From Protoeuglena noctilucae (taxonomy: Eukaryota), in NCBI GenBank assembly GCA_958009085.1, contig OY253678.1:248001-312000 (forward strand): 64,000 nt of DNA, given 5' to 3'. Below, one piece after another: positions 1 through 64,000 of this stretch (its first letter is position 1; each line of letters begins with the position of its first letter). Position numbers and translations under genes: made by a program. The notes under the pieces are model-generated. The model was not told the origin of the DNA and did not search any database. It was given only the letters and a program-made list of their open reading frames with translations.

Positions 1-8
1 GCGGCGTG

Positions 9-3000
9 TCACTTCCCCATCTGGCTGCCCATGATTCCAAACTGAGTCATGCCGGACCGCGTCTTCTGCAAGCGCCGGGAGGGGTCGCGACGTGTGAGCT
101 CGTGGCGCGTGGCGTGCATTTTTAGCCCAGCCTTTCTAAGCCGCCACCCACCTCGGCAGGGAAAGTCTGCAGGCCAGCGACGTTGTTGAGGTTCGAAGTC
201 ATGCGATTCAGCTTCTCCCGGGGCATCAGGGGCTTGGAGGTTGCTCGCTGTGGGAGGGCGTTGACCTTGTGCCAGGGCTGCACCCCAGGCGCGCCACCCG
301 GGGGTTCCGACGGTGAAGGCAGCGACCCGACCTGAGATAACAGGTCACCATTGCTGGAGTTGAGGAAGTGCCACGAGCCAGGCAGCGCCCATGGTGCCGC
401 AGGCAGCACGCCACCCATCACGTACCTGCAGCGCCTTGCTCGGTCCAGGGATTCCGCCGCTGTTTTGCCTGGTGGATCCAATCTTTTGCAGGGCGGGAGG
501 AGGGCGGGGTCTGCAGGTGACAAGACGGGTCTGCCGTCGGCTGTGGACCCCGTCAAGCCTCCTGCCCGCATCCACAGCTTGACGCCTCACCTCCCCGCCG
601 CGCCCCTCCCCGGAGCCCCAGGCAGGGAGCTCGGAGTGGCGGCCCCTCCCGCCACCCCTCCCGAGCCCGCGCGCTCCACCGGCCCCGCCGTGGCCCGCGC
701 GTTGCTGGGGCCCACCGAGAGGAGGTTGCCTCCCGAGGCAGGCACCTCCAGGGAGCGCCCGCTGGGGCCGCTCGATGCGAGGAGGGCGTCCGAGGACAGC
801 CCCGCGCCCACGGAGCTCCTCAGGGAGTGCCCCCGGGAGAGCGCGGCCGACGGGGTGGCCGAGCTGCGCCCGGGCACGGCGGGGGAAGAAGCCACGGGCT
901 CCGACGCGCGCGCCGGCCCGACGCCCAGGCCCAGCTGCATCTGCGTCGCGCCCTTCCGCAGCATCCCCTGGCCCCTGCTGGCCGCCCCGAAGCCCATGCC
1001 CGTGCCGCCCCCCGCCCCCGCGGCCGGGCGCCCCGGCAGCCCCTGCAGGGACATGCTGAGGGGGTTGGCCGCCGCGGGCTTGGCCGCCGCCCCGCCGAGG
1101 GAGCTCGTCGAAAGGGCCGCGGAGCTGCTGCGCATGGGCCGGGCGCTCTTGTCCTGCGCGGCGCGCAGCAGCGGGTTGACTGGGGCCGCGTCCGGCGACT
1201 GCATCTGCGTCGGGCTCGGGCTCGGCTGGGCGCTGTCCCCCGCGCTCTCCTGGGACTCGCCCCCCTCTGCGTCGCCCGGGAACCCGTCCTCGTCCGGCAG
1301 CGCGATGCCCAGCTCGCTGTTCTTCATCTTCTGCTTGAAGACGTTCCGCGCAATGTGCTTCATCTGCGCCGCCATCTGGCGCTCCCGCAGCTTGGAGTCG
1401 GCCGCCACCCTCTCCTCGGCCTTCTTGCCCCGCTCCTCGCGGCGCCGGGCCGCCTCCTCCCGCCTGCGCGCGCAGGGACCGACGGCTAGTCCGCTCCACG
1501 CCCCCCGAGTGCCGGCGCCACACAGGGCCCCCGCCCAGCGCCCCGCCCCTCACTTTCGCTCCTGGTCCTTGAGGGACGCGAGGTACTTGCGGTGCTTCTC
1601 GGCCTTCTCCTCCTCCAACTGCAGCCGCTTGCGGATGGCCAGCCACATGCGCACGTTCTTCTGGATCACGACCGCCGCGTTCTCCTTCACACTGCGGGAG
1701 GGCAAGCCGAGGAACTCGATGCCGCGCGGCTTCCTGGGCGGGCGGCATGGAGCCCTCCCCCAGTCTCTCCCCATCCGCACCGCATGCTCTCGAGCTGCCG
1801 CCGCGCGTAGACCCTCGCGGCCTCGCTCCGCTGCTTCTGGAGCTTGTTGAACTCGGCGGCGCGCTTGTCCCGCTGGTCGACCTGCTTGGTGTGCTGGATG
1901 ACCGTGAGGTGGTGGTGAATGTCGTCGTTCACCACGTTCTCGGCCACCTGCATGTAGAGCTCCATGGCCCTCCTCTGCTCGTCGGACGGGCCCTTGCGCT
2001 TCGCCCCCACCACCACCGTCTTCTTCCCGAAGCTCCCCCCCCTTCTTCATCTGGCCCAGCTTCTGCCGCATGGACGGCGTGCGCACGATGCCCATGCCGT
2101 CGCGCTTCCCCTTCCGCTCGTCCAGGTAGCCCTCCTTCTCCGCGTTCGCCATATCCTCCTCCAGCTGCAGGCACGCGCGCGGGGGCGGCGTCGGGGCCGG
2201 CGGGGCAGCGGGAGCGACGACCGCAGGCATGCGGCACACCACGCCCGGCCCAGCGGGGGAGAGCCCGCCCACCTTCTTCGCAGCGACCAGGAGCTGTTTG
2301 GCGGAGAAAGCGGCCTTCAGGCGGGCCAGGGCCTTGGACGCCCCCCGCACCGTCCGCACGTTGCGCTTGGAGCGCTTGGTGTGCTCGGCCTCCGGGTCGT
2401 CGTCTGCGCGGGCTTGGAGGGACGCCATCTCTCGCGACCGGCAGCGGCTCCTGCCGCGGGTCAGTCTCCAGGGACCCCCCCGCGCCTCACCCGCCACGCC
2501 GCCCTCCACAATGAGGTCCCGGACATTCTGGGTGACCTTGGCGCTCAGCGCGCGGAGCAAGGAGGGCTTGGATGCGGTGCGATGCCGTAGGATTGCTCTC
2601 CCGTTTGTCGAAAGAGGTTTCCTTCGCTCCCTGCGCATCGACGGAGAGATCGCTCAGAACCACAGCCAGCCAGCGCGAGGCACCCTCCGTGGCCCCACAC
2701 GTCCAACACGCGCGGTTTCTCGCCTGTGCTCGTCGTACGCCGCCTCCAGCTCATCCAACCCATCCACATCCTGCGCCCAGGCCTGCGGGGCGCGAACCAC
2801 GGGTCGCATGGCTTGCAAAGGCGAAGGGGCAACCGTGCATTGGTCCTCTGACGCCCCGTGACCTTCTCACCTGGTCCTTCTCCCCGAGCTTCTCCTTCTT
2901 CAACCCCTTGATGAGGATGGCGTCTCCGTCACGCTCCTCCGCGGCCCCGTTCGCCGCATCGCTCGCCGCAGACCGGCCGGGACCTTCGCTGGGAGCCTGC

Positions 3001-3277
3001 GGGGGCGCGCCGCGTCTCTGTTGCCACGATGCCTGCAACGCCCGTCCCAGCAGATGCGCAGCACCAGCTGTCGTTCGCAGCCCCGCACCTCGCTGGCGAG
3101 CGAGCGCTGGCTACTCGACTTCTTCGCCAGGGACCGCCGCGACGACTTGTTGGCGACGAGTTGCTTTCGGGACGGAGCCCGGGACGTTGGTAAGGAACGC
3201 CCTCCGTTCGCGCGCGGGGTCGAGTCCGGCGGCCCGCTCTCGGCCGGCTTCCCAGATGTCGGCGCCGCTCCTGACAT
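9..3277 (-). CDS. Multi-exon IQ-motif/coiled-coil protein with low-complexity tail (unknown function); apparent 1-nt frameshift in C8 run at 2035-2042
   Basis: Hand-spliced exons give an IQ motif (AAVVIQKNVRMWLAIRKR, ~1630-1680) and charged helical segments. GT/GC-AG junctions keep frame. Last exon KTRSGMTQFGIMGSQMGK* ends at 9. The start ATG at 3277 is a best guess. Confidence 0.6.
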
Positions 3278-4004
3278 GCCGCTCAGTGCCTGCACCGAGA
3301 GAAGATCGGCGTTCCTACATCACCTTGCGAATGTTCGGGGGCTCTAACGAGCGACCGCGACGGCGAAAGCAGCCAACCGGGGCAGGGGCCATGGCGGGCA
3401 TGCAGGCCGGGTTTGACGCGGCCACGCCCGCTTTGAGGGCGCATGCAGTGGACGACAGGACAAAGCATGTGATGGACGAGCGGAGACGGGAAGGTCGGCC
3501 CGGGCGGGCCTGCATACGCGAGCACGCCACCAGCGCCCCACCTGGCCTGCATCGGGCGGGCCGGCAGCTGCGTCGATAAGAAGCGCGCAAGCTCCCCGGT
3601 GGTGATAGACTATGCGCACGCAGTGACTTCAAGGGAGGAGGACGAAGAGATGCGGGGAAAGGCGGGTTCGTGTTTCACGCCTCTTCAGCCTCACGGGACG
3701 CAGCAACATGCATTAAATGTGTAACGTTCCACCACCGACGCGAGTGTTGCCCGAGTGGGGCCCCGGTCGTGCTGAACGACCACTTGCGGGTTACCCTTCC
3801 GCAAGTGGCCCCCGGGAGGGGCCTTTTCCGCTTTGCAGCGCTAGCCCATGGGGCGCTGACGAATACGGCTGAGTCCCTCGATCTCCCGCTTGCCCGCTGG
3901 CAAACCTCCTGATGATTGGATTGCATCCCCAAGCACGCCCGGCCTCTGCCGCGTCCAGCAGGCCTCCGCTGACGGCAGTCTACGTGCCAAGTGCTAGGCG
4001 CAGG

Positions 4005-5631
4005 ATGGCGAGTCCCTGCTGCTGATGCTGCTCAGAGACACGACCTCACCTGTACCCGACTGATGACGTGACCCCGGCTTGCCCCCATCCAGGCATGCTG
4101 CGCCGGCGCAGTCGCAGCGGACACTGACAGGAATGGCGCGAGCAGCTTGGACGGCGTCTCGCTGGCGGACGTCCGGCAGTATTACGGCAAGGTGATGCGA
4201 CGTTTGCAGGGACCCTGCCCTCTTTTTTGGTGTCCGCGCAGAGCGATCCGGCACCCTGCCCCGCCCGCAGGTGCTTCAATCCACCCGGGACCTAAAGACG
4301 AGCGTGTGCACCGCGTCCGGAAAGGTGCCTAGCAGCAGCGCCATCCCCGTGCAAGCGTGGTGCTGGCCAGGCATTCGATTCATTCCCCCTCCCCGCCCTC
4401 CGTCCTTCGCCCTGCTCCCTCCCCTTCTCCGCCTGACCCCTCTCCGCCTCGCCCCTGCAGCCGCACCCCTTGGTCCAGGAGGTGATCCGCCGCGTCCCGG
4501 AGCCCGTCCGCGCCAAGTTCTACGGCTGTGGGGCGCCCCTGCCGCTGGGGATCGAGGGTCTGAGGGTCCTGGACCTCGGCTCCGGCTCAGGGCGGGACTG
4601 CTACGTGTGCGCGGCCCTCGTGGGCGAGCGCGGCTCGGTCACGGGCATCGACATGACGGAGGAGCAGCTGGCCACGGCGCGGGAGCACGTGGACGAGTGG
4701 ACGCGGGCCCTGGGCTACCGCGAGCCCAACATGCGGTTCATCCGGGGGGAGATTGAGTACCTGGACCGCGCGGGCATCGCCGACGCCAGCGTCGACCTGG
4801 TCATCAGCAACTGCGTGATCAACCTCTCGCCGGACAAGCCCAGGGTCCTCCGAGAGGCGTACCGCGTGCTCGCGGACGGCGGCGAGCTGTACTTCAGCGA
4901 CGTGTACTGCGACCGGCGCCTGCCTGACGCCGTGCGCAAGGACAAGGTCCTCTGGGGGGATTGCATCGCGGGGGCCATGTACGCGGAGGATTTCCGGTGC
5001 GTTTCCGGGTCTCTCTGCATCGGTCAGCGAGTGCGTGTGCGTCGAATGCCGTGGGACCCCGGGGCCGCGGCATCAGTGCCCCTCGCTCGTCCGCCCCGCC
5101 CCCAGGAGGGAAGCTCAGCGCGTCGGGTTCACGGACCCTCGCGTACTGAGCTCGGCCCCCATCGACGTGTCGGATCCGGCGATCAAGGCCGTGGTGGGTG
5201 AGGCCAAGTTCTTCTCCATCACGTACCGGCTCTTCAAGGTGACCTGTCGCCCGCATGCATGGCGAGCTGCTCTAGCGACGGCAGCGAGAGGGCATCCTAC
5301 GACCTCCCCCCCGCCGTCGCAGCTCCCGCACGGGATGCTGGAGGACCGCTGCGAGGACTACGGCCAGTTCGTCATCTACAAGGGCACCGTCAAGGGCCAC
5401 GAAAGCGCCTACGAGCTCGACGACCACCACTACATCGTGAAGGGGAAGCCCTTCCTGGTGTGCGGCAACACCGCGGCCATGCTGGGGTACAAGGGCGTGT
5501 CGTGGCTGGCGCCGCACTTCGAGGTGCATGGGACCCAGGACGTGCACTACGGCCTGTTCCCGTGCGGCGACGCCCCCAACACGACGCCCGCGCAGCAGGG
5601 CGCCAACTGCAGCGGCGGCGCGTGCTGCTGA
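4005..5631 (+). CDS. AS3MT: Arsenite S-adenosylmethionine methyltransferase (ArsM/AS3MT)
   Basis: Exons 4005-4007, 4093-4191, 4271-4324, 4461-4996, 5106-5238, 5323-5631. Motifs VRQYYGKVL..DLKTSVC, KFYGCG, VLDLGSGSGRDC, ISNCVINL, WGDCIAGA, LEDRCEDYGQ, VCGNTA. Terminal Cys pairs (MACC...GACC*). Confidence 0.95.
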
Positions 5632-5649
5632 CCGCCTTGAAGTGTGTGC

Positions 5650-7014
5650 TTACGAGGCGGCCCGCTGCCAGCTCTGCAGGCCAAAGACCGAGGGGGCGTA
5701 GACCACGTCAGCCCCCTCCACGCATAGGCCCAAGGCGCGCACCCCTGCCACGCTGCGAATCTCGTCGTACAACGTCTTGTACTCGCACATCTCGCCGTCC
5801 AGCGACAAGCCAGGGTCGTAGAACTTCACATCCAAGATGTACTCCCCGTCCTGCACGCGCAATGCCGGTGTTGCGGTCGCAGCGGCGCTGTGGGAAGCAG
5901 TGCCGCCGTCCCTCGAAGCGCGGACCTCGCCTCAGTGACGTAGGGATTCGAGGTGGCCCTGGGGTCCGAGGTCGCGGCGCCCTCTGCTGCCCTCCGCCAG
6001 ACCTCGGCCTCGCCCAGCAACATGGTGTCAATCTCCTGCGGGGGCGCACTGGCTGCAGGGGCATGAATGCCCGCTGGCCCCCTCGCTGCTGCCCTGCTAC
6101 CTCCGGAAAGCTGCTCCCTCGCCTCGGCAGCCTCCTCCCACTTGTCGCCCCCCTCGATCACCACGGGAAGCACGCCCCCCAGGTTCTCCTTCAGCTTGCT
6201 TGCGTCGTCCACCAGCACGATCGTCTGCCTCGCCTTCTCCATCCCGTACAGCGCGTCGCGGATCTGCAGCTTACGACACGAGGCAGAGTGACGTGCTGGG
6301 GTTGTGCGTTGCTTCGGTGCCGCTGTCGCCCTTGCACTTGCCGAGCTGCGGCTTGCACCTGTGGGTTAGGCCCGCGCCCAAAGATGAACGACAGATCGGC
6401 CGGGTCCACCTCGTCCACCTCCTGCAGAGCGACGTCCCATTGGTCTGCGGAGACTCGCGGGCGCCCGTCACACGCCGGAGACCAGGACTGGCGGCCCCCG
6501 GTCAGCACTGCCGGCGGTCACCATGAGACCCGGGCATGTCGAGTCGAAGGCCATGGAAGGCGGCCTCGCTAGCGGTGACGACGTTGTTCGCCACAAACGT
6601 GCAATCCTTCAACGACCCTGCAGCCACCCGAGGTGCAGCCACTTCCAGGTGTTAACTCCACATAGCATGACCGTCAAGGGCTCGGGACTTCAGTTCACCT
6701 TCCGAGACTTTCTCAGCCAGGTACTTCACGATCAGGCCGATTAACCGGCCGCTCCCCAGCGAGATGGTCGTGCCGTCCACGACGTGCTCGTCCACCACGT
6801 ATCTCGCCATCAAGTGCCCGTCGTTGGAGTCACTGGAGGCGCATACTCGCGCCGTCCGGCGGGCTGCAAGTGCGCATCCGTGAGCGACAGCGTAGCCGGA
6901 GAACGATGGCATCGGACGCCTCGCCATCATCGCAACCCTTGCCACCGTCATCATCCGGCCGGGCCTCGGCGTCCCAGCGGGGGGCGCCAGGCCCACGATG
7001 CCGGCAGCGGCCAT
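5650..7014 (-). CDS. Ribose-5-phosphate isomerase A-like protein (plant RPI4 type), plastid-targeted
   Basis: GTTISLGSG, ASEAAFHGL, VDEVD, LPVVIEGGDKWEEAAE/EIDTMLLGEAEVWRR, NPYVTE/DGEYILDV, EIRSVAGV. Ala/Arg-rich transit-like N-terminus. Confidence 0.8.
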
Positions 7015-7304
7015 GGCTGGCAATCACTGTCGACTCCAGAGAACTCGCCGCCCATCCACGCGACGTCAGCAATCATGATGGACGACCCCAAACCGCTCGC
7101 TGGCATGTTCCGCTGGCACGGCCTGGCCCGGCCGCGCTCACCTCGGGGGCGCGCGTGCCCCACCGCCCTCTCTCTCCTCCCCGGACTCCCCTGCCTCTTG
7201 CCGGGAGCGGGACGTCGACTGTCCAGCCTCCGCCCACTCCCAGGCCCATCCACAACCGGGCCCGCCCCCCTGCCCGCGACCCGCGCGCGCGTTTGCTTCG
7301 CCCG

Positions 7305-9956
7305 ATGATGTCTTCGTGCCCCTGCGCGGCGGCCCACGCCGCGCTCGCGTGGATGTCGCGGCGGACGGTGGCCCGGGTGGCGGGGGACGCCGCGGCGGCC
7401 ATCAGCCGGCGCTCCTCCTCCGCGACGGCCTCCTCTTCTGCGCCGGACGCGTCGCGGGGGGACCGGGTCGTGAGGCACGCCGCGACTCGCGGGTGAGCGT
7501 CTGCCAGCGGCCGCCCGCGCCCGGGGGTGCCTCCCGCCCGGCCCAGCGAGCGATACGCGCCCGATGAATCGATGCCCGTCGCCGCGGTCCATCTATCTGC
7601 CCTCCGCCGGCGAACCGCTGCCCGGTTGCCTGTCTTTCGGGTCGGGGCTCACCCGTCGCCGGCGCCCGTCTGCGGGGCCCGTTGCCGCTTTATACCGGCG
7701 CTTTGGATGTCATTGTTCGCCGTGGCTGGGGCGCGCGGCCGTCTCGGGAGCCGGGGCCGAGCTCTCCCCTCGCAGGCGGGGCAAGCACCACGTCGAGGCC
7801 CTCGTGCTGAAGGAGCGCGTCCTGCACGACACGGATGCCTTCCTGGCCGAGTTCGTCGACGCGAAGGACATCGGGGCCGACGTGGCGACGGCAGAGGAGC
7901 TCGTGGAGCTGGACGCGAGCATGCGGGACATGGAGGAGCATCTGGGGGAGTGGGAGGAGTACATGTCGTTCGTTCAAGTGAGCCGCGCCGCAGGGCCGTC
8001 CCGCTCCGCCGCTGAGTAGGCCACGGGGCCTGCGCCACGACGCCGGTCGCCCGATTCCCTCTGTCGCGAGCTGCCGGTGTCGGTTTTAGCGCCGTGTGAG
8101 GTTCCGTGCCCGGTGGGGCTCTCGAGAGGCCTCGGCCGGGCGACGCCCGCCCTCAAGCTCGTCATCCGTTTGCCGCTCCCCTGCGGCCGGCCCGCTGGGG
8201 CCCGCGCACCTCAATACGGGCGTTTTTGATCTGCCGAGCGCGATGTTCCGTCCTCGCGGACTCCCCGCGTCTCGTCGGCGCGAGGCGGCGACGTTCCCCT
8301 GCCCCTGGCCCGCAGGACATGGCGCCGAGCAAGGAGGCGCGGGAGCTTTTGGAGCGCCAGTACCGGTCGCCTTCGGCACGAGTCGAGCCTCCGGCGCTCG
8401 CGGATGTCCCGCGGGAGCACCGGGTGGCGGCGACGTCGCTGGCGGCCGGGCTGCGTCCGCTGCGGCTGGAGGCCCCCCCCGCGCCGGCGGGCCCCGCCGC
8501 GGCGGTGGCGGCGCGGCCGGCTGGCGCGAGGCCGCGGACCAGGACTCAGCGGTCGCGGGGGTGGGGCGCCGAGCAGCGCGTGCCCGAGGACCTGCAGAAG
8601 ATGCGAAGCGCGGTGGCGCGGGGCCTGCGCAAGGCGCCGCAGGAGCGGGGGGGCGGGGGAGGCGATGAAGGTGTTCCTGAAGCAGATCGGGCGGCACACG
8701 CTCCTGAGCGCGGAGGACGAGTGCCGGCTGTCCAAGCACGTCCAGGACCTGATGGCGCACGAGCAGGCGCGGGCGGCGCTGGCCGTCGAGCTGGGCCGCG
8801 AGCCGACCGAGGCGCAGTGGGCGGAGCGCGTGGGCTTGAAGGTGGAGGAGCTGCGGGAGGCGCGGCACCTCGGGACCGAGTCGAAGCAGCGGATGATCGA
8901 GTGCAACCTGCGCTTGGTGGTGTCGATTGCCAAGCGCTACGTGGGGCGGGGCATGGAGCTGCAGGACCTGGTGTCCGAGGGCATCCTGGGCCTCGTGCGC
9001 GCGGTGGAGAAGTTCGACTACACGCGCGGCTTCAAGTTCTCCACCTACGCGCACTGGTGGATCCGCCAGGGGGTGACGCGCTCCATCTCGGAGCAGTCGC
9101 GCGTGGTGCGCCTGCCCGTGCACCTGTACGAGATCATGTCCAAGGTGCGCAAGACGGAGCGGGAGCTGGCCATCTCGCTGGGGAGGGACCCCACGCACGA
9201 GGAGCTCGCCGAGGCCACGGGGATGCCCGAGTCCAGGATCACCATGCTGTTCAAGGTGCGGGGAGCGCGCGCCCTCTCTTGCCGCGTGCGCACGGCCGGC
9301 CGCGCCCCTGCCCCCCCCCCCGACATTACCCGAGCCACGCGGCCCGCAGGCGTACCGCACGCCCACGTCGATGGACGCGCCCATCAAGAACGACGAGGGC
9401 GCGTCGCTGATGGAGCTGGTGGAGGACGAGTCGCAGGCGTCGCCCGAGGAGTCGGCCGTGGCCACGCAGCTCCAGTCGCACCTGGACGAGCTGCTCAACA
9501 CGCTCAACGAGCGCGAGAGGGGCATCCTGCGGCTGCGGTACGGCCTGGACGACGGCCACGAACGCACCCTCGAGGAGATCGGCAAGCACTTTAACGTGAG
9601 GCCGCGCGCGTGTGGATGTGCGGGAGCGGGGCCAGCAAGGTCCAGCGCGTGCACGGCGGGTCATTGGACTGCGTGCCTTGGCACGTCTAGAGACCTTGCG
9701 AGAGCGGCCTCGGGGCCGTTTGAGGTGTGGGCGGGCGTCCACCAGCCCCCCGCGCCATAGAAGCCCCGGACACACTTGCGTCGCGCAGGTCACGCGGGAG
9801 CGCATCCGCCAGATCGAGGCCAAGGCCATCCGGCGGCTCAAGAGCCGCGACCGGAGCGCGGTGCTGCTCGAGTACACGTCGTGCGGGGACATGAGCGTGG
9901 AGCAGGCGCTGGCCCCCGCGACGCGGCGGCCCGGGCTGGGTCGGCCGGGCCGATGA
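7305..9956 (+). CDS. SIG1: Plastid RNA polymerase sigma-70 factor; apparent 1-nt frameshift in G7 run at 8647-8653
   Basis: Region 1.2 [16 protein letters not shown], region 2 [12 protein letters not shown]...[14 protein letters not shown], region 3, region 4 [23 protein letters not shown]. Upstream exons (transit peptide from 7305; exon ending 7977) splice in frame to the exon starting 8316. Confidence 0.9.
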
Positions 9957-10055
9957 GGCGCGCGGCGACGACGTAGCACGCTCCAACCAGGCGGCGCCCA
10001 ATGCGCCGCCAGCGCGCCCCCACCGCGGACTCTAATCAGCGCAGCAGCGCGCCCC

Positions 10056-11871
10056 CTAGCCTGTGCCGGCGCCGCAGCGGAACGCTGCCCCTGGCAAGCC
10101 ATGGCGCTTGAAGATGCACCCCTGGATGAAGAGGCCCGCCACGTCTGCCACAAGGATGCCCGACGTGTTGGCCATGGCTGCCATGTACAGGCTGGACTCC
10201 TGCATGTGACCCAACAAGTCGGCATAGATCGCAAATCGCGAGGAAGATGGAACGTCGGTGGCGGCGCAGGCCGCGTCGGGATCGAGGCAGCTGCGGGACG
10301 CACCTTGGCTTCCGGTCGTGTGTGGCTGGCGATGAGGGTGAAGGCAGTGACGTACACGCCCCCTCCCAACAACCCCGTGACGAGGCAGAGGGACAGGAGG
10401 CTCCAGCTCTGCCACCACTGCCACAGCGCATTCGCGATAAAGAACACCAGCAGGCACGCCTGGGCGGTCGGCATAATCCACAGCCATTCCAGCCCGAGGT
10501 GCCAAAACATCCCGCTCGACTGCGGGGGAGAGAGCATGAAACAGATTAGCTGGCTCAGGTCCATTATGACACCAAAAGCAGTTGTGCGCCCGAGTCGCGA
10601 GCTCACGCGCGCCAAGAAGACACCCAGCTGGTACATCCACGTCGCGAACTCGTAAGCGAGCTCGCGTCGGTATCGATCTGTGACGGGGAACCCCATCGCC
10701 GACCATGGACCCGTCTGCATCGCGTACTCGGCCGCATACACCACGAAAAGTGGCACCATGAACATCCAGAGGGGGCGCCTGAGGCCACCGACCGCCTTGT
10801 CTCTGCACGATAGGGAGGCGCGACGTAGGCCATTGCTGAGGCTGGCCAGGCAGGCTCTCCCTCGTCATCCCTCTCGCGACTCACATGCTGCGCTCCTCCT
10901 CCCACCCCTCCCCCTCCACATCGCGGCCTGTGCTGGATGCCCTGCTGTCGGTGGCGGCACGGGCCCGCGGACGAACGCCGAGGGACTCTGCGGCGGGGAG
11001 CGGCGACCCCCGCCCCAGCAGCGGCTCGCGGTCTGCCCCCACGGCGTCGGTGTCAGGGGCGCCCTCGCATCCTGCCTCGGCCGTGGGCTCGGACGGGCGC
11101 AGGCTGGTCCCCAGCCCGCGCGCGCTGTCCAGGGTCCGCGGATGCTCGAGGGCAAAGGAAAAGGTCCACCACCATCCGGCAGCCAGACACGTGGCCCCCA
11201 GCAGCACCGTCGTGAAGCTCAGGCCGAGCATGTAGTGCCCCACGGCGACCCACGCGTACCCAAACACCCCAGCGAACCCCGTCCCAGACGCCCACATGGC
11301 AATGGCGTCGCTGCTCGGGGAGAAATGGGCGGCGAGAGCGAGGCAGTTGGGCTCCCTGCGGCGATGCGATGGGAAGGGCGTTTGGTATGCATTGGTAGGG
11401 GTATGGCGGCGCACATGCACCTGCCCTGCACTCACCCCAGGCCGCCTCCTGCGCTCGCCAGGGCCACGCCGAACAGCTGCCAGGGCAGAGATGGCGCCTA
11501 GGCCACGACCACCAGCGCACCTCCTGCGCTCAGGCAGGACCTGATGGAAGCCTTCAAAAGGCATTGACGCGCTCATGCGCGGGGACGGCCGCTCGTGCAC
11601 GCGCTGGCGCACCGAGGAGGGTGGAAACGAGGGCAGCTCGCCCCCGATACGTCGTGGTGTGGATCCACCAGGGACTTGAGGCCTGGAGGAGGAGCCCGGG
11701 GCCCACGCTCGCCAAAAAAACGAGCCCTACGCCGCTTTCCTTGATAAGCTTGGCACCCGCAAGCATGATGGCCCCGCATGAGTTGTTCAGGAGGCCGATG
11801 ACCCAAAACGCAGCCCGATTACGCACAGAGAGCGACGGCCCGTGCGGCCCGGGCGTCACGAGCGCCTGCAT
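10056..11871 (-). CDS. CLN3: CLN3/battenin (Btn1) MFS-like transporter with one in-frame TAG at 11498-11500
   Basis: AAFWVIGLLNN, GVALASAGGGLGE, WASGTGFAGVFG, MVPLFVVYAAEY, YQLGVFLARSSG, GLLGGGVYV. All junctions are in frame. Confidence 0.9.
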
Positions 11872-12045
11872 TCTCGTCAGGTTCAAAGCCTGAGCAACGC
11901 CCCCGAAAGGAGAATCAAGGCCAAAGAAATACCATCTCGGAACTAGGTCGCGAACAGTTCACGACCTAGCTCTTCTACGTGGACCCGAGCAGGATCTACA
12001 AATGCCGCGGGGCTCAAACGCATGCCGAAATGTAGGAATCGCGCC

Positions 12046-15000
12046 TCAATCGGGCTGACTGGCCGTCGGGTTCGCTTGTGCCGCAGCGTCAGGATGTGCC
12101 TTGCGCATGTGCGCCGCCAGGCTGCGCTGGGACACCCCGACCGCCCGGCTGCAGACCGGGCAGACCTTGGCCGCCGGCTTGGCCTTGCCGGGACGCGTGG
12201 TCACCGACACCCGGCCATGCAGCTCCAGCTCGACCCTCTGGAGCTGCTGCAGGAACCCCGCGTTGGGCCGCACGTCCGGCTTGACGCTGCGGAGGTGATC
12301 CAGGGCGTCCCGGAGCGTGTAGCCCTCCTGGCACATGAGGTAGATGAGGCAGAGCGTCGCGCTCCTCGACTTGCCCTCGTAACTGCGGCCGCAGCAAGCG
12401 CATCCCTTCCTTGCAAAGCGGAGATGCACGCACGACTACGACCTCGCGCGCACCGCGGTGCCCGCGACGGCTCACCAGTGCACCAGGACGGACCGCCCCG
12501 CGCCAATCGCCTCCGCGACGAACCCTGTGGCCGCCTCCACCAAAGGCGCCGTGTCCTGGTCCTCGGTGTCCTTGACGGGGCAGCGGAGGAACACGAAGCC
12601 CTCCTCCTCAGGCGGGGCGTGCACCTCGTCCGGCTCGGTCACGTTGACGATGTGCGTGACGCCCAGGTGGTGCAGGAGGTGGTAGGAGTTGGAGCACACG
12701 GCCGAGCCCAGGAACAGCGTCGCCCCGTCGTCGCCGTCGCTGTCGGGCGAGGGCTCCTCCGCAGGCGCATCGGTCGCCCCTCCTGCCGCATCGGCACCAC
12801 CCTCGGCGTCCCCCTCTGCGCCCACGCCCTCCGCCGCCCCCGTGCGCCGGTGCCGCACCACAGCGATCGGCCGCGCCGTGGACGTCGCTTCCGTGATGAG
12901 CCTGGGGAACCCGGACACGGCTGGGTCATACCCTTACCGACTGGCACATCACCACCAGCGAAAGGCATACAAGTGGCCACGCACCTCAGACGGCGGAGGA
13001 CGTGCTGCAAGCGGACCTTGAGCTCGTAGCTGTCGACGACTGGCAACGCACCGTCCAGGAACCCCGTGGTCAACTGCAGCGAGACGGGTCACGAGTGTCT
13101 AAGTATGCAGCCTCAGCCTCCCTGACCCAGGCTTGCCATAGCTCCTCCACGCCACTCACCAGCGGCACGTTGGGGTCGCGGGACCGCTTGCTCTGCCACT
13201 CCTCCACGGCCGCGCGCAGCTCCGCCCCCTTCTCCCGGATCTGCCGCACCCACCGCCGCAGCTTGCTCTGCAGCTCGTCGTCGCCCTTGGCCTGCGGAGC
13301 GGCAGGCACAGGGCACGTGGCAGACCCCAGGACGCCAGCAGCAGCACAGGCGAGCCCATTACACCGGCACCACCAGCCGCCGCGGCCTCGCCTCGGTCTT
13401 GAGTCGCCGCAGCACCACCGTCTGGCTGCTGGGCCGCGTCCCCAGGTTGGCGGCCTTCTCTTGCGCGGACGTGTTCGACGGCCGCCCGCTGATGGCATCC
13501 AGCTCATCCTGCGTGCTCGACTCCTGCCGCGAGTGGCCCGCGGACGGGCCCGACCTGCGAGACAGAATGGTCTCCATCGTCGGGGGGCCACAACATGTTA
13601 TTTGTTCCCTTCAGGCCACCACGACAAGCTTGCCTGATCCCGGGGGAGATGTCCTTGATGGTCATCCACCTCAGGTGGTGCTCGTGGCCCGGGTTATACC
13701 CCGCCGCCCCGTCCCGTGGGGGGCTCTCCTGCCCATTCTCCGTGGCAGACGCGTGGCCCCAGTCGGTGATCTCGGGGATGGCGTGGCGCTCCTCCTGACT
13801 GCGGGGGTGGGTTGGGTTGCATTCCAGAACGTCGCATGGCAGCCAGGCGGCAGCACTCATGGCCTCCGTCCCCATTGCGCCTGGCCCCTCTCCACTCCCT
13901 CTCCCATTTCATCGCACCTGGCCCTGCCCCTCTCTGCTCCCTCTCCTGCGCTCCCCTTCACGGATGGGGACGGCGCCCCCGACATGGCATCACGGGACGC
14001 AGAGACGGGCCGTGGGCCTCGCATGTCCGTGATGAAGTCCTGGATCTCCACCGACAAGTGCTCGTAGATCATGTCCATCAGGCCCTGAATGCGCTGGGCC
14101 CGGTGACACGCGTCGCGCACCCCCTGCGTGCACCCCAAGGGGACGGACCGTGCGCTGTTCACTCCAAAAGCGAACGGCCGAGCTTGGCAGGAGCACCTCC
14201 CGCGAAACGCACCTCGCGGAATGCGTCCACGACGCCGTCGTCCGCCGCCGCCGCCAGCCCCGCGGGGCTGGCCTGCACAATGCCCTCCAGCACCGACCGC
14301 GCCACCTCCCGATCGTTCAGTATCAGCTCCGCCATGCGGTGGGCGGCGAAGTCTTCCACGTCCCTGCGAGAGTCAGGGTAAGGGGCCTGGTGTGCGGCAC
14401 GTCTGCGTCAACACCCGGTGCGACAGGCTTGCGTGCGACCCACGCACCGGACGCCTTGAGGGGGCTTGCGGGGCACGCAGGAGTCGATGCCGACCAGCCG
14501 CCCGGCCACGGCCCCCCCGCTGCCGAACATGACGTTGCTGAGGTTCCCCCGCCAGCCCAGCTCCGTCACAGGCAGCCTGTCCGGGTTGCCGATCGCCATG
14601 TCGCACAGGAGGAGGCGCCCAATGTCCCCCGCGGTGGAGGTCACGTTTCCGGGCGCGAATGCCGCCTCTGCGCAAGCCGTAGAAAGGGGCTGGAGGTGGG
14701 GACATGGTTAGGCAAGGACGATGGGCTTTTTCTGATCCCCGCACCCTGCGTCCGTCACCTGCTTCGAGCAGCGGCTGTCCCTGGATGAACTCCATGGCCA
14801 GGCAGCAGGCGTGCGTCTCCAGCTCGGCGTCGAGGTCGTTGCCGTAAGGCTCCAGGGACCGCAGGTGCTGGCGGACCTCGTCGCTCCACAGGGCGGTACC
14901 TCGGCCCTTCTGCAGGGACGAGACCCGTGCAGGCCACTCTGAGACACTCTACCACCCTGCCAAAAACTTTCCCAGATGTTGACACTCGCTGCAGTCACCC

Positions 15001-16046
15001 GCAGGATGCGTGACCTGGGCGCCGCGATGCCCATGTGCATGGTCATCTCCGTGCCGAACTGCTCGGCCTGGACCTCGAGGCGCGTCGAGCAAAACTTGAG
15101 CACGAGGCACGAGGGCCGCGGACCCGCCGTCGTCATCTGCGGTTGCGGCTTGGGAGGTGGAATGCGTGGGAGGCGAATGTGTGCCTGCTGCTCTTCTTAA
15201 CACGCCTGCGCGCCAAGACCTTACCAGGAAGAAGACCCGGCCGCCAGAGTTGATCTCCAGCACGCCGTTGTCCGCCTGGCTGTCTCCCGCCACTTCCGAG
15301 GGTAGGGCATAGCAGAAGTCAAGCCAAGGCAGCTCCTCCTGCGTTACGTCCGCCGACTCTGCCACGCGCAGCATGGCCCGAAGCCGGCCCTCGTCGTCCA
15401 CGATGGGGGACACGGAACGAGGCGTGGACGGCTTGCTGGCCGCGCCCGGCTCCGCCGTGCCGCGGCAACCCACGGTCCCGCGGCTGACGCAACCTGTGAG
15501 CGGCGCCGGTGGTGTCACGTTTGCAAAGCAGAGCTGGGCCCGGCCTCCGGATGTGCTCGCCTGTCATGCCACACAGCGCACAAGAGTTCGAGGGAGCAGC
15601 TCACCGCGACTGGCGGACCGCATCTCTCCCGCAAAGGACAGCCTTGGGGAGGGCAGGGCCGGGGCCGGGTAGCTGGTGCGGCCGTAGAGGTGGGGCGACA
15701 CCTCACTGAGCACGCTCGACAGCTCGTCCACGGACGTGACATGCCCGACGTCCTGCTCCCCTTGCGAGTGCTCCAGAAGCGCGTTCTGGATGATGACACG
15801 CAGCCGCTGCGTCCGCGGCGAGGGCGGGGCACGGGGCAGGCTGCCCAGGGTCGGCGAGCCACTTCGGAGCCCGGTACCTGCGTCTCCGCGACCCAAAGGC
15901 GGCTTCCCCGAAGCAGCGGCGCCACGCTGGCTGATGCCCGAGACATGCAGGGCCGCTGCAGCGTCCACGTTGGTCACGGCAGCGTGGGGGGGCGTCCGCT
16001 GGGCGCCCTCGGCTGCCCCAATCCCATCTGCGGGCGCTGAGCGCAT
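12046..16046 (-). CDS. PHS1: PHS1-type dual-specificity phosphatase with actin-fragmin kinase domain and C-terminal C2H2-like finger
   Basis: Kinase-like motifs INSGGRVFF, GNPDRLP..LGWRGN..N, IDSCVPRKPP; TGFLDG...VDSYELKVRLQH; DSP motif VHC-YEGKSRS split by an intron; PNAGF; CPVC...HMRKAH. 5' end approximate. Confidence 0.9.
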
Positions 16047-17130
16047 TGTCAGCGGCGCCTAGGACAAGACGGGCTGCCGGGCTCAGGGTCTTGACACGAC
16101 TGGTGCGGCTGGGGCCGCCCCTCACCCTCGTGCCCCGAACCCTTTTTGGTTTTGGGCGCTTGCTGGCCTCCGCCCAGGTGTTTGATGCTCACAGCCTTGG
16201 CGAGTCCTGCAAAAGAAACGTATGCACGACATTTGCGAGGCAGATTCTGCGCGTCCCGCCAGCAGCGCGGGCCCGTTCGATCGTACCTGTTGGAAGCGTG
16301 TTCGCGTCGGCCTCCGCTCGATGCGCGCCCCCGAGGCCCGCAGCGGATCCCTTCCGCAGACCTTTCTTCGCGGGGGCAGCCGCAGCATCCTCCCTCGGCC
16401 CCCACCGCATGATGCAGCCGCGTAGGGCGGCGCACCTGGATGTGAGCGCCCGCAAAACCTAGCTGAGATGCGGACCACCCTACCCCACGCGCCCGCACCT
16501 CTCGTCCACCCCGTCAGTAACCGCAACCAGTCACGCTGGATCGGGCGCGTTGCCTCGAAGCAACTGATGTCAGACGGACCGCGTCAGCTGTTGGACATCG
16601 TCGCCCAGGCCATCTCTATCGGCCACTCCCTCGCATCTCTCGCAGACACTGACGCCCTCGAGCTCCCTTTATCCCAGCGATCTCCAGGTGAGAGCCTCGC
16701 GCGCTGGGGCCCGCCCTGCGCGTCCTCCCGGCCAGACAGATGGTTGAGTGTGACTTTTATCTCGAAATCTCGCCTTGCGTCGTCGGATAAGCGCCCATCT
16801 CCCTCCTCGGCGGAGGGGAGCGTCCCTGCTGCGGCCCGCCTAGATCTCGTCGGCACAATGGGTCTGCTGCTCTCCCGTGGATCCGTGCGTCGTATTTCGA
16901 GGCTGTTGCGGCCCCCGTGGATGGCGGGGTGCCGGGAGCGCGCAGATCCGTGCTTCTTGGCCGCGGCAGTTGTCTCCAGTGCGTGGGCTGAGCGCGCGCC
17001 GTGCCCGCCTATCGCCAGCCTCGCTCCCAATCGTGGGATGTTCTGACCATTTACCGCCACCTAGCGACAGCACTGGCCTCGACGAGCTCTCAAGCGTCTC
17101 CCACGCCCCCTCCGCCGCAGGACCGAAACC

Positions 17131-17837
17131 ATGCCGAACCCCGTCGTGTTCTTCGACATCACCATCGGCGGCCGCCCCGCCGGCCGCATCCAGTTCGAGC
17201 TCTTTGCGGACGTCGCGCCCAAGACGGCCGAGAACTTCCGGGCGCTCTGCACGGGTGACACTTGTGGCAGGGCGTGTGCACTGAAGACTCGCACCAATGC
17301 GCCCCCCCGCCAACGCGAACGTTGCCGATCCCCGCAGGCGAGAAGGGCGTCGGCAAGTCCGGCAAGCCGCTGCACTTCAAGAACTGCCCCTTCCACCGCA
17401 TCATTCCCGAGTTCATGTGCCAGGGCGGGTGAGCGGCGGAAAGCAGAGGAGCCCTCGCGCGCGGCCCGCTTCCTCGTGGGCCGGCTTGTGTCACCTCCCT
17501 TCCGCACAACCCACCCCCGCCCCCCGCCTGCAGTGACTTCACCGTCGGCAACGGCACGGGCGGCGAGTCCATCTACGGCGCCAAGTTCCCCGACGAGAAC
17601 TTCACGCGCAAGCACACGGAGCCCTTCCTGCTGTCCATGGCCAACGCGGGCCCCAACACGAACGGCAGCCAGTTCTTCATCACCACGGTGCCCTGCCCCT
17701 GGCTCGACGGCAAGCACGTCGTGTTTGGCAAGGTCACCCAGGGCAGCGACGTCGTGAAGCAGATGGAGGCGGCCGGGTCCAGCTCGGGCGCCCCGCGCGC
17801 TCCCGTCGTCATCGCCGACTGCGGCCAGCTGGCTTAA
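17131..17837 (+). CDS. Cytosolic cyclophilin (peptidyl-prolyl cis-trans isomerase)
   Basis: [73 protein letters not shown]. Three exons. Confidence 0.97.
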
Positions 17838-17910
17838 ACTGCGGATCATTCGAGCGCCGCGGCGGTGGGATGGTTGCCCCGGCGTCTGGACGTTTGAAAC
17901 CGCCCTCTCA

Positions 17911-19815
17911 TCAGCCCCGCATCCCGAGCAGTGCGGCCCCGAACGACGCCTCCCCGCGCTTGGCCGGCACCACTGGCACGCCCAGCGCCCGCTCGCGGAT
18001 CCGTGACCACGCTGTGTTCCGCGCCCCACCCCCCGACGACACCACTCGCTTGAGCGGCGTCGCGCCCATGTCTGCCAGCACGCGGTAGGCCGTCCCCTCC
18101 ACGTCGGCGATTCCCTGCGACGTTCCGGCCGGGTTGCACTCGCTGGCACCCCTCAGAAGGTGTCCACCTTCTGACCTGGTCCAATGCATTGCGTCCCAGC
18201 TCCACTCACCTCCAGAATGCCCTGCAGGAACAGAGCTCGGTCCGAGGGGCGGGGCTCCAGCACAGGGTCTTTGTCGGGGTCGCACACGGGGAAGCGCTCC
18301 CCCCTGCTGGGGAGTGGGTAGTACCCCAGGCCTGTGGGAGAGTCGGGGTCCACCCGCTCCGACAGGGCCGCAATCTCGTCATCGGAGAAGAACTGCCGCA
18401 GCTGCAGGGGCGGTGAGCACGCGCAACTCGACGCGGCCCGGTCGGAGGGGCGGGGCAGGCGTGAAGTGACCCGCGGAGGCAGCACTCGCCACGGCTCCTC
18501 CGACGTTGGAAGCCCCCCCCACCAGCCAGGCATCGCCCAGGCGGTGCGAGTAGACCCCGCGCGCGTCGTCCTCCACGGGCCTCTCGGAGATGAGCTTCAC
18601 GGCCAGCGTGGAGCCCAGGGACGTGACGGCCTCTCCCGGCTCCCTCACCCCCGCCGCCAGGAACGCGGCGATGCTGTCAGTGGTCCCCGCATGGACAACG
18701 CAACCGGGGCCGAGACCAAAGCGCCGCTGCGCTTCCTTCGACACCGCCGCGACCGCCTGCCCCGGCCTGCTAGCATGCGGGGGGCATTCGATGCCCGCTC
18801 GCACAAAGCACCTGGCGTACACCCGGAGCGGGTACGACGTGGCGTTTCACCTGCGGACGTCTCTCGGCACAGCCGCCATCAGCGGCAGCGACTGCATCCA
18901 TGCAGGGTAGTCCTCGGCCTTGGGGTCGTAGCCAAGCTTGAGCGCGTTGTTCCAGTCGGACGCCCACTTGCCGTGCAACAAGAACGCGAGCCAATCACTG
19001 CGGCAGGGCGGGGACCGGTCGCAGGGCCGCCATTACGCTTGCTGCTCTCAGCTTGGCGGGTGCGTCTGTGCTCACCACTGGTGCATGAGGCAGGGGTGGC
19101 GTCCCTCGCTCCTCGCAGCGTCCAGCGCCCCCGACAGGTGCCAAGAGGCGAGCTTGCACAGTGCAGACGTCGCAGCCCGGGTCGTGTTGCCCTCAGGGCT
19201 GACGGACCGCACTGCGTGGAGGTCAGGGACGTAAGTCGCTGAATCAGGCACGCGGCCTGGCGCATGCTCGCGTTCCCGCCAGTGCAGCAACCACAACGCG
19301 TCACCGTACTGCACAACTGCTGCATCCTGTGCCTCGTTGTACAGCCTGGCGTCCCCCAGGACCTCTCCCGACCCGAGGTCCACGAGGAGCGCCGTCGCAC
19401 TCGTGCCGTCGAAGCACACGCGGCCGACCTTTCCCCGGACATCCGGGGAGATGGACAGGACTGCAGGAAAGGCTGTCGTTGGCGACGTCATACGTGGCAC
19501 GGACCGGCCTCGGCGCACAGCACACCCCTGGGACGCACCCAGCGACTCCAGAGCCGTTTCCCAGGCGTCGACGGCTCTCAACGCTGTGGGGTACATTCCT
19601 CTCGCCTCCGCGACTACCCTCACGCCGTCCTCGCTCGCATCGTCCCTCGATATCACCGTCGCTCGGCACCCGCTCGTCCCAAAGTCGATGCCAAGACAGT
19701 ACTGGTCATGCGACCCTGCCACGGCGCCGACCGTTCCACTGATACGCAGGATCATGCGGGCATTCGGTCCACGGGCAGCGCCCAGGGGCCCTGGAAGGCG
19801 CACTCCCAGGACCAT
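17911..19815 (-). CDS. FGGY-family sugar kinase (plastid xylulose/D-ribulose kinase, XK1 type)
   Basis: LGIDFGTSGCR, DGTSAT, LYNE, SDWNNALKLGYDP, GTTDSIAAFLA, SLGSTLA, YSHRLG, GGASNVGGAV, GERFP, GGGARN. Start approximate. Confidence 0.92.
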
Positions 19816-20124
19816 GCAACCTGCGCGTTCCCCACGGTGACACGATGCTGGTTTTTGCGACTTCTCCACAAATAATGACGTGACAACACGAGTATGATGA
19901 AACTTGCGTCTTCATCGCCAATCGGGCCGAGCAGAACTCACCTGCGCTGCGTCGCAACGCAGGTCTGGGATCGCCCACAAGCGACGGTCGGGGCTCAGCT
20001 GGGGCGTCAACGGAAGCGCGGTTCTGGATGTGTCAACGGCTCAGCACGCTCGTCGATTTCCCTCGCTGCTGCAGCGGACAGCCCTGGATAGAAGAGGCAC
20101 TAGAGAACAAACAACGCCAAGGCC

Positions 20125-21809
20125 ATGCAGGCCGCAATTTACGCGACATCCTGCAGAGGACTAGCGCGGGCGCATATTCGCCGCGCCGATCGAGGGTGAC
20201 ACCGGGCAGACGGGCAGCGCGGCCCAGAACTCGCTGCAGAGGACGAACGCCAACCCGAGACAGCCCTTCTTTTACGACCGCAGGTTGCTGTGCGTCGCTC
20301 CCCCTGCAGGTAGGACCCTCCTCCGCGATCTGTCGAGTCCGATATGCAGGGCGACGCAGCCGCCGCAGCCGTCCCAGGCCTCATCGCCGGCCAGCGTGGG
20401 CAGCTCGACGTCCCCTGAGCTGGTCGGCGAGGAGGCGGCGCGCTTCGTCCTTGCTGAGCAAAAGCTGTCGTCGTGGGTCGCTTTCTCGGCCGTCCTGGCC
20501 GTCGTGATGGCCATCCTCTACGCCGTGTGGATCCAGGCAAGCGGCCGACACAACAGCAGCAGGCACAACTCGTGCATCGGCACTGCCAGGGACGCTGTCC
20601 CGACACGGGCTCCCTCACCCTACCGCAGCCGGGGTTCGGACTCGCAGACGACTACGTCGCGTGGCTCAAGTCCTTCTCTTCCGACCCTGAGGTCGTCATC
20701 GTGGAGATTCTGCTGATATTCGCACTCTTCCACTCGGGCCTGGCGGGTCTCAGGTGCGCTTCCAGTCGGTGAAAGACCGCCTGTTGGCATGTGGAACATA
20801 TGAGGTGAGGTGCGCTTCCAGTCGGTGAAAGACCGCCTGTTGGCATGTGGAACATATGAGGTGGTCAACGCCTGCCCAGCTCCATCCGCGCAGGCCGTGG
20901 GGCGAGCAGCTGATCGGGGAGAGGGCGTACCGCGTGCTCTTCGCCTCCATCTCCCTCCCCCTGGCTGTGGTGGCCGTCTTCTACTTCATCAACCACCGCT
21001 ACGACGGCACGCCCCTGTGGAACGTGCGGGGAGTGCCCGGGGTCCACGAGGCGGTGTGGGTGTCGTCCCTGGTGTCCTTCTTCTTCCTGTATCCATCCAC
21101 GTTCAACTTGCTCGAGGTGGCGGCCGTGGACAAGCCTAAGCTGCATCTGTGGGAGACGGGGATCATGCGCATCACGCGGCACCCCCAGGTGCGCTGAGCA
21201 GGGGGCCGGGCTTCCGTGGCAGACGCATCGCTGTGCGGCCTTGCACCGGAGGGACATCTCCACACGCAGGCATGGGGCCAGCTGCTGTGGTGCCTCGCCC
21301 ACACCCTGTGGATCGGCAACTCGTTCATGGTCGTCACGTCCGCGGCCCTCTGCGCCCACCACTTCTTCGGCTGCTGGCACGGGGACCGGCGCCTCGAGGC
21401 CAAGTACGGCGACGCCTTCCTGGCGGTGAAGGAGAGGACCTCGATCGTCCCATTCCAGGTACTTGGCGTTGAGTATCGGCGCCCGCTCCAGCCCTGAGCC
21501 AAGTGGCGGAGGAGCACCCACAGCGTCTCCTCAGTGGACCGACCCTTTCCCACTGCTGCCTGCCGCAGGCCGTCCTCGAGGGGCGCCAGCAGCTCCCTCC
21601 CGACTACTGGAAGGAGTTCCTCAAGGCGCCCTACTTTGGGATCGTGGCCTTCTCTGTGGGGTGAGGCGCCCTGCATGCCTGCTTAGGTGCACCTGCGCCT
21701 GCTATGCCTGCTTAAATGCACAGGTTCAGAGGCCCCCTGCCGTTGCCTTCGCAGTGCGTATCTGTGCCACCCGCTCATGCAGCGGGCGTCCTACTGGCTG
21801 AACTGGTGA
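20125..21809 (+). CDS. Z-ISO: 15-cis-zeta-carotene isomerase (NnrU family)
   Basis: LVGEEAARF, HSGLAGLRPWGEQLIGERAYRVLFA, INHRYDG, YPSTFNLLEVAAVDKPK, TGIMRITRHPQ, HGDRRL, HPLMQRASYWLNW*. Confidence 0.95.
20752..20863 (+). repeat. Perfect 2 x 56-bp tandem duplication at the 5' end of a Z-ISO intron
   Basis: Unit aggtgcgcttccagtcggtgaaagaccgcctgttggcatgtggaacatatgaggtg at 20752-20807 and 20808-20863. Confidence 0.97.
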
Positions 21810-21819
21810 TAGTCAGAGT

Positions 21820-22879
21820 TTAAGCACGATCGAGGAGTGCGCGGACGGCACCCACGTCCGCTAGCGAGGCCTTCTTCAGCAGCCCGACGTCCACCGCCCC
21901 CGCCACCATGTCGTACGTACCGCTTGCCAAAAGCCTGGCCGAGGCCTCGGGGCCTCCGGAGCAGTACCCGCACACCAGCTTCCCCTGGGCGCGTGTGGCA
22001 GCCACGATGGCGTCCAGGGCGGCCACGACCCTGCGAGCAGCCTCCCCGCCCGGAGTGTCGGTCGCCAGCGGTGGCCGTGAGCTGCAGTTGCGCAGACGCT
22101 GGGCCGCCGCGCCTGGCCCGACCTGGCATCGTCGGTGTTCCCCGGGCATCCCAGGCTGCTGCTGAGGTCCAAAGGGCCGAGGAACACACCGGAGATGCCC
22201 TCCGTCTTGAGAATTTCCGCGGCACAGTCCGCCCCCGCCTGGGTCTCGATCTACACAACGGGGTTGGGCAGCAGGGTTGTTGACTCACGTCCCTGCGGCG
22301 CAACGCTATGGGCCTAACCCATGTGCGCACCTGCGGCAGGATCATGACCCTGTCCTTGTACGCGTGGAGGTAGTCGGGGTCGGTGCCCCACCTCGAGGCG
22401 CGGACGAGGGGGTAGGCCACGCCCCTCACTCCGCCGTCGTGTGGGTAACGGCATGCGGCAATCACGCCCGCCGCTGCCTCGGGGGTGCTGATGAGGGGCA
22501 CGATGATACCATCGGGGCCTATGTCCAGGGCTCGCTTCAGCACCTCCGCCCGGTCACACTCGACCCTGAGCAAGACCGTCCGGGCCCCTCCTGCTCGCGC
22601 GGCCTGCAGCATGGCCGTCGCCGTCTCGAATCCGATGGGCGAGTGCTCCATGTCGACGACCAGGAAGTCAAAGCCCATGCACGCCATGAGCTCGGCCACA
22701 TGCGGGCTGCCGCTCATCAGGAACGCGCCGTATGCGGGAGTCTTCGCTCCTTTGGCTGGCAACTGCCGTTGCATTGCGCAGGGGCGTCTGGCGTGCCCTC
22801 GGGCTGCACTCCCAGACCTCTGGCCGCAACGGGAGGGGATGCCTCGCCACAGGTATGCGCTCGTGCGCGCAGAAACCAT
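21820..22879 (-). CDS. HpcH/HpaI aldolase family protein
   Basis: GFDFLVVDMEHSP, KRALDIGPDGIIVP, CRYP..GVRG, ILPQIET, FLGPLDLS. An alternative start is at 22774. Confidence 0.92.
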
Positions 22880-23684
22880 GTAAAGGGGACCAACTGGGCC
22901 TAGCCCCGCGAATTTGGGCTCCGTTCCGGACGCTGTCACCGGTCTTGACGCACAACTGAGGTGCGGGGCAGCCACAGGGTTCTCCAATGCCCATAACGCC
23001 GATCTGGCACCATGCCAGTGGGCCGTTGAGCCCCCGCAGCGAAGACCCCGTCCTGTGCGGAAGCGGCGCCCAGTTTAGGTACCCGGGGAAGCCTGTCACG
23101 GTGGCTCGGGGACAGGGGACCGCCGGGGTTGGACTTTCGCTTCCTTGACTCCCTGCCGGGCCGCCTGCTCGGCAGACGGGGCCCGCGGCCGCTTCACAGA
23201 CCGAATCAAGGGCGGCGTGCTTGAGGCGCAGGGCGTCAAAGTGCTGCGTTGGGGGGAAGGTGCGCCTTTCGCCCGGCTGCCTCCTGCGGTGCCCGCCGTG
23301 GCGGGAGGGCGGGAGCTTGGTCAACTTGCATGAAATTGCTGGCTTGCCAATCGAGATCTGGGGGATCCACCCCCTGCGCGCCGAGGGCCGCGAGGGGTGC
23401 CAGAGATGGCCGGGGAGCGCGCGATGCAGGCTGCCGGGGGCGGGCGCGTGGGCGGACGGGAAGGCGTTGGCGAATGGCACGTCGACGCGTGCTCGATCGC
23501 TGCCTCGCCCTCTCCCTGGGCTGCCCGACCTCACAACAGTCGCTTCGGGCCGCCGCTCCCTCGGGACAGGGGCCCGCGGGTGCCCGAGCTCGATGCCTTC
23601 GAACGTTGGTGGCACGCTGCGCTGTCCGCGAACGCGCGGAGCGGCGAGCGAGGCAAGGATGCTCCCCCCGGCCGCAACTGCAGG

Positions 23685-25682
23685 ATGTCGTCGTTCAAGC
23701 CCCTCCACGCGCTCAAGTCGATCGCGTCATGGATCCCCGACATTGAGCGCCCTCTTCCGGGCAAGAAGGTGCCGCTGAAGGACAAGTTCCTCTACACGGC
23801 CGTCGCCCTCTTCGTCTTCCTCGTGTGCTCCCAGCTGCCGCTCTACGGCATCAAGACCAACACAGGGTCGGACCCCTTCTACTGGGCGCGCATGATCATG
23901 GCGTCCTCGAAGGGCACCCTCATGGAGCTGGGCATCGGGCCCATCGTCACGTCGGGCATGGTCATGCAGCTGCTCGTCGGCACCCAGGTGCGCTGTGCCA
24001 CGCCGGGCCGGGCCGCGGGCACGGCGCGGGCGCCTCGCGCCGGGAGCCGGAGCATTTATCGTGAACGTGCGGTCCAATCCCCCGCAGCTCATCTCGATCG
24101 ACACGAACGTCAAGGAGGACAAGGCGCTCTACAACGGCGTGCAGAAGCTCTTGGCCCTGCTCATCACGGCCGGCGAGGCCATCGCGTACGTCTTTTCGGG
24201 CATGTACGGCAACGTCTCCACGGAGCTTGGCCCCCTGAACACGACCCTCATCATCCTCCAGCTCATCGCGGCCGGCATCGTGGTCATGCTCCTGGACGAC
24301 CTCCTGCAGAGCCCCGAGCCCGGGCGCGTCGACGGCTACGGCCTCGGGTCCGGCATCTCCCTCTTCATCGCCACCAACACCTGCGAGATGGTCGCCTGGC
24401 AGGCCTTCTCCCCCCTCACGGTCGCACGTGAGACGGGCACGCAGTTCGAGGGCGCGGTCGTGTCGCTGGTGTCCTCGCTCTTCTCCGAGCGGGACAAGGT
24501 CCGCGCCATCAAGAACGCCTTCTACCGCACCAACAGCCCCAACCTCTCGAGCCTGCTGGCCACGGGTGCGTCGGGTGACCGACGCGATGACAGGCACCGC
24601 CACGGGGTTCGGCCCCCTCCCTCATACCGCCACCCCTTCGTCTCGCCCCCGCAGCCGTCATCTTCATGCTCGTCATCTTCCTCCAGGGCTTCCGCGTCGA
24701 GCTCCCCATCACCAGCCGCAAGTCGGCGGCGTACAAGAGCACCATCCCCATCAAGCTCTTCTACACCTCCAACATGCCCATCATCCTCCAGTCCGCCCTC
24801 GTCTCCAACCTGTTCTTCCTCTCCCAGCTCCTCTGGCGCCGCTTCGCCCAGGACGGGAAGGGCCTCGTCGCGCGCCTCGTCATGCTCCTGGGCCACTGGC
24901 AGTACATCCAGACGGGGCAGCTCAAGCCCGTCAACGGCCTCATCTACTACCTGTCGCCCCCGTCCTCCGTGGTGAGTGCGCGCCCCCGGCTTTGCTGCAC
25001 ATCAACGGGCCTCCATGCACGCAACACGGTGCTCCCCTTGCAAGGGCGAGCCCAGCACCTTCGCCCCCGCCCGCGCCGCAGACGGAGGCGTTCACGGACC
25101 CGCTGCACTTCGTGCTGTACGTGGCCTTCATGCTCACGTCCTGCGCCCTCTTTTCCAAGGTCTGGATCGAGATCTCGATGCAGTCGGCCAAGCACATTGC
25201 CAGCAGCCTCCGCCAGCAGAACATGAAGCTCGCCTTCGCTCGCGACGACCCCAAGGCCATGCAGGCGAGCGCCGGGCCGCGTGGGCGGGGGAGGCATGCA
25301 TGTCGCAATGCCCTCCCAGCGCGGGGGCGTGTCTGGAGCTCCCCGCCCCTTCTGCTTCCTCTCGCGCAGGAGCAGCTCAACCGGTACATCCCGACGGCCG
25401 CGGCGTTCGGCGGCATGTGCATCGGCCTGCTCACCATCGCCGCCGACCTCCTGGGCGCGGTCGGGTCCGGCACGGGCATCCTGCTCGCCGTGGTGAGGCA
25501 TCGGCAGCTCGTCCTCGTGGGGGTGTCCTGAATGCCCAAGTCAGCCGAGGCAGGTCGCTATACTCGGGACAGCAAAGAGACCGACTCCGTCTCGGTGTCC
25601 CTCGCAGACCATCGTCTACCAGTTCTTCGAGGCGATCGACAAGGAGCGCAAGGAGGCCATGGGCGAGACCATCATCGGCTGA
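23685..25682 (+). CDS. SEC61A: Protein transport protein Sec61 subunit alpha
   Basis: [92 protein letters not shown]. Six coding exons. Confidence 0.97.
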
Positions 25683-26102
25683 GCCGCCGCGCGACTCTGC
25701 AAGGGGAGGACTGCTGAGGGAAACTTCAGCGAGGGGGGAGGGGCAGTGGCTAAGCATGGGACGGCTTTTGTGTTTGTGAGTGCTTCGCTGTTTGTTCACG
25801 GATGCGTTGCTCGATGCCCGTCGCGATGCCGCTGCGCAGGGGTTAGGCGCAGGCACGACGTTGGAAGGCCATGTGCCTGACACTGACACCGCAGTTGCCG
25901 CAGTTCAAAATCAGCCCTGGCGCCTCGCACTTACGACCGCGCATGTGTTCGTCAATGAAGAGAGCTAGACTCACTCCCTCCCTGGGCTCGAACGCCGAAT
26001 GGGATTGCGTGCACTGGGGCGTGGCGTGCACGGCCGAGCACATCTCGCAGTGGCGGGCGCATCGGAGGGGTCTGGCTGGACCTTGATACTGCTGTCGATA
26101 TC

Positions 26103-29100
26103 ATGAATCAAACGCCCGAGGCTCCGGCTACAAGGCTTGCCTCGTCGGCGCTGCGACCGCCCGACTCTGTGCTCAAGACGCCTGCGTCCTCCCGTGCGTA
26201 CCGCTGCGGCAGCGCGGGCTGCCGATGCGTCGATGCCGTCGATCTGATGCTAGTGGCTGCAGTTAGGTGGGATCGCTCTGCCCCAGGGCGAGAGCGACGT
26301 GCAGAAGCGCAGCGTTTCAGCTCCGTCCCCGCCACGATTCTGTGCGCGCAGGCAGGATCGCACAGGAGGCAGAGAGGGTTTTGGAGGACCTTCGTAGGGC
26401 GGTGCTCGGTCCGCGAGGCGCATCCACGTCTCCAGAAGTGCAGGACTATGGAGGGCGCATGGCGCGCCCCAAGGCGCCCGCGTTCGACATCAACGAACGC
26501 ATCCAAGACCTGGAGGCGCGGCTGCGGACACCCATCCGAAGGAAGCCGGCGTCGACCGACGACCGTGGACGTCGTGCGGACCTCACGGGTGCGTTTCCAG
26601 GACGTGCCATGATGTCTTGCCCAAAAAAGGGGCCAGGTGCAGGCGTGCTGCACGCTCATAACCAGGCTGCCCTCGCTGCAGGCCTGGGATCGAGCCCCGG
26701 CTCGTCGTTCCTGGAGCTGTCACGTGCCAGCAGGACGCCGCCGCGGCAGCAGCCGGCACCAGCAGCGGGGCCCAGGCAGCAGCCCGGCAGCGCTGCGTTT
26801 GCCGCGACGACCGCGGGCGTGGCAGAAGAAGCCTACAGCCGCAGGGCCACGGGAGCCAGGCAGGCCCTGCATTCACACGCGGGAGGAGCCTGGGGCCCCA
26901 CCGAGCGCCACGAGGGTCGTTGCGAGAGTCGCCGAGCGGAGGAGGCACTCGGCGACAGCTTTGAGCGGGCTTTGACGGAGGTGAGACCGGGTCGGCACCG
27001 CCATCGGGATCTGAGCGTCCGCACCGCCATGCTTTGTCACGGTGTTCCCTCGTGGTTGCTCCACCCTCGCAGGCATCCCGGGACATCAGCCGCGCACTGG
27101 ACCAGCGTACATCAGCATCGGGATCCAGGGACACTGCATCTGGGGCTCGGCCCTGGGCGGACTCGAGCGGCCACGGAAGGCAAGGTCAGCCCTCCCCATC
27201 CCCCGAGCGCAGGTCCGGGGCTGGCAACAGCGCCCACGCCCCATCGGCACCTCGCGCAGTGGAGTCCACCCGCGGCGGCAGGGACCCCTCGCCTCATGAC
27301 CTGGCCCCGTCCCCATCAGGGAAGGGCTCGGTTGGGACCAGGACGGAGACTGCCGAGGGCAGGGGCCGTGGGTCGTTTGGGCCCGGCGACGCGGCTGTGA
27401 GGGCGCTGCTGGACGGGACGGAGCGCCTGGAGGCGGAACTCGCGGCCCGAGGGCGGGAGAGAGCGCGAAGGGCGTTAGCGGGGGGCAATGGGCGAGTGAA
27501 GGAGGCCCGCTTGTCAGGGCAAGGGGCGTCGACTGGGCCCTCGGGTGCTGGCGTTCGCGACAGTGCAGAGGGCGAGGGGGCACTCGGCACAGCCAGGGGT
27601 GCAGGGTACCGGGGTGACGGTGGGCGCATCTCGCAAGCGACAGAGCCTAGGACTGGGCCATCCGCGAGGGAGGGGCTGGAGAGGTCGGCCGTCGCGAGCG
27701 CATCCCCGCCTCGTAAGCCTGTCGAGACGAGGTCCGCGTGGCAGGGGGAGGGGGCTGGGGTGCGAGGGTCGGGGTCGTTCAGCCGAGGTGTGACGGCCGA
27801 TGAGGCAGGGGGGCCAGTCGCTGCAGAGGCGCCCATGCGGGCAGGCACAAAAGCGGAGGCCGTCTCTTCCGCGCCGCGGGAGCGCCGCAGCGAAGACGCC
27901 GATGTGCGTGGCAGTCGCGACGCGGGTGTGCGTGAATCGGACGGGGCTCGTCGGGAGGCGTGGGCGGGGGCCACGGGCCCCGAGGACAGGTCCGGACAGG
28001 CCACGGGGACGCGGTACGTGGTGAACGAGGCGCAGGCAGAGGCACGGCGCTTGCAGAGACAGGCGAGCGTTGCCCTGCATGGCGCGGTGGCTGCTGGATC
28101 GGGCTCGCTGGCATTGGTGTTGTGACATGTTGCGCTCGGCAGGTGGACGACCTCGCGCGGCGGCTGAGTCAGCTAGAGGACGAGAAGGCGAGGCTAGCGT
28201 CTGAGGCGGTGGAGGCGCGTGCGAGGGCACTCGACGCCGAGGAGACGTCGCGGCGGGACAGGGCGGCACGGCGAGAGGCCGAGGACACGGTAGCGCAGGT
28301 GGGTGGCTGTGGCAGAGTCTGCGTGGGCTGCACTGCAGCGCAACTGGCGTGTGCACTGCTGAGGTGGCTGCTTGGCTGCGTGCAGAGGGACCGGGAGGTC
28401 GCTGCGGCGCGCGAGGCTTCTGATCGGGAGTCGCAGCGTGCGGAGGCCCTGCAGGAGGAGCTGAACAAGGTGCCTGTCTACACAACATGCGATGCCACGC
28501 AAGGCGCACTGTCACTATCTCAGTGTGCTTGACTCGGCAGCTGTGTAATCGCCGCGCGGGCAGACGCAACTCCCTCGCCCCGCATCTCTGTGCTTGTTTT
28601 GCTCCCCCAGTGTCGCGACCTGGCCAGCGATGCGGGGCGCCTCGAGGCTCAGCTGGGAGAGGCGGCGTCGCGTCAGGCTGCTTTAGAGCAAGATCTCGCG
28701 GAGGCGCGTAGGGACGCGGAGGAGGAGCGGGGCAAGCGGGCACAGGCAAGTTGACTGCAGGCGGGCTGTGCTTGGTGACTGGTCAGGTTGGGTGCATGCG
28801 AGCGTGCAGCACCGAGCGTGTTACAGCAATGATGTTCGTTCCATGTCTGCGCAGGTGGAGGACCTGGCGAGGAAGCTGAAGGACAAGCTGTTGGAGACGG
28901 TGTCGCGCCTCAATGCGTCCAAGGCCAAGCTGCAGGGGGCGGACGCCAGCACGCGGTCCCTGCGCGATGAGAACGCGAGACTCAAAGCCGACGTCGACCG
29001 GCTTAGCGGGGAACTCAGCGCTGCTGCCGCGGACCTGGACGGGGCCAGGGTGAGGCCGCTTGACCTGGGGCTGGGTCAGGCCTTGCCATGCAGCAGAGGC

Positions 29101-30424
29101 ATCACATGCTTGGGAGTCCTCGCGCCGTGCAGGGTGAGCGTGACCGGGCCCGGGCGGAGGTCAAGCGGCTCGGCGGGGTGTGGTCCGAGGAGCGCGCGAG
29201 GAGGGAGGCGTGCGAGCGTGACCTAGGTGACGGCCACCCACGCAACCATGCTCGCACACGCTTGCCTTGCGAGGTATCGGTCTCCCACGGCCCCGGACTG
29301 GCTGTCGCTGCGGGCAGGGAGGGCAGCGCGTTTTGCAGTGCCGAGAGACACCCGCTGGCTCGTCTGCTTGCAGAGGCCGCACGCCAGGACGCTTCGACCG
29401 CGAAGGCCAAACGGGACGCCGCCCTGGAGCGTCTGTCGGCAGCGCAGGCGGAGATCGACGACAAGGGCGGGCTGCTGGCGGACGTGGAGCAGCAGATCAC
29501 AGACCTGGAGGGGACGGTGCAGCAGACAGCGCAGGTGACGAGGGCGGTGTTGCTGCTTGCATACTGAGACCCTGGCTGAGGGACGGGACGAGCCAGGGAT
29601 ATGCGAGCGCCGATCCATGCTCATGACGCCGCATGTGCATGTTGTGAATGTGGTCTATGCGCTTTTCCCTCTCAGGAGAACCGCGTGTTGGTGGAGCAGC
29701 TGGAGCGTGTGCGGACAGAGGTGCAGGACCTGATGGGGCAGCGGGGAGCTCTCGAGGGCCGAGGACGAGCCCTGGAGGCAGAGCTGGGCCAGGCGCAGGA
29801 GGCTCTGGCGCACAAACACGCCGAGTGCGAGCAGCTGGTGGGTGCAGCCGTGGGGCGTGCAGCGGCTGCCATACCCGCCCCAGCTGCGCAGGGAGTGGTC
29901 GGCGATCCCTTGGTGTGCGAGTGACCTGCAGACGCGTCAGGTCCAGTCTCTAGCGCGGGACTTGGAGGCGGCGCGGGAGGAGGCGGAGTTCCAAGGGGAC
30001 GAGAACCGGGGGCTGGAGGGCATGGTCAAGGGGTACGAGGAGCAGAACCAGGTGAGCAGGGTGGTTGAATGGCTTTCATGGTTTATCGACACGGACCCTG
30101 TGTGGGGACGAAGAACGCTGGTCCCTGTCAGGAGGTGTTGGTGTAAACCATGGAGTGCGCTACGTAGCCTGCTTGGTTTGAACAGCTGGCTGCCTTCTGT
30201 CGCAGGAACTGGCGGAGAAGGTGGAGTTTCTGGAGGGCCAGCTCGCGGCCAAAGTGCGGCAGCTGCAGTCGCTGTCGAAGGTGGACGTGGCCACGATGGA
30301 GGAGGAGCTGGACCGCAAGGGGCGGGAGGTGCGGCAGCTGCAGGCCCAGGTGGAGAGCAAGACGCTGGAGGCCGCCGCGCTGCGGCAGCAGCTCAAGAGC
30401 CTCGGCGTAGGGGCCGAGCGGTGA
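26103..30424 (+). CDS. Large coiled-coil protein (about 13 exons), disordered N-terminal half, unknown function
   Basis: Successive in-frame E/A/R/L-rich exons (e.g. VDDLARRLSQLEDEK, VEDLARKLKDK, LEGQLAAKVRQLQ) joined by GT/GC-AG introns. Confidence 0.75.
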
Positions 30425-30585
30425 CGACGCCACGCTGTGCACGCCGAGACGAGGGCAAACCCTAGGGTATGCGTGAGGATCTGTTTGAAGCGGCCGTTGC
30501 GGCGATCCGATCAGACCTCGCATGCTCGTCTTCTGTAGCAGAGCGCGATTGAAGCTGAGGCTAGTCACTGCCCCTGGGCTGTGGA

Positions 30586-32846
30586 ATGGGGCGCGTTCGG
30601 CCCCATCCGCTGCTGGAGAAGCTCCAGGAGTGGCCCGGCGAGAAATCCGAGGTTTGCGCGGAGGTCATTGCAAAGCTCAAGAGTTCGAAAGACCTCGCAG
30701 ACGAGTTGATCGGGTACGTTCGTCGCGCAGCGTCGCCGGCAATGCAGTTGCATGTAATCAACTTTTGCACGCTCTCGGTCTCACCGAATGCGCGTTCGCT
30801 GCAGGTACCATGCGGAATGGAAGCTCACGGAGCTCGCCGAGGATGAGAATCTTCCGGCCAGCGATCGCCTCAGTCTCACGCAGACGTTGTGCACCTTGCT
30901 CGCCTCCTGCAGCGACCCTGGGATGACTCTCATTTCCGTGCCGCAAGGGAATGACACTGCAGGTGACAAGGAAGCTGTTCTGTTCCCTCACGGCTTTGGC
31001 TCTTCTGCACCTGGCCCAAAACCCCCCCCAACGCCTCCTAACTCGTCACGCCCGCGCAGACCCGCTGACTTTCTTCGTATCGCTCATCAGCGGCGTCCGC
31101 TCGGAGATGTCTTACGAACAGCAGGAAATGGCGGTCGTCTCTCTGGACTTCTTCGATCGCCTCTGCGCGTCTGAGGGCGGGGCGCGGTCTGTGCTGGCAG
31201 ACGCTGGGCTCTTGCGGGCCCTGCAGGGGGCACTGCGCGTGGCTTGCGAGGCTATCGGCGGCGCAGAGAAGCCCAGTTTCTGGAGCACCCTGACGCAGGC
31301 CGTCCTGTCGTGTGTCTCGTCGTTGGTGGCCTTGGAGGGCAACCTCTGCCATCGCGCCCTCGGGGATGCGGGCTTCGTGAGCTCTCTTGCCGCGTGCGCC
31401 GGTCCTGAGCAGAGCTCGCCGCTGCGAGCCGCCGCGTTCGAGGCCGCGGAGGCCCTCTCGTGCTGCGGCACCCTCGCCCGGGAGGTGGAGGGCCTCTTGG
31501 CACCGGCCGTGGAGGCGGTGGTGGGCGGGGTCACTGACGCCGGGGAGGAGGGGGCGCGGGCGGTGCTGGAGGCCTCGCTGGACGCCTTGCAGACGCTGTG
31601 CTCGGAGCCGGCCCTGGCCCTGCGTGCCACGGAGGCGGGGCTGCTGCGCCACGGCCTGGGATGGGCGACGAGGGGCCCGGTGTCCGTGCGCCGCAAGGCA
31701 CTCCACGCGCTGGCCGCCGTCGCCGCTTCGGACGCGCTTCTCCGGCGGCGCGTTGCGGCGCTCCCGGACTTGATAGCAACCCTGCGACGCAACCTGGGGC
31801 CCGAGGTGGGGGCGGGGCCTGCGGGTGATGGTGAGGGTGAGGGTGAGCGTGAGGGTGAGGGTGCGGGGACGAAAGTGGACGAGGACGAGAGCCCCACGGA
31901 TCGACATGGCCTGGTGCGGGCGGTGTCGATGGTCCTGGAACAGGTGGTGGGTGACGAGGGCGGGCGGAGTGCCGTGGTGGCAGCGGGGTTGCATGAGGCC
32001 CTGGCTGGGCACCTCATCAAGCGCCTGGACAAGGACTCTGTCCTCGTCGTTTCGGGTGACTGCCCGCAAGCCGTCTCGTGTCTGCGCAAGTCGCTGCAGC
32101 TGTGCGGACGAAGCGAGCCCCTTCCTTCCGCGCAGGCTGCCTGGTGCTGGAGATGCTGGCCCGGAAGGGCCCCGCGATTGCCGCCAAGGACCTTGCATGC
32201 ACCAGCCCGTCACTGGTGGACGCGCTGCACCAGTCCATGTCCCACGACCGGCGCTCTTCGCGAATCACGTCGGACGAATTCGACGCCAAGTACCGTCTGT
32301 TCCGGGAACTGACGCCTCTGCGCAGGCGCGCGGTGGGTCTCGTGGCCGCAACCGTCGCGGGCTTCGGCGTCGGAGGTGCGGTGCAGCTGCGCGCAGTCTG
32401 GGCACTGCATGGGGCACACGTTGCCGGGGCACGTGCGAGGGCTGGCACTGACACTTGCTGACGGGCTGGCCGCAGAGTATTTCGTGCCGTCGTGGATGCT
32501 GGCGGTGGCGGCCAGCGCGGTGCTGCTGCGTGGCTCGGACGCCTTCGAGCTGCACGCCACCGTCTTCCCCTGGGCAGCCACGCTCGCCATGGCCACGGCC
32601 GTCGCCTGCGTCGCCGTCAGCTGGGTGGCCCAGACGGTCGCGGTCCGCGCGGCCGTGGGTCTCCTGCTGTGGGTCTCCGTCTTCGTCATCCTGTGGATCC
32701 TGCAGGGCGGCCAGCTCTTCTCACGCATGACTGCCACCGTTGGGGGCCTCGTGACCCTCCAAGGAGCCCTGCACGCCCTGCTGGGGGGCCGCGTCGCCCT
32801 GGTCGTCGTGGCCAGTCTGTCCTTCCTCCTCGAGATGCTCCTGTGA
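30586..32846 (+). CDS. Armadillo/HEAT-like repeat protein with C-terminal multi-pass transmembrane region
   Basis: Leu/Ala-rich helical repeats in the 31059-32055 exon (e.g. VRRKALHALAAVA). The last exon encodes several hydrophobic helices ending VVVASLSFLLEMLL*. Confidence 0.65.
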
Positions 32847-32935
32847 TTCTATCAGTGGTAGTATGGCTACCGTGACGGCGTTGGCAAACTCCTGTCATCA
32901 GCCGGCCCAGACACACGCCCTCAGGAAGGCTGCCT

Positions 32936-35900
32936 TCATTGAACCACGATGGTCGTGCCTATGGCGCGCATGGCATCGAGTGCAGTGCGGCTGCCCCTGG
33001 TCGCCGCCACCCCCAGCACCTGCCACCCCACCGCCTCCGCCACCCCACCCCCCGGCCCCCCTCCCTTGGGCCACTCCACCAGCGGCGACCGCTCCAGGCA
33101 TAGCCGTCCCAACAGCGCCAAGGCCTCCCCGTTGCCAGCCAGGCACGCCTGCTCCAACAAACCCAAAGCCCTGCGAGCCAGCAAAAGATGCGAGCAGCGA
33201 TGCGGTGGCATGTCCGAGGGGGACTGCAGGCTCACGCGCACCCTGGGCGGCAGCCATCCCCCTAGACATTATCACTCCGATATTGGAACCTACCTCTCGG
33301 TCTGCCCAGCGTCCAGGAAGTGCTGTGCCAGTCGCGCCATGGCCCGGTGGTCGCCGTCGGCAGCCGCGCGCTCGTAGATCTTGACCGCAGCCAGCATGCT
33401 CGCGCTGTATCCTGCCCTCGATGACTCCGCCGCGCCCTTTCCCGCTGCGGAGACGTGCGAAGGCATCTGTGACCATCGCTTCTCAACATGTGCGCGACCC
33501 ACCCTAGCACCACAGCCGCATGTCCTCACGTACGGCCTCCCACTCCGCGTCCCGCTCCATCAGCAGCGCCAGCGTGTATAGCAGGTCCCCCTTGCGCCCC
33601 GCCAGTCCCTGCGTGGCCCGCCACAGTGCTTCCTTCGCCTCGACCGCCTGCCCCCGCCGCGCCAGGCACACGCCCCAGTTGCCCGCCCCCGCCAGGGATC
33701 CGTGGGCAGAAGCATCGCGGAAGAAGGCCACCACGTCCTCCTCGGAAGGCGCTCCCCCTATGCCATCCTGAGAGAGACGCGGGCGAGGGACGGGGCGTGT
33801 GAGCGAGGCTTCCAGAGCAACCCCCCATGCAGACGCACACATACATGCCCGTCACCTCCGCGCACACCCCCAGGTTGTTCAGGGCCGCTCCCGACGCCCG
33901 CACGCGCGAGGCCCGGGTCAGCAGCTCCCTCGCCACCGCGTCCGCCCCTGGAACACCCCCCAGCGTAGGTGCCCTTCCCTCCAGCAACATCACAGCCAGG
34001 TTGTTGAGGGCCACGGGATGGTTAGCCTCCGATGCCTGCACCGCAGAACGAGAGTTCGACAGTCTGGTGCCAGTCCAGTGCTAGCCAACTCAAACAGCCC
34101 TTCAGTCATGGCCTCGCCTTCAGGTAGAGTCGCTCGGCTTCTGCGGGGTCTTTGGGGCCGTCGTCGGCACCAGACTCGAGTAGGAACGCCAGGTCCACGG
34201 CGGCATCCACCTGCCCCGCCTGGGCTGCACGGCTCAGCAGGCTGCGGACCCGGCCGGCCGTCCCCGCACTGGACGAGGTGCGCGGGTGCGGGCTGTCGTG
34301 GTACCTGCGAGCATGACACAGACAGGCCACTTGCCGCCAAGGCACGCAGGCGAGGTCTGCACATCACAGCCCTCGCTGCTCCTCACGTGAGCAGGGCCAC
34401 CCAGTACAATGCGTCGGGGTGCCCGCCCTCGGCCGCCTTCTCCAAGCACTCCCGCGCCTTGCCCCGGTCCATGCGCAGGCCCCGCTCGCCTCGGAAGAGG
34501 CACGTGCCGAGCTTCAGCAGAGCCTCCATGTTGCCTGCCTCCGCCTCCAAGCTCAAAGCATCCGCCTCCGCATCCCAAGCGCCCGACAGACCGCGGCGGC
34601 TGCGGGGCTCGGGCGCGCCGACCGAGGCCGGCGCGGGGGCCATGCGCGTGGAAGGGACCGCGCTGGCCCATGACACGTTGCGGTGGTGCGAGGCGCGAGG
34701 GCCCGTGTGCGGCGAAGCGGCGGCCGAGGGGCGGTGGTGCGACGGACGGGTGCGGGGCGGGAGAGGGGACCTGGAGGAGCGCGGTGCGGGAATCGGACAT
34801 GACCACGCTACAACGCTCCACGACCTGGACCTCCCCACCCGGCACCTGCCCGTGCGTGCCCCTGCCGCCGACCCACCTGTGCAGGGACTGCGAGAAGACA
34901 GCGCCGGTGACGGGCCGCTCCTCCTCTGGCTCCGCCTTAGACCCCCCCGGGAGGTCCCAAATGGGCCGCGCGACGTTTGGGACGGTGCCCTCGGCCGCTG
35001 GGGCCAGGGGGACCCCCGCGACGTGGTGGAAGAGGTCGACCGCATGGCGCTGGAAGGCGTTGATGGCTTTGTCGAGTTGCCTGCATGCATGGGGAGGTTG
35101 TGATTGGTTTGTCAGTCATGAGACGGGGCAGGGTGCTGATTGAGGAAGGGGCACAGGCGCACCGCACGCAGGAGAGGAGCTCGGTGGTGAAGAAGGTGTC
35201 GCGGTTGATGAGCTTGAAGGTGCGGGAGAGACGGTGGACGTTGGCACCCGCACGGTCGAGGTCCAGGTGCAGGCGGCGCACCGGGGCGTCCCAGGGGAGG
35301 GCGGCTGGCGGGAGCGCGCTCGGGCCGCTTTGAACCGCACGCGACAGCTGGATGACCTGGTCGAGCTGCGGGGCGGAGCGCGGGGCGGATAGCGAGACAT
35401 CAGAGCTTGTCGAGGGCGCAGGAGCGCGCGGGCCATTCAAAAGTGCGGGGCACTGCATGCCACAAGCCCCAGAGCTTGTGCAGACAGCTGTATGATGGGT
35501 GCCGCATCACCTTCTCCTCCACCGCCTGCTTGCTGAGCTGCGTCTCGCGTATGAGATGCGACCGCGAGGACTCCTTCAGCCCCTTCTTCTCGGCACAGGT
35601 CGCGATATTGTTTAAGCAGAGAAGCAGCTTGGCCCTCGCATCGCCCAGCTGGGCCTCAAATACCGCACCACGATCCCCCGCTGATGGCTGGGTATCCAAC
35701 CTCGTGACGTCGATATCGTCCCCTCGGTCGGGGTGCCCCTTGCGGGGCAGACAGCGCAGCATCCACGGCGCCGTTGTCACCGCGACCTAGCCTTCGCCGT
35801 GCACGGTCGCTTCAAATGCATCCATCCGGCGCGGGTTTCTTTCTAGTGCTGCTATACAGGTGGGCCATCTGTCGCGTCAGAGAGCTTGTCCGCTTGAGCG

Positions 35901-36304
35901 GTGGGGAGCTGACATGCACGTGCAGCACACCTTAGCCTGCGCGCCTTCAAGCACTTCACACCCACCTCGGCTGTCACTTTTGACGCTTTTTGCTGCAGCC
36001 TCGCCGTTGCTGAGGCCGAGGCGCTGCACACTTTAACCCTAAGCTGCATCTCTTGGGATTTTTGGAGGGCCTTGACCGGAGTTAGCAGCTCCCATTGGCA
36101 TTCATAGATAGCGCTTAGCCCCGACTTGCGGGGTCCCCGCTGGCAATAGCTGTGTGGTGAGCCGGCCCTTTGCATGCCCTGCCTCGCGCCGTGGCAAGCC
36201 ATTATAACCGTTATTCTTGCCAAGAGCGTGTCATTGGATGCCACACTGCCTGTCTCGCCCGCCTCTGCTGCCTCAGCGCGCACAAGCTCCGCTTGGCAGG
36301 TCAT
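32936..36304 (-). CDS. Sel1-like repeat protein
   Basis: EAGNMEALLKLG..LFRG...KAAEGGHPDA, AAQAGQVDAAVDLA, ASEANHPVALNNLA, AALNNLGV, AAADGDHRAMARLA. 5' exons uncertain. Confidence 0.75.
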
Positions 36305-36425
36305 GCTCGCGACAGGTTTTGCTCGCAGACGGGCCAGGAGGGCTTTCGCAATCGTCGTTAGTCACCCACTGCATCAAAGTCCACTCCATTAATCCTCGGC
36401 TGCCCCGGGGGCGCTGGGCCACGTC

Positions 36426-39400
36426 ATGTCAGGCCCGCCGGACCCCTGGGACCCCGTGGCGGGGCGAAAGAGCGTCGGGGAGGGACGGCGCGGCGCGAAA
36501 AGCCGCATGGGAGTAGAGGGGCGAGCGGACTCTCTGGCAACGGAGGAGTTCCACGCGGCGACGGCCCTGGAGAGGATCGGTTGGGGCGTGGGCCAGGTGC
36601 CGTGGTCGTCGGCCCACGGCGCCGTCTCTCACGGCCACCCTGGCGAAGAGGAGGATCACCTGGGGTCATTCAGGCGCCAGAATCGACCCATGACCGCCGC
36701 GCCGGGCGGGTGGCGCGGTGCCGGGGGCGAGGACGGCAGTGTGGGTCCCAGCATGTCGCCCACCGGGGGACCAAGGCAGGGGCCCCATGCAAAGCAGCCG
36801 CGACCCTCGACAGCCCCGGCCGGCCCTCGGTCTCGCCGCGTGCAGTCGGTGGAGTCCCGAGCACGCCAGAGCGTCGCCGCAAGGCTAGGTGAGATCCACC
36901 CCTCCAGCGGGACAGCCTTGCTGCTGTTGTCTGGCCATGCTCAGCGCTGCAGCTATTGAGAAGGTGCGTGCCTTAACTCACGCAGGCCACCTCCCCGCGG
37001 CACTGGCGACCGCGCACGCCCGGCAGGTGCTGCTAGGGGGTTCCGTGGAGGGTGCCAAGTTTGAATCGGAGGCCAAGCGAAGGGGCCGCATCAGCAGCAG
37101 CTTGAAGGGTTCGACGGAGCATAGGGGCAGCCCGCAGCCCATGTACGCGGAGGAGATGTTCCGACCGCAGAGCTCCTCAGGTACGGCACAAGGCTGGGAA
37201 CGTGGCAGGTCACTCACAGGTCTGTTGCGACAGCCATGCGCTGTCTGTGCGTGTTGATGTTGTTGTTCCTACCAACAGGGCCTTGTGCGACTTCGCCCGC
37301 ACATGTCCTGCCCGCAGTGACCCAGCAGCTCTTCTTCCAGAGCCGCTCGCGGCCGCATTCGGCGCACCCGGGGACGGGCGGCCGCATGGTGACGTCTTGG
37401 GCGGACGCGGCGGCGGAGGCGGACGCGGACGCCGAGCGCGTGGCCATCCAGCGCCAGTTGCTGCGCGTCGCGGGGCCCATCGACCTGCAGTCGGCCGAGC
37501 ACAAGCAGATTGCCGACACGGCCGTGTGGGCGGCCGAGGAGGGCAAGATGCGGGGGACCATGGTGCGTGTCTGTTGCCCTCCACCTGGCACACGGTGGCG
37601 ACTGTCGGATGTCTTTTGCCAGGCCCCACGATGATTGCGGTGGTGACCTGCGAGGCGTGGCCGCTGCAGATGCACTGGGAGGCGACGTTGGAGAAGTCCC
37701 CCAACATCGCCGTGTACGCGGGCCCCGTGGCCAAGCTGGAGCGGGCGCTGCTGAACCTGCAGGGCCGCAAGCCCGAGATCGTGGGGAAGATCGTCGAGAT
37801 ATGCAAGCTCCTCATCGTCGTGGGGCCGCCCAAGAACGAGCAGGACGGCTCCCGCTTCGACAGGTGACGCGGGGGACATGAGCCCTGTGGCGTGCGGACA
37901 CTGCCAGGTGTGGCAAGCCCTTCTGCACATGCGCCCTTCTCCACGCCTCTCCTAAGGTCACCTGGCGTCCCTCACGCGCAGGTTCCTGGCCCTGTGCACC
38001 AGCGAGGGCATGCACCAGCGCCTCGAGTGCCCCACGGCAGAGACCTTGGAGATTCTTCTCACCCATGTCGCGCCCGACCTGGGGTCTGACCAGCAGTTCA
38101 AGGTCCTGCCCAAGGCGAGCCGCAGTCTAGGTCTTCCTGCCGTTGCCGCGCTGGGCTGACTTGACACAACGAGCAGGTGCCTTGTCACTTGGTTCGTCGC
38201 CGTTGCCACCGCCCATCCTCACCAAGCCCTGCCCCGCCTCCCACGCAGCCGGGGGCGGCCAGCGACCCGCGCCTCACGGTCCTCGCCTTCCTGCTTTTTT
38301 TGTTCAAATTCATTGAGAACCCCGCGCTCATGATGTCCGACAGCCAGCGTGGGCAGATGACGGCCCTCTCCGCGATGGCCTGCTGCTGGAAGTTCCTGCG
38401 AAGGCGAGAGAGGGCGCTTTGAGTGATCACATTGTTTTGCTCGGCTGAGAGATCCCACCCAGTTTGACAGCGCTTGACTTCACCTCTCACTCAACCCGTA
38501 CTGTAGGAGCGGCGGTGTGCGATGCGCCTCCTTATTCTGCTTGCAGCGACACGGTGCCTCACCCGGACTACGGCTGGCTAGCCATGGTGCAGATGGACGC
38601 GATGCTGACCAAGTGGCTCGGCGCGACCGACCACGCCGTCGAGGCGTCGGTGTTTGGTGAGTAATGAGCCGCAATGGCCGCGCATTCGCTGCCACCAACC
38701 AGTCCCCTGCAAGGGCCTCCACCCGCTTCGAGCTGCCGGCCTTTTCTAGACAATATCTGTGTACATGTCTTGTCACACTCACCTCCCACCCCACCACCAT
38801 CCCCGCAGCCCGCGGTGCCTGCGACGTCCTTGCGTCCATTGTCAAGCGCCTCCTGCAGCTGCACCCCGTGCTCCACGAATCGCGGGCCTACACGTCCCTT
38901 CGGCAGCACCTGGTCCAGATGTTCAGCCGGGGGGAGATGGAGAGGAGGAACTGGAGCAAGCTCATCTGCCGCAACATCGGTGATCGTGCGGCTGCGTCTC
39001 TGTGCAGTGGGTCGAGTGGATCTTTGTCAATCAGTATGGGTCTTTTGTGCTAATGTGACGTCATGCCGCTCACTGCGCCCACCCACTCTGTCCGCCCTTC
39101 CCACCCCGCCTCGCAGGCAAGATGATGTCGGTGCTGCCGGTGCCCCTGGCTCAGCTGGACAAGTCGGGGCAGCGGGGGCCCCTCACCCCGGGGGACAAGC
39201 TGCGGGGATCCCAGAGCTTTGCCCTGGACGCCAAGGGGTCACCCCGGCACCCGCGCCTGGCGTGCACGAGCTCCCCCGAGGCCCGGGCGCGGCCGCGGTC
39301 GGCGCGGGGGAGGCTGCTGGAGGGGGTGGAGGTGGAGGACGCGGCGTCTGTGGCCGTCCGCAAGTCGGGCATCCTCCTCGGGCAGCTGCCGGACTTCTTG

Positions 39401-40667
39401 ACCGCAGCCATCCCGACGGACGAGGGCGCCCACGTCAACCGCAGTGGAAAGGAGGCGCCTGCCGTCGCGGGTGTGGGCGCGGGGGCGACTGGCGCGCCCA
39501 AACCCACGCGCACCGCGCTGGTGTCGCAGGTGCGCCGACCGCCCACCAACTCGGCCGCATGTCACATTGGCTGCACGCCGACTCGGCACGATCCTTGCCT
39601 CACAGCGCCCTCGCCCGCCAGCTTCTCTGCGTTCCCCTGCGACCATTCCTGCGTCCGTTCTCCGCCCCAGGTGTCGGTCGCCGCCCACCGCGTGCAGCGG
39701 AGCCGGCAGGACAGCGTGGGCAGCGTGGCAAGCAACACCCAGGGCCGCGCGCACCGTATGGTGGTGGCGGGCCACGTGGCGGGCACGGCGTGGCGCATGT
39801 CCATGACCCGGGGGCCCCGCGATCCCGGCGCAGGCGCCCCGGGCACGCCGCGCGCCGTGTCCCTGGCGCACTCGCACTCGCAGTCGCTCCAACGGAGTGC
39901 GGGCGAGGTGGGCGAGGGTGCAGCCGGTGCCTGGTCGGCATCAGCGTCCAAGGCAAGGGCCACGGCGCTGTGGAGCCAGGCGGAGCACGCGGTTGCGGGG
40001 TCGGGGGTGGGGCCGATGGGGAGCGGGGGCACGGAGGGCGTCGTGCCGCGGAGCCTGGCCCGGGCCGTGACGGCCAAGGAGCAGACGGTGGCAGAGGCGG
40101 TGGCGGCGGCGACGAGGAGGGCGCGGGAGGTGCGGGATGCCCGGGAGGCGCGGGAGGTGGAGAAGGAGCGGGAGAGGGAGCGCGGGAAGGCGCGTGTGTC
40201 GCGGATGCTGCTGACGGGGGCGGGGGTGGGCGTGGAGGTGGAGATCATGCCGTCGCGGCAGATCCGGCGTCCCCGGCCGGCCTCCGTGGCCCTCAAGTCC
40301 TCCGCCCGAGTCTCTGCCATGGTCCTGCGGTGAGCTTTTGTATAACGCGAGGTGCACGCGATTGCTTTCTGAGGCGAGTAGGCCTGGCGGATGGGAGGTG
40401 CATCTTTGCCCACGTTCTCGCAGTCCGGAGGACTTCTTTGGGGAGGGCGAGGACATGATGGCGGAGGAGCATGAGCAGATGGAGCTCCATCGCCTGGCTC
40501 GCACGAGGCGCAACTACTTCATCACCGAAGCCATGCAGGGCAACGAGATGGCGCTGCGGCTTTTCGACGGGAAGGTGGGGTGGAACCCCGACGGGGTGCT
40601 GGCGCAGCGGAGGCGACGGCTTGCACGGGTGCAGCAGTCGGCGCAGACGGGCAAAGGCGGCATGTAG
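36426..40667 (+). CDS. Large uncharacterised multi-exon protein (helical core, long disordered C-terminal part)
   Basis: In-frame exons with canonical and GC-AG junctions (e.g. MHWEATLEKSPNIAVYAGPVAKLE, FLLFLFKFIENP, FSRGEMERRNWSK). Last exon ends GKGGM*. Confidence 0.65.
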
Positions 40668-40685
40668 GGGAGAGGCTGGGGAGAA

Positions 40686-40749
40686 GCTTCAACGTTTAAC
40701 ACACACGATTCGTGATGCTTCAACGTTTAACACACACGATTCGTGATGC
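40686..40749 (+). repeat. Perfect 2 x 31-bp tandem repeat in a 3' UTR
   Basis: gcttcaacgtttaacacacacgattcgtgat at 40686-40716 and 40717-40747, followed by gc. Confidence 0.95.
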
Positions 40750-40877
40750 AAGCACACAAGTTTGCATAGACAAAGGAACCTAGTCCAGGGTGGCAATTCT
40801 CATACGCCACTAAGCCGCCTACACACGGCCAACTGCACCTAAGGAACTGATGATCTTAGACAACAAAAAACATCCCT

Positions 40878-41507
40878 CTACGTCCGCTCCGAGGACCGGC
40901 CCCCGAGCAGGGGCGCCCCAATGCTCTCGTCGTGGCCTGGCCCGACGCTGCTGGCCGCAGACGAGGCAGGGCCGTACTCCTCCGCAGACGGGTGCACCCT
41001 CGCCGCGCCGCCCCTCGCCCGGGACGCCGCCCGACCCAGCCGCGCCGCATCCGATTGCCGCCCGCTGATCAGACCCACACCTTCGTCCGCAGCTGCGTCA
41101 TACGGCCCATCACCGCTCCGCGTCTCTGCATGCTGCTCGGCGGGGGCCACGCGGCGGCTGACCCCCGAGTGCTGCCGCGCGGGCGGGGCTCCCCGGGCTC
41201 CACCGCGGCCGAAACCCTGGCTCGGCCCCTGCTCCCCCGGCTGCAGGGTTGCAGCGCTCTCCGCCACCTCCACTCTCGCAGTCACCACGGACGGAGTGAG
41301 GGGCTCCCTAACATCCACCAAGTTAGCCCCGCCCTGCGCCTGCTTCGGGTCGCCGTCCCGCGCATGCGAGCGCACGCTCGACTCCGGCACCCACGACCGG
41401 TCCAGTGTCAGACCCGGGGCCTCCGCTGCGGCCCCGCTCCTTCCCGGCGTTAGGTTGCTTGGCCGCCTCAGCTCGTTCACTGCCGGTTCAGCTGGGCGGC
41501 CTGCGCA
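40878..41507 (-). CDS. Putative trans-frame (-1) C-terminal extension of HIR, 209 codons, predicted disordered
   Basis: Stop-free from the slip site to the TAG at 40880-40878. Mostly G/C-ending codons, no ATG. Composition turns AT-rich immediately after the TAG. Confidence 0.6.
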   Translation of the reverse strand, partial: CAGRPAEPAVNELRRPSNLTPGRSGAAAEAPGLTLDRSWVPESSVRSHARDGDPKQAQGGANLVDVREPLTPSVVTARVEVAESAATLQPGEQGPSQGFGRGGARGAPPARQHSGVSRRVAPAEQHAETRSGDGPYDAAADEGVGLISGRQSDAARLGRAASRARGGAARVHPSAEEYGPASSAASSVGPGHDESIGAPLLGGRSSERT

Positions 41508-41513
41508 AAACCC
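41461..41513 (-). other. Candidate -1 programmed ribosomal frameshift signal (slippery heptamer plus stem-loop)
   Basis: mRNA: GCG GGU UUU | GCGCA | GGCCGCC-CAGCU ...16-nt loop containing UGA... AGCUG-A-GGCGGCC. Confidence 0.6.
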
Positions 41514-42691
41514 GCCCGGATCTGCGCCGTCACGTCGGCGACGTTGCCGGGCGTGTGGGGCATGAAGATGGCGTGGTTGCCCGCCGTCGTGCCCACGTCC
41601 TTCAGCATATCGAAATACTGCGCGGCAGGGCGCCAGGTGTGTCGTCATGAGGCCTAAGTGGCCACAACGATGGTGCGGCGCCTTGCCTGGGGGCCTGCCG
41701 CCGTGCACCAGCAGTCAGCATGCAGGTCTCACCTGCGTCATCAGCATGAGCTCCAGCACATCCCGGCTGTTGACGCCCTGCACTTGGTCGGAGAACTGCA
41801 TGACCGAGTCCCGCAGACCGTTTACGATCGCCTGCCTGCGTGCACCGGCGGCACGGGGCACACGTTTGTCAGCGCGGCAAGGGCCCACCCAGACCCAACA
41901 GCAAGCCCAGACAGACGCAGCAGCGGGCCCACACAGACGCAGCAGCGGCCATAAACAAGGCGCTGCACTGCTCCCCGCCCGCGCTCGCCTCTGCCGCGCA
42001 ATGCCCTGCCCCTGGAGGTACTTGGACTCGGCGTCCGCCTCGGCGGCCTTCACGACGCGTATCTTCTGCGCCTCCGCCTGCTCGTACGCCGCCTGGCGCA
42101 GCCGCTGGGCCGCGTTGATCTCGTTCATCGCCGCCTTGACTTTGCTCTCCGGGTCGATGTCCGTCACCAGCGCCTGGAGGATGGTGTAGCCGAAGCTTGA
42201 CATGGCCTTGCTCAGCTCCGCCTTGACGGCGCCCGCGATCTCCACCTTGCTGACGAACACGTCGTCCAGGTTCATCCTGGGGACTGTCGCACGGACCGTG
42301 TCGAAGACGAACGCGGTGATTTGCGCGTGCGTGTCGCTCAGCCGGTAGTAGGCGTCGTGGACCTGGTCAGGCATGACCTGCGTGCAGAGGGGCGGCCTTG
42401 CTGGGACCCTGGTTGGCTAACACGCAGCGCCTGCTGGCCGTCTGTTGCGCAGCGCCTGCTCGCCTGGTACTGCAGGGAGACGACGACCTTAACGAAGACG
42501 TTGTCGTTTGTTTTGGTCTCCACGGTCACAGACAGGGACTGGATCCTCAGGGACACGTTCCCACTGATGCGGTCGCCGACGCAGCAGAAAACCCAGTTGA
42601 GCCCGGGGCCCACGAGGCGGTTGTACTTGCCGCACCGCTCGACGACGCCTACGGTCGACTGCTCCACGCAGGCGCAGCACAGGCTCGTCAT
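41477..42691 (-). CDS. HIR: Hypersensitive-induced response (HIR) SPFH/band-7 protein
   Basis: [101 protein letters not shown]. Four exons. Confidence 0.95.
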
Positions 42692-43228
42692 CCTGCCTCA
42701 GCCGCTGCGTGGCGAGGCGAAAACATGCACGCTATGCTTCGCGGCAGAGCCTTGCGGTTCACCCACACCCTTCCAGAGGGAAGTAGGCCACGCTTCCCCC
42801 CCTTGCGCCGGCCGCACGAAGAATATCAGGATATGAGTGCGCGGCAGACGCAGAACAAGGCTTGTCGTACTCACCGCCGCGCGCAACCGAGCGCAAACGA
42901 GGCCACCTGGTTGACCGTGCCTTGCCACACGCAGTTGCTACAGATGAGCGGCGGGGTACCTATTCAGACCAACAAGTACCTCGCGGTTGTGTCCATCACA
43001 GGAAGGGGAGGAGCTTGGACTTCACCGTTCGCTCGCTCGACGCTTTTGCCCTAAGTGTCGCTGTCACTGTGTCAGGCGGGGGCTGCCTTTGGAATGGATG
43101 CCCTCGCTGGACCGGCGTGATCATATTGGCGAGCGAGCGGCGCCCTGCACTCATCCCCGAGGCCACTGCCCGACTGTGCCCGCATTTCCCCTCAAGCGGG
43201 GCGGCGGGGGCCGGAGCGGAAGTTAGGG

Positions 43229-45225
43229 ATGGCGAAAACCGCGGCAGGGGTGGTTGCTGGCATCGGGGGTCTGCAGTACATCCACTGCCAGGCGAGAGCT
43301 CGTGTTCCGAGCCCGTGTGGCTTGGCAGGCCCGCGCTAACATCGCGCGGCGTCCGATCGCCGGGGGCGTCGGAAAGGCTGTTGTTGCGTTGCTAGCGGCA
43401 AGTGTGACCTCGTCGAGATCGCGCGGGCGCCGTCACGCCTCCCCCGCCGCGATTTCCTTGGGCAAGGACGCGATTTTACTTGGCCGTTCTTCCTCCACAG
43501 AATCGGGGTCTTTCAGGGGCGCGATGCGTGGCGGACTTTGCGGATACGTTTGCTGAGTTCCGCACAGCAATGGCTTCCGCAGGGTGAGCGCGCGCCGTGC
43601 TGGCCTGCCGCTCGGACGCCCGGGATGACTGGTTGATCCGCCGTGCATTCCCCCCGACGCTCGCAGGCGAACGCAGAGCGCGGAAAGCGACCGCATCCTC
43701 CAAGAGCTCCGCGCACAGCTGGCGGCATTGACAGGTGCGCATCCAGCGACGCTGCTTGACCTCGAACACGCTGTGGGGAACGTGCTGCCACTTCCACCCT
43801 TCCCCGTGGCTCCTCAGGGACGGTGCGGCATCAGTCCCTCCTGATGTCATCATCGGGAGAGTCCAGGAGCTCCTCGGTGCCGTGGTCCACCGTCCTGGTC
43901 CTGCTGTCGGTGGCCGCGGCTGGGGGCCTGGCCTACTGGCAGATGCCCAGCATCTTCCATGGCATCCTGCCGGCGACCAAGGCCAACCTGAACGACGTCG
44001 CGGGCAACGTCAAGTGCGGGCGCCGCGAGAGCAGTGCAGCTGTGCTGGCCCGCCACCCTACGCGCCACCACCTCGTGCCCGCCCCGGCCACAGGAAATTC
44101 GTGAGCCAGACTCGGGCCTTTCTGACGGATCGCATCGCCGCGGTCATGGGCCGCGTCGAGGTCGTGGACAAGAGGGTGGAGGAAGTCCATGGGAAGGTCG
44201 GGGAGGTCCAGGACGGGTGCGTGCGTGGCAGAACCCTTTGGCCTTTGCACCCCGCCGCCGCCACTTCGCTCCCAGACGTGAAATCAACCAGATCGTGCTC
44301 CTCCCTGACCCGCTCCCGCAGCGTCACGCGCGTGGGGTCCCAGGTGGAAGGGCTGGAGGAGAGCCTGGCTGACCACGGCCGCATGCTTCAGGGCATCGGG
44401 CGCATGCACAGCGTGTCGATGAACCTGCTCCTGTGGCTGAGCCACATCGTCGCGGACGTCTCGCGCTCCGTGCCCACCGTGTCCCAGACGGCCAGGGACG
44501 GCCTCCGGGCGGTCCTCGACTCGGCCGCCTGGGCGCCCGACTCCCTCCAAGCCCCCGACCTCTACGCGCTGCGGTGACGACTGCGCTGCGAGGCCCCGCA
44601 TGCGCTTGGCCCGCATGCTATGACCACCGCTTCGTGGCAGCGACGGCGACCGCGTCTCTGAGCCCGCAGCTCTTACACGGCGGCCAAGGCGCAGGCGGAG
44701 GCACAGACGCTGTCGCCCCAGGCGGCGAACGCACGCATCCGCGTCGGCACGGGGGCAGTCGCTGGCCAGGCTCCCATGGGCGCGTCCCCGCGCAGGTGAG
44801 GCAGTGCGCAGGCAGAAACGATGCAATGGCATCGCAACCGCGCCAGCGGTTACGACAGTCGCCCACCTCCTGGCGTGGCATGCAGGGGGCAGCGGCCACG
44901 GCACTTGGACAGGGGGCAGGCGGCCCCCTCGACCCTCTGCCAAGACGACAGGCCGCCTTTGGCGACCCCGCCTCCCGCCAGCGATGCTGGCGCGTCTTCC
45001 TCGGCCACTCCGGGCGCTTCCTGGGGCTGGGGTGCCCTTTTCCGCCTCGCAAGTGGGCGAGGCGGGCGCGACGCTGCGCTTGACCCGGCATCAGCCGACT
45101 TTTGGGCGAGCGCCGACGTTCCCCGGACGCCTGTGCCAGATTCGAAGGGCGTGCGGGTGCAGGTTGTCTGCAACGCAGCGACGGAGTGCTCGGACGAAAG
45201 TGAGGGTGCGCCAGTGCAACGCTGA
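43229..45225 (+). CDS. DUF1664-like membrane/coiled-coil protein
   Basis: Hydrophobic VLVLLSVAAAGGLAYW followed by ATKANLNDVAGNV.KFVSQTRAFLTDRI and a coiled coil, then SMNLLLWL. About 8 exons. Confidence 0.7.
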
Positions 45226-45411
45226 TGCCAGTGCGCATGCTGGCGTTTCCAGCTGACTGTTCACAGCATCGCGCTCAGTACTGTCGCTTACGGTTGTGCC
45301 CATCGCGCATAGCTCGACGCTGTCGCCGGAGAGTTGAATACGCGCGTCCGAACGAAGCACGGTAGTTTTTCTGTAGAAACCAGCGACGTTACCAAGTCAG
45401 GCCCGCAGCGG

Positions 45412-46600
45412 ATGTACCCACCTGTCGACACGGCGGGGGCCACGGGGCCGGAGAACGTGAGGATCGACGAGCCCGCCGTGGCGCTGGCCGAGCGCGTGTG
45501 GGACCTCCAGGCAAGCCACCGCTGGCTTTTCGGCGGCGTCCTGCTGCTGATGGCCCTTAAATGTGATGTGATCGTACTCGTTGCAAGTACGATTTCTGGG
45601 CTTCAATCTCTACCTGGGAGACGCTTGCCGCAGATGCGTCTCGACATGCCGGAGGAGCTCGTTCGCGATCTCTTGAACAGCGCGGGGACCGACATCGTCG
45701 TCATTGCTGACGACTCAGGATCCATGGCGTCGGTGAGCCATTGTCTGCGTGAAGCGACTGTGCTTCGGTAACACAGCTACCGTGCTGGGACAACCTTCGC
45801 CACCTTTTTCCAATCTCAGGTGGTGGACACGACGGACGTGACGCGCCCGAAGACGCGCTGGGACGAGCTGCAGGAGACGCTGTCTGACCTCGTCAGCATG
45901 CTCCTCCTCGTAGACCACAACGACGGTTTCGCCCTGAGGCTGCTCAACGACCCACAGGTGGCTAGCAACCCCGCTGCACAGCGCTGCATGCAGCGTCGTC
46001 CTCAGCGTTCGTGACCTCTTACGTCTCTCTGCAGTGGTACACCATTCGTGACGCAAGCCGGCTGCGGGAGATCTTCGCCAGACGCAAGCCGAACGGGGCC
46101 ACGCCCTTGCGGGAAGTCCTGCAGCAGACGTTCGATGGGAAGTGGACGAAGTCCCTGGCTCGCAAGGATCACAAGGAGGTGTTCGTGCTGGTGCTGACCG
46201 ATGGAGAGCCGAGCGACTGCAACTTCGACGGCCTGGCCACGCTCCTGCGCCACCGCACCATGGACCCGGCATACTACGTGTCCTTCCTGATGTGCACGAA
46301 CGAGGCGAGTGGCACACGTTTAGAAGACGTGACGTGGATGCGAGCGAGAGGCACCGTCGGCAACGGTCATGCAAAGCCCCCACGCAGGACGACGTGGTCG
46401 TTAGGTACAACACAGCCATCGATCCCATCAAGGGCTGCGACGTGTCGGACGACTACCAGAGCGAGAAGCGCGAGGTGCAGCGCAAGGGCCGCTCCAAGTT
46501 CAGCAAGAACGAGTGGCTGGCCAAGGCGGTGCTCGGCGCCAAGTACGAAAAGTACGACAGCATGGATGAGGGCAAGGGCGGGTGCTGCTCGGTCATGTGA
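45412..46600 (+). CDS. vWA-domain protein with C-terminal CaaX (paralog 1)
   Basis: MIDAS motif IADDSGSM, TRWDEL, NGATPL, VLTDGEP, DVSDDYQSEKREV. Ends GGCCSVM*. Confidence 0.85.
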
Positions 46601-47895
46601 CGGCGCCCGGGTACAGCGCGATCTCGTCCACGTCCGCCGAGTCCCGGTCGAGAGGGAACGCGCTTAGGTCCTTCCCCAGGGCCAGGCAGCACACGCCCTC
46701 GCGCCGGGTGTGCTTGAAACGGTGACCGTAGCGCTCAGCGTCCTGGAAGTCCCCCGCGTCGATCTCGCAGCAGGTGGCGCACAGCAGCTCTGCAGGGGCG
46801 GGTGTCGCGGGGCAGTCGGGGCTGCAGCGCGGGACCCGGGCTTGCAGCCGCGGACCTCGTAACCCTACCCCTCGCCGCACCTGGACACCCCGCGTCGTCG
46901 TACATGTCCCGATAGACGCACGCCCGCAGCTGCAGCTCGACGCCCGAGTCGGGCTCCTCGGACACGAGGACGGAGGGCCGGAACGACGGCCCAAGGCCGT
47001 AGCCCAGGGCCACGAGCTGCCCCACGTCTGCGGTGGGTTATGCAAGTCTTGAGGGTTTGCACGCGGCCAAGAGTGGGGCAGCTCGTGGGTGTTTACGGGA
47101 CAGCCACGCAGCACAATCGCGTCACCTTCCCAGTACAGGTTCCGACGGAACAGGTTCTTGGCGACGAAGAAGGAGAACCGCTTGATGCGGCCACGCAGGG
47201 CCACGGAGGCGGCGCCGTTCAGGGCGGCCATGGCCTCCAGGGCGGCCGCGTCGCTGCCGGCGAGGCTGCAGAGAGACTGGTACGCAGCCAGGGTGTAGCA
47301 CGCGTGCTGCAGGAGACGGGGGGCTGCACTGGGTAGCCCCTGCAGGCTGGGGTTGCCTCCCAGCAATCATCGCACGCACAGCCTCGGCAACCCTGCTCGC
47401 CTTCACGTGCCACCCCTCCCCATCCTCCTGCCCCTCCGACGCCTGCCACCGGGACAGGAGCTGGGTGGCCCGGTCGTCGATGGCAGCCATCACCTCCTCC
47501 TCGCGTCCACGTGCGCGCTCCAGCTTTCCCAGGTTGTCCTTGAGCGTGGCCCGCCATATGACGAATGCCCGGTCCTTGAGGCCCGCATCCAGGCCCCGGA
47601 CGACCTTGCCCGGCTCAGCCTGGCTCCGGAGATGTCTCTGCGCTCGGTGGGCCCCAGCGAGGCTCAGCGGCCCCATGAATCTACGAGGGTTCCCAGCCGC
47701 GACGCAAGCGCGATGCGATGCGCGCCTGAAGAGGTTCCGCCCACGGAGGGAGATGGCGGCCGTCGAAGCGCTCAGACTCGACGTTTCCCGGGCCCGCCTG
47801 ACCCCTCGCCCCGGCAGCCTGCTCTTGCCCGGAGCCGCCGCCCCTTTCCCCGCCCATCCTTCGCGCGGATGGCCCGCATATGTGGCCACCGACAC
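46593..47895 (-). CDS. Organelle-targeted protein with ATC-hydrolase-like (L-2-aminothiazoline-4-carboxylate hydrolase family) domain
   Basis: ACVYRDMYDDAGCPELL..CCEID...F...YGHRF pattern; Arg/Ala-rich N-terminus. Start uncertain. Confidence 0.55.
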
Positions 47896-48232
47896 GCCTC
47901 GCGAACAACTCCGCGCGGCGCCTCAGCATCGAGCCGGCATCGCAGAGCTGGGGAACGGCGCCTGTGATTGCCCTTTTATTGCCAAATGGGAGAATGCGGG
48001 CCCCGATGGAGGTGGGCCTGCTTCGCTAGAGACCAATGGCAGATTGTGTGTACGTGGGCGCCGATCAAATAGGCTGGCAGGGAGGGGCAATGCCAAGTGT
48101 CGGGGCGTAGGGCTGCCTGTTGCACGGCTTCGCTGCCCACAGAAAAAGCAGTTGTTCCACCCGCTTGGTGTGTTACACCGATCACTGTAGACGGGCTCAT
48201 AGCTGCCGGGCATCGCGCAGGAGGGGCACGCC

Positions 48233-49329
48233 ATGCCCCCACCACCAAAAATGATGCCCCAGAGGGGCCTGGGGCCTGAGCAAATGGACGATATTGAGAT
48301 AGAAGACCTGGGGTCTAAGGTTCGGAAGCTGCAGGTGCGAGGGGGGGCAGGGGAGAGGCGCAAGGGCACGCGCATGCGGAAAGCCGTGCTTTGCCTTGCC
48401 GTCACCCGTCAGGTGCGTCACTCCTCGCAGATGGAGCTGGACCTTCCGGAGGCGGTCGTCAGGGACCTCTTGAGCATAGCCGGCACGCCGCTGGTGGTCC
48501 TTGCGGACGACTCCTCGTCCATGTCCTCGGTGGTGGACGCCAGCGACATATACAAGCCCAAGACGCGGTGGGACGAGCTGAAGGAGACGCTCGAGGAACT
48601 GCTGGGAATGCTGCTTCTGATTGGTGAGCTCACGTGCAGGAAGGGACGCTTTGCGTGGTGCAGGGCGTGCAAAGAGTTGACTGAGGCGCATTGCCCGCTA
48701 CCCATTGCAGGCCACCAGGACGGCTTTGTGCTGAAGTTCCTCAACTCGCCCACGTGGCACATGCTGAGCACGGTGGAGCAGGTGGCGCGCCTGTTTCGGA
48801 ACAAGGTGCCGCGGGGCCACACGCCATTGCGCCAAGACCTGCAGGCGGTGTTTAACGGGGAGTGGATGAAGGTGGGCCCGCGTCGTGAGGTCAAGGAGGC
48901 GATCGTCCTCGTATTGACGGATGGCGAGCCCACGGACGCGACGTTTGAAGGGCTGGCCTCCACGGTTCGCCACCGCCCCTCGCGCGACCCCGCCTACTGG
49001 GTGTCCTTCCTCATGTGCACGAACGAGGTGACGGGACAAGCAATCACATGCGGTGGTTAGAGTCGCTGTAGCAGTCCTGATGACTTTTTGCCTGGAGTGT
49101 CGCTGCGCATGCGCAGGACGAGTTGGTCAAGCGGTACGACGACGTCATCGATGCGATCCCTGGCTGCGACGTCGTGGACGACTATGTCTCGGAGAGGGAG
49201 CAGGTGCTGCGCACGGGGCGCAAGTCCTTCACCAAGAGTACGTGGCTGGCCAAGGCGGTGCTGGGAGGGAAGATGGGGAAGTACGACGAGCTAGACGAGC
49301 GCAAGGGGTGCTGCTGCAGCGTCATGTGA
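48233..49329 (+). CDS. vWA-domain protein with C-terminal CaaX (paralog 2)
   Basis: LADDSSSM, TRWDEL, RGHTPL, VLTDGEP, DVVDDYVSEREQV. Ends GCCCSVM*. Confidence 0.85.
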
Positions 49330-49516
49330 CAGCCTGCCTTGGTCGCTGGGCAGTGCTCTGCACGACCTGCGCGAGCATGCCAGCCCCCAGCCGTGATTTT
49401 CCACACACAGCGTGATTTATTCACCTTTCCCGTTTTGCATCCATTTCAAGCACATTGTTGGACAGCGCACATCCGACATAGAACATGACGTGACGAGCCG
49501 CTGCGCTGGCGGGTCT

Positions 49517-52380
49517 TCACTCCAGGGCCCCAGCCACAGCGTCCATCCACACCGCGACCGCCGCCGCGCCCGGGTCCTCGCATCCCTGGATCCGGTCAGC
49601 GGGCACGTAGCTCGATCGCCCGGCGCGCGCCTCCATCGACGCCGTCGCCGCCGCCCCCGCCGCGGCGGCCTCGGCCCCGACCCGCGCCACGGCAGCGACG
49701 TCGGCGCCCATCCCCTCCTCTGCCAGCGCCGCCTGCATCGCCTGCGCCGCCGGGATGAGCGCGTCCACTGCGGGGGTCAACGACAGCTACAGTGAGCCGT
49801 CGTCATCCGAACACATCCCCTGTGCACAGGTGCCCACGTGCTCCTCGGCCCTCACGCATGGTGCGGTCCCCTTCCTCGGCCCCTCCGTAGAAGCACATGC
49901 GGCTGATGGCGGCCTCCATCGCGCCGACGAAGTCGCCGGGGCACGAGCGCAGGTGCCGAGCAGCCTCAAACAGGCCAATGACGTACAGGGCACCTGCGAT
50001 GCGTGCAAGGGGAGAGGCTCTTCCGCTCATCGCGGAGCCACTGTTCGTGTGCGCACCCCGTGTTGCACTGAGCCTGTCCCCGCACCTGACGTGCCGCCCT
50101 TGGCCTTGCGCAGGACGCGCGCAGTTCCCTCGAGCAGGGCCGCCGCAGACCCCGCCTGGGACCCCGGCCCCACCAGCCATGCGGCCACAGCCTCAGCACC
50201 CAGCGCGAACTGCGAGCCCGTGTCCCCGTCGCCGCACTGCGCATCCAGGTCATTCAGCCGGGCCGCGGCGCCCGCTGCACGGCACAGAGCGAGGGGTTGC
50301 AGTTGACGGCGTCGCATGACCACAGCAGGTGTCTTAGCCCCACGACCGCCGGCACGCACCAAGGGCGTCGCAGGCGGCCGCCAGGCAGCGTGCCACCACG
50401 TCCGCCGTGTCGTCGCCCTCGTCCACGCCAGCCTCGTCCTCGCGAGCGGGTTCCGCAGGCACGGACAAGAGCGCCTTGGCCTCGACGGTACCCACGCAGC
50501 GCGGCCACCCTGGGGCGTCCGTCGGGGTGTCCAGGGCATCCAGCATTGCGTCCCCTGTTGCGCCTGAGGCGTCCAGGAGCGTGACGGAGACGCCGGCCAT
50601 GTCCAGCGACGTCATCAGCGCCCCGCTCAGGACGCGCGCGACGTCCAAGCCCAGCCGTTTGGTGCAGTGCAGCACGGCACACCGCGTGGCCTGCGAGGGC
50701 GCAGCATTTGCGTGGGTACGGCCAGCCCCGATAAGCCATCCTGACAGCAACCGTGCCTTGTCTCACCACCGCCATCTCCAGGCCAGACAGGCCCCCCAGG
50801 TTGTTGACCAGGAGAACCACGCGCCGACCCGCGGACGAAGTCAGGCCCAGCGCCTCGGCACAGGCATCGACCAGATTGCCCACGAGTTCGCTCGCCCGCT
50901 GCACCCGCGTGCGCTCTCGGCCCGGCTCGCCGTGGATGCCCATGCCGACTTCCATCTCCGCCGTCCCAAGGCCGTGGGCCGCACCCCGGGCCTGCGAGGA
51001 CACGCTCACACGGCCTCCCTCTTGCTCCCTCCGCAAGTCCCTCCAAATAACCAACACAGGTCCAGGCAGCACCTGGCCGTGCCCGTCACCTCGCTCAAGG
51101 GCTGGCGGTCGCCGCCCGACGCCGTCGGGACCGTGCACGCCGTGAGGGCTGTGCCCATCGACGCGAGTCGCTCCACGGCGTCCTCCGCCGCGCGGCGCAC
51201 CTCGTCCAGGGTCCCTCCCTGCTGGGCCACGTGACCCGCCACCTTGTGGACCAGCACGGTCCCCGCGATGCCCCGCTTCCCGGCCTGCGAGCGGAGAGGG
51301 GCGCGATGAGGCCGGGTGAGAGCCAGCTGTCTGTGACGTGTCCACGCATCACGCGTCCATGGTCAACAGGGCTTACCTTGGATGTCGCCTGGATAACGCA
51401 GTCGTCATCGACTACTACCATTTCCACCTCATAGCCCTCCGCTCGCGCCATCTCCGCCACTTGCCCGAAGGCGATGCGGTCGCCCGTGTAGTTCTTCACG
51501 ATCAGCAGGCATCCAGGGGACCCCGTCACGGTGCGAATGGCTGCAAGCGGCCGCGAGCGGTACGTTAGAGGGCAGCGGGCTGTCAAAGGCGGCGCTTTAC
51601 ATTGTCTGTCAGCTCCAGCACCTGCAAGGATGGCGTCGACGGTCGGGGAAGCGAAGATCTCGCCGCAAACAGCGGCCGTGAGCATGCCGCTTCCAACGAG
51701 CCCTGCGTGAGCGGGCTCGTGGCCGGCGCCGCCCCCGGAGATGACCGCCACATGCGAAGCATCGCGGTTGATGTTGACCGCGACCTTGATCTCTGCGCGG
51801 AGAGCTTATCGCGCCGTATCGGCCTGCTGCGCTGCAGCGGGTGCTCGCCTCTGCCGCGCTCCCTGGTGCGCTCCCTGTGCGTACCTGGAAACCCATCGAG
51901 CCTCGTAATATGGGGCACGGTCAGCAGAAGCGAATCCAGACACTCTTGGACGGCTGTCTTCGGCGAATTCAGCAGATGCTTCGCGACGAGGGACGAGGGC
52001 CCTCCCTCCTCGAACCCAAGCTCTCCGGCCAGACCAGTACCTTGAGTCGATCCCTGCGGGATCGATTCAGCCCATCGCTGCGTTCGTTAGGGACGCGCGA
52101 CCCTCGCACAGTCGGTGGGTTACCGTGCTCTGGAGCACACCTGGCTGCGGCCGAGGGTGACCCAGCGCGCCAGCTGCTGCAGCATCGTGCTCTTGTCTTG
52201 CACCGGGGCCTCCTTGGCTGTAAAGCTCAGCCGCATCGCTCTTCGGCTCTTGGCTTTGACGACCTGCGCTGCGGGTGCGCTGCGGGTGCCAGCGACGCAC
52301 AGCTGCCAGACCCTGTGAAGCAAGAGGATGACGCGATCTACGTACTGTTGGTGCATGTATCTGCCTGGGATGCGCATCAA
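49517..52380 (-). CDS. DAK: Dihydroxyacetone kinase / triokinase (Dak1+Dak2 domains)
   Basis: [98 protein letters not shown]. The exact start within the transit-like region is uncertain. Confidence 0.93.
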
Positions 52381-52484
52381 GACGATTCACGAGCTGCGGC
52401 TGGCGCTCTAATCCGGCCGACAGCCGAAAGGCTCTGTTGCAACGCTTTCCAGCCATTCAAGCGGGCCAGCATTGTTTTGCCGCC

Positions 52485-55400
52485 ATGTCTAGCCAAACGA
52501 TCGATGCACACATGCGTCTACAGGAGAAGCTGGATCGGACGACCCACCAATGGGGCAAAGCGCTGCGCGCATCTCATGACGAGCTGCTGACCGCGTGCGA
52601 GGAGCTCTTCGCCGAGCGCGCCGCGATCGTCGCCGGCAAGCGAAATCGAAAAGGAGACGACGGCCTCGCCGTGCCGGGGTTCTGGCTCGGCGCTCTGCTG
52701 GCAGCGTCTGGGACACGACTCGCGGTTCAGGACACGGACCGCGACGCCCTCCTGTACCTCCTGGACGTCCGAGTCTTCCCCTTAGCTCCTTCGGTGAGTG
52801 TGCCCAGGCGCAGCGAGAGCCTGCGCCTCGGGGACGCTCGGGGAACCAACGAGGGCCGCCCTCTGGCAAGCAGGGCCAGCATGCCGAGGCGGAGGGCGTG
52901 CGACTCGAGATGCGTTTCGCGGAGAACCCTTTCTTCAAGCATGCTGTGTTGCGGCGCGACATCCGCGGCGCGGTGGAGGAGGCTGCGCTGGCGGACCTGC
53001 TGGCAGGGGGGGGCGCGGGCGAGGGTTCCGAGGGTGCAGCGGAGCTCGGGGCGCGGTCGGGCATCGAGTGGAGGGAGGGCGTCGACCTGGTGGCGGACGC
53101 GGAAGAGGCGTACCGGTGAGGACCAGGGGCATCGCCGTTTCATGCTCAGGACGCTCTGCAAGGGCCAGGCAGGGCGTCACAGTCCTTCGACAGCCACCAC
53201 ATGCAACTGTGCGCAAGAAGGCTTGCTTGTGGCAACACCTCGTAGCAGTCTCGCGTGCTCGTGATGCCGCCCCCATCCAAGGCCTCGCAGGGCGTCGGGA
53301 GGGCCTGCGGAACCGGCGGATTCTGGCGCTCCTGCCGAAGACCGGCTGCTGTGGCGGGCGCTGGAGGACGCCCGTCACGAGTCCCTCTTCGCCCTCTTTG
53401 CGCGGGACCGGGGGCGCGGCGCCCGTGCTTTGGCCCGCCTGGACCACGACCTGGCGATCGTTTCTGGCATCGCGGCCTTCCGGCTTTTCCGAGGCTCGGA
53501 GCTGTGGCCCGGGGACGCGGACGGGGAGACGACCGAGGCGCTCGTTCTCCTCCAGCGCAATCAGGAGAGGATCAACTCGCAGCTGGGGACGTTCGAGGCC
53601 ACCACGGTCGCGCTGGAGGCACGGTGGGTGGCAGCGGCCCCTCCGCGGCAGCTGCAGACACCGCATGGAGTGCAGATGCGGTTTGGTATTCGCGGTTGCA
53701 TGCGCTGCACATGCTAGCGTGCAACCGCCAGCAGTCGGCACTGCCGCTTGCTCTGTGTGCATCGCCAGTCGATGCAGGCCCTTTTGCACACGTATATGTC
53801 GACGATTGTCATCAACTCTTCCAATATCCGTCTTTGCACCTTTTCTTGTGACCTCAGGGCCCTGGGCGAGATGGCTGCCTTGGGCGACCAGCGCGCCATG
53901 GTGCTCCTGCGTGGCTGCTCCTCCCCCGAAGCCCTCGCGGAGAAGCTCGACGTGTCGGAGGAGGAGGCGGAGGCGGGGGCGCTGTCCAGCCACCTCGCGC
54001 CACCCGGGTTCTGGCGGGAGGCGATGCTGAGTCAGGACATGGTGCGGGAGGTCGTGAGGCGCCGGGACCGCCCTGTCCTCGACTACCTCTACGACATCAC
54101 GTGAGAGCGAGACGCTCCGATGTTGCCTGCAGAGGTCGCATGCGCTGTGCACTGTTCATGGGGATGCGTGCTGCACGGGGCGGGAGGTGCAGGTGCCCTT
54201 CCCCAACATGCTGGTCACCGTCAGCTGCACTCACTCACACGTACATGCTTCCGCCGCCTCGCCGCAGTCTGACTTGCTCCCCTCCCCCGGGAGAGCAGAA
54301 GGCAGGGGCAGCGGATGGGGACGAGGCGGAGGGTGAGGCGGCGGTGAGCCGCATCCTGCCGCACCGCCGGCGCATCCGCATGGACTGGCACTTCCTCCCC
54401 AATCCCTTCTTCACAAACGACACGCTTTCCCTCGTGGCTGCCGTGGAGAGCGGCCCGGGCAGTCCCCTCCTGGCACCCCCCGTCGCGGGCGGCATGAGCA
54501 GGCTCGCCGCGCCGCTCTGGCAGTCGGGCATCGACTGGCGCGACGGCGCGCAGACCAACACGACGCCGGTGAGTCCTCCTGAGCCGTGGCTGCCAGACAC
54601 GCGGCTGCCAGGCATGCTTGGTCAGGGCCGCACCCACCTGCACCGGATGGCATGCAGATGGGGGCAAGAGCAACTCAGCGCTTTCTATCACCAAATTTCT
54701 GATTCCTTGATGACCCTGGCATGCATCCCGATCTCGCCGCGTGCAGCACGGGCGCGTGCACCGCATGCGCGGCAGCGTCTTCTGGCTTTTCGAGGCGGGC
54801 GATCGCGGGGTGGCCAAGGCTCTCCGGGCCTCTCAGGGCGGCTGGGACCTGCAGGAGACGCTGGGAGACTTCGTGGCGGCCATGGCGGGGGATTTGGTGC
54901 CTGGGGCGTACGGCCTGTACGCGCGGAGGAAGATGGAAGAGTCGAGCAGCGAGGGCGAGGACGAAGAGACGGGTGAGGCGGGCTTGTTAAGACTTCCTGC
55001 GTGCGATTGAGCGATTGACGGGGTGGGGCGACTGACGGATGTATCGCCATGGGTCCTGGGCTGCCCACCCGGCCTCGTCTGATACAACCAAGCATCAGAT
55101 GGTTGCATGGACTGCATCGGTGTACACGTCTTGCAGCGTGGCATGTCATATTGCAAATCATCCTTTTCACATCTCCGCTCTTGTCCCTGGGCTCTCCTGC
55201 AGACTCGGAGCCGGAGGGCCCGCCCGTGACGACACGCCAGGTGGTGTCGATGGCCGTGGACAAGCTCATGCACTCCTCCCGAGGCTTCTTCACTCTGATT
55301 CTCGTCGCTCTCGGGCTCCTCGCCGCCTTCTTCGGCCGAGCGGCGCTGCGGTCCGCGGTGGCGACCGTGGGCGACACTTTGGGTGTCCTGTGGGCCCGGG

Positions 55401-55516
55401 TGTGGTGGCACCTGCGAGGCGGGGCGTACGGCGTGGCGCTGCTGCTGCACGTCGCCACGCAGGGACTCGTGCCAGTGCCACAGGCTGTGGAAGACCAGCC
55501 GCCTGCATGGACATGA
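52485..55516 (+). CDS. Protein with two tandem nucleosome assembly protein (NAP/SET)-like domains, acidic stretch and C-terminal hydrophobic anchor
   Basis: Repeat 1: VPGFW, DRDALLYLLDV, FAENPFFKH, IEWREG. Repeat 2: PPGFW, DRPVLDYLYDI, FLPNPFFTN, IDWRDG. The last exon 55203-55516 joins in phase. Confidence 0.75.
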
Positions 55517-55747
55517 GCAGGGCCGAGCATTGGGAGAGAATGTGTGTGGATTGCAAGCAGAGCAGAGCACTCCGCGTGTGTGTACTTTTGGATTGTCAGC
55601 AGAGCAAGCGGGCGTGTGCGCTGTGCATGGGGCATCGAAGCTGGCACAGAAATGCTTAGAGCAGCATGGGCTTCTCAAATGCGTTTCCTCTTGAAGCTTT
55701 CAAGGCCAGAGGACTCGCCGGGCGCAGCATGCCTATGCAGCACTATG

Positions 55748-55752
55748 TTACA
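55748..55752 (-). promoter_or_regulatory. Possible chlorophyte-type poly(A) signal UGUAA just after the AP2-gene stop
   Basis: TGTAA on the minus strand about 12 nt downstream of the TAG at 55764. Confidence 0.35.
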
Positions 55753-55763
55753 GCGGTAGGAAG

Positions 55764-58700
55764 CTAGAAGCCGCAAAAAGCCAGGGGCCAAGAAGCGTGC
55801 GGGGCAAAAGGCGAGAAAAGCGGCGACTGAGCAGCACAGGGCACACGGCGGATGTAAGAAGAGACGCTTCGGCGACGCCAAGACTGCACGGCGAGGTGGC
55901 GCGTGTGGTATCGTAAGTCAACACGGGGCCTCAGATCCACCGATGGCCCGGGAGGCAGACGAGTCGCCTTCGGCACCAAAAGTCGCCTGGCGAGCCCAGG
56001 CATGTCCTGGGTTGGGTTGGGAAAAGGCGCCCCCGGCGCTGCCCCTCTTGCGAGCGGCGCAGCCAGGCCAACGAGGTCCAACGCGAGATCGGGATTGACC
56101 AGAGCTGAGGCAACTGACCAAGCCAACGGGTGCGATGGGCCGCAGTTGCAGTAACCTCATCCCTGTGATGGGGACTTGGGGCTGCCCCGCTTGCCCCTGT
56201 TGGCTGGGTCGACGGGCTCCCGCGATTCTGGACGCGCCAGTTCCGGGCGCGAGCGGCCTTGAAGGACGCGGGGAACATCTCCGCAAAGGGGGGCGGGCTG
56301 CGGGGTGGAAAGGCACATGGTTGCTGCACCCCAGTGCCTGGCTGGTGGCATGCAGGGCCAGCTTGCTCTGCTCAAAGCAGCTTACCTCATGCCTCGGAGA
56401 GCGCCGAAGGAAGGGATGCCAAAAGAGCCTGGCGACGCGCCCATGCCGTGGACGGCTGGCATCTGCACGTCCACGGGCACGGTCGGTGCGGGGCCCATGC
56501 GGACCTCGTGGGCGTCCCCCGTCGGGTTCAGCAGCCCCGCGCGCATCTGCAGCGCAAACGCCGCCTCGGCCTCTGCCATGCTCTCGGACCGCCACGACAT
56601 GCGGTCAAACACCTCCCTGCGATCACTAGCAGAGTCGCCGGTTCGAATCGCACCGTCAGAATCGAACTGAAACCACGCCTGCATGCTTTGTGAGTGCGAG
56701 TCGCGCTTTAGTGCCATTCACGCACCGGCATGCCTCGACCATGTCGGCGCCGTGCATGTCAGGCCCCGCAAAGGGCACGGCCATCCCCACGATCTCCTCC
56801 GGCCTGTCCATGTTGACGGTGAGGCCCCCCGACGTGGCCGCGCCCTTGGAGCCTCCCGCAGAGTTGTCGTCCGCATTGGGCGACCCCCGTGCCTTGGAAC
56901 GAGAGCCGCCGAGGGTCTCAAGCCCACCCACCGCCGTGAGGCTGCCGATGCGCATGGCCACCTCGCTCGCGCCGTCGCTGTCATCCGAGTCGTCGCTGTA
57001 GCCCCGATTCGGGCCACCCTCGCTGGTGCTGCATGGGCAGGCGTGACGGGCACCTTCAGCGATTGCGTCTTGGCAGCCAACACACACGCACTGAGCAGAG
57101 GCATCGAGACGGGACGACGACATTGCGTTGCTCGACAATGGCAAACCAACGCCAATAAAAAGCACATGGCGCCACGAGCGAGCGAGCCGGACCCAGGGAG
57201 CGGCACCTGACGTGATGCAGCCGTGGGGCGTCCTCCGCGTGGTTGCTGGGCCAGTGCGCGGACGTGCGCTGGTGGAAAACGTCCGCCTCTGCGCCGCAAA
57301 AAGGGAACGAGAGCGATTGAGCGGGCATCGACCACCGCAACCGGGGCGTCGTGAGCAACTGAGACCCTTGCGCAGCCTCATGGCCCCCAGCAAAGCTGCC
57401 CAGCGCGCACCGTGCAGTTCCAGGCTCTTCCCCAGCAGGTCTTCGCTTGGATGCAGCGCCCAGATCGCGTGGTCCGCGTGAGGGTCGCCCCCGACGTTGA
57501 CAGGGGCAGTGCTCGGCCCCGCCTCCTGCGACGGACGCAAAGTGGCACCCTTGCGAAGCAACGCGCTGACCACTGACCACGAGTTAACCCAGGACACCCC
57601 ACTACAATTCGAAGCGAAAGCGCCCTCCACATCATTCCGTCACATCCCAATCGCTCAGCCTGGTCCACGCCACCCATGACAAACTCCCTCACCTGGCCAG
57701 CACCAAGCGCATCCGTCCCCGCCCCCTCCACCCCCACGTCCGCGTCCCCCATGTCCTCCTCCTCCTCCGCCCCAACGCCCGCGCCCTCCGCCCCGTGGCC
57801 TGGGAAGGGTCGGGGCCGGACCGGGCCTCGGGCAGTTGGGCCACCCGGCCCGCCCAGCCCCTGCTGCGCGCGCTGCGCCAGTCGGCTCTGTAATTGCGCC
57901 TGCGCTGCACGCCGCCGCTGCTCCACTAACGCCGCCCGCTCCTCCTCCATCGCCATCCTCCGGGCACTCTTGCGTGTCGGCTGGGGGCCGTCGCCGGTCG
58001 GCTTCTGAGCCTGCTCGCGACGAGAAAGCAAGAAACATGTTTGGCTGCGCCGCACCGAACCCACAGACGCCAGAGACTGCACAGGACGTCTCTCAGCTAA
58101 GGGCGTGGGTGAGCGGTCGTCAGTTTGTCAATGGAAAGCACCCAAGACTCTGTAATCCCGCCTCTCGCCTGCATCGCGCGCTCCCTCTCCCGCTCGGCCT
58201 CTTCCTTCAGCGCCCCCTTCAGGGTCCCAGGCCGTCGCGCCCCACGCGCCCCCTTGTCCAGCACCTCATCGCCACCATCGCCGTTCAGTAACGCCGCAAG
58301 CCCGCCCTCCCCGAACGCCGCGTTCATGTCGGCCAGCTGCAAGCGAAGAACAAGCAGAGAGCTGCGTCGTGTCACTCCACCCATCCGCACGCACCACCAA
58401 ATGCCACCCTTCTCCCTCACAACGCCGCTCACCTCCGCGACCTCCTTGTTGTCCGGGTTGCCGAGGCGGCCCTGCACCTCCGGATAGTAGAAGTTGGTGC
58501 GAGCCGTGGCGCCGCGGATGGCCAGCGCGGCCGCGTCGTACGCCCGCGCCGCCTCCTCCGCCGTGTCAAAGGTGCCCAGCCACCGGCGAGTGGAGCGCGT
58601 CGGATCGCGGATCTCCGCGGCCCACTTGCCCCACGGCCGCTGACGCACCCCTCGGTAACGACACCGGGAGTCGCCCCCACCCCCGCCCGCCGGGGTGGGC

Positions 58701-59639
58701 GGGGATCCCGTAGCAAACTGCCGGGGCCGGGCCTTGACCGTCTCGCGCACGGGACGCCCGGAGGCAGTCACGGTGACGGGGCTCGGGGCCGGCGCTGGTG
58801 GCGCCCTCGCACCAGGCGTGTCCGGGGCCGCAACCTGCGACCACACCCGGGCCTGGCGGTCACGTCAGGGAGGCATGGCGGGGCGGAGCGTCACGAGGAA
58901 CGGAACAGACACCCAGCAACTCGCCTGCGGACCGACGCCGGCCGGAGCCCCGCCGGGGGTCATCCCCATCGGGTCCGATGGGTCTGTGACGGGGCGTGCT
59001 GACACTGGCCTCGCGCTGACACTCGCGGCCTCTCCGGGCCCTGCCGGGTTGCGGATGGCCACGGGAGCCCTTGCGGCCGACCCCGGGCGCGCCGCAGGCA
59101 CCGCCAGCCCCGCGGGGGCTGTGTGGGGCTGCCGCACCGCCTGCACCGGCGTGGCTGGGCTCTGCACAGGCTGCCGCACGACCTGCGTCACGGGCAGCGT
59201 TAAGCTGACGGGCGCGACCACTGCGCCGTGCTGCGGCGCTCCCTGCGTGCCCGCCGAGACGACCATGAGGGGCTGCCCAGGCAGGGACGCCTGGCCAGGG
59301 GGCACCGCGGCGATGATGAGGGGCTGCCCCGGCCGCAGCTGCGACTGTAGCTGCGCCAGCTGCTGCACCGTGAGCTGAAGGGCCCCCGGAGGCTGCGGCG
59401 GGTGGGCGGGACGGGCGCATCGTCGGGGTCAGCACGAGCAGAGGCCAGCGGGGCCGCTGCGACTCGCAACTCACCAGCGTGAGACCCGTGGGCTGGGCCG
59501 GAGCGCTCGTTGGGACCGTAACCTGTCCAGCGGATGGAGGTATCGACGGTCGGGGCGCCGAGCCAGGGGCTTCGAGCCCCTGTAAAGGCACAAGCGGAGT
59601 CGAGGCCCGCGGGGCCGCGGCGGCCTGACTATCCGACAT
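55764..59639 (-). CDS. AP2/ERF-domain transcription factor with long C-terminal region
   Basis: [49 protein letters not shown] (~58490-58660). A GC-AG intron at 58011-58168 joins it in frame to downstream exons. The 3' exons are less certain. Confidence 0.8.
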
Positions 59640-60419
59640 CCTGGGCAATCGCTTCGCCAAAGGTACAGAGTTGGTGGGGCTGAGGACCTCTTCGGCCCCG
59701 TTCGGCGCACAAATCAGCCCCTCTCAGCCTGCTATACGTGTGGTGCCCTGACGCACGCGTTTGCGGGGCTCGAGCCCGACCTGCAAGCGCGGGATGGGAA
59801 CCAGCTCGTGCTACAAGATGATAGGCACGGCACATGCGACGCAACGCTGCGCTCCGGGCGCTCGCCGGCTTGCAGGGCGGACAGGTGCCCTGCGCACTGT
59901 AGCGGCGAGACCGGGGCCCCCGGCCCGTATAAAGCGCAGGAGAGCGATCCCCCGCTATAAGAGATGAATCAGGCGCTCGTGAATGCCGCGCCGGGGCCGC
60001 AGAGGGCCCAAAAGCTCTGGGCCCCGACGTTGGGTCAGAGCAGCTCAGCCGAGGCACTCGGCCCACTCGACAATGACGCAATTATGGTGTCTGGATTCCG
60101 CAGTGATCGCAGGGACTCACCTCGATTGCGAGCTAGGGTTTCGGCGAGAAGAGCGCCCGACGGACAGCACGAGGCGCGAGCTTCAATTGTTACGCGGACT
60201 GCAGCCGCCGATCCAGGTTGCGCGTGCTTCAGCGCGCCGCGTCGGTGGGGCCCTTAGGGTTTGCCCGATCACAGGACACAAAGGCCAACTTGCGCGGCCA
60301 CGAGCCGTCAGGAGCTAGATGTTAATAAGCTATGCGCGGCGGGGTGACCCATCGCGCGTGGAGCGTGCGATCAGGGCAGCGCCCCTCATGGGATCATCGG
60401 TGCGCCTCTAAGGCCGATG

Positions 60420-61745
60420 TTACCGTGCCTTGAGGCCGAGCGTCGACCCAAACGCGTTGGAGCGGAAGATCATCATCTGCACTTCGGAGGAAGAGGTCGC
60501 GGAGCCGACCATCTCGAACAGCCCACCCTCCGCGTCAGCCTGCGGGAGCGTGGGGGCCCATGGGGTGCGTCATGGGCACAGCATGCGATGCAGCTGCTGG
60601 CTGGGCAAGCCTCCGTCGTCTCTCACCGCAGCCATGGCGTCCAGGGCCGTGGCCGCCGTCCTCGCTTCCTCCAGCACCAACCCGCCCACCCCAACGAGGT
60701 CCACGAAACGGGCGCGGTTGGCGGGGGTGCGTGTGGGCGGATCCGCCAGCACCAGCTGGGACCCGTCCCGCCCCCCCAGCAGCTGAGGCACGAGCCTCGC
60801 CACGGGATCCACGCTGAACGTCTCGTACAGCACGTCGCACGCGATGCACAGCTCAAAGGGAGGCCCCCGATACGCCACGCTCCAGTCCAGCACCGCCGCC
60901 GACACCTGCCGACCAAGGGCCAAGGCAGTTCCGGTGTCCTGCGCCACATCCTCCGGGTCCGCCGCATCCAGGCCACTGGCGCGAGCCGACAGCAGCGCGC
61001 ACTGCAGGGCCAGGGGCTCCCGGTCAAGGAGCACGACCCGAGATGCCCCTGCCAGGGCAGCCGCAAGTCCCCCGACTCCCAGCCCCGCCCCAAGGTCGCA
61101 CACGGCGCGGCCAGACGACAGCGCCGGCCGCTGCAGGAGGACTGTGGAAAGGGGGGGGACACGGCTGGGGTCGAAGGGGCCCCCCCTGGCATTCCACAGC
61201 AAGCGTCCTCGCCATCTCGCACCTTCGGCCAGGGCGACTGCCGAGGGCCACGGACGCGACCAGTACGGGTCGAGGCTCTCCCGGCCCGACGCAATGTACG
61301 TCTCGAGGACGGCGTCGACGTCCGCTGGAAACACCAGCACGATGGGGCTACGGCCTTGGTCGAGCGGTAGCACTTGGGCGGCGAGCGAGAGAGGCGGGCC
61401 TCCGAATGGCGGCGTCAGACCACGAGAGAACCTACACACAGGGGACCAGAGACATGCGTGTCTGGCCCAGACTGCGCCACCCAAGACAGCTCATGGCCTG
61501 GCGTCCCACCATTTGTCGAAAACAGGATCTCGTCGACGCAGAGCTGTCACAAGCGCCTCCCGGGGCAGCCGCGCAAGGTCAGAGTCGGCTGCAGCTGCGC
61601 GTTGGAAATGGCTGGCCCTTTTCTCACGCCGGTGCGTGTTATACCGGCGGCTCAGGCGCGCGATTTGCGGAGATGCATGCATTAAACATCGCGGGGATGT
61701 GGAGGCGGCCTGGCACGACGAGGCAGCTCTACGCAGGGCGTGCAT
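60420..61745 (-). CDS. Methyltransf_16 (METTL21/lysine methyltransferase-like) protein
   Basis: DPYWSRPWPSAVALA, VCDLGAGLGVGGL, LLDREPLAL, LDW, ACDVLYE, LADP..R...NR. The 5' exon structure is uncertain. Confidence 0.88.
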
Positions 61746-61878
61746 GGCTACCAAACAGAATTCTACGCACGCCCCGAGGAGGCGCCTCCCGGTCTGACAG
61801 AATATGTCATGAAGTATCACGCACTGCCCAGCTACAAGCGACTGGTCCTTGGGAGGAGCCAGAAACGTCAAGAGCATG

Positions 61879-64000
61879 TCAGTCTGCGTCGGCCCCGCGG
61901 TCAAAGGAGGGGCTCCCCGCCAGCGTGGCGTCGAGGCGAGACGCGGCGTCCTCGATGCTCGTGCCGGCGCTGCTGTATTCGGAATGCACGCGCTCCACCT
62001 CGCGCGCCACATCGCCCATCGTCCCCCGAGCCTCCTCGACAAACGCCCTGCGGGCGGGGAGCGAGCAAGGAGGGGTCATAAGGGTGGTCCGCGTCGCGAG
62101 CGGCACGTTGTCGCGAACAGCTCCCAGTTTCGACAGAATTGTCCAGGACACAGCGGGACGCACCTCAGGCGCTGCCCCTCGGCCTCCAGCTGAGCCAGTC
62201 GATCCTGGAGGCCCCGCAAGCTCTCGCCGCCGCGCCGACTTCGACCCCGGCTCGCGGACGCCTGGGCCCCGGGCGCGCTGGGAGTGGGCGGCTCCGACAC
62301 GTCACCGTCGCCACTCTCGGGGGACCACCCCGCGCCCTCACGCTCCGCGCGCTCCCGCGCCGCGCGCTCGCGCCTCAGCAGCTCTTCGTAGTGCTCTCGC
62401 AAGTCGTCCATGGCCTCCTGCAGCCCCGGGGTGTCCGGGCCCACAGGAGTGGGAGCCACTGCTCCTGAAGTGGTGGCCTGGGCCGGCCCGGGTGTGGGCA
62501 AGGCTCTTGCCATGGCACCCAGAGCCTCCCGGAGCTCGGAGATCTCCACCATGAGCTCCGCATTGGCGCCCTGCAGCGCCCGGCGGTCCTCCTCCAGTCT
62601 CCCCACCTCGGCACGCAGCCGGGCCATCGCGTCGCTGTCGGCGGCGGGGTTGCTCGTGCTGCTTGGGGAGCCCTTGCTTGGGGACTCCGCCCCCGCCTAG
62701 GGACGCGAGGCAGGTGGGAGACGGTGTTGGACGAGGAAACCGCGGCATGCGGCCTGAGCAGCGCCGTTTGATGCAGGGCCAATCGTGCAACGCGAGCAGG
62801 GCAACTGGCCCCGGCATGCACCCTCACCTCCGTCGCCCGCCTTCGCAGCTCCACCACCTCGGCCTCCAGTTCTCGCACGCGCGCCTCCAGCTTGGCCGTG
62901 CGCTCGCCCCGGTCCGCTTGCACGGCGCCCTGCCGCATGCCCGCGAACCGCGCGTCTGCCAGCAGGGCCTCCAGCTCCCGCACGCGGCCCTGCTCCAGAT
63001 CGACGCGCTGCTCCAGCCCGGCGATGTCCTGCGCGGCGTCCTGCAGCCGAGCCTGCAGGAGCTGGCTGCGAGCACGGCCAGGGAGCAGGGCCAATGTTGG
63101 TCACAATTCGGTTGCGCGCCAGCAGCTTAGCGGTGGGACGATGGCGCAGGGCGTCGTCTCTGGCATTCCACAACGGACCAAGCACGAGATCTCCGCTCCA
63201 GATGCGCACCAGTGCGTCTCGGCTGCCGCCAGCTCCCGCTGCAGCTGCATGCGGCCCGCGTCTGCTTGGATGTGCACGCCCTTGGCCGCCCGGAGCTGCT
63301 CCGCCACGCGGTCCGTCTCCGCGTGGGCGGCGCGGAGGGCGCCCTCGAGTCGCTGCATCTCCCTGGCCAATGCGTCCGCCTGGCGCTCGTGGGCCTGCAG
63401 CCACGGTGGCGACGCTCGCTGTTGGTACGCATGCTGGCCGAGCCATCGGCGAGCAGTGCGAGTGACCTATGGGAGAATGATCCATGCTGCAACGCCAGCA
63501 AATCTCCGTCGTACCTCCGCCATGCCTGCCAATCTGTGCAGCGTACCATGTGCTCTACCCCCAACAGGTACCCTCACCTGCATGTCCACCAGCATCTGAC
63601 GGTTCTCCGATTGTGCCGCCAGCAACGCGCGCTTCAGTGCCTCCGCCTCCTCCTTGTGGCCCTCCACGTCGCGCTGCCGGCTGGCCACGTCCCGCTCCAG
63701 CGCACCCACCGCGGAGGAGAGGCGGCGGTTCTCAGCAGACAGGTCCTGCGCTCACGGGGCACGGCGTCGTGTCACAACACAAGGACAAGGAAGCACGGTT
63801 GCACCGCTCTGTCCCGAGATAGCCAATCGGAAATCATGGACGTGGCGATGACCAAGCGCGCGAAGAAGCCAGTACGCATTGGACGGCCAGGGCGAGCCCG
63901 AGCCTCGCCTGGTACGCGGCGACGAGGTCGCTCAGCTCGCGCTCCTTCTGCAGCACAGCCGCCTCGCACGCCACCAGGCGCCGCGACAGGCCCTCCACCT
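61879..64000 (-). CDS. 3' part of BLD10/CEP135-like centriolar coiled-coil protein (5' end outside window)
   Basis: AAYQDLSAENRRL, LVDMQAHERQADALAR, LQRELAA, EQGRVRELEALLADAR resemble my recollection of the CEP135/BLD10 C-terminus. Not database-verified. Confidence 0.6.

Follow-up and report, generated by a model that had tools for sequence, protein, structure and literature searches.

In the available part of the review by Atkins et al. (2016; PMC5009743), the viral −1 frameshifting cassette is described as a slippery heptamer of the form X_XXY_YYZ followed by a spacer and a stem-loop or pseudoknot, with G_GGU_UUU among the heptamers most prone to shifting on eukaryotic ribosomes. Such frameshifting is rare among ordinary cellular genes. 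The known conserved cases are few in number, and the vertebrate exceptions that use −1 frameshifting derive from mobile genes, as far as the same part of that review describes them. The closest analogue that we found for the locus reported here is the fungal gene PaYIP3, which encodes a Rab-GDI dissociation factor; in Podospora anserina and other Pezizomycotina, a long isoform arises from this gene by −1 frameshifting (Malagnac et al. 2013; PMC3777964, available section). A further non-mobile cellular gene, that for antizyme, has conserved frameshifting in the +1 direction (PMC1874602, available section).

The locus that we compare with these systems is a HIR/band-7 gene on the minus strand of the window, by which we mean the whole 64,000-nt stretch of Protoeuglena noctilucae DNA that was analyzed. 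Here a conserved −1 frameshift cassette probably yields an extended HIR isoform. PaYIP3, as its available description goes, resembles the HIR gene in being an ordinary nuclear gene that is not mobile and that encodes a conserved family protein as its short form, in having a long −1 3′ ORF with no known domain that is restricted to one clade, in producing mRNA that is identical to the gene with neither editing nor splicing involved, and in carrying a conserved stem-loop or pseudoknot just downstream of the shift site. The two differ in host gene and lineage and also in their signals: on the same description, the PaYIP3 site is the non-canonical U_UUU_UCC, the spacer 2 nt, and the structure probably a pseudoknot, whereas the HIR gene combines the canonical G_GGU_UUU and a 5-nt spacer with a simple hairpin. 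The long form of PaYIP3 is described there as detected experimentally, with an extension that can be aligned across many fungi and with compensatory changes, whereas the HIR case is known from sequence, in two species.

Luteoviruses such as BYDV use GGGUUUU. Viral cassettes, as outlined in the available part of Atkins et al., share with the HIR gene the heptamer class, the spacer range, the GC-rich stem downstream, and a 0-frame stop soon after the shift site. However, the viral downstream product is a polymerase and the HIR product a low-complexity tail, and the HIR cassette lies not in a virus or mobile element but in a nuclear gene whose introns are spliced out and whose synteny is conserved. 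The mammalian genes derived from mobile elements are likewise chromosomal and likewise obtain an extended product through a −1 frameshift. These genes, PEG10, PNMA/Ma3, and RTL1, inherit their signal from a retroelement gag-pol junction, whereas the upstream ORF of the HIR gene encodes a protein of the universal SPFH family and its extension is without a detectable relative. Antizyme, in the section of PMC1874602 available, shares with the HIR gene a recoding site next to the 0-frame stop of a non-mobile cellular gene but differs in its +1 direction, in its role as a polyamine sensor, and in that only the frameshift product is a functional protein. In the literature that we searched, we found no earlier such case in the green lineage.

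The HIR gene and its transcript

The gene belongs to the HIR/band-7 (SPFH) family. Its exon-2 ORF matches Pfam Band_7 (PF01145) with an E value of 8.5e-17, and the 129 aa of exon 2 are 78% identical to the closest homologue (P0006), 75% identical to a Chlorella sp. protein cluster, and 67 to 72% identical to other green-algal HIR proteins; homologues of the HIR coding region are 70 to 78% identical. The spliced product terminates where HIR homologues terminate (P0006 ends ...RAGFAQAAQIK), which bears out the view in an earlier note on this DNA that the 0-frame end is a normal HIR C terminus. Coordinates of the gene, of the putative frameshift cassette, and of the neighboring features are collected in Table 1.

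Table 1. Features of the HIR locus and its surroundings (positions in the window)
Feature	Position	Strand	Remarks
HIR/band-7 coding region	41477..42691	−	286 aa, uninterrupted spliced translation
HIR coding exons (n = 4)	42691-42464, 42377-41989, 41835-41733, 41617-41477	−	last exon includes TGA
5′UTR intron, GT..AG	42705..42874	−	ends 13 nt upstream of ATG; joint 42704/42875 in X3 and X4 RNA contigs
RNA-contiguous stretch (last HIR exon and whole extension)	40720..41617	−	X1, X3, and X4 contigs
Slippery heptamer G_GGT_TTT, X_XXY_YYZ phase	41507..41513	−	codons GCG GGT TTT; identical in L001
Spacer, 5 nt	41502..41506	−	L001 spacer also 5 nt
Hairpin, putatively stimulatory	41461..41501	−	5′ arm 41501-41490, 3′ arm 41473-41461, A41468 bulged
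Hairpin loop, 16 nt	41489-41474	−	encloses 0-frame TGA 41479-41477
−1 frame extension	40878..41506	−	209 sense codons (41507-40881) plus TAG 40880-40878; first codon begins at last base of heptamer
Convergent neighbor, last exon and stop	40423..40667	+	intron 40329-40422 spliced in RNA; orthologous in L001
31-nt repeat, two tandem copies	40683..40744		AT-richer gap between extension stop and neighbor; each copy with CGTGTGTGTTAAAC

Transcript data consisted of assembled RNA contigs from three runs (X1, X3, and X4) of a single study, and such contigs drop rare isoforms. All three introns of the HIR coding region are spliced out in the contigs (X1, X3, X4), and the 5′UTR intron is also removed in two of the three runs (X3, X4). 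One X1 contig (record 2) consists of 40720-41617 joined to 41733-41808, which links the extension to spliced exon 3, while the X3 and X4 contigs span 40733-41576 and 40717-41576, respectively. The earlier note had raised three possibilities that bear on this transcript: an mRNA ending before ~41000, an extra base fusing the two frames, and a splice reaching the −1 frame. The RNA contigs instead reach 40720, and over 40720-41617 both RNA and DNA contigs agree with the window with 0 mismatches, 0 other letters, and 0 gaps. Within the same interval the contigs of the three runs, all from one study in which minor isoforms would be invisible, contain no joint. An assembly error or missing base is rejected on the exact agreement of the RNA and DNA contigs and on the same frame relation in a related species (L001, below). 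Transcriptional slippage is unlikely, given that the runs are just G3 and T4 and that the RNA contigs hold no indel.

Slippery heptamer and hairpin in two species

On the minus strand the last HIR exon reads ATC CGG GCG GGT TTT GCG, so that the heptamer proposed in the earlier note does lie in phase, 10 codons ahead of the HIR stop. Its TTT is the sole TTT among the 10 Phe codons of the gene, and its GGT is one of 2 among 16 Gly codons. Also as that note had described, a 12-bp stem with one bulged A begins 5 nt past the heptamer and holds the normal UGA in its loop; the stem is present in both the MFE and the centroid folds. The 81-nt fold has −42.6 kcal/mol (z = −3.4), with 0 of 200 shuffles equally stable, and the 41-nt hairpin by itself has −23.6 kcal/mol; only 0.8% of 3458 background 45-nt segments reach the stability of the hairpin. 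Of 52 heptamers on both strands of the window, only that of the HIR gene has a comparable hairpin downstream. The hairpin after the heptamer thus exceeds chance.

A single closer relative with DNA (L001), represented by an independent assembly, was the sole relative found for comparison of the cassette. It has the same convergent neighbor gene, and its HIR C terminus has 92 of 119 residues in common with that of the window (77% identical). The heptamer (GCG GGT TTT, in phase at 403-409) is again followed by a 5-nt spacer, and the same two arms form a perfect 11-bp stem (−27.1 kcal/mol) that holds the relative's own stop, UAG, in its loop; among 20000 shuffles, 0.56% yield a stem of 11 bp or more. 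The only differences from the stem in the window are a U in place of C in the 5′ arm, which pairs the A that is bulged in the window, and the loss of one G. Both hairpin arms are kept between the two species, and the loop and flanks are unalignable.

The conservation in relatives to which the earlier note had looked is therefore found in part: heptamer, spacer, and hairpin are kept in L001, but the amino acids of the extension are not conserved, and RNAalifold on the window and L001 gives two-sided compensatory change in 0 of 13 pairs. Because compensatory pairs are absent, the conservation of the hairpin amounts to conservation of sequence, which another function could explain. Just 6 of 118 L001 codons end in A or T, and three of the six lie in the cassette (GGT, TTT, and GCT; P = 0.002 to 0.008), the T of GCT being the base that pairs with the A bulged in the window. 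The retained GGT and TTT make only a modest argument, since two further rare codons (ATT and GGT) are also common to the two species outside the cassette.

Four outgroup loci (L002 to L005) read AAC GGG TTC at the heptamer site and therefore lack the heptamer, and the hairpin of the window and L001 is missing from them too; three of them (L003 to L005) fold a different 10-bp hairpin around their own stop. A search of genome contigs for further relatives returned only five bacterial SPFH loci, and a search of viral contigs returned none.

The −1 frame extension

As the earlier note had reported, the −1 frame stays open over its whole length with no ATG, its codons mostly end in G or C, and the DNA turns AT-rich after the TAG. 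The extension lacks Met, and so does the −1 frame of the entire mature mRNA, which holds no AUG. Its GC3 is 0.80 to 0.81, below the 0.90 of sure coding sequence, and GC content falls to 0.495 over 40700-40899, compared to 68% for the window. In a window of 68% GC, the openness of the frame is by itself weak evidence (P of about 0.03 to 0.08). When positions and frames are drawn at random from the window, 7.9% stay open for 209 codons or more; among 5000 dinucleotide shuffles, 3% keep a given frame open; and two plus-strand frames over the same stretch contain 0 and 1 stops. The open frame of L001 is uninformative because every frame is open at 81% GC.

Both species show coding-type three-base periodicity in exactly the −1 frame. 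In the window, AT counts by codon position are 46/68/37; among 1601 open shuffles, 5 have an AT3 no higher than that of the extension, and none matches AT3 and AT2 jointly. In L001 the counts are 25/37/5, with GC3 of 0.972 (versus 0.949 in its HIR sequence), and 0 of 2978 open shuffles are as extreme. The L001 periodicity is significant already 25 to 50 codons past the hairpin (6/10/1, P = 0.01), and the stretch beyond its −1 stop is without periodicity; over the first 50 codons past the hairpin in the window, periodicity is marginal (14/20/9, P = 0.055). A position-specific coding model ranks the −1 frame first of six both in the window and in L001. The synonymous-codon score of the extension is −0.11 bits/codon, versus a mean of +0.21 for true coding sequence, and is no better than that of the other five frames. 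The antisense frame with common third positions scores almost as high as the −1 frame, trailing it by 0.16 bits/codon in the window and by 0.09 in L001.

At the protein level the extension is a low-complexity tail. BLASTP between the window and L001 extensions matches only their first 6 residues, which overlap HIR coding sequence, and Smith-Waterman alignment against shuffles gives P = 0.17. The only shared motif is GAPLL, near both C termini (P of about 0.04, post hoc). Among 1.84 billion representative proteins, a search for homologues of the extension recovered only its own locus, where the 90% cluster has three members, one with a single-residue difference; a protein database search with the L001 extension recovered no homologues. 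Pfam has no family for the extension or its antisense ORFs, the ESM Atlas gave no usable match for the extension, and Rfam nothing meaningful (best E = 0.98).

Where the extension ends, the convergent neighbor is close. The distance from the extension stop to the neighbor's stop is 210 nt in the window and 183 nt in L001, compared to 809 and 716 nt, respectively, from the 0-frame HIR stop. In L002, which lacks the heptamer, about 138 nt separate the convergent stops. Spacing in the relatives gives indirect support to the view in the earlier note that a 600-nt GC-rich 3′UTR would be anomalous at this locus.

Proposed mechanism and rival explanations

In the mechanism that we propose, most ribosomes would stop at the UGA and release the 286-aa HIR protein. 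A fraction would be held up by the 12-bp hairpin while GGU occupies the P site and UUU the A site, slip back by one base on G_GGU_UUU, and read on through 209 codons of the −1 frame. The long product would then comprise HIR residues 1-277 and a low-complexity tail of ~209 aa, ~486 aa in total. We infer that ribosomes actually shift here and that the long form has a function. SPFH proteins form many-subunit rings or domes; with a fixed rate of frameshifting, each assembly would therefore contain a fixed minority of tail-bearing subunits. A broader proposition seems to us evenly balanced: that a canonical −1 frameshift is conserved in an ordinary, housekeeping-type nuclear gene of green algae with no mobile-element origin and sets the proportions of plain and tail-bearing subunits within a multimeric HIR/SPFH cage, the sequence of the tail being free and its presence, frame, and GAPLL being kept. 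Of the regulated short/long HIR pair envisaged in the earlier note, the extended isoform is supported, but "regulated" goes too far, since nothing in the analysis speaks to regulation. If the frameshift is real, cellular genes of a further eukaryotic supergroup employ a cassette of the viral type, algal ribosomes have a natural and compact frameshift signal (about 60 nt), and an SPFH/HIR scaffold comes in two forms whose ratio is set, a matter relevant to how ring assemblies are put together and decorated.

Gene finders would label this stretch a long 3′UTR or invent an intron. That 41476-40720 is indeed an untranslated, long, GC-rich 3′UTR appears unlikely. The stop-codon hairpin would then be a regulatory RNA element acting in termination, stability, or protein binding, and the heptamer would have been kept through the conserved Ala-Gly-Phe, with rare codons persisting by descent. 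Such a reading accommodates the commonness of frames this long (7.9% of positions and frames), the two antisense frames that are open or nearly so, a codon-choice score that does not single out the −1 frame, an extension without protein conservation or homologues, a hairpin without formal covariation, and rare codons that the species also share outside the cassette. It does not explain periodicity in the −1 phase of two species (0 of 2978 open shuffles in L001, 5 of 1601 in the window); nor does it explain why L001 has A and T at codon positions 1 and 2 yet 97% GC at position 3, a pattern absent after the −1 stop, or why a normal distance to the neighbor is found at the end of the periodic stretch in both species. 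The periodicity itself might instead be owed to a plus-strand gene or exon with common third positions (ORF 40843-41565 in the window) or to a decaying coding relic, which we consider very improbable. The antisense frame is open for 240 aa, it scores only 0.16 (window) and 0.09 (L001) bits/codon lower, and its third-position preference of C over G is like that of true genes. However, it enters the last HIR exon by ~90 nt in the window, and in L001 it ends 140 nt before the HIR stop is reached, so that the structure of such a gene would be inconsistent between the species; moreover, the neighbor's RNA has no splice into the ORF, and the excess of AT1 over AT2 and the Ser/Thr/Cys/Pro-rich translation resemble the antisense of coding sequence. 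A decaying relic would not preserve 97% GC3 with A and T at positions 1 and 2 in L001.

If the extension is coding, it could be reached by a minor alternative splice, such as from a donor at 41480 to an acceptor at 41309/41308, or by a rare RNA-level change, with heptamer and hairpin incidental or serving splicing; we judge this quite unlikely. Were 41480-41308 (173 nt) removed, ...NRQ would run in frame into the extension; the GT overlaps the stop codon in both the window and L001, the window's periodicity is marginal over the first 50 codons after the hairpin (P = 0.055), and minor isoforms can escape contigs. The joint is nevertheless absent from the contigs of three RNA runs in which annotated introns are removed wherever contigs reach. 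L001 is periodic 25 to 50 codons after the hairpin (P = 0.01) with no plausible acceptor earlier, and the conserved heptamer, spacer, and hairpin are left unexplained. A tiny intron whose donor is the GT at the stop codon and whose acceptor is an AG in the 3′ arm of the hairpin is rejected: with a length of 14 nt (window) or 21 nt (L001), it is too short and differs in phase between the two. Stop-codon readthrough is rejected in view of a second in-frame TGA three codons after the first in the window. An internal AUG or intron-borne start is rejected as well; a database ORF (P0002) starts at an ATG in intron 3, but all three RNA runs show that intron removed, and the 134 upstream −1 codons of L001 contain no Met.

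The poly(A) signal TGTAA is not enriched in the window (16 versus 12.3 expected), with none near the HIR locus. The RNA contigs break at the 31-nt tandem repeat, and its CGTGTGTGTTAAAC motif (read on the HIR sense strand) is found again downstream of the extension in L001.

A probable frameshift cassette at the end of the HIR gene

The earlier note had proposed a -1 programmed ribosomal frameshift in the minus-strand HIR/band-7 gene, and every sequence element on which it drew was recovered: a G_GGT_TTT heptamer in X_XXY_YYZ phase, a 5-nt spacer, a 12-bp stem with one bulged A (A41468), the 0-frame TGA inside the 16-nt hairpin loop, and a -1 frame open for 209 codons without Met, past whose TAG the sequence becomes AT-richer (GC down to 0.495). 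The 45 nt 3' of the spacer fold at -25.3 kcal/mol, which 0.8% of 3,458 background windows match, and such a hairpin follows only 1 of the 52 same-class heptamers on both strands of the window, that of HIR; the hairpin thus exceeds chance expectation within the window. The heptamer contains the sole TTT among the 10 Phe codons of the gene and one of two GGT among its 16 Gly codons. By itself, the open -1 frame is no more than chance: when positions and frames are drawn at random from the window, 7.9% stay open for 209 codons or more, 116 of 1,859 stop-to-stop frames reach that length, a given frame is open in 3% of 5,000 dinucleotide shuffles of the extension (the -1-frame stretch downstream of the shift site), and two plus-strand frames across this stretch have 0 and 1 stops.

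The spliced 0 frame encodes 286 aa without a break. Its exon 2 matches Pfam Band_7 (E 8.5e-17); among database proteins P0006 comes nearest to this exon, with 78% identity, and green-algal HIR proteins share 67 to 75%. Elsewhere in the window (67.8% GC) are an AP2-domain gene and a gene for a plastid-type sigma factor, a content consistent with a green alga. SPFH proteins annotated from bacterial MAGs (Saccharibacteria/Patescibacteria and others; P0086, P0115 and further proteins, loci L051-L055) share ~70% identity with the 129 aa encoded by exon 2 of the window's HIR gene, as much as many green-algal HIRs do, which hints at bacteria-eukaryote transfer or contamination.

Features of the HIR gene, its cassette and its surroundings
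Feature	Position	Strand	Remark
HIR/band-7 gene, 4 coding exons	42691-42464, 42377-41989, 41835-41733, 41617-41477	minus	ATG 42691; spliced frame
5'UTR intron, GT..AG		minus	RNA contigs confirm splicing
Coding introns with GC donors, GC..AG	42463-42378, 41988-41836	minus	common start GCGAGC; RNA contigs confirm splicing
Third coding intron, GT..AG	41732-41618	minus	RNA contigs confirm splicing
Heptamer G_GGT_TTT	41513-41507	minus
Stem	41501-41490 with 41473-41461	minus
0-frame TGA	41479-41477	minus
-1-frame TAG	40880-40878	minus
Shared rare codons	ATT ~41998-41996, GGT ~41817-41815 (window); 182-184, 212-214 (L001)
Convergent neighbour gene	38668-40667	+	75-78% GC, low-complexity-rich, without Pfam match
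31-nt unit, two tandem copies	40683-40744		97% identical; between convergent genes
Motif CGTGTGTGTT[A/C]AAC	~40733-40720, 40702-40689 (window); ~1066-1080 (L001)	minus in window (HIR sense strand)

Conservation in a related species

Scanning metagenome contigs with the HIR last exon gave 50 loci, and L001 alone among them carries a heptamer in phase where Gly-Phe is encoded; two others carry an unrelated CCCTTTT 30 codons upstream. L001 represents a different species from the window: 92 of 119 residues of the HIR C-terminus are identical, the intron positions differ and GC is 81%. The convergent neighbour gene is common to both, and the arrangement is syntenic, since the C-terminal part of the neighbour (...MELHR...) is conserved. 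The candidate frameshift signal is likewise conserved in this relative, with GCG GGT TTT in phase, a 5-nt spacer and an 11-bp perfect stem whose two arms have the same sequences as in the window. The L001 stop, TAG, lies in a 19-nt loop bearing no likeness to the 16-nt loop of the window, and 3' of the hairpin's 3' arm the two sequences are unalignable. When the downstream 70 nt of L001 were shuffled 20,000 times with the 5' arm fixed, 0.56% of the shuffles gave an unbroken stem of 11 bp or more. Only 6 of the 118 codons in the L001 HIR fragment end in A/T, and three of these (GGT, TTT and GCT, the T of GCT pairing with the counterpart of the window's bulged A) fall in the cassette (P 0.002 to 0.008 for a preset block of 7 to 10 codons). 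RNAalifold on the two sequences found two-sided compensatory changes at none of 13 pairs. The more distant loci L002-L005 have no heptamer because they read AAC GGG TTC; in L003-L005 an unrelated 10-bp hairpin folds around the locus's own stop.

Outside the cassette, and as a caveat to its rare-codon signal, the window and L001 share two further rare codons, Ile ATT in GQGIARQR and Gly GGT in VNGLRD, kept despite 90 to 95% GC3 and lying either side of the window's intron 2 position. Introns 2 and 3 of the window are missing from L001, whose own intron sits within the window's exon 2. At the start of L001 (1-78), ~75 nt of almost pure C just before the CAG acceptor of the HIR fragment may be an extreme polypyrimidine tract; the alternative is an assembly artefact.

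Possible coding character of the -1 frame, the mRNA and competing explanations

Base periodicity speaks for a coding -1 frame. In the L001 extension, A/T letters at -1 codon positions 1/2/3 number 25/37/5, a position-3 count as low as this occurs in 0 of 2,978 open dinucleotide shuffles, and GC3 is 0.972 versus 0.949 in the HIR part. This periodicity is significant by 25 to 50 codons past the hairpin (6/10/1, P 0.01), and it is absent from the 184 nt that follow the -1 stop. The window extension has 46/68/37, with AT3 as low in 5 of 1,601 open shuffles and jointly with AT2 in none. Under a position-specific base model trained per species on sure coding sequence, the -1 frame scores best of six in the window (-5.611 versus -5.774 bits/codon for the next) and in L001 (-4.601 versus -4.691). 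Other results speak against coding. The synonymous-codon score of the window extension is -0.11 bits/codon versus a sure-coding mean of +0.21 (sd 0.19), about the same as in the other five frames, and its GC3 (0.81) is below that of sure coding sequence (0.90). BLASTP between the two extensions found similarity in only 6 residues, which overlap HIR coding, and alignment scores did not stand out from shuffles (local P 0.17, semi-global P 0.24); GAPLL occurs near both C-termini (P ~0.04, post hoc). Neither extension has a homologue, Pfam family or Atlas neighbour.

Four RNA runs from one study and several DNA-type runs contain 96 to 99% of the sampled words of the stretch. We compared contigs over 40300-42900, taking three of the RNA runs and one of the DNA-type runs. 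The three coding-region introns are absent from RNA contigs of all three runs, and the 5'UTR intron from those of two, so these contigs represent real mRNA. An early mRNA end, an extra base fusing the frames and a splice into the -1 frame, each named in the earlier note as counter-evidence, all failed to appear: from the last exon onward the RNA contigs reach 40720 (X1), 40733 (X3) and 40717 (X4) with no joint, mismatch or gap, one X1 contig links the extension with spliced exon 3, and DNA contigs are identical to the window in every letter over the HIR stretch. This RNA evidence consists of assembled contigs without strand information, from which rare isoforms drop out. The mature mRNA has no AUG in the -1 frame.

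Taken together, a -1 programmed frameshift would predict the canonical, highly shift-prone heptamer in phase, the correct spacing and the unusually stable hairpin around the stop, all kept in L001 amid sequence too diverged to align, along with coding periodicity in both species in this frame, the lack of an AUG there and an mRNA colinear with the gene; the HIR mRNA probably uses such a frameshift. To our knowledge, no other single mechanism predicts the whole combination of cassette, conservation, periodicity and colinear mRNA. A long untranslated 3' UTR with a conserved regulatory hairpin would leave the periodicity of the two species unexplained; we consider it unlikely. The spacing of the convergent stops speaks for a coding -1 frame: from the 0-frame stop to the neighbour's stop is 809 nt in the window and 716 nt in L001, from the -1 stop 210 and 183 nt, and in L002, which lacks the cassette, the convergent stops are ~138 nt apart. 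That the extension is truly coding and reached via a minor splice or other route also seems unlikely; the contigs of three RNA runs show no such joint. Least probable is an antisense gene or relic. For an antisense gene, and against coding in the -1 frame, it counts that second place among the six frames goes in both species to the antisense one with the same third positions.

Known systems and flanking sequence

The mechanism proposed for HIR is the standard viral-type cassette. According to the account of Atkins et al. (2016, PMC5009743), G_GGU_UUU is among the most shift-prone heptamers, and non-mobile chromosomal genes supply few conserved cases. From what is described of it (PMC3777964), PaYIP3 of Pezizomycotina is the closest analogue: each is an ordinary gene whose -1 extension has no known domain and is confined to one clade, whose mRNA does not differ from the gene and which has a conserved structure downstream. 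The frameshift product was experimentally shown for PaYIP3, whereas for HIR we infer it. Full-text searches of open-licence papers and preprints returned no report of a nuclear-gene -1 frameshift in green algae or plants, or of frameshifting linked to the hypersensitive induced reaction. Ribosome shifting at the HIR cassette, its rate and any function of the tail are likewise what we infer. SPFH proteins are described as building many-subunit rings or domes (10.1101/2025.04.21.649849); speculatively, a fixed shift rate would therefore set a fixed minority of tail-bearing HIR subunits.

Within exon 4, ~30 nt (41547-41578) have a DNA word depth of 117 versus 49 to 55 in the flanks (about twofold), and all RNA and DNA contigs except one X1 contig end there; a second genomic copy probably exists elsewhere, perhaps an HIR paralogue. 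The RNA and DNA contigs also all end at the 31-nt tandem repeat, where an X4 RNA contig skips 31 nt and is thereby short of one copy. The window shows no enrichment of TGTAA. The motif CGTGTGTGTT[A/C]AAC lies on the HIR sense strand 100 to 190 nt past the -1 stop in both the window and L001, in otherwise unalignable surroundings, and may be part of a 3'-end signal.
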